Under the pieces are notes generated by a model. That model did no database searches. It was given only the letters and a program-made list of their open reading frames with translations, and was not told where the DNA came from. This document shows positions 1-64,000 of a DNA stretch of 64,000 nucleotides, piece after piece. Each line of letters opens with the position of its first letter. Positions within the stretch are counted from its first letter, which is position 1. Position numbers and translations under genes: made by a program. The stretch comes from Podarcis tiliguerta (taxonomy: Eukaryota), in NCBI GenBank assembly GCA_965153285.1, contig OZ229111.1; one strand, given 5' to 3'.

Positions 1-80
1 GAGCAACTACTTCCGGGTTAGCGGAGCTAATAACCTGAAGCGTTAGTAAACAGATGCATTCGTAACTAGAGGTACCACTG
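1..80. mobile_element. Tc1/mariner-pogo (Tigger-like) MITE, right end only (cut by window edge)
   Basis: Ends in GAGGTACCACTG followed by TA; same family as 28447-28672 and 41716-41956. Confidence 0.85.
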
Positions 81-250
81 TACTAGGCTATCTTCTGATT
101 TGGCGGCGGGGGGCAGGGTTGTTCCAATAGACTATTATTGGATGGTGACATCCTACTGTGGTTGATGTGATATACACTCAGAGAAACCAGGTGTGCAGGT
201 ACCGTAACTGAAGCACGTGTACCTTTGTTTCCTCACTTTTCTCTGGACAG

Positions 251-361
251 ACAGCTGATGATGCCGAAGATACCGTGGGGCATAAAAACTTCATGTCAGC
301 AACAATGCAGACGGGGTTTTGCGACTGGAGTGCCAAGTATTTTGCTCAACCGGTGATGAAG
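251..361 (+). CDS. RPTOR: RPTOR exon 24-equivalent (111 nt): TADDAEDTVGHKNFMSATMQTGFCDWSAKYFAQPVMK
   Basis: Acceptor ttttctctggacag|ACA, donor AAG|gtacag; manual translation matches Raptor. Confidence 0.95.
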
Positions 362-445
362 GTACAGTCTGCCTTTCTTCTATAAGCCCTTTTTTGAATT
401 GCAGAATCATTTGAATGCACCTCACCCTAAAAATCAAATTACTGT

Positions 446-597
446 TTGCACATGTACACACATGCACACACATGTGCGCGCGCACACACACACACACATG
501 CATATTCACGCTGCCAAGTTCTCATTCATGGTCCTCTCTCTCTCTCTTTGTTCATTTACTTTCTGTTCCAGGAGTTGAGCATTTATTTATTTATTTT

Positions 598-631
<34 letters not shown>
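446..631. repeat. (CA)n / (CT)n microsatellite cluster
   Basis: CA runs at ~483-498 and 601-631, CT run at ~534-546. Confidence 0.95.
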
Positions 632-635
<4 letters not shown>

Positions 636-2356
636 CCACCCAGCAGCTATTGATTCCTTCTCTTCAGTAATAGCCTGACATGCAGATGGATAAATATTGC
701 AGGCTTCATTCACAGAATGCTTTGTAACTGCTTGTCAGTTTTGTGCTTTAGCTAACACTTCCCAGCTCATGCTGAATCCATCCCGTATGGTTTTATCAGC
801 AGTAGGAAAATAATACATGTGTGTGGAAGGAGAGTGGTGGTTTGTATTGTACTCATTGTTTTCATAAGCATGCCCCTGCTTCTGCCACGTTAAGAGTCCT
901 GCCATTGGAACCCTATGATTGTGCTGCAAACTGAAGAAAGGCATGGGGCATGAAAGTCAGAGGTTACATATGTTTATAGCCAGTGCTGGATTAATGCACA
1001 AGCTAAGTAAACTACAATTTAGGGCTCAGATTATGAGGGGCCTCTAAATACAAAACACACATACAAATCCCCCCCCAAAAGATTTCTAAAGTTTTTATGA
1101 TCTGTTAAAACACACAGGAGAACATACATTTTTGTTCTAATGTGACAATAATATATTTAGTACCATATTTATCATACTGTGATTATAAATCAGCTATCAT
1201 TGGGTGACATCCATGGCTGTGCTCTCAAAAAAAATCATGAAAGAAAGTGTTTTACATTTTGTGTTATGTGCAGAACACACACAATAGATGCTGTGTGGAC
1301 TCTTCCACTTAGTAAGTGATAGACTGCATGTTTAACGGCTCTTGTGCTGCTCTAAAAACAAATCATATGTGCTAAGAGGGTACATTATATAGAAACAGGA
1401 ATACTGCAAGATAGTTTGTTAGTTTTTAATTGCATCCTCACTTATGTACCAGTATAAATTCAAATATAAAAGTGTATTATTTCATTGTCTTTTCTGTTAG
1501 AATAGTACACATTTGGAGGTAATGCTATGGGCTCTCTTGATCATGACACAGTTTAGGGCCTCCGTCTTAGCCCTGCTTATAGTGCCACTTGTTGCAAAAA
1601 GGTATAATGGGCCATATTGGGTGGTAGCAAGAACCTATATGTGGATCAACAGGATTGCAGGCTCCCTTTCCACATACACAGCACACCATAAAGGATGGCA
1701 GATCTCTTTCCACAGCCATGGGATCCCATTCTACCATACAAGATTCTGGGTACTTAGTGTGGCAGCCACTCTCTAGTTCAGGCATGGAGCAGGTTATGTT
1801 ATCGGGGCAGCTTTGCTGCCTACAATCAAGCAGTCATAGTAGAAAGTAAAATGACTTGCACATCCTCTGTACCTAATGATAAGCCAAATTGTGGCTTAGT
1901 GCAAATGCACAGACTCCCAAAGAGATTGTGGCCCCTTAGCTCCTCCCTGGTTGTTTTCCTGCTGTGCTGCACAGACCTGGACTCGTGGTTTAGCTCTCCT
2001 AGTCAACCCATGAGCTATAAACCATAGGGCAAACCTTGGTTCATGGTTAGTCTGGAGAGATATAAACCATATACTCAAGTTCAGTAGACATGCCAAGCCA
2101 TGGCTTAGCTGCAGCAGCAGAATGACCAGTGAGGAGCAAAGTGGCTGCAATCTCCTCTCCTAGGGCTCACATATTCACCGAAAGCCATTGTTTTTGAAGC
2201 TGGTGATTCAGAGCTCACAGGGCACAAAGCTGGTGGTTTGGAGCACATATAATCTGAGGCTGGGGGTCCTGAGCCCACACAGCTTAAGGCAGAAGCTTCA
2301 CATATGCTGTCCCCTGAGCCTAACCCACGAGAGGAATCTAGTGCCTTCCACACTAC

Positions 2357-2593
2357 CCTAGCAGTTTGAAAGCACGTCAAAGTGCAAGTAGATAAATAGG
2401 TACTGCTTCGGTGGGAAGGTAAACGGCGTTTCCGTGCGCTGCCCTGGTTCGCCAGAAGCGGCTTCGTCATGCTGGCCACATGACCCGGAAGCTGTACGCT
2501 GGTTCCCTCAGCCAATAAAGCGAGATGAGCGCCACAATCCCAGAGTCAGCCACGACTGGACCTAATGGTCAGGGGTCCCTTTACCCTTTACCT
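2357..2593 (+). mobile_element. Sauria SINE, 5'-truncated
   Basis: cctagcagtttgaaagcacgtcaaagtgcaagtagataaatagg ... gactggacctaatggtcaggggtccctttacc; near-identical to the 3' parts of the copies at 33652 and 56625. Confidence 0.9.
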
Positions 2594-3989
2594 ATATGCA
2601 TTCAATAGAAAGCTGCAGCCAATCCTATACCATGTGTATGGGAAAGACAACAAGGCAGTTTGGCTCCTTGTGCTTGCCAGCTTCCAGGTGGATTGATGGG
2701 GTTGGGGGGGTTGGAAAGGAGATGAGCTGGAAGGGTCCGTTTCCCTTTTTATAATCGGCAGAAAATTCCAAGGAGGACAGCAAGGAGTAAGAGGATACCA
2801 GGACAGAGAGAGATTCTAAGGGAGGAAATGTCGCAGCAACATCAGAGAAGGTGTAAAAGTGATAGATGGCTTGCAGGAGGGAGGGTAGGCAAGCCCCTGT
2901 GATGAACTGGCCTGAACAAGGCATTTGGAGGCAGTGTTCCCCAGCCATTTTTGATGGCCTACCAAGAAGGAAACAAACTAAAAAAAATGAAGAAAACCTC
3001 ATAAGAAAGAGCCCAACTATTGCACAGTGCAAGTCATTCAGTCTGCTTTCTGGACCTCGAGAATGAGGGCTCTAGTCCCATTCAGCCATGGACCTTGGAT
3101 GACAACCTTTTAGCCCGTATTTCCATTAGTAAAAACAGGAATAATAGCAGCCTGCCTCACAGAATATGAATGAGAGGTGGGTTGTATGCCAAACAATGCT
3201 ATATAAATTATGTATAATAATGACACCAAAATCATCACAATGGTACAGGGAAGGACAGCTTCTAAGCAGCTGTCTGCATACTTGCTGCAAACAGCTGTGC
3301 TTTCTGTATCTTTCCTTGCTAATTACTACAGAGGTTTGTGTTCAAAGAAAAACTTGCTCCCTCCCCTCTCATCATGCTTCTATTCATCTCCACAGTAAAG
3401 AGGCAGTGCTGAATTCATGATTCTGGAATTTACATCTAATACCGTGGGCAAGCTAATGCTATGCCTCTGACTGTTGCCGAAAATGCCAAACCTTCATTGT
3501 GCATTTTGCACATTATATCTAACCTACACACAAGCAAGGTGAAGTGGGAAGAGAGCTGGGCTGGGGTGGGTTCAAGATTTGAGCACAAGAATGTAGGCCA
3601 TACAGCACAATCTTTCAGCTCACATGCTATGTTGAGCAACGTTATGTTCATATTTTATTTGTGTGCCATGAGGGCTAACAAACAATTTTTCTCTGATCCA
3701 GATAGCACTTGAGCTTCCTGGGAGAGTTGCAGTGATTAAGTATTCTGCCTGTCTGTTGTCCCAGAGGGACATCAACAACAAACTTTTTTTAAAAATGCCA
3801 GTTTTTGCTTGCTGTGTAATTAAAGCCTCTGCTTTTCAACAGCAAGGGCAGAACTGTTGGTGTCTCACTCTCTTTGCTGTTTCTAGCTGTATTAATGTTG
3901 AAGCAACACTGGAACATTTTACCTTAAGTAAAAGCTTTCTAATGCAGGAGGGAGGTCAGCAAGTCACATAATCTTCTTGGACCAAGAGT

Positions 3990-4975
3990 TGACCTTGCTT
4001 CATTTCATGCATCTTTGGGGTTTCCATTTGTCACCAGGCTGTCTATCTACAATCTGAATTCATTGGCATCCATATGTCTTGAGAGAGAATGGAAGAGTGT
4101 GCCATTGGAGTCAAACTGTTAGAGCGTTACAGTGCTTGCCGTGGCTGTAGAGAACAACACAGAGTTGGTCTACCAATGGGCCTGGTGCCTGAAGCCAATT
4201 CCCCATAGAATTGGGGGTCCTGCCATCTTTCATCTGTGGACATTACCAATCTAGTGTAGACATCACTGAGACAGAAGTGTGAACATGCTGGGAAGGTAAC
4301 ATTGGAACAGCACATCTTTGAGACTGTCCTGCCATGTGGTACCCCTGGTTCTTCCTGATACAGCGCATGTGGAAAGCATCAATGGAAAAGGTTGCTGGTT
4401 ATGGTGGAGCCCAGTTAAACAAAATTGTCTACCACCTCAAGCCGGGGGTCAGAAATGCTGGTGCATGGTGTGCTAGCAAGACCCTGACCCAAGATGTTAG
4501 GCTGATGGTCAGGCCAAACTCCATGCAGGCTTGGAAAAACATCTGATGAGTCTCTGCAGAGCTTCCCCAAGTCTTCGTCATCTGCAAACAACATCTCTCA
4601 GATAAGAACCCACCACACTTTTGTCTTGGTGTGGAGACGTGCCACATTGAACAGACCCCCCCCCCTCCATCTTCTGTCAAGCTGAAGGCATAGAAGAGCA
4701 ACAGAGGGAAGAACATGACAAAGAGAGTTGGGGCAAGAAGACAGCCCTCCTTCATACTGCTCTTTAAAGGGAAGGTGTCTGAGGATGAAGCATCATACTG
4801 GATTGTGCCACACATGTTCTCGTGGAAGGACATGGCCATTTTGTGGCGCTTAGATGGGCATCCTATCTTGTTGAGCAGTGTGAAGAGTACTTTTCAGCTG
4901 ATAAGGTCAAAGCCCTTCATCAGGTCTATGCAATCTGAATTAGAACTCAGGAAACTCAAGGGCTGGTATTCTTTG
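3990..4975 (-). mobile_element. Degenerate RTE-clade LINE fragment (reverse transcriptase and C-terminal region)
   Basis: Minus-strand frames give SFHENMCGTIQYD...MKEGCLLAPTLF (RT motif G-x-KQGC-x-LAPTLF) and YGELASGTRPIGRP, typical of RTE ORF C-termini. Frameshifted; boundaries approximate. Confidence 0.8.
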
Positions 4976-7900
4976 GCCTCATTTTAAAATCACAAGAACA
5001 TAAAAAGCACCCTTCTCGCCCCCATAATAACATATCCTCATGCATCACAGATGCATTTATAGAACAAAACTAAGGAGACACGCTGAAGGTTCTCATGAAT
5101 TAGACTAGGCAATTGAAATTTGAATTGTGAGCATCCATCCAAAGCAGCACAAGTTTCTGGATGTAAGGTTCTTAGTTAGAGGTTGTGTTCATAGCGATGA
5201 GTTGCCAGAAATTCATGCCAATTCATACTGGCATGACAACTTCCTGTGTTGCACCTGTGTGTGTGTGTGTGTATGTGTGTGTGTGTACACATGTATATCA
5301 TCCAAAATTACTCTGCTACAGTATTTTATGCACAGTCTGTCAGCTGAAGAGGGAGCAGAAATAAATGTCTCCCTATAGGCAGTACAATAGGTTTCTTGCA
5401 TGCTGGGTAATGTAAAAAGGCTGAAATATGTCTTGCAATGAATTCATATAACTTTGCTTGCAAGAAGCAGGCACATTCATCGCATTAGATAGGCAAGACT
5501 ACAGTTATTAAAATAAGAATTATGTATGTACTTTGAGTTGTCAGGGGGTGGTATTAACTGGTCCGCTGAACGTGCCCCCCTTCCCAGTGCTTTGAGAACC
5601 ACTTGAACAGGCAGATTCATGGAGGATGAGTCTTATCAATGGATGACAATATAGAACCTCCAGGTTCAAGATAAGCTTCCCCCTAAATTTCTGCGGAGCC
5701 ACAAATCGGCAAAGGCTGTTGGTTCATGTCCGCAATCAGTGACTGCGGTCTTGGGTTCAAAAATGTTAAAGTGCAGCAGTGTAAGGCACTGAACAGCCAC
5801 TGCTGCTGCTCCAGAAAATACTTACTAAAAAACGAACGAACAGAGGAGGGCATAATAAGATAACAAGTGGCAGCGGACAACTAAACAAAATATTGCCGTG
5901 CATTTTGAATAGTGCTGTACTTTATAGGCTCAGGGTTGAGAGAGCTTTTTTTTTCCAAGCTGGCCCTAAAACGTAATAAACAGTTGTATGGTGGGTAGGT
6001 GGGTGTTGTGTGAGTATGAAGCCCTCTATTTTCATGCTTCAACACAACAAATCCCAGAGCTGTGTGGTATGATATGTACAGAAGAGTTCAGCAAAGGGGG
6101 GCAGGAGTGGAGATATGTACCTGAGGGCCTCTGTTAGCTGATCCCATTTTCAGTCCTCTATTCCAGCTTCTTCTTTTCTTTTCTTTTCATTACAGTAACC
6201 TACCTTGTTGGTAGTGAGCACACATAGCTCTTGCTGGGCTTTCTGGGGGAGAAATAGTTTGTGAAGTAATAAAGACACGGACACCCAACAGACCTGTGTG
6301 CGCTTAGTGCCTCCAGGAGGCCCAGAATGGACATGTGAATAATCCATGTATTTCTCCAAAACCAGCATTTATAAGCACCAGCCAAAATATCACGAACTAG
6401 TGAGCTAAGTTTTAGTTCTAGCTCTTCATCTGGCTAGGTGGTATCCAAATGGGAGGTGGGGGCAAGGGAAACAAGATTTAAAAGTACAAAAATTAGACTG
6501 CATGTTTTAATCACGTGATCAGCATTTCATTTCTATTCCAAGATTGAAATTACAGACTGAATTAGTTTCTGCTAGGTGCTGCAGGTATCAGGTTACACCT
6601 GGGTTTTGGAATAAAGAAACAATGGCTGACACCCCCCCTTTTTTTAAGAACATAAAACTTGTTACTGAGATCTCTGTCAATATTTTTTCTGTATACCCAA
6701 GAGCCCTACTGGTCATCAAAGCAAAACACTAACTGGCTCTATATTCAAGAATTTTTTTTTTCTTAATCACAACATGTTTTACAGGTGGATTTGCAGTTCC
6801 CCAGTTTTTGTTTTTTTTTAATTGAACCACCAAGAGAATTTGCCAGGTAATAAAACATTTGGTACTTCATCAACTACAGCACAAATGCAATTAATTTTCT
6901 CTTGATACCCATAGCTACACAGGCATTGAAACATTTGGAAATGTTACTACTTTAATTACTAATTAGCTTCAAGCTGTTGGTCCAACTACTTTGGCCAAAC
7001 TGACTTCTATGTGCTTGTTTCCAAGTCTAGAGAACAGTACGTAGATGTTTTAAAAATAAAAGAATTAGGATAATGCTATCTTTATTTTACCATTCAGAGT
7101 GGGTAATATATTAACTCCCAATGATTATTAAAAACATTTATCTACTTTCTGAGAATAGCTGTTCGCCAGAGTGGTGCCTTATTAATCTAATAAATCACTC
7201 CAGATGGCCAATCAAAATGCATCTTTCTGTGCACACAGGGTGTGTGTTTTTAGTGTGAGTACTTCAGTTTGATTTTTTTTTTTAAGTAGAAGTTTAAGAA
7301 TATTTGGAGTGCTTTGAATAATTACTTGTTGCTGAATGGAGAACTACAACACAGTTCTAGAGAGAGATTTGTCCAGCAATAACTATTTACTACCATAGAT
7401 ATGAGGCACATTCCAGCAAGAATTTTCCTTCCACAAGCTGCACTGGAAATAGATGTCCCATTTCTTTCATCAGGGTTTACAGGAATATATATATACAAAA
7501 GGGTTTTGGGTAGTAAGAGAATTTTATCCATATTTTAAAATTACTGCAATCCTATATAACGTGTTCATTTTTACCTCATATTCCCTATCACCACTAATAT
7601 TGAAGAGTTATAGCATTTCCCCCGGAACTGAATTTTGCTGAGATGTTTGAAATAAAACAGGTGGATTGATATCTCACAGATCATACTCATAGGGCTGTCC
7701 CATCATTTGACTTGCTTTCTTGGAAATAGAATTTGGTCTGCAGTCTGCTCCTTTGCATATGTACTCAAAAGTGTGCCCCATCTGTTCTGTGGGGATTACT
7801 CCCAGGTAAGTGTACTTAGGATTGCCACCTTAGAAAGCTTCAGCCAGCATTGTGGTTGATTTTAAATACCCATGTACACAAATAGCCCAGATCAAGGGTG

Positions 7901-10282
7901 AATCTGCTCCTCACACTGTCTCTGCCCATCTTTCCCTCCCCTGCACAATCCTCTCCCTCAACCATCTCCTTTCTTTGCCCTTCCACCACCATCCCCACAA
8001 TCTCTCATGAGTCCACTCACTACTTCTCCACTCTCCTGTCCATCTCTCTTCTTCTCCCTTCTCTCCTGCCACACAATTGCTCATCCCCACTTGCTTGCTT
8101 TCTCTCACACACAAAGGCAGGTCTTGTTCATGACAAGACATCACGAGCAATACAAGCATACCATCGCAAAGGTTTGGCTCTAATTCAGGAAACATTAGAA
8201 AATGCTTATCCAATTTTGGGAAGGTGTATTGGCAGTTTTTACATAATACTGGCAAACTCTATGAATCCAAACGCCACCTGGCCACAGTTACAGCCTGGCA
8301 TTCAAAAGTGAAATGTTATGGGGAACAATAGTGCATCACTCTTTCACCATCCATTGCTCCCCGCCCCATAACTCTTCCCTCCCCAAACTGCTTTTCTAGG
8401 AGGAGTTTGAGACCTGTGCTTCCAGTGGAAAAAACCTGTGATTCCATATAGAATCATAGAACTGTAGAGTTGGGACCCTGAGGGTCATCTAGTCCTGGAA
8501 TCTCATCTAGATCATACATGACATTTGGCCATTCAACTTCTGCTTAAAAACCTCTAGAATCCAGTATTAAAGATCCCATCCAAGGGATGTGCAGTATACC
8601 TTTATGCTTGCTTCTTTCTCTACCTACCACTATTTTTTGCATTTTGCTCATGTTGCATAAAAAGTCGATTTGGAGCCTGTTAACAGAGGTTTCATGGACA
8701 CCGCACATGCTGTATCCTACAGGGTGTTCTTCACCAAAGATAGTTAAAAAATAAATCCTAACGCTACACTGAACAATAATTAGTGTCTATGAAACAAAAG
8801 CTAGCACTGCACATTTCCAAGGAGCAAAATTGGTATATGCCATCAGTTGCAGCTGTGCTGTTTTCCTGGTTATTCCATAGTTCATCTAGCTGAGCTTGAC
8901 ATTCTTACAATCTATATAGTTCTCTAGAGTTATGTGGAATAGTCTCCTGAAAATGCTGCACGTGGCACATTCAGGAGTAAAGAATCCTGTTTTGTTCCTG
9001 CTGCCTTCCGAGAATTTCAGCTGCCTGCATTTAAACACACACACCATGAAATGTGAACTAAATGTAGATAGGAGAGAGAGCCTAGATCCTTATGCCAAGA
9101 CTCTGCCAGGAAACACATGCAGCAGGCAGGGTGACTGAGTAGATGCTCTTGTGAGGAATACATGCAAAAGGGGCTGCAAGTACACCTAATTTCTGTAAGG
9201 TTTGGTGTGGAAGGGAACATTCTTTCCCTGAGAAATAGGCATTATGCTTCGATGCACTGACTGGTGGCATTACAAATCATTGGCATCAGTCAGTGTTCGA
9301 TTTATAGAAAAGCAGAACAAGGTTTGTTTCAGAAAAGAGTGTAGTGTTTTGCTGGTAGTGCTTTAACTGATACTTAACAGCAATGCTCAGGTAATCATAG
9401 ATCCAGCCCCACTCCCACCTCAAGAGTTCTGAAAACATTTAAAGTCGGGGAAGTGCAGTATTGGTGTTGCCCCTGTGTCTGACTGCAACTTTTAGGATCT
9501 TTTATGTTTAATGCAGGCAACATATGAACAAAAATATACACTCACACCCTAGCCTCAATAGCCACAGGTTGCCCACCTCAGCTCCACAGTGGCTCTGGCT
9601 CTGTTCAACTGATGGAGGATTTAGCCCCTTAGGAAATTGTTTCATCACTGTGAAACCAGCCGAGATCTCCCTATAACATTATTTATTGCTGCAAGGAGAA
9701 AATCCATCCTCTGTCCTTATTTCCACAACCCCTTGCTGACTGTTTCCATCTTGATATGGATAAAGCGGAGAACAACTTCATTGGCTTTCACATGGCACTG
9801 CTCAGTGGGATACTTCTGAATTGTAATTGGTTTCTGTCTGAGTGGAAGCCAAGAGGTGTTAGAAATCTGTAGTGTGTCATGATCCTAATCATGTAACACT
9901 ATTCCAGACACCCACACACCTCTGGGAGACCCACATAGAAGTGAATAGAACAGAACAGAAGCTTGTCTTTTGTTTACTATAGAAAGACTTTTCTAAAGTC
10001 AAAAAAAATGACTGCAAGGAGAGAACAAACATAGTGTGAGAACAGGCCTGCTGGATTGAGCCAATGGTTCATCTAGTCTATCATCCTTCATCTGGGAAGC
10101 CCACAAGTGTGGCATGAGCACAACAGCCATCCTCCACTGATTGCCCCCCCCCCCCCAACAGCAAAAACTGGTTTACAATTCCTTTACTGCCTCGGAAGGT
10201 AGAGATCACAGTAGATTTCATTACTAATGGCTGTTAATAGTCCTAACACTCAATAAATTTGTCCTGTCTTTTTAAAGCCATC

Positions 10283-10428
10283 TGTTGTTGTTGTTTAGTC
10301 ATTTAGTCATGTCCGACTCTTTGTGACCCCATGGACCAGAGCACGCCAGGCACTCCTGTCTTCCACTGCCTCCCGCAAACAGCATGGTCAAACTCATGCT
10401 GGTAGCTTCGAGAACACTGTCCAACCAT
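10283..10428 (-). mobile_element. Bov-B/RTE LINE 3' end (or Bov-B-tailed SINE), 5'-truncated
   Basis: Minus strand reads ...gtccatggggtcacaaagagtcggacatgactaaatgactaaacaacaacaac, the Bov-B 3' terminus with a (CAA)n tail. Confidence 0.85.
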
Positions 10429-11793
10429 GTGAACTGGGAGGTTCTGATAACCAATCTAAAAGAAATGTTCTTCCTTGAATTCCTATTGGTCTAGAACAAA
10501 TTTAACAGCTACCATGCCCCTTTTCTCAGTGGTAACCAATGCCTGGTCTCTCAGGCTACAGTACCAACTGATTAGCAGCACTGTTTTATATCAGCAGAAT
10601 TTTCATCATGGCATGAATAATAATTTAAAAGGATGTCGTCATGAAAGCAAAACACCTGAGCTGAGTGAGTGCTTGGTTTGAAAACTGCAGGCATGGCTCT
10701 GAAAATCCAAAGTACACCTTTCTCTGCACAGAAAGCCAACTCACGTTTGACATTTAATATGTACGTTTTCATGCCGTTACACTTCTGCCTAATTGTTTTC
10801 AGCAGCCATTCCCAAAATATGAGCAGCATCAACTTCTTGCAATTGAGTGTGCTTGCTTCCTTAAATAACAGGGCAGAATCTTTACGATCCCCTAGCTGCT
10901 CAGGCCCTCGACAGGAAGAAGTACAGGATCTCCACATGTTGTCTCCAATTTTGAATTATACCTTCTGTGTTTACACTTCCCTGCCACATACTTTATGGAG
11001 CCTTTTATTCATAAGGAATTATGCAGAAGTTGCACTCCTTCCATCTAAACAGAAGAAAGCCTTGGAGACAAGTGTAAAAATGGTCCTGTACTAGGGATGA
11101 GCTTGCGGGTTCGTAACAGCAGCCACAAGATTCAAATATATCTGCTGTGACAAGCCATTTATATGAGCTTCATAAATTTACGTCGCTGTTTAAGAAAATG
11201 GGATATTCATTTGCTTTCTGTGAGAACTTCTAGCCTGAATGAGACAAGACAAAAACAAATAGACCTTTTCAAAAGAGTGAGTAAAGAATAGGTTTTGGAA
11301 TATTTGTCAAATAACAGATACGGTTTATCAGCCATAGGCTTAAAATGTGCATTTTAAAATAAATGTCCCGAGTGAGAGGATTTCAGTGCCAATATCATTT
11401 TTGCAATTGATCTATGTATACATCTGCATTCAAGCAGTGCATTCCAGTTGAATTCCCTGTCGTTTGTCAGTGAAAAATTATCTGCATTAGATTTCTTGAA
11501 AATATTGCCTGTGTAGACATTTTATCATATTTATTTTAATTGGTTAAAAGAAACAACTGAGGCTTTGATCACTTGACAGCCCTGGGGCCCAGTGGTGGAT
11601 GATGTGCAGTTCAGAAGGTAATGAAGTGTATAAGAACAGAAAAACCTCATCTGCCCCTTGCTGGTTTTGGTCAGATTGCATGGGCTGAAGGGTCCCTGTT
11701 CTGGTTGAAATTAGCAGGCATTTGGAATCGCAAGAAGTCTTTCTTTACCATTATCCTGTTGTATTCATTTTTTACATTATTATTTATTGGCAG

Positions 11794-11899
11794 ATTCCAG
11801 AAGAACATGATTTGGAGAGCCAGGTCCGCAAAGAAAGGGAGTGGCGGTTTCTGCGCAATGCCAGAGTCCGAAAGCAAGCACAGAAAATCATCCAAAAAG
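11794..11899 (+). CDS. RPTOR: RPTOR exon 25-equivalent (106 nt): IPEEHDLESQVRKEREWRFLRNARVRKQAQKIIQK(G)
   Basis: Acceptor ttggcag|ATT, donor AAG|gtggtc (weak); contained in ORF 11722..12045. Confidence 0.95.
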
Positions 11900-12238
11900 G
11901 TGGTCAATTTTTTCTCCCTTACCCACCCCACTTTATACATCTCCCAGCACCAAGGAGAATGCTTATCCACTCTTTACATGAGGCCATGAACAAGAACACT
12001 GTTCATAAACCATTTGTTTGGCCAGTGTTGACCTCTTTAGCGTGAGCTTCTGCTCACAACGTCAACTTGTTTTGTTGTAATGGGGTTGTTTGCTTTTGAG
12101 AGTTGGACAGCCTTTTTCTCCTTGGGTAAAGCACATGCATGTGGAGTCAGCAGGCTGCTAGTTACAAGAGTCTGGGAGACACATATTGCCAATATGATTT
12201 GTGGTTGTCCCACTGTTTCCTAACCCAGGAATTTAGGA

Positions 12239-12301
12239 GCTACATAAGGATCACTGCCATGGAATATCTGAATGAACAAGGCTGTTCTCTGCTCCTGACT
12301 G
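12239..12301 (+). pseudogene. Non-coding duplicate fragment of RPTOR exon 27 inside intron 25
   Basis: 59/63 identity with 15604-15666, same strand; all four differences are transitions. Confidence 0.92.
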
Positions 12302-14619
12302 TTTCCTGACTAACCCAGGAGTTTCAGTGTGCTCCAGTTATATTGTTTTCCTGGGGTGGCAAGTTCTTTCCCTACAAATTGTAACCCCTTCTTCCTATCC
12401 TTGTGTGCCTGTGTTTTAAACAGGTATTTCAGTCCTTGCCTAAGTCAGCTTTTCACTACATTCATTCCACTTTGCATCACTGAGATCTGGTTTTTAATGT
12501 GAGCCGAGAGAGAGTTACAGACAGACAGACACAGAGGGAGAAGACTAATGTGTCTCTCTCAGCAGCAGGACACTTGCCCTCCAACCCCATCTCCTCTTGC
12601 GTCCTGTGTACATGCTCCTTTTCGCACGTATGTTGCGTGGGTGCGTTAGCTTAGTAGTAGTTAGAATTAATTAGCTAATTCTCCCTAACCCAGGAAATGT
12701 GCATGTTGTAGCTGAGCTATTCCCCACTGACATTCGAAGCATGTGCATATTTTGATTGTGTGTGCGTGCTCAGTAATCCTTATCCCCATGTTAAGATCTG
12801 TGCGGAAATATAAGTAAATCTGCACATGTAATTCTATTGCTGCTGTCTAAAGGTGGGATTCCGGGGGTGGGTGGGGGGTGCGTATGTGAAACATGTGCCT
12901 GCCAAGGAAGCTTCCTAACCCTGAATGCTAGTAGCAGAGCTTTTGGACAGTCAGAAATGGCATGCCCCACCAAAAGCAAAATATTCGAGATAAAGCGAAT
13001 TGCTCAAAGACGTTGAACATATGCTGCTGAACATAGCTAGGCTTTTCTTCCATCCGGTAGAGTTTAGATGGATGCAGCAGCTTGTTTACAAGAGATGGTG
13101 TTGCAGGCGAAATGCCAGCATTTTCACCTTCTCCAAAGAGCAGAGTCAGAGTTTGATAGGTGTCTAATACTGCTGGGGTTTCCAGCAAATTAGCTTGTGA
13201 TCTGCAAGAGTCTGCTGTATCCCCTTCACATTCACAAGGCACCTAAAGGGTTTCAGTATCCTTCGGTTTTATGGGGCCCCATAAATGATTGTTTATTCAT
13301 ATCCTGTCATGTTTCTGCAATGCTTTTTTATGTGTGGCCTCTTTTACACTTACAGCTTCTTTCCCTTCATATGCATTGGACTCACGTTTCATCAGCATAT
13401 ATATTCAGTGCTGTACTGAAAGCGCATCTTGCTTATTTATAACTCTTTATTCATTTACGAGGCAGCAGTCAGGCTGTGGGCTTTATTGTTTAATGACAGA
13501 GGATATTTGAATTCCCTGTATCTTGCTGAAGTGGCCCCTTAATTTTGCATAGCTGTGGTTAGAATTGACATTTCTACTCTTTCTGCAGCTTGGTTGGCCA
13601 GTGAATAAGAGCAAATTTGTGCTGTTCACCTATACTGCCATTTTCAGCGTGACTCAAGATTGCTCTCACCAGGGATGAGAAAATTTGGGGGGACTTTCCG
13701 TCTACAGATGTCAGCTGGGGAAAGATTAGTGTGAAATATTAATCTGTCGAGAGAGATGGTCTGTCTCTCACATATAGCTCAGTCCTTTGAGACCTAGTAG
13801 GCTTGAGTCAGCAGAGAAGAGAGCCTTACATTTTTATTTTAAAGGAACAATGCATACAACTCTGCAAACAGTTAAGGATGCCAGTTTCAGAATTTTATTT
13901 TGCATACTCTTAGCAGTGGTGGAAACACTGGAGGATTTTTTTGGTGCTGTCCATTTTGGAAATCTGCCTCCACTTACCTGCAAAAAACATTTTGTCACAA
14001 GAATATATTCAGATTTGCTTTACACCGGAACTCCAGAAAATGATGTTCTTGCGTGAACTTGCCATTAATATTTGTGGGCTTTGAGCCCTATTTAAGTATG
14101 AAACTTCGGCTCTTATCGTAGTTGAGCATTATATTGTAAAGCTATCTCTTTTTTCACCTGCCCATTCAGCCTTTATTGGCATAGTGCAATAAGTATTTAA
14201 CAAGGCACAAACATTTTGCCTGCTTAATCCAATCTGTTCTTGTCTTAACCTCCTTAGAGCGCTGCTATCAAAATCTGAAAAGATTTGCGAGATCTCCAAT
14301 TTGTCAGGAATGCAAGGCAATGTCAGGAGAGGCTATCAAACAGTGAAGACAACTTGGCAGTCTTCCCCTGTGCTCTCACACAGAAAATAGACATGTAATG
14401 CAGGAGGGAATCAAGTACAATAGTTGGGCACTTGCTGAGTGATGTTTTCATTTTCTGTGTGGACCGAGGACAAATAAAGATAGCCTGGACAGAAACAGGG
14501 TGGGTTCCCTCCTTTAATTTGAGGAGACCAGGCATAGCATATTTCAAGAACCTCCTTTGTAGAATACTAAATTATCTACATTCAATGTAGTCTTGCGTAT
14601 CAGAATTTATTTTTTATGA

Positions 14620-15050
14620 TTATGAATATTTATTACATTTCTACCCCGCTCTTCCTCCCAAAGGAACCCAGAGCAAACAAAAAACGCACCAAAGTGCTAG
14701 AACAATACCATAAAAATAAAACATATTTATAAGCAATTTAAAATATTTTAAAACATAAAACAATCACATATTCTCACAGCTTAATAATTTCAAAGTTTCC
14801 ATGAACAGTCTTTCAGCAATCAGGTACTTGGGTAAACAGGAGTGTTTTTAAGTCCCTGCTGAAAAGTTACTAATGAGGGAGGGAGATTCTCCTCCCGAGG
14901 GAGGGCATTCCACAAAGAGAAAACCACTAGCAGGAGAAGGCCTTCTCGTGAGTTAATGCCAATCAGGCAGCATATATTGGCAGTCCCACTGATAGGACCA
15001 TCCCTGCTAGTCTTAGGGCTCAGGATGTTTGGCATTGTGAAAGGTCCTGA
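14620..15050 (-). mobile_element. L2 LINE 3' remnant
   Basis: tttattacatttctaccccgctcttcc tail signature; ORF 14820..15035 contains FSLWNALPRE (L2 LWNxLP motif). Confidence 0.6.
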
Positions 15051-15091
15051 TACAATTATTCATGTTGTTTTTCTCTTCCTTTTCCCCCTAG

Positions 15092-15206
15092 GTATTTCAC
15101 GACTAGATGATCAAATCTTCCTGAACAGGAACCCTGGCATGCCGTCAGTGGTCAAGTTTCACCCGTTCACCCCATGTATAGCGGTGGCTGACAAGGACAG
15201 CATCTG
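15092..15206 (+). CDS. RPTOR: RPTOR exon 26-equivalent (115 nt): GISRLDDQIFLNRNPGMPSVVKFHPFTPCIAVADKDSI(C)
   Basis: Acceptor tttccccctag|GT, donor CTG|gtaagg; contained in ORF 14956..15210. Confidence 0.97.
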
Positions 15207-15547
15207 GTAAGGCACTGGCATTTTAAACACCCTTGAGCTGGTGCCCTGTTCTTGCTGCTAAGCAAAAGCCTCATACATGCAGTCGTCTTGTTGTGCCTGG
15301 ATTTGTTACAGACCCTCCTAATAGAATTTCAGCCTTATTACTTTCTCTGCGGAAGCCGGAGGTGTAATGAAGAGACATTAATCAAACGTTGTTAAATACT
15401 CAAAGTGGGGTGGGCGGGCTGGAGGAATACATTTGATTTGGAGCCAGTGTATAGAATAACATTTTATTTTATTTTTATCCTGGGAACTTACATCCACTTG
15501 GAACCTGAATCCAACTTACCTATTTGTTTCCCCCCTGCCTTTCCCAG

Positions 15548-15672
15548 TTTTTGGGATTGGGAAAAGGGAGAAAAGCTGGACTATTTTCACAATGGGAACC
15601 CACGCTACACAAGGATCACTGCCATGGAATATCTGAATGGACAAGACTGTTCTCTGCTCCTAACTGCTACAG
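15548..15672 (+). CDS. RPTOR: RPTOR exon 27-equivalent (125 nt): FWDWEKGEKLDYFHNGNPRYTRITAMEYLNGQDCSLLLTAT(D)
   Basis: Acceptor ctttcccag|T, donor CAG|gtgggt; contained in ORF 15405..15698. Confidence 0.97.
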
Positions 15673-18582
15673 GTGGGTATGGCCTCATATTTTTTTAAAA
15701 GGAGGGCTAAGAAAGTGTTTTCTGCCCTGTCTATGGACCTCATCTTGCATTTCAGTCACACAGAGGTGTATTGTTATACATGCTTCCTTATTTTATTCAT
15801 CTGTTTTAGTAAAGGGACCCAGCTTTTAATGAAGGTTGTATTTCTTTGAACCAAGAGTGAAAACTTCCGTAGCCTTTTATTTTGCACTGTCTTCAGTGCA
15901 TCCTGCCAACAAACTTATTGAGTCACTCACAAAACACTTCAAGCACCCTGGAGCATCTCTGTTTGAGAATCTTCCTGTGAGCTGTCTCTCACCATGTCTG
16001 TTTCCCTCACCTTCATTTCATCCCAAGTTCGGAAAATGCTTTGGGAATCAGGACAGTCTAGCACTAGCCTGTTCCCTCATACCAGTTTTTTTCATCCTGA
16101 CGTCAGGAATCCTAACCATCAGTTTTAACCCCTGTGCACTTTCTTTGGCCGTCACAACTCCAGAGTAATCCTCTGCTCCATAGGACTTCAGGCCGGGTTA
16201 ACAGATAAAGTAAGCTTCTCCAGAGACCATTATTCTTGCAGGGTGTGTCTTCAGGAATATTGTGCTATGTGACAATCCCTTCCAAAAGCAGCATTATTTT
16301 GTGCAGTCTATTGCCCAGCATATTTTTCCTAAGCATATCATTGTTGTGCTAGTGAACAACACTAATGTTGAATGCATAAGCAAGACTCCAGGCTCCCATG
16401 AACTGCAGTGGGAATCATATGTGTACCACATAGGCAAATGAAAAACTGTGCATCCATTCAGGGAAACATCCACCTCAGCAAAGTGTGACCTGCTTCTCTC
16501 TCTCTCTCTGTCTCTCTCTCCCCCCCCCCCCCATAAACAAGACATTTGAGAGTTTGGTATGTGAAATTCATTTGGAAATTATTGTACATACTATAATTGT
16601 TTTAGCCTTCTTGCTTTGAGTCTATAGCCAAGGTAATCACAAAATCTTTATAGATAATAATCTGTATTTATTCCAGCCCTATCTAAGTTTATGATACAGT
16701 TAATGAATAAAGCTTTGTCCATAACAAGCAGGAAGAAGCTAAACTACTGAGTCTATTTTCATTAACCTTGTTTGAATACTGCTGCTATCACCAATTTAGA
16801 AAGACAGAGACTTAAAAAAACACACAAAAAAGCATCAAACAGCACTTCAGACAAATTTGCTTGGAAGGATACAGTTAATCCCATTTATTTATTACAGTGA
16901 CTGCTGAAACAGATATATTAAGGCAAAATGTTTTGGCTTCTGCCTTCTGTGGCTCCCTTTGACTCTCGTGTCAGTCAAAGGGTGCTGTAGTCGTCTTACC
17001 ACCTTGACTATAACACCCTTGATTTATATGAGAGCTGGTGAAGAAAGTAGAAGCTGAAATGTTTTGCTATAATACCTCCATTTCAGTAGTCCCTCTACAG
17101 ATAGATATGGGGATGGTGAGGAGTGAGCACTGTACTATTTTTAGATTAGAGCATCTTCAATGTTCCTGTCTAGTCTCAAGTATATAAACTAATAAAACAA
17201 GTGCTGCTATATACTGTTGTAGCAGCAGCAGCATAAAGTGCTGTTTTCCCTGTTTCCTTAAACAGCTGGATTTTTTTTATTGCTGTAGTGTTTGACTTAA
17301 TAAGGAAAATTGGGCCAACGGACTATGATACAGCTAAAGCATTGCTCCCATGAACAGTGGGGGGAAATGTTTGCTGAATGACAAGAGGGAGCAACAAATA
17401 AGATGAAGGTTTGGAGAAATAAGGTGCTGCAAGCAGACTGGTCTTAAAGATTGCCATGCCAGGCTAGAATCATTCATAAGACCCTTGCTCATTTTCAGGG
17501 GGAAAACACACTAAAAGAACACTTCGAGGAAAAGAATAAAATAGAAAGCCAACAGAATCTTTATATTACATGTTCTCCAGTTTTTTTTCATAATGTGTGC
17601 CTCTAATTTAAAATCAAAAAGAGCTTCCTGTATGGTACCTATATGTTTTGCCTATAGGGCAAATAATGGTTTGGGAGAATATTTCTTAGGAAAGTGTTGC
17701 ATGGATAAAACTTTAACCTATCAGAATTTGACCTTAATGCTGCCACGCAACCTAGATCAGATCCTTTCCCCCTGCCTTTAGTGGCTACTGTTACACCAAT
17801 GGGAGATCCAGTCCCCATCTCTTCTTGTACTATAACCCTCAGTGGGTGTTTCCACATGGCAGTTTATTGGAAACTCTGTGTTACTCCTGCAGGGCACATA
17901 CAGTCTCATCCTCATCAAAATGCAACCCCATATTATTTTCCCCCATTTAATCCAGATTGATTGTTTTCCCCCTCCTTTTTTTAACCTATCAGAATTTCCA
18001 CAGAACAGGTAAATCCAGATTAAATGGGGGGAAATGTGGGGTGGCATTTTGATGAGAGCTATTTTGTGCGGATGCTGCAGAACTGTAACATTCATGGACA
18101 GCATAGAGTACACAGTAAGATGCTATTTGCACCCAGTGATCGTCCAATTCAAAATCAAAATTGGGATAATACTAGGACCGCAGGAAGCAAAATTCCTTCC
18201 AAAATGGCTGACTTAATTACCAGTAAGGCCGTCTGGAAATACATAATCTATATTGCTGTCAAGCTAGGTTGCTGCCTATCACTCTGAATGTGGCAGAGGA
18301 TAGTGGAGCTTGGCATATTACTCCCTTACTTAAGAGGCAAACGGACTCAACAATATGATTAGAAAGTGTCAGATCAAGCTTTCCATAGTAACAATTGATC
18401 TCTCCATAAGGATGCCTGCTTCCTGTTTGGAGAACCATGGTTTAGTGGAATCTGTCTGAAGCGGCATGAATTTTCTGCTGGAGCCAAATCAGTAATGGTG
18501 ATTAATTTACGGTACTGGGTAAGCCCAGCTTACCCTTCTGAGCTGAATTGCCTTATAGTTTTCTTTCTGTTATTCCTTCAAG

Positions 18583-18687
18583 ACGATGGTGCTATAAGGG
18601 TGTGGAAAAACTTTGCTGACCTGGAGAAGAATCCAGAGATGGTAACGGCCTGGCAGGGCTTGTCAGACATGCTACCAACAACACGCG
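18583..18687 (+). CDS. RPTOR: RPTOR exon 28-equivalent (105 nt): DDGAIRVWKNFADLEKNPEMVTAWQGLSDMLPTTR(G)
   Basis: Acceptor ttccttcaag|AC (AAG type), donor GCG|gtaggt; contained in ORF 18495..18734. Confidence 0.97.
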
Positions 18688-20326
18688 GTAGGTATGACCT
18701 AGCATTCTATCTGGATTTGAAGGGGCAAAAGTAGTTTGCCATCATTTGGAACAGGGTTAGGTAACATGGAGTGGTCTTCACTGTCTACAGTAATACCTTG
18801 TTAACAATGTTTTGGTCTTGATGGAGCCGGTGAGAAATTTCTGCCCTGCAATACTTTAAAAACAAATAATAAATGTAAGATTAAGCTGAGATGCTAGATG
18901 GGGAATAGATGCAATCTTTTTCATAGTGCTGAACAGAGGAGTACAGGTGAGTTCTCTTCCTGGACTGCGCTGGAGCTTCATCACTGGAGGTCAGATCTAA
19001 CTTTTTTGCTTCTAGATAGTGAATTGTTGTGTGAGGCTTTTCTAAGCACCGCCCTTCCTTGGACTCATTATTGCAGCTGGTTTTCTCCTCTCACTTTGGG
19101 GTTTTACCCCAAAAACTCACCTCTTGCCGCTATCCTTTTTTTGTTTGTTTGCTTGTTCCCTTTTGCCCCAGCTCTGCATGCTTCCCATATTACCTTGCTC
19201 AGCCTGCCTTGACTTGGGCACACCGCTTGCAGTATTTCCTGCTGTTCATTGTGGAGGGAGGATGGAAGGTCAAGTGAAACGTCACATTTACAAGATGGTA
19301 GTGCAGGTAGATTTGAGTGTCCCGAACATGTTGAGAATCCAGGCAGGGTTAGGTGTCAACAAGAAACCCATCACTTAACAAGCCCGGCTGAGAGACTGAG
19401 GTGCAGTGTTAGGTGACCAAAAAAAACCCACTATGCCAGATGTGATAATGAAGGATACTTGCTCTGCTTCCAAGACACGAGGAGTCATTAATGCTCTGAC
19501 AGTTCTCATTTCTGAACCTGTGCATCTCAGCACTGAAGCCTGACAACCGCTTATTCGAAAACTTCCTGTTGCTAAACCAGCACTTTGCATTCCCTTTAAA
19601 ATATTTGTGCTGGCATAGCCAGTAAGTGATAGTGGTTTGACACGTCAAAATAAAAATCTCTGCCCTTTGAACATTAAGGGTTTTACATTTCAGTAGCGCT
19701 GCCTACATGTTTTCCTTTAATGTCCTCTTCCTCTCTCACGTTGCCCTGCTTTTCCTGTATAATGTGCCTTCCAGCTATTCATTGGAATTCACAGACGATG
19801 CCTCACTCAGATCTTAAAACTTTGACAGACCTTCCTCTGGTTCTTTCCATGGAAAGAATATTACGGTGATTCTGTTCCTCTTCCTTTTGGGCCAGGTAGC
19901 CTGAAATTTGAGGTGCAGCTTCTGCAAACCCGAGCCATTACATGTGCACAGAACCGATCATAAAGTATGGGAAGTTAGATGTCTGCTATAAACATTGCTG
20001 TGAGTGAAATCCTGCCATTTACAGGAATATTGTCAATAAGAGCAATGGGGAAGCAGCTAAAAGATGCTTATCTTGCGGTTCTTGAATTCCCTCTGGTGCT
20101 TTGGGTGGAGAGTAGAGTACCAAAGTCAAATCTTGTTGATCTCTCCAGGTCTTGTCCTCACAGTCCCTTTACCAAGCTTTAAAGCTTACTTGATGTTCAT
20201 TAAGCACACGTCACCCTAAAGCATCTTGAAACCACATATTTGAGAATCAGCATAGCAGGTGCTGGATTACCCAGTAGGTAGACTTAATATGTGCTGCTTG
20301 GGGCACCTGCAAAAATATTAGCGTGA

Positions 20327-20558
20327 TGTGTGTGTGTGTGTGTGTGTGTGTATCAAAACAAGCACTGAATTAGTCATCGTAGGAGAAATTAGAACTTTGT
20401 TAGACTTCCTTATGCTCCACTACACGCGCTTCTCCCATTCTTCTGTTATTTTTATTACTTATCCCCACCAAAACCTATGAATTTATCCAGAATTTGCAAT
20501 CAGAAAATCTAGAAAGAAATTATCTTAACTTTAGCATACTTGTAAGGTTTGTGTCACA

Positions 20559-20589
<31 letters not shown>
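20327..20589. repeat. (TG)n at 20327-20351 and (CA)n(GA)n at 20555-20589
   Basis: Visible dinucleotide runs. Confidence 0.9.
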
Positions 20590-20994
20590 TTACATTGGCA
20601 AATAGTTCAAGTACAAATGCACTAAGCAAAAAGGCTAATTTAAATTGAATACGTATAAAGCAGCCAACCCCATCATCCCCAATCAGTGTGGCCAAGGCTT
20701 AGGGATGATTGGAACTGTAGTGCAAAACATGTAGAGGGCACCAGTTTGCTGGAGGCTGATATTAATGACACTGCGTCCAACGCTGGCAATAATATTTGAG
20801 AGCTGGCTTTGAAGTCCAAAGAAAGTGGGATAAATCCTGTGTTACATTTTGCATCACAAAAATAGACAAGCAAAGTTCACAACTAAATTTTGAAAATATT
20901 TGTCTAAGACACTCATAGTCTGATAGCCAATGCATTGCTTCTCTCAACAATCAGTAAGTTAAACTGGAAATGTAGTTTTCTAACCCATGTAATT

Positions 20995-21116
20995 TTAGGT
21001 TATCAGACGTCCCCGTTTCCCGGGGACAGTCCCTGGATTTACAAATCAGTCCCCATACAAAATCCATTGAAGTTGAAAGTGTCCCCAGATTCATTGAAAA
21101 AAATCTGGTAACCTTA
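20995..21116. mobile_element. hAT (Blackjack-like) MITE
   Basis: TIRs ttaggttatcaga / (rc) taaggttaccaga; 8-bp TSD atgtaatt / gtgtaatt. Confidence 0.8.
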
Positions 21117-21133
21117 GTGTAATTCCTTTAAAG

Positions 21134-21270
21134 TAGGTGACGAACTTGTGGCCTTCCAGTTAATGTTGAACTTCAACTCCCATCAGCCCCTGCCAGCATG
21201 ACCAATGGTTCAGGGATTATGGGAGTTGTAGTATATCAACGTTTGCAGGGTCACAGGTTCCCTAATCCTG
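21134..21270. mobile_element. Palindromic hAT MITE
   Basis: Fold-back arms (gaacttgtggccttc..caactcccat / atgggagttg..gggtcacaggttc); TSD ctttaaag / ctttaaaa. Same family as 62678-62794. Confidence 0.75.
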
Positions 21271-23638
21271 CTTTAAAAGGTTTAAGATAAGGCGAGAACC
21301 TGCTATCACATGGACACAACTTGATATGTATTGCTGTACTCTGATATCCTCAGTTCTGATGTTAACAGCCTATAAGCCCTTTGTTATAAATTCTGAATGA
21401 GAGTGACCGTTTTTGGCTAAAAATATACTCTGTTTAGCTATCATCTCTTCTCTTAAAATAATTCATTTTTATTGTTTTGAGTCACTACAAAAAAAAAAGT
21501 TTGAGGCTGAAGAGAAGTGGCATTTCATTGATTCAGTTCAATAAAATGTGTACAAGCAAATGTTGCCTTAACCCTTGGACTCCAGCAGAGGCTGGTGTGT
21601 GCAGTCAAATCCAATTGTATCCTTGGCTCTTCCTTTGAAGTGTCTGCCACTGCTGTTGTCTGTGGCTGCAGTTCAAAAGATGAGAAGGCAAGAAAAACCT
21701 GCCCATGTAACAACTCCTTTTAAATAACATTCAGGCATCATAAAAAAATAAAACGTGTAAGCGTAATGAAAGCAGAGCCAACCAACATGTTGACATAAAA
21801 AATATACCCATGAAGCATTGATTTACAGATGCAGCCTAGTCTGGGTAATGGGCAATGGTTTGTTTTTTGATAGTAAAGATCAGCTGTTCCTGGTCATCCC
21901 CTTTTCACACTTTTCTATAGCATGAGCAAATGATTTCTGTAGAGAAGAGTTGCCCAGGTCCCTTGTGACTGTTGTTTCTGATTTCCACTATGGCTTGGAT
22001 TTTCTCCCAGTAATTTCCTCACTGTTTTGGTGAATAAGAAACAGCACTAAAGGAGAGTGATTATGCTTCCTTTACAGAACTATTAAATTTCTCTTTCGGT
22101 CCTTGATTTTGTTACTACCTATGCATATTGCTGTGGGAATGAGAGGGTTAGTTAAATTCACTCTGTGCAAAGGTGCAGGGTGAATTAAATGAGTCCTCTG
22201 TAGAAATGAGATTGTTGTTAGAAGTGCTGGCCTTTGCTGTGGAGACTGCTGGTGCAGTTTGGCACAGGGCTGTAATCTGACTCCTGTCTCTCTGAGACCA
22301 TTGTGCTTGTGGCCTCGATTTTCTGTATGGTGCTTCCTCTTCCTTCCTCTTTTTACATGCTAGTGGAACGATACCTGAATTTTAGCATCCTCTGCTGTTG
22401 GTTGTTTTTCCTCCATCTTTCTCCTCCATCTTCTAATCCTCAGTTGGTGATGTAATCATCTTGATGAAAAATGGGTCACTGACCTCACAAGGGGATTGAA
22501 TGAACAGCAGGAGCAGAGGACACACTTAAAGGAGTGGGTGGACCTGACCTCTTTGTGCAAGCTTTCTCATTTGTGAAGAACAGGCTGGAGTGGATTAAGA
22601 GGGATGGAAGGAAAGGAATCTTATAAAAGTGTGTGTAATTCTCCAGCAAAACATTCATGTGCCTATATATAGGAAACACAAAGGCTTCAGCTCTGTACTG
22701 ACTACGTACTGCAACAGCAAACAGGTTTTTTTCTTAGCATTGGTTATGCCCTTTCCTGGCTCAAATCTACCAAATACATTCATTGTCCATCTAAAAGTTA
22801 AAAGGATTAGATCTAAGAAAGACAGGAGCAAATTTCACATTATGCAAAGTCGTAATATTTTGGATCATGTGAAGATTAGAATAGCTGTGTGAGCACTAGA
22901 GAATCAGGCAGGGGTGGAGGGAACCACAGAATCTATGCACATTATTATGAGTCAGCTCCAGGTTGGTGCTGAATTGGTGTTGATATAATGACCATTTTAA
23001 TGAAAGCACCCAGGCACCACCAGAAATAGTGCAGGCACAGTTCATATTGTACCACTCCGAAGGAGGTGGGGGGAAGTTGCTGAAATGAACATCCGAATAA
23101 ATTCAGCACTTGGCTGTTTTGGCCAAGCAGATCTGTCATTCTGACTTGGTCTGTTCCTCATAACAAGAGATGGACCGGTACTAAGCAAGCCCCTTTATTC
23201 TCCAGGGTTTTCTTTGTGTGTGTGTGGAGTGGTTCTCTTTTAGATGGTTTTGTTTGCAGTTGAACCAGTGAGAAGGGTGACATGGGGAAATGTGAAAGAT
23301 ATAAAAGCAGGGCAAGCCTTGTGCAAGTTAGTGCTTCAGTAGGTTACAGTCTCAAGGTGATTCCTGAGAGGATGCTACTCCCACAGGTGTCCGTTTTGTG
23401 ATTCAGACACTATTTCAAAAGGTCCTGGTTTATGTAGATTGCATGCGAGGTTTCACATGGAATAGGCAGAGTGACTTTTTTCTTTTCTTTTTTACAAAGA
23501 GGGTGTTTAAGATGAGTGGTTTAACAGAAAGCATAATGCAGGCTCCTAGGTCAGACTGTAGACTGGTAGGGGAAGGACATGGCAGTTCCCATCAGCATAA
23601 CCACATCCTGTGTATTACCAGTTAGAATTAGGAAGAGT

Positions 23639-23880
23639 GAAGAAGAGAGTTTTGGATTTGATATCCCGCTTTATCACTACCCAAAGGAGTCTCAAAGCTA
23701 CTAACATTCTCCTTTCCCTTCCTGCCCCACAACAAATACTCTGTGAGGTGAGTGGGGCTGAGAGACTTCAAAAAAGTGTGACTAGCCCAAGGTCACCCAG
23801 CAGCTGCATGTGGAGGAGCGGGGAAGTGAACCTGATTCACCAGATTACGAGACTACCTCTCTTAACCACTACACCACACT
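23639..23880 (-). mobile_element. tRNA-derived CORE SINE (Squam3-like)
   Basis: Colinear and highly similar to 58735-58981. Confidence 0.85.
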
Positions 23881-24967
23881 GAAGAGAAAAGAAAAACAAC
23901 AGCATAAGGAACATCTTTCCCTGAGGTCAGAGAGGCAGTCCATCTAGCCAAGGAGAAAAAATGTGGCATATAAATGTAAATAAATAAAGTACTCTGGCTG
24001 GTGCTCTCAGACCACCGTACAGAACAAGGGATGCCTTACAATGGAGAGAATGGGCTGTCACCTCCAACTGGTGCATCTCTGACCTCTTTGAGGGCATCCA
24101 TCACCACTGCTTTACTTCCTCCCAGTTTTGGGGCTTGTTTTAAAGGTGAGCCCATGGTGTTTGAGAGTGGCCTATGCAAGTCCTGCCCTGGAAAAGGTCA
24201 AGCAGGTTATTTTTCTAGAGTTCCTTAGGCAAACCAAGGGCAGCTAGGCTGGGAATGTGCCTAAGCTGCCCTGTCCTTAACAACTGCGCTGCTGCCGCCA
24301 CCCTGCAGCTCCTCTCATTATCCAGCCTTCTTCCTGATGACTTCAAATGAATCCCCTTGTACTGCTAATTTCCCCCACTTAAACAGTTGTTTGAGCAGAG
24401 TCCTCTGTAAATTGTCCTTCCTCTCTGAATGAGTGCTCATTAGCAAATCATTGAAGTGTGCTTTGTTGCTGCCTACTGTATTGCTTCACTGCTGAGCTGG
24501 TGGCTCAGTGAGGCCTGAGCAACACATCCCTTGGCTGTTTGGATTCACCTCTCCCCTCACAGGGTGTTGGGTTTCTTTGTGGGTTTTTCTTCGGTGAGGG
24601 GTCATTTGGAGCGCAGCTTTCATTTCTCACTCCTCCGCTGACAGCGAGGTGCCTTTCATTCTAGGTAGAGTATAGCAGGGCCCTTCTGAGTGGGATTTGA
24701 GCACATGTGCAAAAGAAGACCGGTCTTGCTTTCCTCCTCATGGCTAATGGCTTCCAAGGATGGCTGCTGTGATCAACCTACTCATCTTCCTTCCTTCCTT
24801 CCTTCCTTCCCTGAATGGAGGCCTCTCTGCCGCTACTGCTTCTCTCTAACTGTGTTCTTTTTTGTTCCTTTTGGGTTGCTTTTCCTAATCCTTTTTTTAA
24901 GATTTGTTTTGCTTTGGCTGACCAACTTACCCTTAGCATCAACCCCTTAATCCCTGTCTTCTCACAG

Positions 24968-25015
24968 GTCTGGCCCGAAGGGTTTCAATCTATCTTGACA
25001 GAAGTAAACAGGGAG
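24968..25015 (+). CDS. RPTOR: Candidate RPTOR alternative cassette exon (48 nt, phase 1-1): (G)LARRVSIYLDRSKQG(G)
   Basis: Branch-like ttaAt (A at 24950) and acceptor tccctgtcttctcacag|; consensus donor GAG|gtgagt. Length is divisible by 3 and stop-free in the RPTOR frame. No transcript evidence is available here. Confidence 0.7.
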
Positions 25016-26778
25016 GTGAGTGCTCTCTTTCCTCTTACCTACAATCAGCGCGGGAGGGGGTGGTCCTTCTAATCATATGTGTTGTTGTTGTTTTTAAAAT
25101 GGCATTCCTTCTAACATCTCCTGGGTCCTGTTAATTCTTGGAAGCAGCTTAGCTTCTCCTGGCCTTCCCATTCCTTGCTTTGTATTGCTTGTCTGTACTA
25201 TGCAGTGTGGGCTTCTACATCTGATATTCTGTCAAGATGGGCCTCAAGTGTCCAGTGGAAGAAAGGCAAAGGGAGGAGATTCGTGCATTTTCCTTCGCTT
25301 CGGGAGCCTGATCACAAAATGTGGGAATTGGAAAGTGTTTTCAAGATATGCAGAGGCAATATTGTTGTGTGATCACTTTATACAAGGATCGCAGCAGGCC
25401 AGCCATGCTCAGGGTACAGCAGCTTCTCGGCCACCACCATTACTCTTAAACAGTTCAAGAGATGGTCTGGAATGTTTGAGCATCTCTTCGTGAAATGCCT
25501 CTGTCTTTGTTGACTGCTACGTTTCTTTGATTTGTAATTATGGGATGCTGAGTGGAAGTAAATGGCAAGTGTGACCTTGTTTCAATCTGGAAAGTTGGTT
25601 TCCGCCTTTGGCAATTAATTGTCTGGAAAAGGTTTTGAACATTTCCAACCTACAGTAAAGCATGTATTTAGCTCTTTAGACTGAGACTGGGGGGAAAAAC
25701 CTGTGGAGGGATGGGACTTGTAATCCTTCTCTGTTGTTTCAGCTTTTGAGATAGTGACAGATGGCTGGCACAACAGGACATGGTATGTGTGGTATGTGTC
25801 AGAAAGCTGATGTAATCTTCTTAGGCGCTCTATGAATTATTAATATTCACTAGTTGATAAGGGCTGGAATGTGTCTGCAGTGATTATCAGAACAAAGGTG
25901 GCTGTGTGTTCTGTGATTCAGGCTTCTCTTAGGTGGGGGCCTTTAAACTTTCTCTGGTTATTGGGAAGCAGTGGAGAAGAACGTGCAAATACAATGGATT
26001 ACTATGAGCATCCCATCTTTTGTAGAAACTTGCTGGCAAGCTGACAAAGCTAAAATTAGGAAGGGTGGAGGCTGAAGGGGTTTCCTTTTGATAGGCTGGG
26101 GACCAGACCAGCTTATTGCAACCACCATAGAGAATCAATACTGATGATGCTTTGGAAGCAAAAATCTGTCAGGAGCACACGGATAGATAGCTCCGCTTCA
26201 GAGCCAGCCTGGCACACCTGTTGAGGTCTTTGAGAACACATTTCTTTCTGTGAGGAGTTGGAGAGTTTCAGAGTGGGAAAATGACCGCAAAAAGCACAGA
26301 AATATTTGCTCCAGATTATAAAGTGCAAAGACACTGCCATCCCAATCTGATAAATGTGACTAACCTTGTCTCTGATTCATTATTCTATGTCAAATGTAAC
26401 AAAAAAAGTGAGAAAAGGTCCATCTGGGGATGTGAGATTGCCAACCAATAGTATCTATCACAATAGCATAACCATGTGGTCCAGCCTCATTTCTCCTCAC
26501 TCGCTGGATGATGGCTAAAGGCAATGCAGGACTGTCTGTAAATGGGTTTGCTTTTAGTTGTTGTACTGATAGTTGAAGGAGTTTAGCAAATGTGGTAAAT
26601 GTGTCCTGGACAGTTGTTGGATCCTCTTAGGCTATCCTCCATCTTGCCTCAGTCTCACAACTAACAGAAAGTGTGCTCCAGACCTCCCACTCCTGCTTCC
26701 CACAACCTTAGAAATTTACCAGGGTAATACCACTGCATCAATTGCTTCTGGGAAATTAATGCATTCTAAGGTCCAAAC

Positions 26779-27174
26779 CAGACTTGACATGGAAGAACTG
26801 TGATTAGGATCTTTTGTAGTTTATTTGCTAATTAGCGGTCCCATGGGGCTGCTTTGAAGAGTGGGGAAGTAGTACTCCAGGAGAAAGAGATGTATTAAAC
26901 ACTATCCCATGGCTTTTTCTCCAATGTAATTCTTCTCCTATCACTATTAGCTTAGGGGGGGAGCTGCTGTCCACGTCTGTCTTCTCCACCCCAGTCATAG
27001 CAGACTTTATGTAAGGAGGGGGGAGTTTGCTTTAGGGGTAGGGTATGGAAGGAAAGAATTACAAATCTCCCTGAGCACCACTTCCACACTCTTCAAAGCA
27101 GTCCCATGAGGCTGCTGATTAGCAAAACAAAAGCCACAAAAGACATTAATAACAGATTTCCCTGGTCAAGTCTG
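26779..27174. repeat. Fold-back element with ~110-bp inverted arms
   Basis: 26779-26886 is the imperfect reverse complement of 27063-27174. Confidence 0.85.
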
Positions 27175-28446
27175 AGGGTTTTATTCCCTTCAATCTGACA
27201 CTTAAAGTAAGCAGTGCTTAAAAATCCAATTTATAATTAAATAAATGTTCAAATCAAAGAAGCTCCAGGCAAGGCCTGGAGCTGGATTAGGAGCTTCCCC
27301 CAGCCCAAGAGCTCATAAAAGTAATCGGGTCTTGCACTTTTTTTAAAACTTTTTTTTAAGAGTAAGGGGTGAGAAAGCTGGAGGGATGAAGTTTAGGGGG
27401 GGAGGCAAGGAGAGAAGCAGGGCAGAGAACAGGAATACTACTAAGTAAGGAACACAATAAGGAGTTTTGTTTTTGTAAAGGAGACATTTTGAACTTAAAA
27501 GGCAGTGTTAAAGCTCCATCTAGGAGAGACCTTAGTAACTCTGCTTTGTGGGGCAGAAAATGTCTAGGGGAACTGCATGTCATGCCACATTTGTGCTGTC
27601 TCAGAACCAGCATCCAAGTGCATTCATTATCCACCATGATATGGATGAGACAGAAGGAGTCTCATGAGGAGGTGATGTGTTATTCTTTTTAAAAAGGCAG
27701 TAGGTGAATCCCAGCATTGATTGGTCTGTGGGATTAACTTATGTTGTGCCTCTGTAGTCAGAGACAGAGCATGATGCCTTGAGAGAGGTCAGGTCTTTTA
27801 TGAAAATAAAGTAATTAGGGGAGCGGCAGCTCTATTTTGAGGCACTTTTCACTTGGTAAATTAAGGCTCCCGGTGTTCTAGAGAGTCTTCTTTTGTCATT
27901 TGGGTGATGCTTGGCACAGGAGTGTCACTTGAAGGGGCATTTTCAGGAATTAATGAATAATGAGGTAATGCAGCCTCCCCACTGCTGCCTGGAAATTAAA
28001 ACAGGGACATGGCTCATTTATCAGCCAGGAGGGGGGGGGCGGTGTATAGAAGATCAGCTTTCCTTTTCTTGGATACTGTTGTGTTGTGGCCTGTGCACAC
28101 ATTTCTGAACTAATCAAAACGCCAGTTAGACAAAGACTGTGATACAGCAGTGATTTTGGGAGAGGGGATGGGGGTGGAAACACGATTTAAATAGAATGTA
28201 TTTGGAATGCAGCTGTTTCTGATGCCAGGGTTCTTTGCTGAAACGTATGCAGGGAACTATTCCACTGAGATGCATCTCTGACTTTGGGGGAATCCCACAA
28301 GAAGTAGCTATGGAAAGTTCCAGTGGCTGACATGTTTTTAAATATACCCTTTCATATAACGCAGAACTGCTAGTCCTTGCGTGAAGAAGCCAAGAGGAAT
28401 AAAAATTAGCTTTCTGCCATGTGTCTTATGCACTCAACTTCATGTA

Positions 28447-28672
28447 CAGTGGTACCTCGGGTTAAGAACTTCATTCGTTCTGGAGGTCTGTCCTTAACCT
28501 GAAACTGTTCTTAACCTGAAGCACCACTTTAGCTAATGGGGCCTCCTGCTGCCGCTGCACCGCCACTGCACGATTTCTGTTCTCATCCTGAAGCAAAGTT
28601 CTTAACCCGAGGTAACATTTCTGGGTTAGCGGAGTCTGTAACCTGAAGCGTATGTAACCTGAGGTACCACTG
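28447..28672. mobile_element. Tc1/mariner-pogo (Tigger-like) MITE, complete
   Basis: TA|CAGTGGTACCTC ... GAGGTACCACTG|TA: terminal inverted repeats with TA target duplication. Confidence 0.92.
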
Positions 28673-30097
28673 TAATGCCTTATGGAAATAAGATGGAAGT
28701 TCATTTACACCTTGTCTGTGAGAATATATCAGCTGTCGTGAACCTTGCCTCTTTTGGGAACAAATTGTGGCAGTAGGCTCCATTACAGATTTCCTCATGA
28801 GCACATAGCAGCAAGCTCTCTAGTACCTGAGCAGTACCTTGCATCATGAGCCCTGTGGGAATGTCATGGAGGGGATCGTTGGATCTGGGGGGAGCTTCAC
28901 AACATCATAATCAGAAACCACAACAAATATTAAAATGCTAACAAATGCAATCAAACATCATCAGCAGATAGATGTTAAACCAGCTGTAACACAAAACAAA
29001 CTGGAAAGCAAAAAGATGCTGAGTAAAGACCATCAAATCTAGCATCACATGAATGGATAAGGGGAGAAAAACAACTGATGCATCGCTGCCGAGAGAGCCC
29101 TATTGCCAGTAGGCACCCTCCTCACCTTCAAAGATAGGGGTATCCAGAGAGAGGCTTCTGACAAAGATCTTAAACAAACAGTTTCAAAGGTTGGTTTATG
29201 TTGTGTGGTGTTGTGCTGCTGTGTGTGTAAAATCAGGAGATATATACATATATAAAGACAGTTCGCAACATGGGAGGACATTGCTGAGAAGAGGAAGGGA
29301 TGGTGTTTGTGCATTTGAGTTGTACAGCAGAGGAACATTTAGCGTAGAAGGAAGTGAAAGAGCAATAATTTCTATTGGTTTTTCTAGTCAGTCGGTGGCT
29401 GTGACGCTTATGCTGCCACACTTCACACTGTGCTCACAACTATGGATGCATTTTCACATGAACAAATACTGCTATTTGAGTGCTGAAAAAATGCAATATC
29501 CTTGCAACAGGGAGCGCTGTTTTGCAAACAGGCATTTGGACTCCTGGAACAAATAAGAAACAACTAAATGCACAAAGATTTTATTATTTGCAAGAACATA
29601 GTTTGGAAAGGCTCCAAAAGATCTATCTTCTTGACTCTGTGCCCCACATCCCCCAATCCCATGGAAAGGTTGGTTTTCTTTTTTTAATTAAAATGAAATC
29701 AAGAGTCGTCAACGAGCCTCTGATCCGCAAGAAGCAAGGAACTTGAGATGTAAACATGAGTCAATAATGTTATGATAGTTCCCTCTTTGAAAACCACCAG
29801 AAACCTCAGGCCTACTTTAATAAACATTAGTTTGCCCTGAAGTGGGTAATGCACACAAGCTACTTTGCTCATCATCATGTAGCATTTTCTATTAGCATTT
29901 CATAGCATTCTATATATTTATGCACTTATGAATGAGTTAGATTTAATGCAAAGGGCGGCTGTCTCCATAGATCTTTTTTTGCTTTTCATGTCTCATGAAT
30001 GGGTTTAAAAACACATCTTAAACATCTCAGATTCCGCTTGTCTGCTGCAATCCTTTGAGAGTGGAGGGAGGCTGTGCCATCCTAGTTCTCAGCACAT

Positions 30098-30116
30098 GGG
30101 CACCCTCTGGTGGCAA
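30098..30116 (-). promoter_or_regulatory. Candidate CTCF binding motif
   Basis: Minus strand TGCCACCAGAGGGTGCCC; 12/13 match to CCASYAGRKGGCR. Confidence 0.45.
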
Positions 30117-31949
30117 GAGCTACATAAACCTCCATGTCACTACATGGAGGAAGAGCGTATTCTATATTCTATCAAGGGCCAAAAAGGGTTCCCCTGCTTC
30201 CTTATATTGTAAAATGGTTGTTATCACTGACGGCTTCGTTTGCCAGGAACTATGTAGGAACAGGCCAGGTCACTTCCTCTTGAGCATAGTTGCCAAGGAA
30301 GTTGTCAAGATTTAGGAAACAGAAAGCAGCTGAGAATCCAGAGCACACTACTTACAGAGGAAGGCAGTTCTCAAAAAACACAAGTGACTGAGGAAGGAAG
30401 CAAAAGGCAAATAAGTATATTGAGAAGCAATATTTGTCATTAACTGCTAAAGATTCAGCAGAACCCCCATTGCTCAGTCAGTGACTGCTTCCAGTTTTAT
30501 AGAGCAGCATAAAGAAGGGAGTCCTTCTCACCCATGTTTGCAGAGGCTTACATTTTTCATTAGTCTTCAGGAAGAAATCTGTATATCGTCCACTAAAGAG
30601 TAGAGTCTTGTTCATTCCACGCAGTTAAACCTTCAAGAGAGCCAACTCCTTTTAAGTGATGTATGATGAACATTATTTTTGTGCTTCCCTTCCCACAAAG
30701 GAGAGAGAATTAAGGTACTTTATTAACCCCATTTCACAGTTGTAAGAAGTGAGACTTGGGCAAGAACAGATGTCTTACTCAAGGTCAGTCAGACCATGGC
30801 AGAGCCAGGAATTTAAATCCTACCTCCTTTATTTAGCATTCTGTTCACAAGGCAGTTAAATGTTGAACACTTTGTTTTACTTTGATTCTGGGAAGATGTG
30901 AGAGCAGAATAGCTCCATACCTCCATGGAGCCCCACAAAGAGACATTACAGTAGTTGATCCAAAAACCTATAAAAGCATCAGTCATAGGCAGCTTAGTTT
31001 CCCCCAGGACATTGTGATTACCCACCGGTCCGTCTAGTCTAAAGTCAGACTCATCTACCTGACAACTTCCTCCAGACACTAAGTAAACAAAGGTGCCATG
31101 CCATACAAGCAAGGAGAAAAACCCACATATTGTGTATGTGTGGTCTGCAGATTATGTTGCTGCTGAAACAGTGTTAAGATTCTTGTGCTAAAATGTAAGT
31201 ATGAATGACTGAGAAACTGGCAGCTTAAGCATCTCTTCCTAGAGTGCTGCCTGCTTAAGATGAAAAGGCATCATCCATCTCAAGCCTGCTGGGTTTATCT
31301 TGTCATACGGACCATAAACAGGATGACAAACGCAAAATGCTTTAGAGGTGCTTATAATCTAAACTGCCGCCTTTTTTGCTTGCTCTGAATCTGTAGCACC
31401 CCTCCAAGTTGCCAAGGAAGCTGAAGAAACAATAAGTTTGTATGTCCAGATATAAATATGCAGTGTCCGTTTTGCTGCCATTCTCTCCCTCCCACCCTGC
31501 GCCCCTATTGCTTGCAGTAAGAGCAAACGAAGGGCCCAAGGGCAGCCCCCAGGTTCCATACTTGCACAGGTGTTTTGGCAGCCGGCAATTCCAGCCACAA
31601 GAAACATTAAAGTGGGCCTGGGCATGGCCACTGGATGAAGGGAATGAAGACAATGATAATTAGGAAGATGCTTTCAGAGCATATACCTTGATCATACTCA
31701 TAGAGTTGGAAAGAGACTGGGGGGGTCATGCAATCCAACCCCCTGATAAAATCAGGATCTGCAATGTGATGTGCAGCAACAGCACCTCTAGCAGGTGACG
31801 ATCCAAGGCGGGCAAGAGAAGTAGCTTCCCTTTTTTTTGTCTTACAAGACCCTTAATAGGTGCTTGTGTTTATAGCACTAGGTAGAATGTTTGTGCTGCT
31901 GTTATGTCTTGATGTCCCAGCTGCAGGCACTCTTGGAGGATACTGATTA

Positions 31950-32215
31950 TCTCTAGACACATTCCAGTCTGGACTCAGGCCTGTTATGGGGACTGAATCT
32001 TCCTTGGCTGCCCTGATGGATCTTTATCAGGAGAGGGGCATGGGATGTACCACCCTGCAACTTCTGCATGATCTCTCATTGACTTTCAATACCATTTGCT
32101 GTTTATATAGAGTTGTATATAGACCTTGGTTGGATAAAGCTAATAGTTTTTATTATATGATTTTATTATTTTGCTGTACCCCGCTTCAAAAACTTACTCA
32201 GTACAAAGCATTATA
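31950..32215 (+). mobile_element. L2 LINE remnant (RT fragment fused to 3' tail)
   Basis: Translates LDTFQSGLRP / GTESSLAAL..DL / LHDLSLTFNTI, resembling L2 LDPFQSGFRP..TETAL..LLDLSAAFDTI. Confidence 0.7.
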
Positions 32216-33153
32216 GAAATGCATTAAATTAAGAAATAAATGTCCCCCTGCTTTATGGTGCTACTGCCCTTACGGTGGCAGTTAGTATCTAAGGGAGTGC
32301 TACATGTTTTTGCTGTTAAAAGATTAAAAAATGCAAGAGTTTGCTTTTATCTTTTGACTAGATATCTGGTCTTTTTGTGGGGCTGGGTACTTTTCATAGT
32401 ACTTCCCTTTCAGAAGATTGGTGCATTAGTCGTTATTTGGGTTCTGTTTTGTTATCCTATAAAAGGCCCTGGTGGAAGTCATAGTGAGGTTGGCAGGAAG
32501 AATCAAATGCTGCCTTGTTGGGTTAAGGAAGAGACTGCTATGAATCCTAAATTGTTTCAGAGCCATTTGTCATCGCAGCCCAACCTCCTTATAAAGGAGC
32601 CCAGGTGCAGAAACCAGAGAAAAAACACATGTTGCATTGGATTTTGTTGATTAGAAACAAGAGGTCGTATCACTGCAACAAATTCATTTGAGTATTTCCA
32701 TGCCTAATGCAATTTACTGCTTATCTCTATGTTAAAAAAGCAAAACAAAACAAAAACCTTATGGCTATATTGGAGAGGAATGGTCTTTTTCTTCCCTGGG
32801 TACAAAAACAGGGGGACAGATAATTACTAAAACACTTTCCCCTCACTTTTGTGTATCATACAAGCAGTTTGTGACTCCTGTGAATAAAACATTTCAAATG
32901 AAACCAGCTAGAAACCACTGTTGAAGGCTGCCGCCGCCACCACCCTGCACCCTGCTATATTTTTTCCTCAAAACCTGCCACTTCCCAAAGTCCACAGTAC
33001 CTACCACATTCTAACATTGATGCACAGTGCACTCGTTGTGTTGGATTGCTCTGCTTGACCGGAAGATTTCATTCCCACAATGTTCTGACTTATTTCATCT
33101 GTCCGCATGTACCAAGATATAAATTTGTATGGCACACCTTTTTCTTTCCTCAG

Positions 33154-33260
33154 GAGCAGGGATGGTGGTGGACTGGGAACAGGAAACTGGTCTTCTCATG
33201 ACTTCTGGAGATGTACGGATTATAAGAATCTGGGATACAGACCGAGAAATGAAAGTTCAG
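33154..33260 (+). CDS. RPTOR: RPTOR exon 29-equivalent (107 nt): GAGMVVDWEQETGLLMTSGDVRIIRIWDTDREMKVQ
   Basis: Acceptor tttctttcctcag|GA, donor CAG|gtaagc; manual translation. Confidence 0.97.
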
Positions 33261-33651
33261 GTAAGCACAATATATATTGCTTATGGATCTGGTATTTAAG
33301 CAATCCGAAACAGAGAAATGTCTTGTGCTGCTAATTTCGCCACTCAAAAGGCTACTTGTTAATGAGATAATTCCTGAACTCAATACAGAAGGTGTCTGTA
33401 GAAATGCTTCTCCATGGATGTCAAAAAGTTTATGTGGGGTGGAATGTGGGACCAGGGTTACTTACAAATGGGGTGAATCATGCCTGTGTACCTGTGATAC
33501 ATTTTGTTTACAAAGCATGCTGAAGTACCAGATACCTTGCATAGATGAAATGCTTGGTGCACCTCAAGCACTTTCAGCCTAAGCCTTGAAACATCATTTC
33601 CTGTGAACATCTGGACCATGGGGACAAATCTGTTTTCCTAACGCCATCTGA

Positions 33652-34001
33652 AAGGATGCGGGTGGCGCTGTGGTCTAAACCACAGAGCCTAGGGCTTGTG
33701 GATCAGAAGGTCGGTGGTTAGAATGCCCACAACGGGGTGAGCTCCCGTTGCTCGGTCCCTGCTCCTGCCAACCTAGCAGTTTGAAAGCACATCAAAGTGC
33801 AAGTAGATAAATAGGTACCGCTCCAGCAGGAAGGTAAATGGCATTTCTGTACGCTGCTCTGGTTTGCCAGAAGCGGCTTAGTCATGCTGGCCACATGACC
33901 TGGAAGCTGTACACCGGCTCCCTTGGCCAGTAAAGTGAGATGAGCGCCACAACCCCAGAGTGACAGGACCTAACAGTCAGGGGTCCCTTTAACTTTACCT
34001 T
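33652..34001 (+). mobile_element. Sauria SINE, full length
   Basis: tRNA-like head (ggtggcgctgtggtctaaacc), (ACCTTT)-type tail, and 13-bp TSD taa[c/g]gccatctga at 33639 and 34002. Confidence 0.92.
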
Positions 34002-37000
34002 TAAGGCCATCTGACATTCACATATGAGGAACACTGAAACTAGTTCCAAGGACAATCTAAAGCGAATCCCTTTTAGAGTACTGAAGGAAATACATGCAGA
34101 ATACATAGCTCAAGAAAGTCAACCAGCCCTAAAACTACAGATCATGCATTATGTGATCAAGGAATTTAACAATGTAGGAAATGTTACAAAGACCCATTAG
34201 TCATTTACACAGGCACAATGCAAAATTGCATTCTCTCTTACATATATGTGCACATTCCGGTTTTTTTCTAGCAAAAAACCAACACTGTGCACATGACAGA
34301 TAAAAGAAGCAAAGATGCACTAATACCATCTCTCATGCAGACACAGACAAGAAGCATACAGACAAGCACTTTCTCTCATGTATGCATTCACACACATGCA
34401 CACAATGACAGAGGAAGCTGGCCCTGATTGGCTGTTGCTGGCTGTAGCTTTTCTTTGAGCTGTTATTCCTCCTCTCCCTTGGCAGTGGTAAGCTCCCATC
34501 CTTTTCTTCACATGCATCTCTAACCATGATCCAAGGAAACTTTAGGAGTGCAGGCAGCTGACACATCCCACAGTGGAACAACAAGCCAGCCAAGCTTTTT
34601 CCTGACTGTCATTCACTGCCAGGACTAAGAAGATCCAGCTTACAATGGCAGAGGCTGAGTGACAGCAAATTTAAATTCACTATACTGAATGCACAGAGCA
34701 GTGTCTGGGCCAACCCTGGGCCAACCCTGTCTATGTGTGCTAGAAACTGACTAGCTGGCAAGCCTAAAAGTCCCTTATAACATCTATCTGCCTTTGGCAG
34801 CCCCCCAAACGCCACCTAAAGTCACCTACTACACTTCACATCATGACAGAGCTGGCCTTGTTCCTCCTATTCTATAGGCATGGAGACTGAGAAAGGAACA
34901 GAGCAGTTTTAGCCGCCTTGTTGCTTGAGCTATTGTGCCACTCACCTTAGCAAAAAACCATGTACATTCACATCAGTTGCCATTAAATCAAGCCACCTCT
35001 TCAGCCACATAATGAGAGGTAACATCTCTGTCTAAGCTGCTGTGGGAAATAAAGTCTAGTCTACAAATCTTTTGGAAATTAATTACCTCTGGATGAACAT
35101 TAATTATGGCACTTTGACCCAGCAATGCAGCACAACTAAGCCTATGCTAATCTTAATTATTTTCAAATATTATTTTATCTGTGCAAATTAGAGAACATCA
35201 GAAATCAGCAGGGTGAAAATATTTTAAATTAGAATGATTAATGATTGTACGGAGAGCATCTTAAAGGCATTTTATTTCTTAAACAGTGCAAATTGGTTTT
35301 TGCAGTGATTCGGGGGATCAAGACTTAATCATACTGCAAAACCCAGAGCAGCAGACACATAGTAGTCATATTCAGAAATGCCACTGCCCATTATTTGAGC
35401 CACTGAGTATATGTTGGGTACTAGGTTGGTAGGTGATGGTGAGAATCATCATAGATTAAGGGTGGGTGCATGGGCTTATATACTTGAAACAGATGTGGGG
35501 GGCAATTTTAGAATAGTTTGTTACTAGTTTAATGGTTTCCTTGCAGAAAGAGAGAATTTGGAATGACACTTCTATTGATTCAACAGCTGTGATGATTTAG
35601 CACAGTTGGTACAATAAAATCTCAACTGAACTAGTCTGCATCCCAGGAGTGGATGACTTTTTTTGGCACAAGGTCTGCATTCACTCTTGACCCAACCCTC
35701 CTAAAACTGCAAGGCAGCAGCAGGTGCAGCTAGACCACACTCCCATGTGTGATGCTGTCTTCACAGCAAGGCCATGCCCCCTCCCCGTCCATTAAATGAT
35801 TGACCTGATCACCAGGGTGGACACAGTTTGCATCTCCATCAGGGAACTGGACTGGGGGATGGGGAGAAGCTTAAACCTATCTGTTTGCCCCAGCACTGTG
35901 TTTAATTTGACCCTCCCCCTTCTTTTTGCTGCCAAGGACTTGGGAGAGTGCTTGGGGGTTAGCTACTGCTGCCATAGCTTATCTGGGTTATTAGATATCT
36001 GCCAAGAATGGTGGTCTGCAGCAAGCAGGCACCAACTAAGCCAAGCTAAGGGTTCAAACAGGAAATCAAATTGGCACATGGGTAAGCAGGGATGAGCACT
36101 ATGAAAGCAGTGCATCTGTGCATTGGGTTTCTCATGCTGCGGAGCCAGGGTAGTCTTGGAAGCTTCTTGGGACTAGAGGGAATCCTCTTGGCCTATTGAG
36201 ACATCCAATCCTTACCGATACCGGCTGTTAGTGCAAATAACAGGTCAAATCTGAACACTTTCTCATTTGGCAGGTTACCACAATGAGAAAGATGCCTGGG
36301 TCCACTTGCCAGACTTCTAGTTCAAGGCTTCACTCCACTAATTGGATGGAACACTAATTTGCATATGAGCTTCATGGTAGAAAATTCACTCACTTCCCCC
36401 AAGTGTCATCACGTTCCAAATTGACAAGTTACCTGAATAGCTGCCAAGATGCTGTTTACATATTACTAAACTCAGTTGTTGGATGGAGCTGGAATTCTAC
36501 ATGCAACATTAGGTGCAGAAAAGATCTTGTTGGCAAACAGATTGCAGAAATACTCCCGCTGCCGCTGAAGGCAAAATTGCTTTCCTTTGCAACCTGAAAC
36601 TTCACTCAGTAATGTCAGTCAACTGGAACTATTTGTTCCTTAAGCACCTTTTATCCACAGATTCTGCTATTTGCCTGTGGCATGCTGTGGATGGAACTCT
36701 AATCTGGATTATAGTCTGATTTGAAAGAATTTAATAGACACCATTGTGGCCCTTTCTCAACCCTCTGCAAGTCTACAAGAGAGTTGATTTGGAGACACAA
36801 AAGTATCTTAACTTGCAGAGCCTCTATGCAGCTACAGTTCCATTTCAGTCTAGGATTGCCAGATTTTTATCTCCAGTAAACTGTTAATCTAATATTTTTT
36901 TATGAAGCAAATGCAAAAAATAACATCAAGAGAAGGCGGATAGGCTCACAGGAGCAAAAATAGGAAGGAGGTGTGAAATTAGCTAACATAATTTTGCAGA

Positions 37001-38300
37001 GCCAGTTCTGATTATTATGCTAGTTTGAAAATGTTGCTCAATTTTTTGGTTGCTTAATTGAAACTGTTTTTCTTTTTCACAGCTGCACTCTTATTATTCC
37101 ACGCAGTTCTGTTATGCGTAGCACATAAAGAGGAAAGGGCTATAGCCTTAGAATAACGTTGTCGGGTGTCTTTCCAACAATATACCAGCATTGCTCTTTG
37201 TGTTTATTATTTTCCAGAGTTGTTCTTTCATAAAGTACACTGCCCTTGGTTTCTGTTCTTACCATTTTTCTGCAGAGCATGAACACATGCAGCATAGAAT
37301 CTTGTTGCAGCCTGTCAGGACTCCAGGTTTCTATTTCACCCTTGACCATGGGCATGCAATGTTTCATCTTGCACAGTTTACTTTCCATAAAAATATGAGG
37401 GAGAATTCCTGACTCCAAAGAGATTATAAAGGGCTCTAAACCTTTTTGCTGCAAGGCTTGGGGAGCAGCAGCGTGTCAAAGTGGAACAGCTTCCATCATT
37501 TAAAAGGAAACACTTTTTGGTAACATCTTTCTCCCAGAGGAAATGCAGGGCTTTAGAGTTCACGGCAGGCTATGTACTTTTATAATCACCCTTAAAAAGC
37601 TGCACAGAAAAATGTGAAGTAGAAAGGCTAGTTGCATTTGCAGTTCTCTTTGTAGTTCTGCCACTTTTAGTAATTCACCTTTGCTATTTGACTGGGTGCA
37701 TAAGAAGTGTCTCCTTCTCACCAGGCCTTCTTCCTTCTCAGTGCTTTCTGCTCTTAAATATATATTTAATCTGCTTTTGTGGCATTTGTGGCCTGATCTA
37801 ATGCCCAATAAACAGCTATTGCCCTGCAGAGTTCTTCCTTTAATAGGTACTTCTTTAGAAAGCAATGGCTGCCATAACATACCTCTCTTACATGCACTAG
37901 TTAGCTGCCAGGTGTATTTTCAGCTGGAGCAGATTTATTTCCCTCCAGGGAAATGGTGTGTGTTTGTTTAAACAGTACTCATCTATCCATCCTGCCCTTC
38001 AATGTAGTATTTATGGCTGGTCAGGGACAAATATGTTTTGCGGAGAAGAATCTCCTCCTGGACATTTATCTTAGCTAATTAATACTTTGTAATGTGGTTA
38101 ATCAGGGCTTCCCTTCAAACTGAAGGGCTAAGATTACATGCTACTTGTTCCAGTGCAAAGGTTTGCTTTAGCGAGTAGACACATCAGGAAGTTGATGAAC
38201 ACTTGTTAAAAAGAAATGCATGACCCAATTTTCATATATACCAGTATGCATATAGGTGTAAAGTAGCCCAGATTACATTTTCCAAAACAAAGATTTAAAC

Positions 38301-38621
38301 CATGGGTAGGCAAACTAAGGCCCGAGGGCCGGATCTGGCCCAATCGCCTTCTAAATCCAGCCCACGGACGGTCCAGGAATCAGCATGTTTGTACATGAGT
38401 AGAATGTGCCCTTTTATTTAAAATGCATCTCTGGGTTATTTGTGGGGGCTGCCTGATGGTTTTACACGAGTGGAATGTGTGCTTTTATTTAAAATGCATC
38501 TCTGGGTTATATGTTGGGCATAGGAATTGGTTCATTTTTTTCTTCAAAATATAGTCTGGCCCCCCACAAGGTCTGAGGGACAGTAGACCAGCCCCCTGCT
38601 GAAAAAGTGTGCTGACCCCTG
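38301..38621. mobile_element. hAT non-autonomous element (MITE)
   Basis: Perfect 8-bp TSD atttaaac (38293, 38622); imperfect TIRs catgggtaggcaaact / (rc) caggggtcagcacact; internal ~55-bp duplication. Confidence 0.88.
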
Positions 38622-39127
38622 ATTTAAACCATGTGAAACAGACCTAAGACCTTTTTTTGTTAAAGTCAGTATTATCCAACATAGAAATTTTAATACATAG
38701 TAAGGCATAGACCCACACAAGTTCCTGAATCTCACCATGGAGATAATGCCGTTCTGATAATATTTATGACTTCCTCTTTGCTAGAAGAAAAGAACGAATT
38801 AGCCTGGGTGCTGCAGCTCAGAATAGGTGTCATTGATGTCTTCATTGCCCTGGTCCTGCACAGTCATGTTCTGTGCTTATTTTAAAAACTTCAGCCCTTT
38901 TCACTACCAGAAGTTTGTTTGTTTCCAGATGCAGTTTGTTCACCCCCAGTCTTAAGCCAAAATCTGAGCTTGCATGGTATAGCTGTCACAACCACCTTGT
39001 TACCATTGTTCAGCATCAGTGCTCATGTGTGGACCCCACTGCAAGGGTAACACTGGGCTATATATATGGCCAGTGCACTTAAAATCTCCCAGTCGTTTTA
39101 GCTTAGGCATGTGTTTTTCTCTCCTAG

Positions 39128-39255
39128 GATATTCCCACAGGGGCTGACAGCTGTGTCACCAGCCTGTCCTGTGACTCGCATCGTTCGCTCATTGTAGCGG
39201 GGCTTGGTGATGGTTCTGTTCGTGTTTATGACCGGCGGATGGCTCTGAGTGAATG
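39128..39255 (+). CDS. RPTOR: RPTOR exon 30-equivalent (128 nt): DIPTGADSCVTSLSCDSHRSLIVAGLGDGSVRVYDRRMALSE(C)
   Basis: Acceptor ttttctctcctag|GAT, donor ATG|gtaaga; manual translation. Confidence 0.97.
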
Positions 39256-40678
39256 GTAAGAGACTTATCTAATTTTTACAACTATCAAGTTGCATTCACT
39301 TTGCATTCAATACTACTATTCTTGCCGTTGTTTCAGTGCCTCCAAACACACTAGAGATCTGACTATTCTTGGAACCCCCATCCTATTTTTATTTTTATTA
39401 TTTTTATTACTATTACAGCATGTGTGAAAATGTAATGTGAAAAGGATATTGGGTTGAATCCAGCTAAATTATTGTGTGCGTGCAAGTGCAGTGGAACTTC
39501 CTTTCCCTCTCCAGGTCCCATGCAGCCCTATTCTACTCCCAGGTGTGCTCCAGAGAGATTGGGGAATCCCTAGAGCAAATTTGGGGATCACATGGCATGG
39601 TAGGAGAGGAAGGGGAAGTTCCATTGCACTCACTGGAGTTGTTCTGTGCATGAAGTTCAACGTGGTTGAATGCAACCCATTGAATGCATCCATTTTTTCC
39701 AGGGAGTGCAGAGTGGGGGGTCGGGAGTCTATTTCTAATGTTTGGCCAATTTCCCTTGCACCACTGCAGAACTTCTCTTTTAAAAAAACTTTGTGATGGC
39801 ATAGTGGAAATTGTGGTATATGAATCTTCTCTGGTAAGAGGCTCTTTCCCCATCGCATCCTGTCTTCTGGTTTGCAGCACCTTAAGAAGATGTCTTCCCA
39901 TATTTTGTAGATTACATTAAACAAGGGGCACAATCTCTAGAACCTGTACATTATTGTCTAAATAGAATCATAGAATTGTAGAGTTGGAAAGAACCACGAT
40001 AGTCATCTAGTCCAACCCCCTGCAATTGTGTGAAGCACGTCTATCATTTGATGGCTCTGTGGTTAAGCACTCATGATAATTTACCTCAATTCAAGGCTCC
40101 ATGTGTCCTCTAGCACCAACGTTATTCAAAGCCTACCATAACCTTCTATCACCATTTGCTCAGGGATTACCTGTCGGACTCTATATTTCTCACCTACTCA
40201 TTTCAAAAAAGCTATGACCTGGAAACAAATGCTATGAGGTGATGCAATTTTTATCAACTTGAGCTGCAAGAGAAATAACTTTTTACAGTTTTGTTTTTTA
40301 AAGAAGGGGAGAAGAATATTGCATTGATTTTTCTTCTTCCTGAAATACATACGTTGTAAAAGACATCAGAGCTAAATTTTTACTAAGACATTTACTTATT
40401 ATGTCCTAAAGCAAAAACATGGTGTCATTCCCTCCTACCTTTTCTCCTCCCCTCTCATTTCCTCTTATGCTTTGTCTGACACCAGGGCACATGTTGGAAC
40501 ATGCAGTTGCAAAATATAATGCCCGTACTCAAAATCTCTGGTTCAAAGTCTTGCAACTTACCTAACTGGGAACCTAGCCACAGCAAGGAGATGATTTCCC
40601 TTTCACATTTATGGTTCATGAGTTGGTTTATGGCCTTTTCCCAGCTTTGTCTTACAAAGTTTCGCCTCTCTCTTGTAG

Positions 40679-40765
40679 CCGAGTGATGACCTATCGAGAG
40701 CACACTGCCTGGGTGGTGAAAGCGTATTTGCAGAAACATCCTGAAGGCAACATCATGAGTGTCAG
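40679..40765 (+). CDS. RPTOR: RPTOR exon 31-equivalent (87 nt): RVMTYREHTAWVVKAYLQKHPEGNIMSV(S)
   Basis: Acceptor ctctctcttgtag|C, donor CAG|gtaaaa; manual translation. Confidence 0.97.
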
Positions 40766-41387
40766 GTAAAAGAAAACGAAATGAAAAGGAACAAGGGCCT
40801 CTGAATATTTATGCGACATTTTCCTGTCAAAACAGTATTTTGCCCTCTCTTGTTTAAAAATCTGTCTCTGGTATTTAAACAGTGATGAGATTTGAGCTCT
40901 TCACTTTGGCATTTCTACTCTGCAATTAATTCCTGCTCCCAAGATGGGAGAGCGGATGAACGGGTAACCTTGTTCCTTAGAGCAAGGGTTTTCAAACTTG
41001 GTCACAGCAAACTTCAGTCAGGAAAAACAATCTAATCCTCCTCAAATTAGATACATTCTTCTGATGATGATCAACCATTTCAGGTTGCGGCCCACCAGAC
41101 TGGAAGACCTGAGTGTGGGAACTGCATAATATTGTAGGAGTGGTACCTCAAAGAAAGCAAAGCCCCACAAATTTAACGCTTGATGCAGTGCATAATGAGT
41201 CATTATATGTACACAAATGGAAGTGCAAAATTTACTCTGCTTCCTTTCTTACATGGCTTAATCCTGTGAGTGAGGGCACTGTGTTCTAAGTCAGCTTCTA
41301 TTGACTTTTGGGAAGGGTCACCCATAAATTTGTGGCATTATCTTCTGAATGCTCAGCCTTCACTTTAAAGTTAAGGATCCTAAATAA

Positions 41388-42351
41388 GATCATGCCATGC
41401 TCTGGCTGGAGTTTGTGAGCTAAGTGGAGGCAGGTCCCCAGTGGAACCCACTGCAGCCTTAGTCCCACACACAATATCACCACACGTTTGGAAAGAGAGT
41501 CCAGAAAGCAAGGCTCAGGTCAAACCAAGGTCAGAGAAATCCAATCTGGATCCAAATGTAATCAAGGGTCAGCATTAATAAGCAGGAGTCTAGGGGTCAA
41601 AAACTGAAGAGATTCTTAAGAAAGCAAGGCAGGCAAAGGAGTTGGGTCTGGGAGGAGGGAGCTGGCTGGCTTGTGTTGTTTCCAGTAACTAGCAGAGCAA
41701 GTGAAGCTCGATATACAGTGGTACCTCTAGTTACGAACTTAATTCGTTCTGCAGGTCCATTCTTATCCTGAATCTGTTCTTAACTAGAGGTGTGCTTTCA
41801 CTAAAGGGGCCTCTTGCTGCCGCTGCGCTGCCAGCACACGATTTCCATTCTCACTCTGGGGCAAAGTTCTCAACTCAAGGTAATTCTTCCAGGTTAGCGG
41901 AGTTTGTAACCTGAAGTGTTTGTAACCGGAGGTGTTTGTAACTCGAGGTACCACTGTATAGCCTAGTGTCTCAGGCCAGGCCCAATACCAGTTCAGGTGC
42001 TCTAAGAGCCTTTATTGTTGAGGAAGGTTGTTACTCAGAAAGAGCCCTTTATGCAAGAGTTCTGTTGCCACATTGACTCTCAGGCATGGACTCCAATGTT
42101 GACCAGCTGCCAGGGCTTGGACCTTCTGGTGCTGGTGTTTCCAAAGAACTAGGCGATGATTCAACCTCCCTCACTTGAGTTAGCCAAGGTGGATCAGGAA
42201 TCCACTCCAAGGAATCTTCTAATACATCCCTTGGAGGCCCCTTCACAGACCTCAGGGCCCTGGCATTATGGGGCTTTGTCTACTCACTTAGGTCATTGAT
42301 CATTGGAAGGTCTAGATGGGGACCAAGGTGGGATCAGGGCCTGGCATGACA
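41388..42351. mobile_element. Possible solo LTR (Gypsy-like) interrupted by the MITE at 41716
   Basis: Short inverted termini (ga)tcatgcca ... tggcatgaca, ~720 bp without the MITE. The left TG and the TSD are not convincing. Confidence 0.35.
41716..41956. mobile_element. Tc1/mariner-pogo (Tigger-like) MITE, complete
   Basis: TA|CAGTGGTACCTC ... GAGGTACCACTG|TA; internal sequence colinear with 28447-28672. Confidence 0.92.
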
Positions 42352-44378
42352 GGTAACAACACTGGAGACAGGGATCCTAATCTTAAACAGAAATACTTAT
42401 CTGATAGCTGTAAAGTAAAAGGTAGGAAGTAACTGGCTAGAGCAAGACTTGCTACTGAGACAAAATGCTTAAAAAACACCAAGGGATAGATTGTATTGCA
42501 TGTTCTGGGCTTATTGCTATGCAGAATTATTTCCCCATCTAGCAATTTTCTGTGCATAAATCCATTTCTCATGCTTCATAAATATGGTGGAGGAGCACTG
42601 TGTTTATTTATTACCCCATTCAAAGGACAGCAGACTATAATTTACTACCACTAAGTCATAGTTTGTTTCCAGAGAACTTCTTCCTTGTATACAGAATTGA
42701 AAGAAAATATAATGCTGTAAGAGGTAATGCTTTTCCACCCCCAAAGAAGGGGCAGCAAATGTTATAACTTCTGTTTTTCCTGGAAGCTGGTTGAAGTAGT
42801 TCCTCTTGCCAGATGAGAATCTATTTGACTCTGAATTTATTTTGGTAGGCCCCACCTGACATTAGATAATTATCTTATCTTTCAAACAAAGGGTGCTTCT
42901 CACAAGATTCAGAAAGGGATTGGAATTTTACCTGGAACTGGGCATGTTCCACATCAATTAGATCAGCCTAGCAAGCCATATTGACTCTCAACAGCATGCA
43001 GTATGTAGTTTGATGTTTCAGCAAAAGATTATGCACTTCAGCTTTAGATTAATTCAGCTTGCACAGCCTAAAGAACCATGATTCAACGACCTTACTAAAG
43101 CCAAGACCTGGGTCAGTTTGTGCCTGGATATGAGAGCAGCTAGGAACTTATGTAGTACAATGCTTTGAGCATTGATTAATTATAAATTAACTAATAAACT
43201 AACATGGAAGGCAGTAGTCTATTGTAAGATAGCTGTTCAGCAGACAGAGTATTGGCTAGGTTGAAGTAACTGGCCTTCACAGCACTAGCCTATTTGAATC
43301 ACCCTCTTGCAGTGGGTGCATATGTAAAATGTGATCCTTTCTAGTCATACATCAGGCACACTCCATGATTCTGTTCAAGAGTGAGTGGCATACTTACTAT
43401 AAGGCTTGTACTTCACAGTGGGTGATAAACATTTATACTGAAACACTAACACTAAGAACCCAAAGAACATCTGTAGGGAATAGGATCATGAAAGGTGTTC
43501 TTTAGAAGGCCAGCAGAAGCTTGACAAATGATTTATGTACCAGGAAACGGAGAGATGAAGGATTGCGGATAAAAGTCTAAACTCTGTACTTCTCACAACA
43601 AAAGCAGCTCTCTGAAGGTCAGTTCTAACTTTGGGGTCTTGATTTGCATAGCATGGGCACCTTACAGATGTTGGCTTGGGTTCATCTTTTTGTTGCTTAA
43701 GGACACCCTTTCCTCCTTCTTGCATGTACCTCTGTTCCTGAAGGACTGGAAAAAAGATGCTTATGTACTCTTCCCCTTTCTGTGGTTAGAACAGTTCCAG
43801 GATGTTTCTAGTAATAGTAGCCCTCTGAGGTCGAGCAAGTTTCTCATCACTAAAATAAAATGTAGCAGTAGGCACAGGTATTCCATCCAACATCTCAGCC
43901 TCAGGCACTGCTGTGGTCAGAACTCATTGAAGAAGCTGAAGGATGAATCATGGTGCTGTCTCATCCTGTTTAATCCTTTTGAGAAGTTGGTTGCGTTTCC
44001 TCGATTACTTCAGCACACAGGCAGCTTCGTTAAACTCAACTGTTGGGATTCTACATTACTGATGTGCGCACTGATTATGCTGGCACACTCAGGATCTGCT
44101 ATTAGATTTTCTCCATGGTCTGGCTTAAATCCGTCCTGATTTAGTTGTTCTTACTTCCTTTGTCCCAATGCAAAAGGCATATGCAGCACACCATAAGGCC
44201 TAATGGCATAGCACATGCTGATGGTGTCTCAGGTTAGCCTATTCAGTCCAAAGGATCCCAGGTAGCAAGTTTGTTAAAGCCTCTGCCTGAAGCCTTGGAC
44301 AGCTGCTGCAGAAGCAATACTGTTAGGGCAGATAATATTAGGGTTGCTGAGCCAATCAAGTAGGAGACAATGGCCTAG

Positions 44379-44728
44379 TTTGTGTGTAATGCTAAGGCAA
44401 ACCATGGCTGAGCATGAACAAGGAAACACATGGGCTCCCAGAGAGGAGGCTATAACCACATTGCTCCTCCTTGGTCATTTTGATGCTGCACTATGCTGAG
44501 CTAATCCATAGTATGGTTTAGTGTGTCATCCATACCCCAGGCTCATGGCTTAGCTCTCCCAGACAAACCACAAGCTATAACCAAGGTGTCTCCTATGGTT
44601 TAAACAACTCGTGATTGTCTGGGAGACCTAGACCAGGGAAGAGTCAACTGACCATCATCTCATCTCTGGAAGCCCATAGGTTTGCTTGTTCATGCTCAGC
44701 CATGGGTCAGCTTAGCATTGCATGTGAA
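44379..44728. repeat. Fold-back non-autonomous DNA element with ~65-bp inverted arms
   Basis: aatgctaaggcaaaccatggctgagcatgaacaaggaaacacatgggctcccagaga pairs with tctctggaagcccataggtttgcttgttcatgctcagccatgggtcagcttagcatt. Related aaccatgg/gcttag-rich copies lie at ~1870-2180 and ~57300-57500. Confidence 0.75.
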
Positions 44729-47200
44729 TGAGAATAATATTTAGCTGGGTCAACATATGAATGAGAGTAATATTAGGAGCAGCTGGACCAATCAAGAAAG
44801 AGCAGCAGCAATCTGCTACCCAAAAAATAAATACAGTTAATATCACTAAGTGCTCTGTCTCTGTCCCCTCAGCAAGTTTAACATCTTATTAATTGCATAT
44901 TTTATACCCTGAAACGAACCTTTCACATTGTTTATTATTCCATTCATTACTTTTATATTGTTTCACTTACTTTTAATGCACACTAATGGATATAAAAGAA
45001 AATACAATAAAAGCAATTTTTATAAGATAAATAAAGGGCAGAAGGAATTAAGAACATGGAATAAATCATTTCATGATTAGATTTCACATACATTAATTTA
45101 CAGTAAACCTGAAGACTTATTTTTAATCAAAATGTTTCCTTATGTGTTTTTGTGTGTGTGTTTTTTTAGAATGTTTCCTTATGTTGAGTAATAATTTAAA
45201 GCTTTGCCTCTCTTGGATATTTTAACCCTGGTTCTGCCCTCTCTAAGTGGTGCTGCAGATGCTTCCTGAGGATCCTGCCACATCTCTGACAGCTTAACAC
45301 TAGGGAGTGACAGCTGGAGTGCTTTTCTCTGTAGTTCTTCATTTTGTAGCATTTGGTATTGACCTTTGGCTTTCCAGATCTGACTGTCTGTGGGGTATTA
45401 GTTTCTCTTCTGCACCCACAGCTTTTTTTGGAATCAGATCTTAGAACATGGTCTGTACTTTTCAGCTGTGCGTGTTGCAGATGGGCTGTAAACACTCAGC
45501 CTTCAAGTGGATCTTCACCAGTCTCCATTAGCTTTCACCAGCTCCATTAGCTGGAGGCATACAAGGAATCAAATATTGGTGCTTTCATCTTCAGTCTTTT
45601 TATTGCTGTGTCTTCGTTGCCGTTTTGTTTGGCAGTACAGCTGTAGAGTCTTCTCCTTGCACCAACAAGAAGTTTGTGCAACTTAAAGCCCTGCTCACTA
45701 TTCTTTTTTTGTGCTATGTTTTCCTTTGCCTTTTTTTATACCGTCAGGCTCCACAGGCTGTAACCAGCCATGGGTTACACTATGAAGGCTATTAGGTCTT
45801 TAATTAAATTACAAGGTTCCAGAAACAAGAGAGATATAATGAACCCTAAATGAAGGGAAAGTTCTAAGAGAGACGGGGCATGCAGGTCAGATATTTGAAG
45901 TATCACAAGAGAGAGCGGAAGGATCTGAACTGCAGTAGGGAAGCCCCATGTTGAGTCCTCATTATGAAATGCTGCAGCTGGAGACTAAGGAAGTCATGTA
46001 GGGAAGATCAGCATGAGATAGACTATAGGGTTACCTAACGAGATCCAGACCCCAGTTACCTGAATGCTGCTTCTTAGCAGGCTCTGTTACATCCTCAGAC
46101 CAGCAATTGTGGTGATGCAGGGAGTAGAGAATTAGTTATAACCAAAGTTTAAGGCCCTCCGACTAGATTTTTACACTTAAATAGCCATTCTCTGTAATCA
46201 AAATTATTTATTGAAGAAATTTTATAAACTGCATTATAAAAAGAAAAAGAAACCCTTAAGCATTGTACATAAAATAGTAAATTCCCAATAAAATACAGTC
46301 ATTTGACTGAATTAGGATAACTTCAGCTGGTCAGGCTTTGGCTACAGTTTTCTCAGCAACATTTTCTCATTTGCCTTCCTTATTCTACTAGTTTTTCATT
46401 AATCTCTCTGCTCTGAAAACTACAGACAAGGACTGTAATTCCTTCAGTTTCTTAGCAGACCTGGTTTTATCCATCTCCCTTACATTTTGCCCAAATCCTC
46501 TGCTCAAGAAACAATCTGCTCAGTGAGTGGACCCCATGTTTCAACCTTGTTTTCCTCATAGAATCATCACTTGGACACACCTTACAGCATTTGAAGGACT
46601 GGGACGGAAGGCCAGTTTCATGAGCTATGAATCCATTATATTTATGACAAGACAGTAATCAAGCTGAAAGTTAGAAATTTCACTTCACCAATTATTGTGA
46701 TCTTAACCATTCACTGATGCCACTATAAAGCATCTTGCCCAGTGTTAAAGGTCTTCAACCTGCCAAAAATTTGTCACAGGACCATTAGCCCAAAGTCACA
46801 GGATGTTTGCATATGGTTAAAGTAACCCTGTTGTCATTTACCTTGTTCCAGGGGAATACAAAGGGTCTTAAAGTCCAGAAATCAGTCAAACAGCAAAGCC
46901 AGACAGTGGTTTTCTAGTGGTATTTAATGCCAATGAGTTGAACAGGAGGAATAATGAATTGATTCATGTACACTGATTCCTTGTGTGTGAGTAACCTTAT
47001 GTTTGCTTCTGCAGCATCTAGGGCTGCCTGAAACAGACTGCAGTGGGTGGCAAGTATGCTGGTTTTCACAAAGGGACATTGCTGGCAAATTGAGCATTGA
47101 TACTAATACTCTCCTAATTTTAGACAGGTTCTGGGATAAGTAGATCTGCTCTCCTTGTTGGAGCAAACAGGTAATAGCCCCATGTTTTATCTCTTTGCAG

Positions 47201-47317
47201 TGTTAATGGAGATGTCCGTTTCTTTGACCCAAGGATGCCAGAATCAGTGAAGGTCCTGCAGATAGTAAAAGGACTGACAGCTCTGGACATCCACCCACAA
47301 GCCAACCTGTTTGCATG
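47201..47317 (+). CDS. RPTOR: RPTOR exon 32-equivalent (117 nt): VNGDVRFFDPRMPESVKVLQIVKGLTALDIHPQANLFA(C)
   Basis: Acceptor ctctttgcag|T, donor ATG|gtaagt; manual translation. Confidence 0.97.
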
Positions 47318-47875
47318 GTAAGTTCTAAATACTGCCTGCATACCACCCTGCTCCATTGTTAAACACTTGCATTTATTTTCCTTGGCATAAATAGTGTGGC
47401 TTATTTCACGTATTTGCAGCTGAGGTATTTCAATTCTTGTATGCTTCATTGAACCTGCAGCACATGGATTTCAATTATGGTGGGTGTTGCAGCTCACCGT
47501 ATTATGTGGGTTTCCCTTCCTTAAGAGCAGAAAGTACACTATTTGGTAGGGACTTGCTGTCCAGTGTCAGCAGTTTGGTGCCTGGGGTTTTCTCTCAAGA
47601 CCATCTCATAGTTATATTCTCCCTGCCTGCTGTTGTGTCTCCCATCCTGCCTCCCTAAATCTCCTACTGAGCATGTGAATTTTCGATTGTGCACCTGCTA
47701 ATAGCTGAGATTGTGCTGAAGATTTCATGGCTTAAAGAAAATCCCATTTGCTGTTGTAAGCTTACTTGCTTCTTGCTCCACAAATGGCACAAGAGTAGAA
47801 AACCTTCATCTCTAGGACTTAACCACCAGTTGTTTAATGTCACCAATATCCTGTGTTCTCTGTTTCCCTCTGCAG

Positions 47876-48005
47876 TGGCTCTATGAATCAATTCACTGCA
47901 ATCTACAATGGGAATGGTGAGCTGATCAACAATATCAAGTACTACGATGGATTCATGGGCCAGCGAGTGGGTGCCATCAGCTGCCTAGCCTTCCATCCAC
48001 ACTGG
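47876..48005 (+). CDS. RPTOR: RPTOR exon 33-equivalent (130 nt): GSMNQFTAIYNGNGELINNIKYYDGFMGQRVGAISCLAFHPHW
   Basis: Acceptor tttccctctgcag|T, donor TGG|gtcagt; manual translation. Confidence 0.97.
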
Positions 48006-48670
48006 GTCAGTCTCGTTTCTAAACTGTAGAACATCTCAATTGTTACCCTTAATTTGTTCTGAATAGCTATCATGAAGATGACTTAGTGAAGCTGTTGAGA
48101 GGGGGACACACACAATATTTCCAAATTCAGAAAACTCAAATTCAGTGAGAAAATTCATTGAACTAGCCAGACAAGGAAAATGCATTTTTTTTCCTATTTA
48201 CAATTTTCGTGTGTTTGCACAACCCTTGGAACTGTACCCTCATGTAAGTTGGAACTCAACTGTATTGGTGGATTTTCAATCCACTGGAAACAAACAGGGG
48301 AAATTAGTGGAGAAAGGATTTCCAGCATAACAAAAACTACTGGAAGTTGACTGTCACTGTAGAGGATGAAGCAGGTAGGTAAGAGCTTTTATGGCCACAA
48401 CTCAATAAAACCATCCAACTTCGTAATACAAAATACAATAATTAAAATCAATACAAGCAACATAAATGTTGCCTAACAGAAGCAGAATAAAACAGATTAG
48501 TGCCTTAACTGTCAATGTTTTGCTGCTTTCTGAACCTCTCTGGGCTCAGAGCAAGTGGTAAGAGCTTTGGCCCATTATATCCAGCTTGAAGCTGAGAAAG
48601 AGGGTGAAGGGGCTTGCCTCTGTACTTAGGCTTCAGTGGCAGTCAGACAACCTGGTGTGACATCACAAAA

Positions 48671-48737
48671 TTTTATGTGAACCTCCCTGAGACCTTCGGG
48701 TATAGGGCGGTATAGAAATTAAATAAATAATAATAAT
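48671..48737 (+). mobile_element. L2-type 3' tail fragment in the last RPTOR intron
   Basis: gtgaacctccctgagaccttcgggtatagggcggtatagaaattaaataaataataataat, a typical squamate L2 terminus. Confidence 0.7.
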
Positions 48738-48877
48738 CAAGACTCTAACCCCTTCCCTCTTGAGTAAGGAGCAGGGCTGGTGGCGAGTATAAATTCTGAC
48801 TAGCTTCAAAAGCCAATCAAAACCAGCAGAACCCTGCTATATATGCACTGATTTTATTTCCCCTCTCCTTTCCACAG

Positions 48878-48946
48878 CCTCACCTGGCAGTTGGAAGCAA
48901 TGACTACTACATCTCTGTGTACTCGGTGGAGAAGCGAATCAGATAA
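48878..48946 (+). CDS. RPTOR: RPTOR terminal exon coding part (69 nt): PHLAVGSNDYYISVYSVEKRIR*
   Basis: Acceptor cctttccacag|CCT; TAA at 48944-48946; matches the Raptor C-terminus. Confidence 0.97.
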   Translation, partial: PHLAVGSNDYYISVYSVEKRIR

Positions 48947-51215
48947 CAGTGTGTGTGGCTGCTCTGTCAAGAGCAGGACATCTTCTGGCAGGTGGGACCG
49001 TGTCTCACTCATGGTGTACATAGTGAAACTATCGACTTGAATGTTTAGTGTTGGCTGCTGCTGCTGTGCAACCCCCCCGTAACTTGAACACTTTTTTCCC
49101 TCCTGATTTAGCTACTGATGATTTTGAGTCAGAGGGGAGAGGAGAGAAGCAGCCTCTTGCTTTTCTTCCGAGCCAGAACCTTCAGGAGCAGCAGAAAAAG
49201 AGTATATATATTCTCACCGGGTTTCACCACCACTGCCCATGACTGCTTCTCTGGTTGCTTGGCGTTATGGCTCCTACAAACTAAGAGGATGATTCCTTCC
49301 TAGAACAGGGGTGGGTTTTCCTTTGAATCAGGAATTAATTCAGGACTCACCTAGTGTTCTACATACTCTACCTAGAACGTCTGTGGCTGCTACCTATTTT
49401 GTGCCAAGTGCTGGCCCTGGCAGTCGCATGCTAGCAGGCTGCCGGTCTTGGATAGTTCTGTGTGTATCTTACTATTCTATATGCCACCGGCCACCTTCTC
49501 TTGCATTTACTGTTCCACTGGTAAAAGACGAAAGGAAAGCCCTAAGGAAGAGAGAGTCTCTCGGTGCTGCTGAAAATACTACAGAGTTGGCTGCCACTAC
49601 GGAAGGGAAAGCAGGAAACTTGCCCCCACTTCCTGGGTGTCTGTTGGGGAAATCGGAGTGACACATTTGAGAAGCTGCGTGACAGGACAGGAGACCTTCC
49701 CCTCTGATGTCCATTCAATCTATAAGTTGCTCCAGCCATCCTCTAACTCCTTTTGCTCACAGCAGAACCCCATAAGCACAAGAAATGGCCTGCTACCTCC
49801 TCATAGAGAGCAAGGAGTTCACTTATCATTGTACCACTGCCTTAAATCCTACCCCCACCTCCTGTTCTCCTTTTGCAAGAAGTGCTATTATTCAGCTTGG
49901 TAATGGATGCAGATATTGCAGCACACATACAGAACAGGCCTGTGCAGAGGGTCCCTCCTCCCATTCATCTCCCCCCCCCCCCACTTCAGGCACTTGCCCC
50001 CTAGACCGAACACAGGGGAAGCTATATGTATACCTGGCACCCTGTGATTGCATGCATGGTGTGCTGCCTGCAAGAGAACTACTGATGTTCCCGCTCTCTA
50101 GAGAATGCTGGTTCCATCTCACATGCCACCCATCTCCCATACAGTAAAGACTTCGGTCTCTTCAGTGTCCAGGGGAAGAGATTCCCAATTAAATGGCTGC
50201 CTGAGTAGGGACACAAAGACAAGAAGGCCCCTTTGCATTATGTTGTGCCAGCATTGTGCAGCTATTGGCACTGGCTCCAAAATCAGTTGTCTACAAAGCT
50301 GTGGAGAGGCATGGAATTCTGTCGTCGTCTTGCCAATAATTTTGTCGCTTGTGATAGCATTAAGAATAGAGATAGCATCCAATTCATCTTGCATTGTGGA
50401 TGTCAGCTTTTCCTTGCTTGCAAAATCCATCTCCTGGCTCTCACTATGAAGCCTGCTATATGTTTTTTCCCCCTTCGTCCCCACCTTCTAGGCTGAGAGC
50501 CACCATGTAAGATACTAGGCAGAGGCCAAGGGAGGATTGCTCATATAGCTAGAAACCTATACTGAAAGCTGCCAAAATTAAATGATGGGAATAAACCCAA
50601 GAGGTGACTTGACACATTAGTTTGCTGATCCCCAGTGTCAGTTGTGCTGAGATGCCACAGCCTTGGCCCCATTGCCGTGCCTGTCCCTCTGTAAGTGGCA
50701 ATGAACTCAGGGAAGGGCAGATAGTTGGTGGATTTTGCTAACAAGCATCAAGCCAGAGTCTGAAATCCATGTATAACTGACTTAACCTACGCAATTAAAA
50801 GCAAATGAGAATATGATGATGACGATTATTTTTTGTAATGTATATCCTATATATTTTGTTTCAAGAACAAGATCCCTTGTGCTTCCCCCCTCAGTTTGCA
50901 CAGCCAGGACTATGGTTGTGGTGGTCTTTTTCTGTTTTAATCTGTCAGCTTCCATCCAAATTGGGGTGGGGGGGAGGGAGGGAGCTGTGTTTTTTTCACA
51001 GGTCTGATGTGGAGATCCAATCATGAAGTTTAACCAAGGCTCCAGAAAGTAATCTACCTATATGGTTCACTTATCTCTTTATTTATTTTCCAAAAGCAAA
51101 ATTTAAAGGAAAAAAAGTATATATACATTTAATAATAAACCACCACAAGATTGTACTGTGAGAGTAAAACAATTAATGAAATAAATGGTTAATAAAATGT
51201 AAATGCCGTAACAGC
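48947..51215 (+). other. RPTOR: RPTOR 3' UTR (approximate end)
   Basis: Follows the stop codon, has no obvious TE, and ends in an AU-rich block with clustered AATAAA. Includes a Pumilio-type element TGTACATA at 49015-49022 and a possible proximal AATAAA at 50590. Confidence 0.7.
51134..51196 (+). terminator. Polyadenylation signal cluster for RPTOR
   Basis: AATAAA at 51134-51139, 51180-51185 and 51191-51196, preceded by U/A-rich sequence and TGTA motifs. Confidence 0.75.
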
Positions 51216-51773
51216 CTCTGGTCAATGGGATCTGACTGTTATCAGACGGGGGCGGAGGCGAAACTTTGGAGAACAGATGTCAAGAAAAATGTGGTGGACA
51301 GGTGGGTGAGCGAAGGGGTGGGGGGTGTTGCAGAACAACAAAGCAATTCCCTGAGGGAGTGCCTAGCTGCTCCTCCTGACAAAGAAGAAAAGAAGATAAT
51401 AATTGCTGTTCTGACAACGCACAGACAATGCACTCCTGGCTTGTCTTCATCTCTGGATAGCTGCACCTGCTCTTGGCAATCCTCTTCTTTCAAAAGGGTG
51501 GATAGAGGAGGTAAGTAAGTGCCTTGCAGTCTGGAGAAAGTACCTAGCTACTGCCTCCAAAACAACAACATCTCACAGGTGAGTGTGCTTGGAATTGCAG
51601 CTTTAAGTCCAGAAAAGGAAAACAGTAATTCTCCCACAATTCCTTGTATGACTTAACTATGTGGCAAGAACTCCCCCACCCCACCCCTTTATAGGATTAT
51701 AATTGTACAAAAAAAGGGGTACAAAATTATTTCAAGCCATTTTCTTATTGAGGCAATTTAAGAATGCTGTACC

Positions 51774-51774
<1 letters not shown>

Positions 51775-51805
<31 letters not shown>
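51775..51805. repeat. (GA)n microsatellite
   Basis: About 15 GA units. Confidence 0.95.
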
Positions 51806-51810
<5 letters not shown>

Positions 51811-54800
51811 GGGAAGAATGCTGCATAAACAGTCAAACAGATGAGTTGCTACTTATCTAGATGAGTGGAGTCTTACTGAATGCTTTCTAATGTCATACCC
51901 ATCCCATGGAAAATGGCAAAAGAGCTGATCTTTTAATCAAATTTGATATAATGATATGTATGTTGACCTGTGGCTCAGTCTGTTCCGATTTTCTCCCTCT
52001 GCCCCAACCTTAGAAACAACTAAAGAAACAGGGAGACTACTGTAAAATAGTGAAGCCATGTGCATCTTATTAGCGATCTGCACCAGGCAGGAGGGAACCA
52101 TGACAAAGAATGCTGTGTAGCAGGAAAACACAGAATGCTGAGCCGTATCACACTAATATAGTAGCAGTACCTGAAGACATCTCCTCTGAAATAGCTTTTT
52201 GCTGGACAGCAGCCATTTAATCGAAGATGGCCCTGAGACATGACATGATTCAAAAGACTAGCTTCAAACCTTCAGCATATTTTCCGAGTGAAGTGCTGTG
52301 CTCAAAAAGTCCTTGGGGACCCGTGCTGTACGTTGAGCAGAGAGCCACAGCCGTGAAAGGAGAATTTTTATCCTTTTGTAATGTGAAAGGCATGTTTTCA
52401 TTCTATGAAAAATGTGAGAGCTGGTTTACTGTAGCAGCTAAGTGCATCAACTACAATAAGCCAGGAAGTCCTCAGTTCAAAGCTCATGTCAAACATAAAC
52501 TTGCTAGGTAGACTGAAGCAAACCACTGCCTCATAACATCAGTCCGCTATCTGCAAAGGGATCATGAGAATGGCCAACCTCACAGCATTATTGTTCTAAG
52601 TTATTACTGATGACATATGCGAAGTGCTTTGAAACCTTTAAAAGCATCATACGCATTTAATTTTAGCTCACTTATATAGAGCTTGACCTACCCTAACACA
52701 GAAAAGCATCTGTAACTTAAATGTTCGTGAGGAACCCCAAGACCTGGCTTTTTGTTTTTCTGAAGGATGCATACAACAAGGAAAACAAAATGTATGCTTT
52801 GTTCCTTACATTTATATTCTACTGCCCTCAAACTGAAGATGGTGTGCATTGTTCTCTCTCTCCCACTCCTAATCCAACACTCTTAAGCACTCTAAATATT
52901 AGAAATTGGAATACTATTGGTAAAGAGCAGGAGGTGACATAACAGACTTAGCTCTGATTGGGGAGTGCGTCACTGCACAGATATTTTTTTCTTTTTGTAA
53001 CACACTCTTGTATGCCTCACCCAACAAGAGTAGCCAGTCCCAAGGGTATGGGGTGGCAACCCGCCAGCAAGGGAAGACAGCTTCCATCATGGGCTTGAGT
53101 GAGAACCAGATGCTCAGCCCCACTTCCTTGCTTCAGATTGTTTTGATGGGAGCTGCTACCTGATATGACATCAGGGAAGGACAATGACAGGAAGTGCTTG
53201 AATAACCCTGGTTCTGAATGGACACTATATAATTTATGCTCCTGTATTAGGTTTGTGTATGATATTATTCTGAGAATATTTTGCAAGTCATTTTCAACAG
53301 CCTGCAGGACTATAAAGCAAGGATTTAAGTATTCCTAAATATGAAAGCTAAAGTTCTATGGTTTCAGCAAAACTGCAGAATAGTTATACAGGGATCGCCC
53401 ACCACAATAACTATCAGGCTGCCTTCTTTTATACACTCTTGTTCTCAAAATGGGCTTTTCACAGTCCATACAAGATGAATGGGCTGCCTAAATCGTTTCT
53501 AGGGTTGTCATTGGTCTGGCAAAACATTTGTGCACATTTCATGCAAATAGTATTAAGTGTGGTTGTAGGAGAATGGAAAGTCTTGAGCACACATTGTTGG
53601 CATCCTTGAAATACAGTCACAGTAAAGGACAAAAGAATAATGTGTCTTCCTTGCTTGTCTGAAGCTGTTTAAGATTAATTGACATGGTGCTTAGCTATGT
53701 CTTAGTGGAAGTTGTTGCCATGGGAACCTTTACTGAATTACTGATTATTTTAAACAAGCCTACCAGCAATCTGTTGAGTCCAGCATTTTGTTCAGGAAAG
53801 TCATAGCCTTGTGCTGTCCAGTAGCTTATGGCTGTTATCCTAGATTTGTAGCAATTATTTCTCTACAAATTCAGCTGGGCAGTATTCACAGTGACCACAT
53901 ACTGTCTAGTTTAAATAATGCCCCATCTCTTATTGGTCCTTCATAACTCAGCTCCCTTTTCATCACAACTTCCCCATATCTTCTCCAGAGAGTTGGGGAA
54001 AACCCTGGAACAGCATGTGGAGGGAGGAAAAGAGAGATCATGCCATTGGCAGAACACTATCCTTAGTACTCCGTTGAATGCAACTCAGGTTTGTAGCGTC
54101 CACAGAGTCTTGTGGGAGGTGGAGGACTGATCAACATGGCATGCATGTAATCTTCAGTTCCTTGGTGTTTGTTTATTGTGATAATAAATCTACTAATGTT
54201 TTGGATCGAGCAGTGTTTCCCTATATTGTGGTGGCATTAGGACCTGGGATACCAGGATTCAAATCCCCACTCAGCCATGAAGCTCACTGGGAGCTAGGGG
54301 AGTGTGACCAGTGCAGCTGCACTGGGCACAGAGCTTCTGGAGCACCAGAGCAGACTTCATTATTGCTCCAATTCAAGGCAGGGGGAGGGAGGAACACACC
54401 AGGGTTTGGCATAGCACAGGGTGCTACTGAAATGTGAGACACCAAGGTTCACCTTGAGCCAACCACAGTCCCTTGACCTAATCTGTAAGAAGAGGGACCA
54501 TGAATGAACCCTTGAACTCCTTTGAGAAAAGATATTTTAATAAGTAACTCATTTGCAGGTAGCATCTCACACCTTGGATGAACTTTGTGTTGTGGTCTGT
54601 TGGCTAGGAGCTATCCAGGGTCCTGAAGTAACCCACAGTAACTCTGCATCCTGGAAATTTACTTCAGGTTTCTGCCATCTATCAGATCAACATACATGCT
54701 TATGATGGGCAAGACCCACATTGCTGCTTTTTAATGTTAGCATGGATTCATTTGTCAATACATTAGTAGCTGCTAAAGTCAACTACACATAGCATGTGGT

Positions 54801-56245
54801 GGGCCATGGTTTATTGTACAAGTTGGGCAATGGTGGTCCTCAGTCAAGTCACTCTTGTCTCTGTTTCCAGTTATAAAATGGGGAATAATACTTCTGTCAT
54901 TTATTTTCAGAAAGCCTCTTAATGTTTTCAAGTGTTTTGGTAATGCAGCTAGATTCATGTCCATCTGGCTTGCATTAGTAGGGCTAATGAGCAGCAGAGG
55001 CTGGTTCTGTGTTTCCAGCGGGCTTTAGTCAAAAGTTACAAGCATACAATGACAGCTGGATTACAGTCTGCCAACAGACTGCTTTTCAGATTATCTTTGG
55101 CACACCATGTCCCACATGAATGAAATATCCTCAAAAAGAAGAGTGCTGTTGTATGAGACCAAAGGTCCAACTAGCCCAGCACTCTTTCCCATAGTTGCAA
55201 GTCAGATGCTTCAACAAATCCTAGAGGAAGAACGGTAACACATCAACCCTTCACTCCTCTTGCCTTTCCCCCAGTAATTATTAAATCTGAGGCATATAGC
55301 CTCTGAAGTGAGAGTTTCATTCTCATCACTGCCCCCCCCCCCACTTTGGCCCAATGAGAAAAGCCTTTGAAAGGATGGAAAACAGGCCACTTTTTGGCCT
55401 CCCATCTTGAGACCACACACCAAACATTGCTTCAAGATTCAAAACATGCCTGCAACAGGATGAGGATACACTGCAACATTTTGTTGCACTTGTCCCCTGC
55501 CGGTGATGGCCAGTAGCTATTTGTCATCCTATCTTCTGGTTTTATGAATTCAGGAGAAAGAAATACCTCTATCCACTTTTTCATACAATGCACAATTTTA
55601 TAAATTCCATAGCCCCCAATCATTTATTTTTCTTTCTCTGCAAATGAGAAACACTGATTTAGCCCCTCTGTTTATAGGCACAAACAAAGCTGTACTTATT
55701 TTCTTCCCTGTGTTCCCATCCTCTTCCTTAAACTCCTCATATGAAAATGGAGTCACAAACTCCAGGTCCTAAGGTCCCTGGGCAGCCCTTTCCTGACAAG
55801 GGCATGCCTACCCTAACACAAACAGCACAATGGCTGTGTGGAAATGTAAACATGCACTTCCCTAGTTCCAGTTAGTTTGTTTGATTTTCCTGCTAGAAAG
55901 GTACCCCATATGTAAAATAAGTTTGCGGTAATGTTTGAAAGGATTCCAAAGAATGAGAGCGTTAGCAGCTGTGACATTATTGCACTCGGAGGAAGTTGCC
56001 ACTAAATTTAATACAGTCCCACTAGGACGCGTCACCTGAAGTTGTAGCATACTGCTGAGCCATAGGGAACCAAGAAGTATATGATCAAGAGAAGCTGCTC
56101 CACAGGCATGGCAGCTATTTTCACTGTATAAACAGCTTGTGCAAGAGGAAAATCTGGCCACTTCCGTATAATATATTCTACGTGCACAAGCTGCTCTGCA
56201 TAGCTTATCACTCTCCTGAGCATCTTAAATGGCATGATCATTGAA

Positions 56246-56418
56246 AGAGCCATAGCTCAGTGGTGGAGCGCCTGCTTTGAATGAAGATGGTCCCAGAATC
56301 GATCCCTCCCATCTCCAGGTAGGGCTTGGAGGGAACTCTACCTGAAACCCTGAAGGTCCGCTGTCAGTCAGGCAACACTGAGCTAGGTGGAACTGACTTA
56401 ATACCAGACAACTACTTA
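56246..56418 (+). mobile_element. Old tRNA-derived SINE
   Basis: agagccatagctcagtggtggagcgcctgctttgaatgaagatggtcccagaatcgatccc: A-box and degenerate B-box, followed by a non-tRNA body. Confidence 0.65.
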
Positions 56419-56624
56419 TTTGTGCACAAACATAGAGAAGTGCAATAATCTTTCTGAATTTATGCCAGTTTCATGATAAAGCAGGGACATTTTGTTTGCT
56501 ATTATGTAGGCCCATGCACAGATAAAGAGAGTTGGGCACCTATGATCAGTATTTTTTCTGACAAATCTGTTAAGATGCTTGATTGATACATTTAGTATAT
56601 TTAAACAAGACCTAAATAGACCTT

Positions 56625-56977
56625 AAGGGGACGCAGGTGGCACTGTGGGTTAAACCACTGAGCCTAGGGCTTGCCGATCAGAAGGTTAGCGGTTCGAATC
56701 CCCGTGATGGGGTGAGCTCCTGTTGCTCGATCCCTGCTCCTGCCAACCTAGCAGTTTGAAAGCACATCAAAGTGCAAGTAGATAAATAGGTACTGCTCTG
56801 GCGGGAAGGAAAATGGTGTTTCCGTGTGCTTCTCTGGTTCGCCAGAAGCGGTTTAGTCATGCTGGCCACATGACCCGGAAGCTGTACGCCGGCTCCCTCA
56901 GCCAATAAAGCGAGATGAGCACCGCAACCCCAGAGTTGTCTGCGACTGGACCTAATGGTCAGGGGTACCTTTACCTT
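56625..56977 (+). mobile_element. Sauria SINE, full length
   Basis: A/B-box head (ggtggcactgtgggtta ... ggttcgaatcc), ACCTTT tail, and perfect 12-bp TSD taaatagacctt at 56613 and 56978. Confidence 0.93.
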
Positions 56978-57065
56978 TAAATAGACCTTGGCCCAGTTTA
57001 ACACTAAGCTGAACTACGGCTTAGAGAGAACAGGCAAGATAGATATTTGCAGCTGTCATTAGCTC

Positions 57066-57205
57066 AGAATTATAGAGTTGGAAAGGACCCTGAGAATCAC
57101 CTGGTCCAATCCCCTGCAATGCAGGAATAGGCAGCTGTCCCATATGGGGATCGAACCTGCAACTTTGGCGTTATTGACACCACGCTGTATCCAGCTGACC
57201 TATCC
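57066..57205 (-). mobile_element. tRNA-head / CR1-tail SINE
   Basis: Minus strand has a tRNA-like head with a ggttcgatccc B-box, then the CR1 3' end (ggtcctttccaactctataattct). Related CR1-tail fragments lie at ~8448-8550, ~31697-31765 and ~39962-40025. Confidence 0.7.
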
Positions 57206-58530
57206 TCAGGCTATTGCAGTTTAGGTACTTGCAGTAGAAGTGCAAGTACCTTGCAGTAGAAACTAAACAAATACAATTGCAAAGCTAAACTAAAAGTAAC
57301 CTCCTTATTCTGGGAGCAAGTTACTGCTCATAGTTTGGGGGGGAACAAACCATGGGCCAAGGTTCATCTGTAATGCTCAGTCAAACCATAATTTAGCTCC
57401 AAGGTAGCACGGTGGCAGCAGAACTGAAGGAGACGCAAAGAGTCTGCAATTTCCCTTCTGGATACCTGCATACTTGTGCATTCACGCTAAGGTTCAGCAT
57501 TAGGTACCAACAAAGCAGATATATTATTTAGAGAATTGTTTTCAGCATAACGCTTGAACTGAGAGATGCACCAGATTACCCTACCTGAATATCTAACTGC
57601 ATGATCCTATTCACATCTGCTCAGCGACACATCCCACTGAGTTCAATGAAGATTATCGTCAACTGAGCGTGTATAGGATAGGATACAGATATTCAGCCTT
57701 GTCTTTATAAACATACACTTTGAATAAATTACTTATGATTGATTAAACAGATGCTCTTCTCTGTATCATTTCCTTACTATATTCCCCCCTCTAATCACAT
57801 TGTTATTTATTTGCATTCACAAATTAAATTAAAGGTTAAGAATAGCTTTACGGTCATTCTGAGAGCCTAACCGCACTATAATTTTTTTTATCCATTTTAA
57901 TCCTGTCATGGCTTCCTCAGAATTTTGGTTCGAAAAGGGGTGTTGAAAATCCTGTCAGAGATCCCGAACTCCTGTCACAGCAAATACATATGCCAGGATT
58001 CCCTGATGAGAGGAAATGGCTTTGAAAGCAGTTTAAGTCTGTGGTGTTAAGATATACACTGAATGTCTAATTTAATTAAAATTTACATCCCAGTTTATGT
58101 AGCCCCAAGGAACTCTCAGAGCAGTTTGCAACAATAGTTATTATAAAACACAGAAAGGCCACAATAAAATCAATGTTTAAAATTATTGGAAGATGTAGGA
58201 AACGGGGCCAAAGGTTTCCCACCATAGTGCTGAATTCTTCCTCTTGAATCTCGCAACCTTCAACTGATGCCTGAAGCTTGACCAATAAGTGTAAATTATT
58301 CTGTGTTAGTCTGAATTAAGTGTAGGATTAGTTAGACCAATATCCTGATTACAGTGTTTTATTTCCATTTTGACCTGCATGCTTGCTATTTCTCCTCCTT
58401 CCTTTTTTTTTTTTTTTTTTTTGCATTGACTCCTTTTGGAATGAACTGTTTAATTGGATTTCTGGGCTGTATTGGTTTCTGCACACACCAATTAAACTCC
58501 CACGTGTTTAGGCTGCTTGGGTACTACACT

Positions 58531-58707
58531 AAAAAGTAAAAGTAAAGGACCCCTGACAGTTAGGTCCAGTCGCAAACGACTCTAGGGTTGCGGTGCTGAT
58601 CTCGCTTTACTGGCCAAGGGAGCCGACGTTTGTCCACAGACAGTTTTTCAGGGTCATGTGGCCAGCATGACTAAATCGCTTCTGGCGAAACCAGAGCAGT
58701 GCACAGA
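58531..58707 (-). mobile_element. Sauria SINE, 5'-truncated
   Basis: Reverse complement of the Sauria SINE 3' half (gtaaaggacccctgac ... cgcttctggcgaaaccagagcag). Confidence 0.85.
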
Positions 58708-58712
58708 TTGTT

Positions 58713-58981
58713 TTTTTTGGGGGGGGGGGGGTTTAGAAGAAGAGTTTGGATTTGATATCCCGCTTTATCACTACCCTAAGGAGTCTCAAAGCGGCTAACA
58801 TTCTCCTTTCCCTTCCTCCCCCACAACAAACACTCTGTGAGGTGAATGAGGCTGAGAGACTTCAGAGAAGTGTGACTAGCCCATGGTCACACAGCAGCTG
58901 CATGTGAAGGAGAGGGGAATCGAACCCAGTTCACCAGATTATGAGTCTACCGCTCTTAACCACTACACCACACTGGCTCTC
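58713..58981 (-). mobile_element. tRNA-derived CORE SINE (Squam3-like) with 16-bp flanking direct repeat
   Basis: Minus strand starts agagccagtgtggtgtagtggttaagagc with a ggttcgattcc B-box. It carries a CORE-like gtgacc[a/t]tgggctagtcac and ends in (TCT)n. Flanked by cagtgcacagattgtt at 58697 and 58982. Confidence 0.85.
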
Positions 58982-60519
58982 CAGTGCACAGATTGTTAAA
59001 ATATGTGGTACTACAGACAAGGTGAAGCTGGAATTCAGCTGGCTGCTCCCCTACTCTCAAGAAAACCACCATAGTGAGGTAGGAATCTTGCCCATCCCCT
59101 TGCCCTAGGGACACGTGAGTGGTTGGCAGCAGCAGAGAGGAAGGACTAGGCTGGGTTCCTCAGGGCTGTTAGCCTACCTTGCAAGATTGGTGCTGAAATG
59201 GAGGGTTGCCCTGTCATTACCAATTGCCACTACTACTGCTATTTAGATTCATTACCTGCCCGTAGGGTGGCTGCAATTATCTAAAAATGCAATATTACAA
59301 TCAATCAAAACCAATGTGTTCTGCATTGCACAGTGTCCTTTACTATTTTCCTCTTTGGTTATTCGTGCTTTTCTTATAGCTCATATCTCTTACTGCTTCC
59401 AAAATGTTGTTTTGCTTCTCCTCCTGCATTCCCCCCTTCCTTGCTGTGCCTCTATCAAAGCCACTTTCCACACAATCATCTCCAACAAGTTAACGTGATA
59501 TGTGACAAATGTCCAAGTATTGTTTTGCAATCTCAGGGTATACAAACTAGAATTTTATGAGGAAATATATAGAATTGTAGCCAATAGTGGCTTTGTGTTA
59601 GCAGAAAGCACTTCAACTTATGTAAGGAACAGGCATCAGCTTTTTGCTGATTTCTCCCTGCCCCCATCTACTGCAGCTCTCAGCACCGTATCATATACTG
59701 TTCCATATGGTTACCATCCCTCAGGAGCAGTGATGGGTGAATATGCCAATTTCAGCTTTCCCTTTCTTATTTATTCCACTATTCAGTTCCGTTCTCTACA
59801 CTCCTACACCAGTTTGTTTGGTGTGTGTTTTTAAGTCCTCATGAAAAATTCATCAGCACAGTATTTTAGTTCAAATTTTTATTAATATACACATTCTTAT
59901 ATGCCGTGTTGCCATTGCAAGGCAATTTCCCTCAACAGACTGCATTTTTATATGTTATTTTTTACTGTTATATGCATTAACATGCACACTTTACACTAGA
60001 AGATGCACTTTTTGTACGGAATACTGGACTGGAGAACTGTACTTCAACATTCAGAAAAGTGAGATTTCCAAAGGAAGACTGTGTTTTGGTTTGCATATCA
60101 TTTTGGAAACTGCAAATCAGGGAAGTTCACTTTTAAATGTGAACCGAGTTGAACTGAATTGAACTTCTCCCCCTTCCATACTAAGGAGTATCGGAGGGGG
60201 GCATAGGGGGGCTGTACTGGACAGGGGGGTTTGGTTGTCCTACCTAGCATAAGGGATGTGAACCCTGCTTTCCCTGGTCACAGTCCAATACTCTAACCAT
60301 TACACTACACTGGCTCTTTATTTATTTATCATTTATACCCTGCCTTCTATACACTTGATGTCTCATCCTCCAACAGCACAATACCCCGGGGGGGGCGGGG
60401 GGATGATGCAAATAGTAGTTGGAAGAGGTGCTGTTATGGATCCCGAGTCCCTACTGAGTTACAACTCTCCTACTTTCCAAAGAACTAGGTTTGCTTATTT
60501 CTTGTAATGTGGTCTTCTG

Positions 60520-61080
60520 AAAGTGTCTAGAAAATGCAGCTGGTATATAAATAACCCTGCAACCAGATTGCTCTCAGAAGTTCATGGCATGGTTCAATGG
60601 TTCAATCAACTCCATTAATTTGAATTGTGTTAGGAAATGAACCAGGAGCCCTGCAAAAGGCTGATCATTATCTTCAAAGCTCTGAATAGTTTGGGATCAG
60701 GATATTTAAATGTCAGGCTTCTGCCACATGAACCTGCCCATCAGTTGAGATCTTCAGCAAAGGTCCAGCTCTGTGTCCCACCTCCACTTGTCAATGTAGT
60801 GGGGCAGGATCTTTTTGGTAGTGGTGCCTAGCTGTCCCAGGGTCCCCCACTTTACAGGTGTTCAGATATTCAGTTAAATCTGCTTTGTTTAATCAGTCCT
60901 TTGGATTGGAGTTGTTTTTATTTTCTCTTTAGTTTGCTATTCTGGTGCTATGTTGTTGCAGATTTATGTTAAGTTCTTTTTGTGTATATTGATCAATATT
61001 GTTGCATTTTTTTAATTACTTTTGTCTTTTATGTTGACTTGAAAGCCTTTGGTGGAAAAGCAGACTAAAATGTTTTAACA
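60520..61080 (+). mobile_element. L2 LINE 3' remnant
   Basis: ORF 60637..60831 (FKALNSLGSGYL...HQLRSS...LCVP) matches the L2 ORF2 C-terminus, followed by a T-rich 3' region. Confidence 0.7.
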
Positions 61081-62677
61081 TGTATGTCTACTCAGTGTCT
61101 TTTTTAACACAACTGGGTGCACAGTGCATGCTGCCAGGTTTGGCTTGTGTGGAATGAGTTTTTGCCTTTAATTGGTGGAACTGGCTACCTCTTTGTGCCT
61201 GTAGTTTGAAGAGCAGAGGTGCTTAAATTGAAGCAAGACTGCGGGCAAAATGCTATCACAAAAATAACATTTTCTCCAGCATCTTTTATCTTCTGCACAG
61301 TAATTGTTTGACAGAGCTTTGATCACTTGACAGAATGTCACATAACAATGGTATGTTGCTAAATATAACCTGACTTGAAATCTAGCAGCTCCAGTGGGAA
61401 TTTTGGTGTGAAACTAGTCACACTTCCCCAGTGGTTAGTGCGGTATATTTACTACTAGTCATTCGTTTTTTAAGTTATATAAATAATATAATCATGTTCT
61501 TTGGCAAAACTTAATAGACTGATCTGTCCTGGGGGAGGGAGGGAGTCAAGTCAGGGGTGGGGGTGGGGGACTCTTTGCATTAGGACAATTGTATGTTTAC
61601 TTCTGACAAGAAATGAAGAGCTCCTAAGAGGAGGTGATTAATAATTCTGTTCATGTTTATTTCTCTGGATACAAGACTTTTTCCTATCTTTATTTATTTT
61701 TTCCATAGAATGTAGGAGACAGAAGTGTTCTTTTAAAGTGAGAAAATTTGCATTTCAGAGGAGAAAATGTGTATTTCTAGGAGAGGTAAATGCAAGCCAC
61801 TGGGACCATTCCAAATTCTTGCTGGCCCAGAAAGTAAGTTTTGTTGAAAACAAACATTCTGTCAGGAACTGTGAAATTGAATCACCTGTTTACATTCAAA
61901 ACTAAATTGCAAAGTTGCAAAGTATCTCAGGAGCGGGAGGAAGTGTTGAAAACTTTTCCTTTGGATAGCTTTCAGAAATTTAAATTCTGGCACTTCACAT
62001 ATCTTTGGGAAGGTGGCAACAGTGATGCTTCTTGGTTCTCTGGCATCTACATGGAACATCTGTTCACCTATTCAAGTAGACCAAGGATTTTCTTGATGGC
62101 AAATGACCATTAAAAATGAAATAACTGCTATGGGGGCTGGGGAGTGGGTATCTGTGTGAGTGTCAATGAGAGGGGAGGTGTGAGGCTTGCTATAAGATAA
62201 TCAGTCTCTGAGCACTTTTAAAAGCAGAAAAGCTTTGTGATTCATTCTAAAGGGAAGGACAGATCCCTACAGATAGTGCGCTCTGAAAAGTAAGGCTTAC
62301 TTCACTACCTTTGCATAAGAGAATTTGGAGTAGTCCACCCCATATCAAAGGACCCATAGGCTCACCTTTTCAGGTATGCTAGACCAAGACTAGGATGTAC
62401 CCTTTTTTAAAGGTCACATACTTCATTCTACTTCCAGTTCTTCTCCAAAGCACTCTAAGAACTAAGTCTATATTTCAGTTTAAGTACTTTCTTTATTATG
62501 CTTCCAATAAACAATTCTCTCTCTCTCTCCCTCTCCCTGTTTCTTTCTCTTGTGGTTAAGGCTGCCATCTGGTTCAGCTATGAGTAAATCAAGGGAATAG
62601 AGTTAATTTCCAGCCTATTAAAATTATTTTGTTGGCTGTTGCAGCAGCCCTTGGTATCTATATGCATTGGCCTAGAG

Positions 62678-62794
62678 CAGGGTAGGGAAAACATTTGGCC
62701 CTGCAGATGCTGACCATGAGCCCTGCTATCTGGTACAGCTGGGAGTTTGGAGTTTCCACAACATCTGGGAGGGCCATAGGTTTCCCATCCCCTG
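62678..62794. mobile_element. Palindromic hAT MITE, degenerate
   Basis: cagggtagggaaaacatttggccctgcagatg ... catctgggagggccataggtttcccatcccctg. Confidence 0.65.
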
Positions 62795-62929
62795 GCTAAA
62801 GAAATGGCCCATACTACCAAAGACTGCCAAAGTTATAATTTTTGATATCTTGATATGTGTGTAGATATCCTTTCAGAAGAGTTACAATCCTCTGCAAGAA
62901 CATATGCCTAGTATTCATAGGTGCAATAT

Positions 62930-63800
62930 ATTTTTGTTTTCAAATAGGTGCAGATGAAAGATTCACATGGATGTTAAATAGCATGGGCGAAAGGATGGGA
63001 CCTTGAGGAACCCCATAGTCATGGAGCCAAGCACCACTGTTCTTGGTATGTCCAGCCTTATAGGACTAGAGTCATTGCAACAGAGTTCCTAGCAGTCCCA
63101 TGTCAGCCAGAGGTCCCAGAAGGATATCAGAGTTAATGGTATTGAAAGCTGCTAAAGGGTTCACCAGCACCAAAATGTTACACTCCCCTGGCTAGCTCCT
63201 GGTGAAGGTCATCTTCAAAGGGCAACCAAAGTAATTTCAGTCCAAAACTAGGTTGGAATCCAGATGGGAAAGAATCTAAACAATCACTTTTCTTCAGCAA
63301 AGCTTGGGAGTTGAGTAGTTACCACTCTACCGCCTTCCTCAAACTAAACAAATTAGAGAGTAGCCAGGAATTACCCTGCATGGTAGAATCAAATGAGGGC
63401 ATGTAAACTAAATGCAGCACAACTGCTTCCTTTATTGCCACAGGATTACTGTTCTCCTCTGGAGATAGATTTACAACCTCAACCACCCATCTGGCCTGTC
63501 CTCCTCTGGCAGCTTAATCGGGCAAAATGGACATGGATCAAACAAGAAAGTAGTTGGCCTCAGTCCTTTGAGCAAGCTGCCCACGTTCTGAGGCTGTGCA
63601 CGCTGAAAGCTATCCAACAAAACAGAAAAGCAGCCGCCTCTCACCATCATAGATCCTGTTCTCAATGTGGAGCAAGACAGTGCTAGTGTGTACTTGCAAT
63701 GTGCTGTGCATAATAGTTCCAGTAAGCTGCCAAGGGTTCCTCCTGTAAGAATTCCTTGGAATAACTCCTCTGGCCAAGCCAACACAGCAGGGCAATGGTG
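62930..63800 (-). mobile_element. L2 LINE RT remnant
   Basis: Minus strand contains tatggggttcctcaaggtccc (YGVPQG) and ttagcagctttcaataccattaac (LAAFNTIN); degenerate, boundaries approximate. Confidence 0.7.
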
Positions 63801-64000
63801 ATGGCGAACTGTGATTTCTTCGCTGTTGCAAAAACAGGTCTAAAATGAGCTCTAACCAATGTTCAGCTGAATTCATTCCTAGTCTTTCTCCACGGTCACT
63901 CTAGCAGCCTAGCCAACCATTGTGTCACGCTGAGCGCCACCAGTTGAAATCTCCTTATAACAGGTCCCCAGCCTCTGCAGAGGTCAGGAGCCCAAGATCT

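Follow-up and report, generated by a model that had tools for sequence, protein, structure and literature searches.

The RPTOR Locus and the Cassette Exon

The window, that is, the whole stretch of 64,000 nucleotides of the lizard Podarcis tiliguerta analysed here, carries on its + strand the last eleven coding exons of RPTOR, which match residues 936-1335 of squamate Raptors. Between two of these exons, in an intron of about 14.5 kb, lies a candidate cassette exon at 24968-25015 (+). It is 48 nt long, has phase 1, and contains no stop in the reading frame dictated by the upstream exon. The constitutive upstream exon (18583-18687, +; ...DDGAIRVWKNFADLEKNPEMVTAWQGLSDMLPTTR + G) ends in phase 1 with ...ACA ACA CGC G|gtaggt at 18687, and the constitutive downstream exon (33154-33260, +; GAGMVVDWEQETGLLMTSGDVRIIRIWDTDREMKVQ) begins with ctcag|GAGCAGGGATGG at 33154. 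Both are identified by protein matches and lie 6.3 and 8.1 kb, respectively, from the cassette. They encode the WD40 domain of Raptor.

Together with the G carried over from the upstream exon, the cassette reads G-LARRVSIYLDRSKQG-G, and its inclusion amounts to 16 extra residues (G-LARRVSIYLDRSKQG), placed between R1123 and G1124 of the 1335-residue Raptor. The exon, (G)LARRVSIYLDRSKQG(G), is documented by its sequence and translation, by a spliced contig covering 24967-25016, by public isoforms, and by PDB numbering. Inclusion adds no stop codon and keeps the frame, 48 nt being a multiple of 3 as are the 51 nt of the form found in some fish, so the element does not have the character of a poison (NMD) exon.

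The exon is free of the repeat families of the window, and no Rfam match was found at 24400-25600. Squamate-type SINE fragments are present in the window and point to a lizard. A partial copy of the RPTOR exon 15549-15671 (...RITAMEYLN..CSLLLT), limited to its 3′ ~63 nt and 94% identical, occurs at 12239-12301. It is located in the preceding intron, 3.3 kb upstream of its source exon, and looks like a decayed duplicate of an exon fragment, since both the 5′ half of the exon and a GT donor are absent. The possibility that the cassette is itself a diverged duplicate of its upstream exon was rejected, as only 2 residues are shared in a MAFFT alignment.

Splice Sites and the Upstream Intron

The cassette is directly preceded by ccctgtcttctcacag and directly followed by gtgagt. 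The upstream signals (24947-24967, +) consist of a branch-like TTAAT, a pyrimidine tract, and a CAG acceptor. A plausible branch site is TTAAT at 24947-24951, which conforms to yUnAy and whose A24950 stands 17 nt ahead of the AG. The consensus donor GTGAGT occupies 25016-25021 (+). The anatomy reported in the initial annotation (branch-like A24950, pyrimidine tract, CAG, 48 stop-free nt, and GAG|GTGAGT) is therefore present in the sequence as described. Both sets of signals are also legible in P0269, an unspliced ORF in a Logan contig of another species, which was retrieved by matching words of the open frame surrounding the exon. Here the cassette is preceded by ...PCLLTG, the translation of the pyrimidine tract and AG, and followed by GEC (= GGT GAG TGC), the translation of the donor.

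Splice sites were scored with a rough weight matrix, so that scores and chance figures are approximate. The acceptor CAG reaches 8.1 bits, and only 2 acceptors in the whole intron are that strong; the donor GTGAGT reaches 7.5 bits, a strength attained by 3 donors in the whole intron. At thresholds of 5 and 6 bits, the only acceptor/donor pair in the 14.4-kb intron is that of the cassette, and by a hand estimate about 0.02 such in-frame open pairs are expected per intron of this size. The rarity of the splice sites is insufficient by itself to establish the exon, because the thresholds were chosen after the candidate had been seen and very many introns were read in the scan.

The 700 nt of intron upstream of the exon (24268-24967, +) are rich in pyrimidine, CU, and YGCY by comparison with the rest of the intron. 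They contain 63% pyrimidine versus 50% for the whole intron and 20 YGCY motifs versus an intron mean of 10.3 (95th percentile), which bears out the pyrimidine- and YGCY-rich character first ascribed to them; among windows of the intron, it ranks at the 95th-98th percentile for YGCY and CU motifs. GCATG is absent from 24268-24967. This region may be splicing-regulatory. The combination of CU-rich, conserved flanks with the absence of GCAUG suggests PTBP-like (CU-binding) factors as possible regulators of the cassette. A (CTTC)n-like microsatellite is found at 24779-24821, ~150 nt upstream of the exon.

RNA Evidence for Inclusion

Four sequencing runs (X1, X3, X23, and X24), taken from 24 candidates, were compared with 24370-25569. 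Run X1 (organism A, Logan contigs) yielded a 90-nt contig with a depth of 16.3 that matches 24967-25016 with 0 mismatches. The order of its parts is 18659-18686 (28 letters, the last of the upstream exon), 24967-25016, and 33155-33166 (12 letters of the downstream exon), and each of the two loose ends occurs only once in the window. Its junctions coincide exactly with those predicted, 18687>24968 and 25015>33154, so that both splice sites of the cassette are seen in use and the in-frame cassette exon proposed from the sequence is found in spliced form; this form is represented by one contig in one run, whose status as RNA is a guess. Neighbouring intron pieces in run X1 have a depth of 2.1-4.5 and show 1-3 differences. 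Since they differ at so few positions, organism A would be Podarcis tiliguerta or a close relative. In X23 and X24, two bulk RNA runs of organism A of which ~12% each was sampled, 0 reads fell on 24370-25569.

Run X3 (organism C) contains an unspliced contig of 492 nt, of which only 24894-25049 (+) matches, with 4 differences in 156 nt. Because the flanks of this contig diverge from the window, the cassette is seen to lie within a conserved core, which takes in 74 nt of the intron before the exon and 34 nt of the intron after it. In the runs of organisms B-E, a fraction of about 0.2 of the words of 24700-25300 is present.

An internal donor, GAA|GTAAAC after 25003, had been proposed to yield a 36-nt version of the exon. 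The motif exists as described, but as a donor it is weak (-0.8 bits on the approximate scale used here), and the contig of run X1 shows the 48-nt form. A search for the shorter variant in proteins gave no 12-residue form in the 38 cassette-bearing sequences or in the 345 retrieved proteins.

Conservation and Public Gene Models

The cassette peptide is carried at the same junction by 36 of 345 retrieved public proteins. The carriers, found by reading the members of ten 90% protein clusters, come from an amphisbaenian, a caecilian, three birds, a horse, elephants, carp, salmonids, and pike, and most of these isoforms are automated predictions rather than cloned cDNAs. In most of them, the insert stands directly between ...DMLPTTRG and G[AS]GMVVDWE, and a few carp and char models differ on one side. 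The reading ...DMLPTTRG-LAR... is given by 32 of the 36 cluster-derived carriers, in models of ~930 to 1382 residues.

A peptide identical to that of the window is found in the amphisbaenian Rhineura floridana (isoforms X1, XP_061471764.1, 1351 aa = 1335+16, as well as X3 and X4), in the caecilian Geotrypetes seraphini (isoform X1, XP_033815963.1, 1351 aa), and in RefSeq and UniProt models of the birds Pithys albifrons, Pyrgilauda ruficollis, and Apteryx owenii. Equus przewalskii (isoform X5, XP_070082901.1) has LARRVSIYLDHSKQG, with one change. The elephants Loxodonta africana (isoforms X1, XP_064126659.1, X3, and X4) and Elephas maximus (isoforms X1, XP_049716877.1, and X3) have LARKVSICLDSSKQG, with three changes relative to the window (R to K, Y to C, and R to S). 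Several models of Cyprinus carpio read LARRVSICLDRSKQG, with one change, and several of Oncorhynchus, Salvelinus, and Esox have 17 residues ending in ...DR[ST]KGQG, the extra Gly corresponding to a 51-nt exon. The carrier models of Apteryx, Cyprinus, Oncorhynchus, and Esox are from Ensembl/UniProt. In addition, the downstream exon, used as a query against 1.84 billion representative proteins, retrieved P0024, a partial model from the characiform fish Prochilodus magdalenae (KAI4894127.1), in which LARRVSIYLDRSKQG is identical at 15/15 positions and the cassette is spliced to the next three Raptor exons.

The pattern L-A-R-[RK]-V-S-I-[YC]-L-D-x-[ST]-K is invariant across the carriers, and such variation as occurs consists of whole-codon or conservative changes (R/K, Y/C, S/T, and one added Gly codon). 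Conservation of length, frame, and peptide extends from teleosts to a caecilian, squamates, birds, and mammals, far beyond the squamates and birds named in the initial annotation. Because a near-identical peptide stands at the same junction from teleosts to mammals, the exon must be at least as old as the ancestor shared by ray-finned fish and tetrapods. By our own estimate, this split took place more than 400 million years ago.

The initial annotation had called the exon hidden, which does not hold: it is no new sequence feature, since RefSeq and Ensembl models contain it. The same source had surmised that it might exist in automated isoform predictions, and this proved correct, isoform X1 of Rhineura floridana and isoform X1 of Geotrypetes seraphini being examples. 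Its suggestion that the exon was kept in non-mammalian vertebrates agrees with the fish, caecilian, amphisbaenian, and bird models, whereas the accompanying suggestion of a loss in mammals is contradicted by those of elephants and horse.

Included and skipped models occur within one species, as in isoforms X1 versus X2 of Rhineura, Geotrypetes, and Loxodonta. A search with the Raptor region of Lingula returned, as its best 120 Raptors, only forms without the insert, ungapped matches ranking first; many squamate entries of 1335 residues among those 120 are numbered X2-X4, a numbering that hints at additional, longer isoforms. The older Raptor model of the brachiopod Lingula anatina (P0021, UPI00078A42C6) has, within residues 840-890, a 50-residue insert at the TRG|SG junction. 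This insert holds ...KRSRSFGGISRMSFYKNK..., with a faint likeness to RRVSIY, and the current model (XP_013383806.1) is without it. It may result from read-through into the intron or be an alternative exon of independent or older origin.

Some fish models have unusual sequences upstream of the cassette. An extra 8 residues, QPSSSAHS, stand directly before it in isoform X1 of Salvelinus alpinus (P0286), ...DAHGCFG in isoforms X1 and X3 of Cyprinus carpio (P0272 and P0275), and 40 non-Raptor residues in the Prochilodus model P0024. These hint at further small exons or alternative acceptors within this intron, or at mispredictions. Other points of Raptor also vary in predicted isoforms. Residue 840 (after ...VLNSIAYK) is a second variable insertion point, with inserts of unrelated sequence (P0218 and P0222) of 31 residues in isoform X2 of Loxodonta and of 25 residues in Salvator merianae. 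In a chimeric-looking model of 752 aa (P0052), 26 residues are inserted at the next exon junction of Raptor, after ...EMKVQ and before DIPTGAD.

Place of the Insert in the Raptor Structure

The downstream exon aligns to residues 1125-1159 of solved Raptor (5h64_B and other entries), and the cassette is for this reason placed between R1123 and G1124. The exons of the window were searched individually, and the isoform containing the cassette was analysed by way of the public proteins P0324 and P0326. An AlphaFold2 model was built for isoform X4 of Rhineura (P0326, 1121 residues, cassette at 895-909) with 80 aligned sequences. In this model, residues 891-909 have a pLDDT below 50 and form only a weak 7-residue helix. 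This low-confidence stretch lies between the strands 877-883 (EMVTAWQ) and 914-918 (MVVDW), and the flanking propeller blocks have a pLDDT of about 85-90. Given such low values between well-scored strands, the insert is predicted to be a flexible surface loop in the C-terminal WD40 propeller that leaves the fold undisturbed, in keeping with the original proposal of an insertion into this domain. From the usual WD40 topology, we take it to be a D-to-A loop on the top face of the propeller. The same pLDDT below 50 suggests that the serine of the cassette would be accessible.

Kinase Motif and Possible Function

The motif R-[RK]-V-S is invariant in 38/38 cassette-bearing sequences and represents a conserved basophilic-kinase consensus. 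It matches the preference of PKA (RRxS) as well as that of kinases of the L-x-R-x-x-S type, among them PKD, CaMK, and the AMPK family. AMPK prefers a hydrophobic residue at +4, where the cassette has D. Canonical Raptor contains RRVS at 788-791, followed by S-Y. Since the motif of the cassette is invariant and equal to that of the Ser791 PKA site, phosphorylation of its RRVS by PKA, as put forward in the initial annotation, would be a reasonable idea, and the included isoform would possess a second RRxS site like Ser791 as a candidate phosphosite.

PKA phosphorylates Raptor at Ser791, described as the only Raptor Ser/Thr in an RRXS/T motif, yet the S791A substitution does not fully block the effect of PKA on mTORC1 (PMC6529218). 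Ser791 is treated as a PKA site also in PMC10691799. It is from this combination, a site called the only one of its type and an incomplete block by its mutation, that the cassette derives its status as a candidate.

Raptor is the substrate-recruiting scaffold of mTORC1, and the cassette represents a cheap, testable candidate for tissue-specific regulation of the complex. It is conceivable, although rather doubtful, that the cassette serves as a tissue-selected second kinase-input switch on Raptor, displaying a copy of RRVS-x-Y on an exposed propeller loop. If so, cells including the exon would gain an additional cAMP/PKA or other basophilic-kinase input to mTORC1, possibly with 14-3-3 binding, and such an input would have been overlooked because all mechanistic work used the 1335-residue form. 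To our knowledge, this is the form on which structural and signalling work on Raptor has been carried out.

Interpretation and Alternative Explanations

The element at 24968-25015 is very probably a genuine, ancient, and alternatively included coding exon of RPTOR, which adds a 16-residue loop to the WD40 propeller. According to this interpretation, the spliceosome would use the CAG acceptor and the GTGAGT donor and so insert 16 residues between R1123 and G1124 without further change to the protein; the point of insertion is the loop that connects two β-strands of the C-terminal WD40 propeller. Skipping of the exon would give the canonical 1335-residue Raptor. The conserved task of the insert would be the presentation of the basophilic kinase motif L-A-R-[RK]-V-S-I-[YC], and its inclusion would be regulated, possibly by CU-binding factors such as PTBP.

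With respect to this task, it is possible, though not likely, that the insert acts independently of phosphorylation as a structural or docking element, which for instance makes or blocks a surface for a partner or substrate. The V-S-I-[YC]-L-D stretch and the K-Q-G tail are as conserved as the basic residues, as expected from such a role, and the insert is located in a propeller loop. WD40 loops commonly form interaction surfaces (PMC6529218). On the other hand, AlphaFold2 gives no confident packed structure for the insert (pLDDT below 50, with the weak 7-residue helix), and the invariant R-[RK]-x-S bears the classic mark of a kinase site. The docking and kinase-site readings are mutually compatible. 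Direct joining of the cassette to the constitutive upstream exon in the contig of run X1, and the ...DMLPTTRG-LAR... reading of 32 of the 36 carriers in models of ~930 to 1382 residues, make it very unlikely that the exon belongs mainly to another transcript, with an alternative start or upstream exon in the intron and a short WD40-only product. What speaks for such a transcript comes from fish: the 40 non-Raptor residues before the cassette of P0024, where a Ser codon is consistent with a splice to a different phase-1 exon, and the ...DAHGCFG of the Cyprinus carpio isoforms X1 and X3 (P0272 and P0275). Being partial or automated, these models may contain prediction errors.

Two further readings deny the exon a coding function. 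Decoy exons are numerous in introns, and the spliced form is known from a single contig with 0 reads in two partly sampled RNA runs, as would be seen if a strong pseudo-exon were occasionally included as functionless splicing noise. However, the peptide agrees at 15/15 positions between lizard and a characiform fish and remains nearly identical across other teleosts, a caecilian, birds, and mammals; even the 51-nt form of fish stays in frame, and the intron flanks are conserved. Neutral intron sequence would not survive such a distance, and noise is hence highly improbable. The extension of the conserved core beyond the exon into the intron could in turn point to a conserved non-coding element, an enhancer or an intronic RNA, which is open and flanked by AG and GT by chance. 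Conserved flanks are usual around regulated exons. Since a spliced contig exists, no Rfam family matches, and the variation is by whole codons or conservative, as in coding sequence, this explanation is scarcely credible. An ancient, alternatively included coding exon of RPTOR remains the preferred account.

Comparison with Known Systems

A full-text literature search, which left most subscription journals outside its reach, returned no paper on the exon, its peptide, or the corresponding Raptor splice form. The exon is apparently uncharacterised functionally, and this silence of the literature is weak evidence because of the journals outside the search. The closest known counterparts are the automated RPTOR models of the X1 type from other species, which have the same junction (TTRG | GAGMVVDWE), length, and peptide as the cassette of the window.

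Alternative splicing of RPTOR is also the source of isoform 2 (RAPTOR_v2, 1177 residues), which skips a block of internal exons. Entries of 1177 residues named isoform 2 or X2 are present among the retrieved Raptors. Isoform 2 is without 158 residues of the HEAT region, whereas inclusion of the cassette lengthens the WD40 domain by 16 residues. The cassette is neither this isoform, nor a poison exon, nor a core neural microexon. The core microexon class comprises exons of 3-27 nt, and the cassette is longer (48 nt), which places it outside the length range of the neural SRRM4 type. The TGC/UGC motif does not occur in the 30 nt before its AG. The cassette resembles microexons as more broadly defined (up to 51 nt) in being short, frame-preserving, and deeply conserved, in having conserved flanks, and in inserting residues into a surface loop.

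A related sequence motif lies within Raptor itself. The site of Ser791 (PKA) and Ser792 (AMPK, 14-3-3), ...KMRRVSSYSSL..., contains the same R-R-V-S followed by x-Y as the cassette. The cassette has Ile where canonical Raptor has Ser792 and consequently lacks the adjacent AMPK serine. The Ser791/792 site is constitutive and lies in the low-confidence linker of residues 700-900, whereas the cassette is optional and falls in the WD40 loop at 1123/1124.
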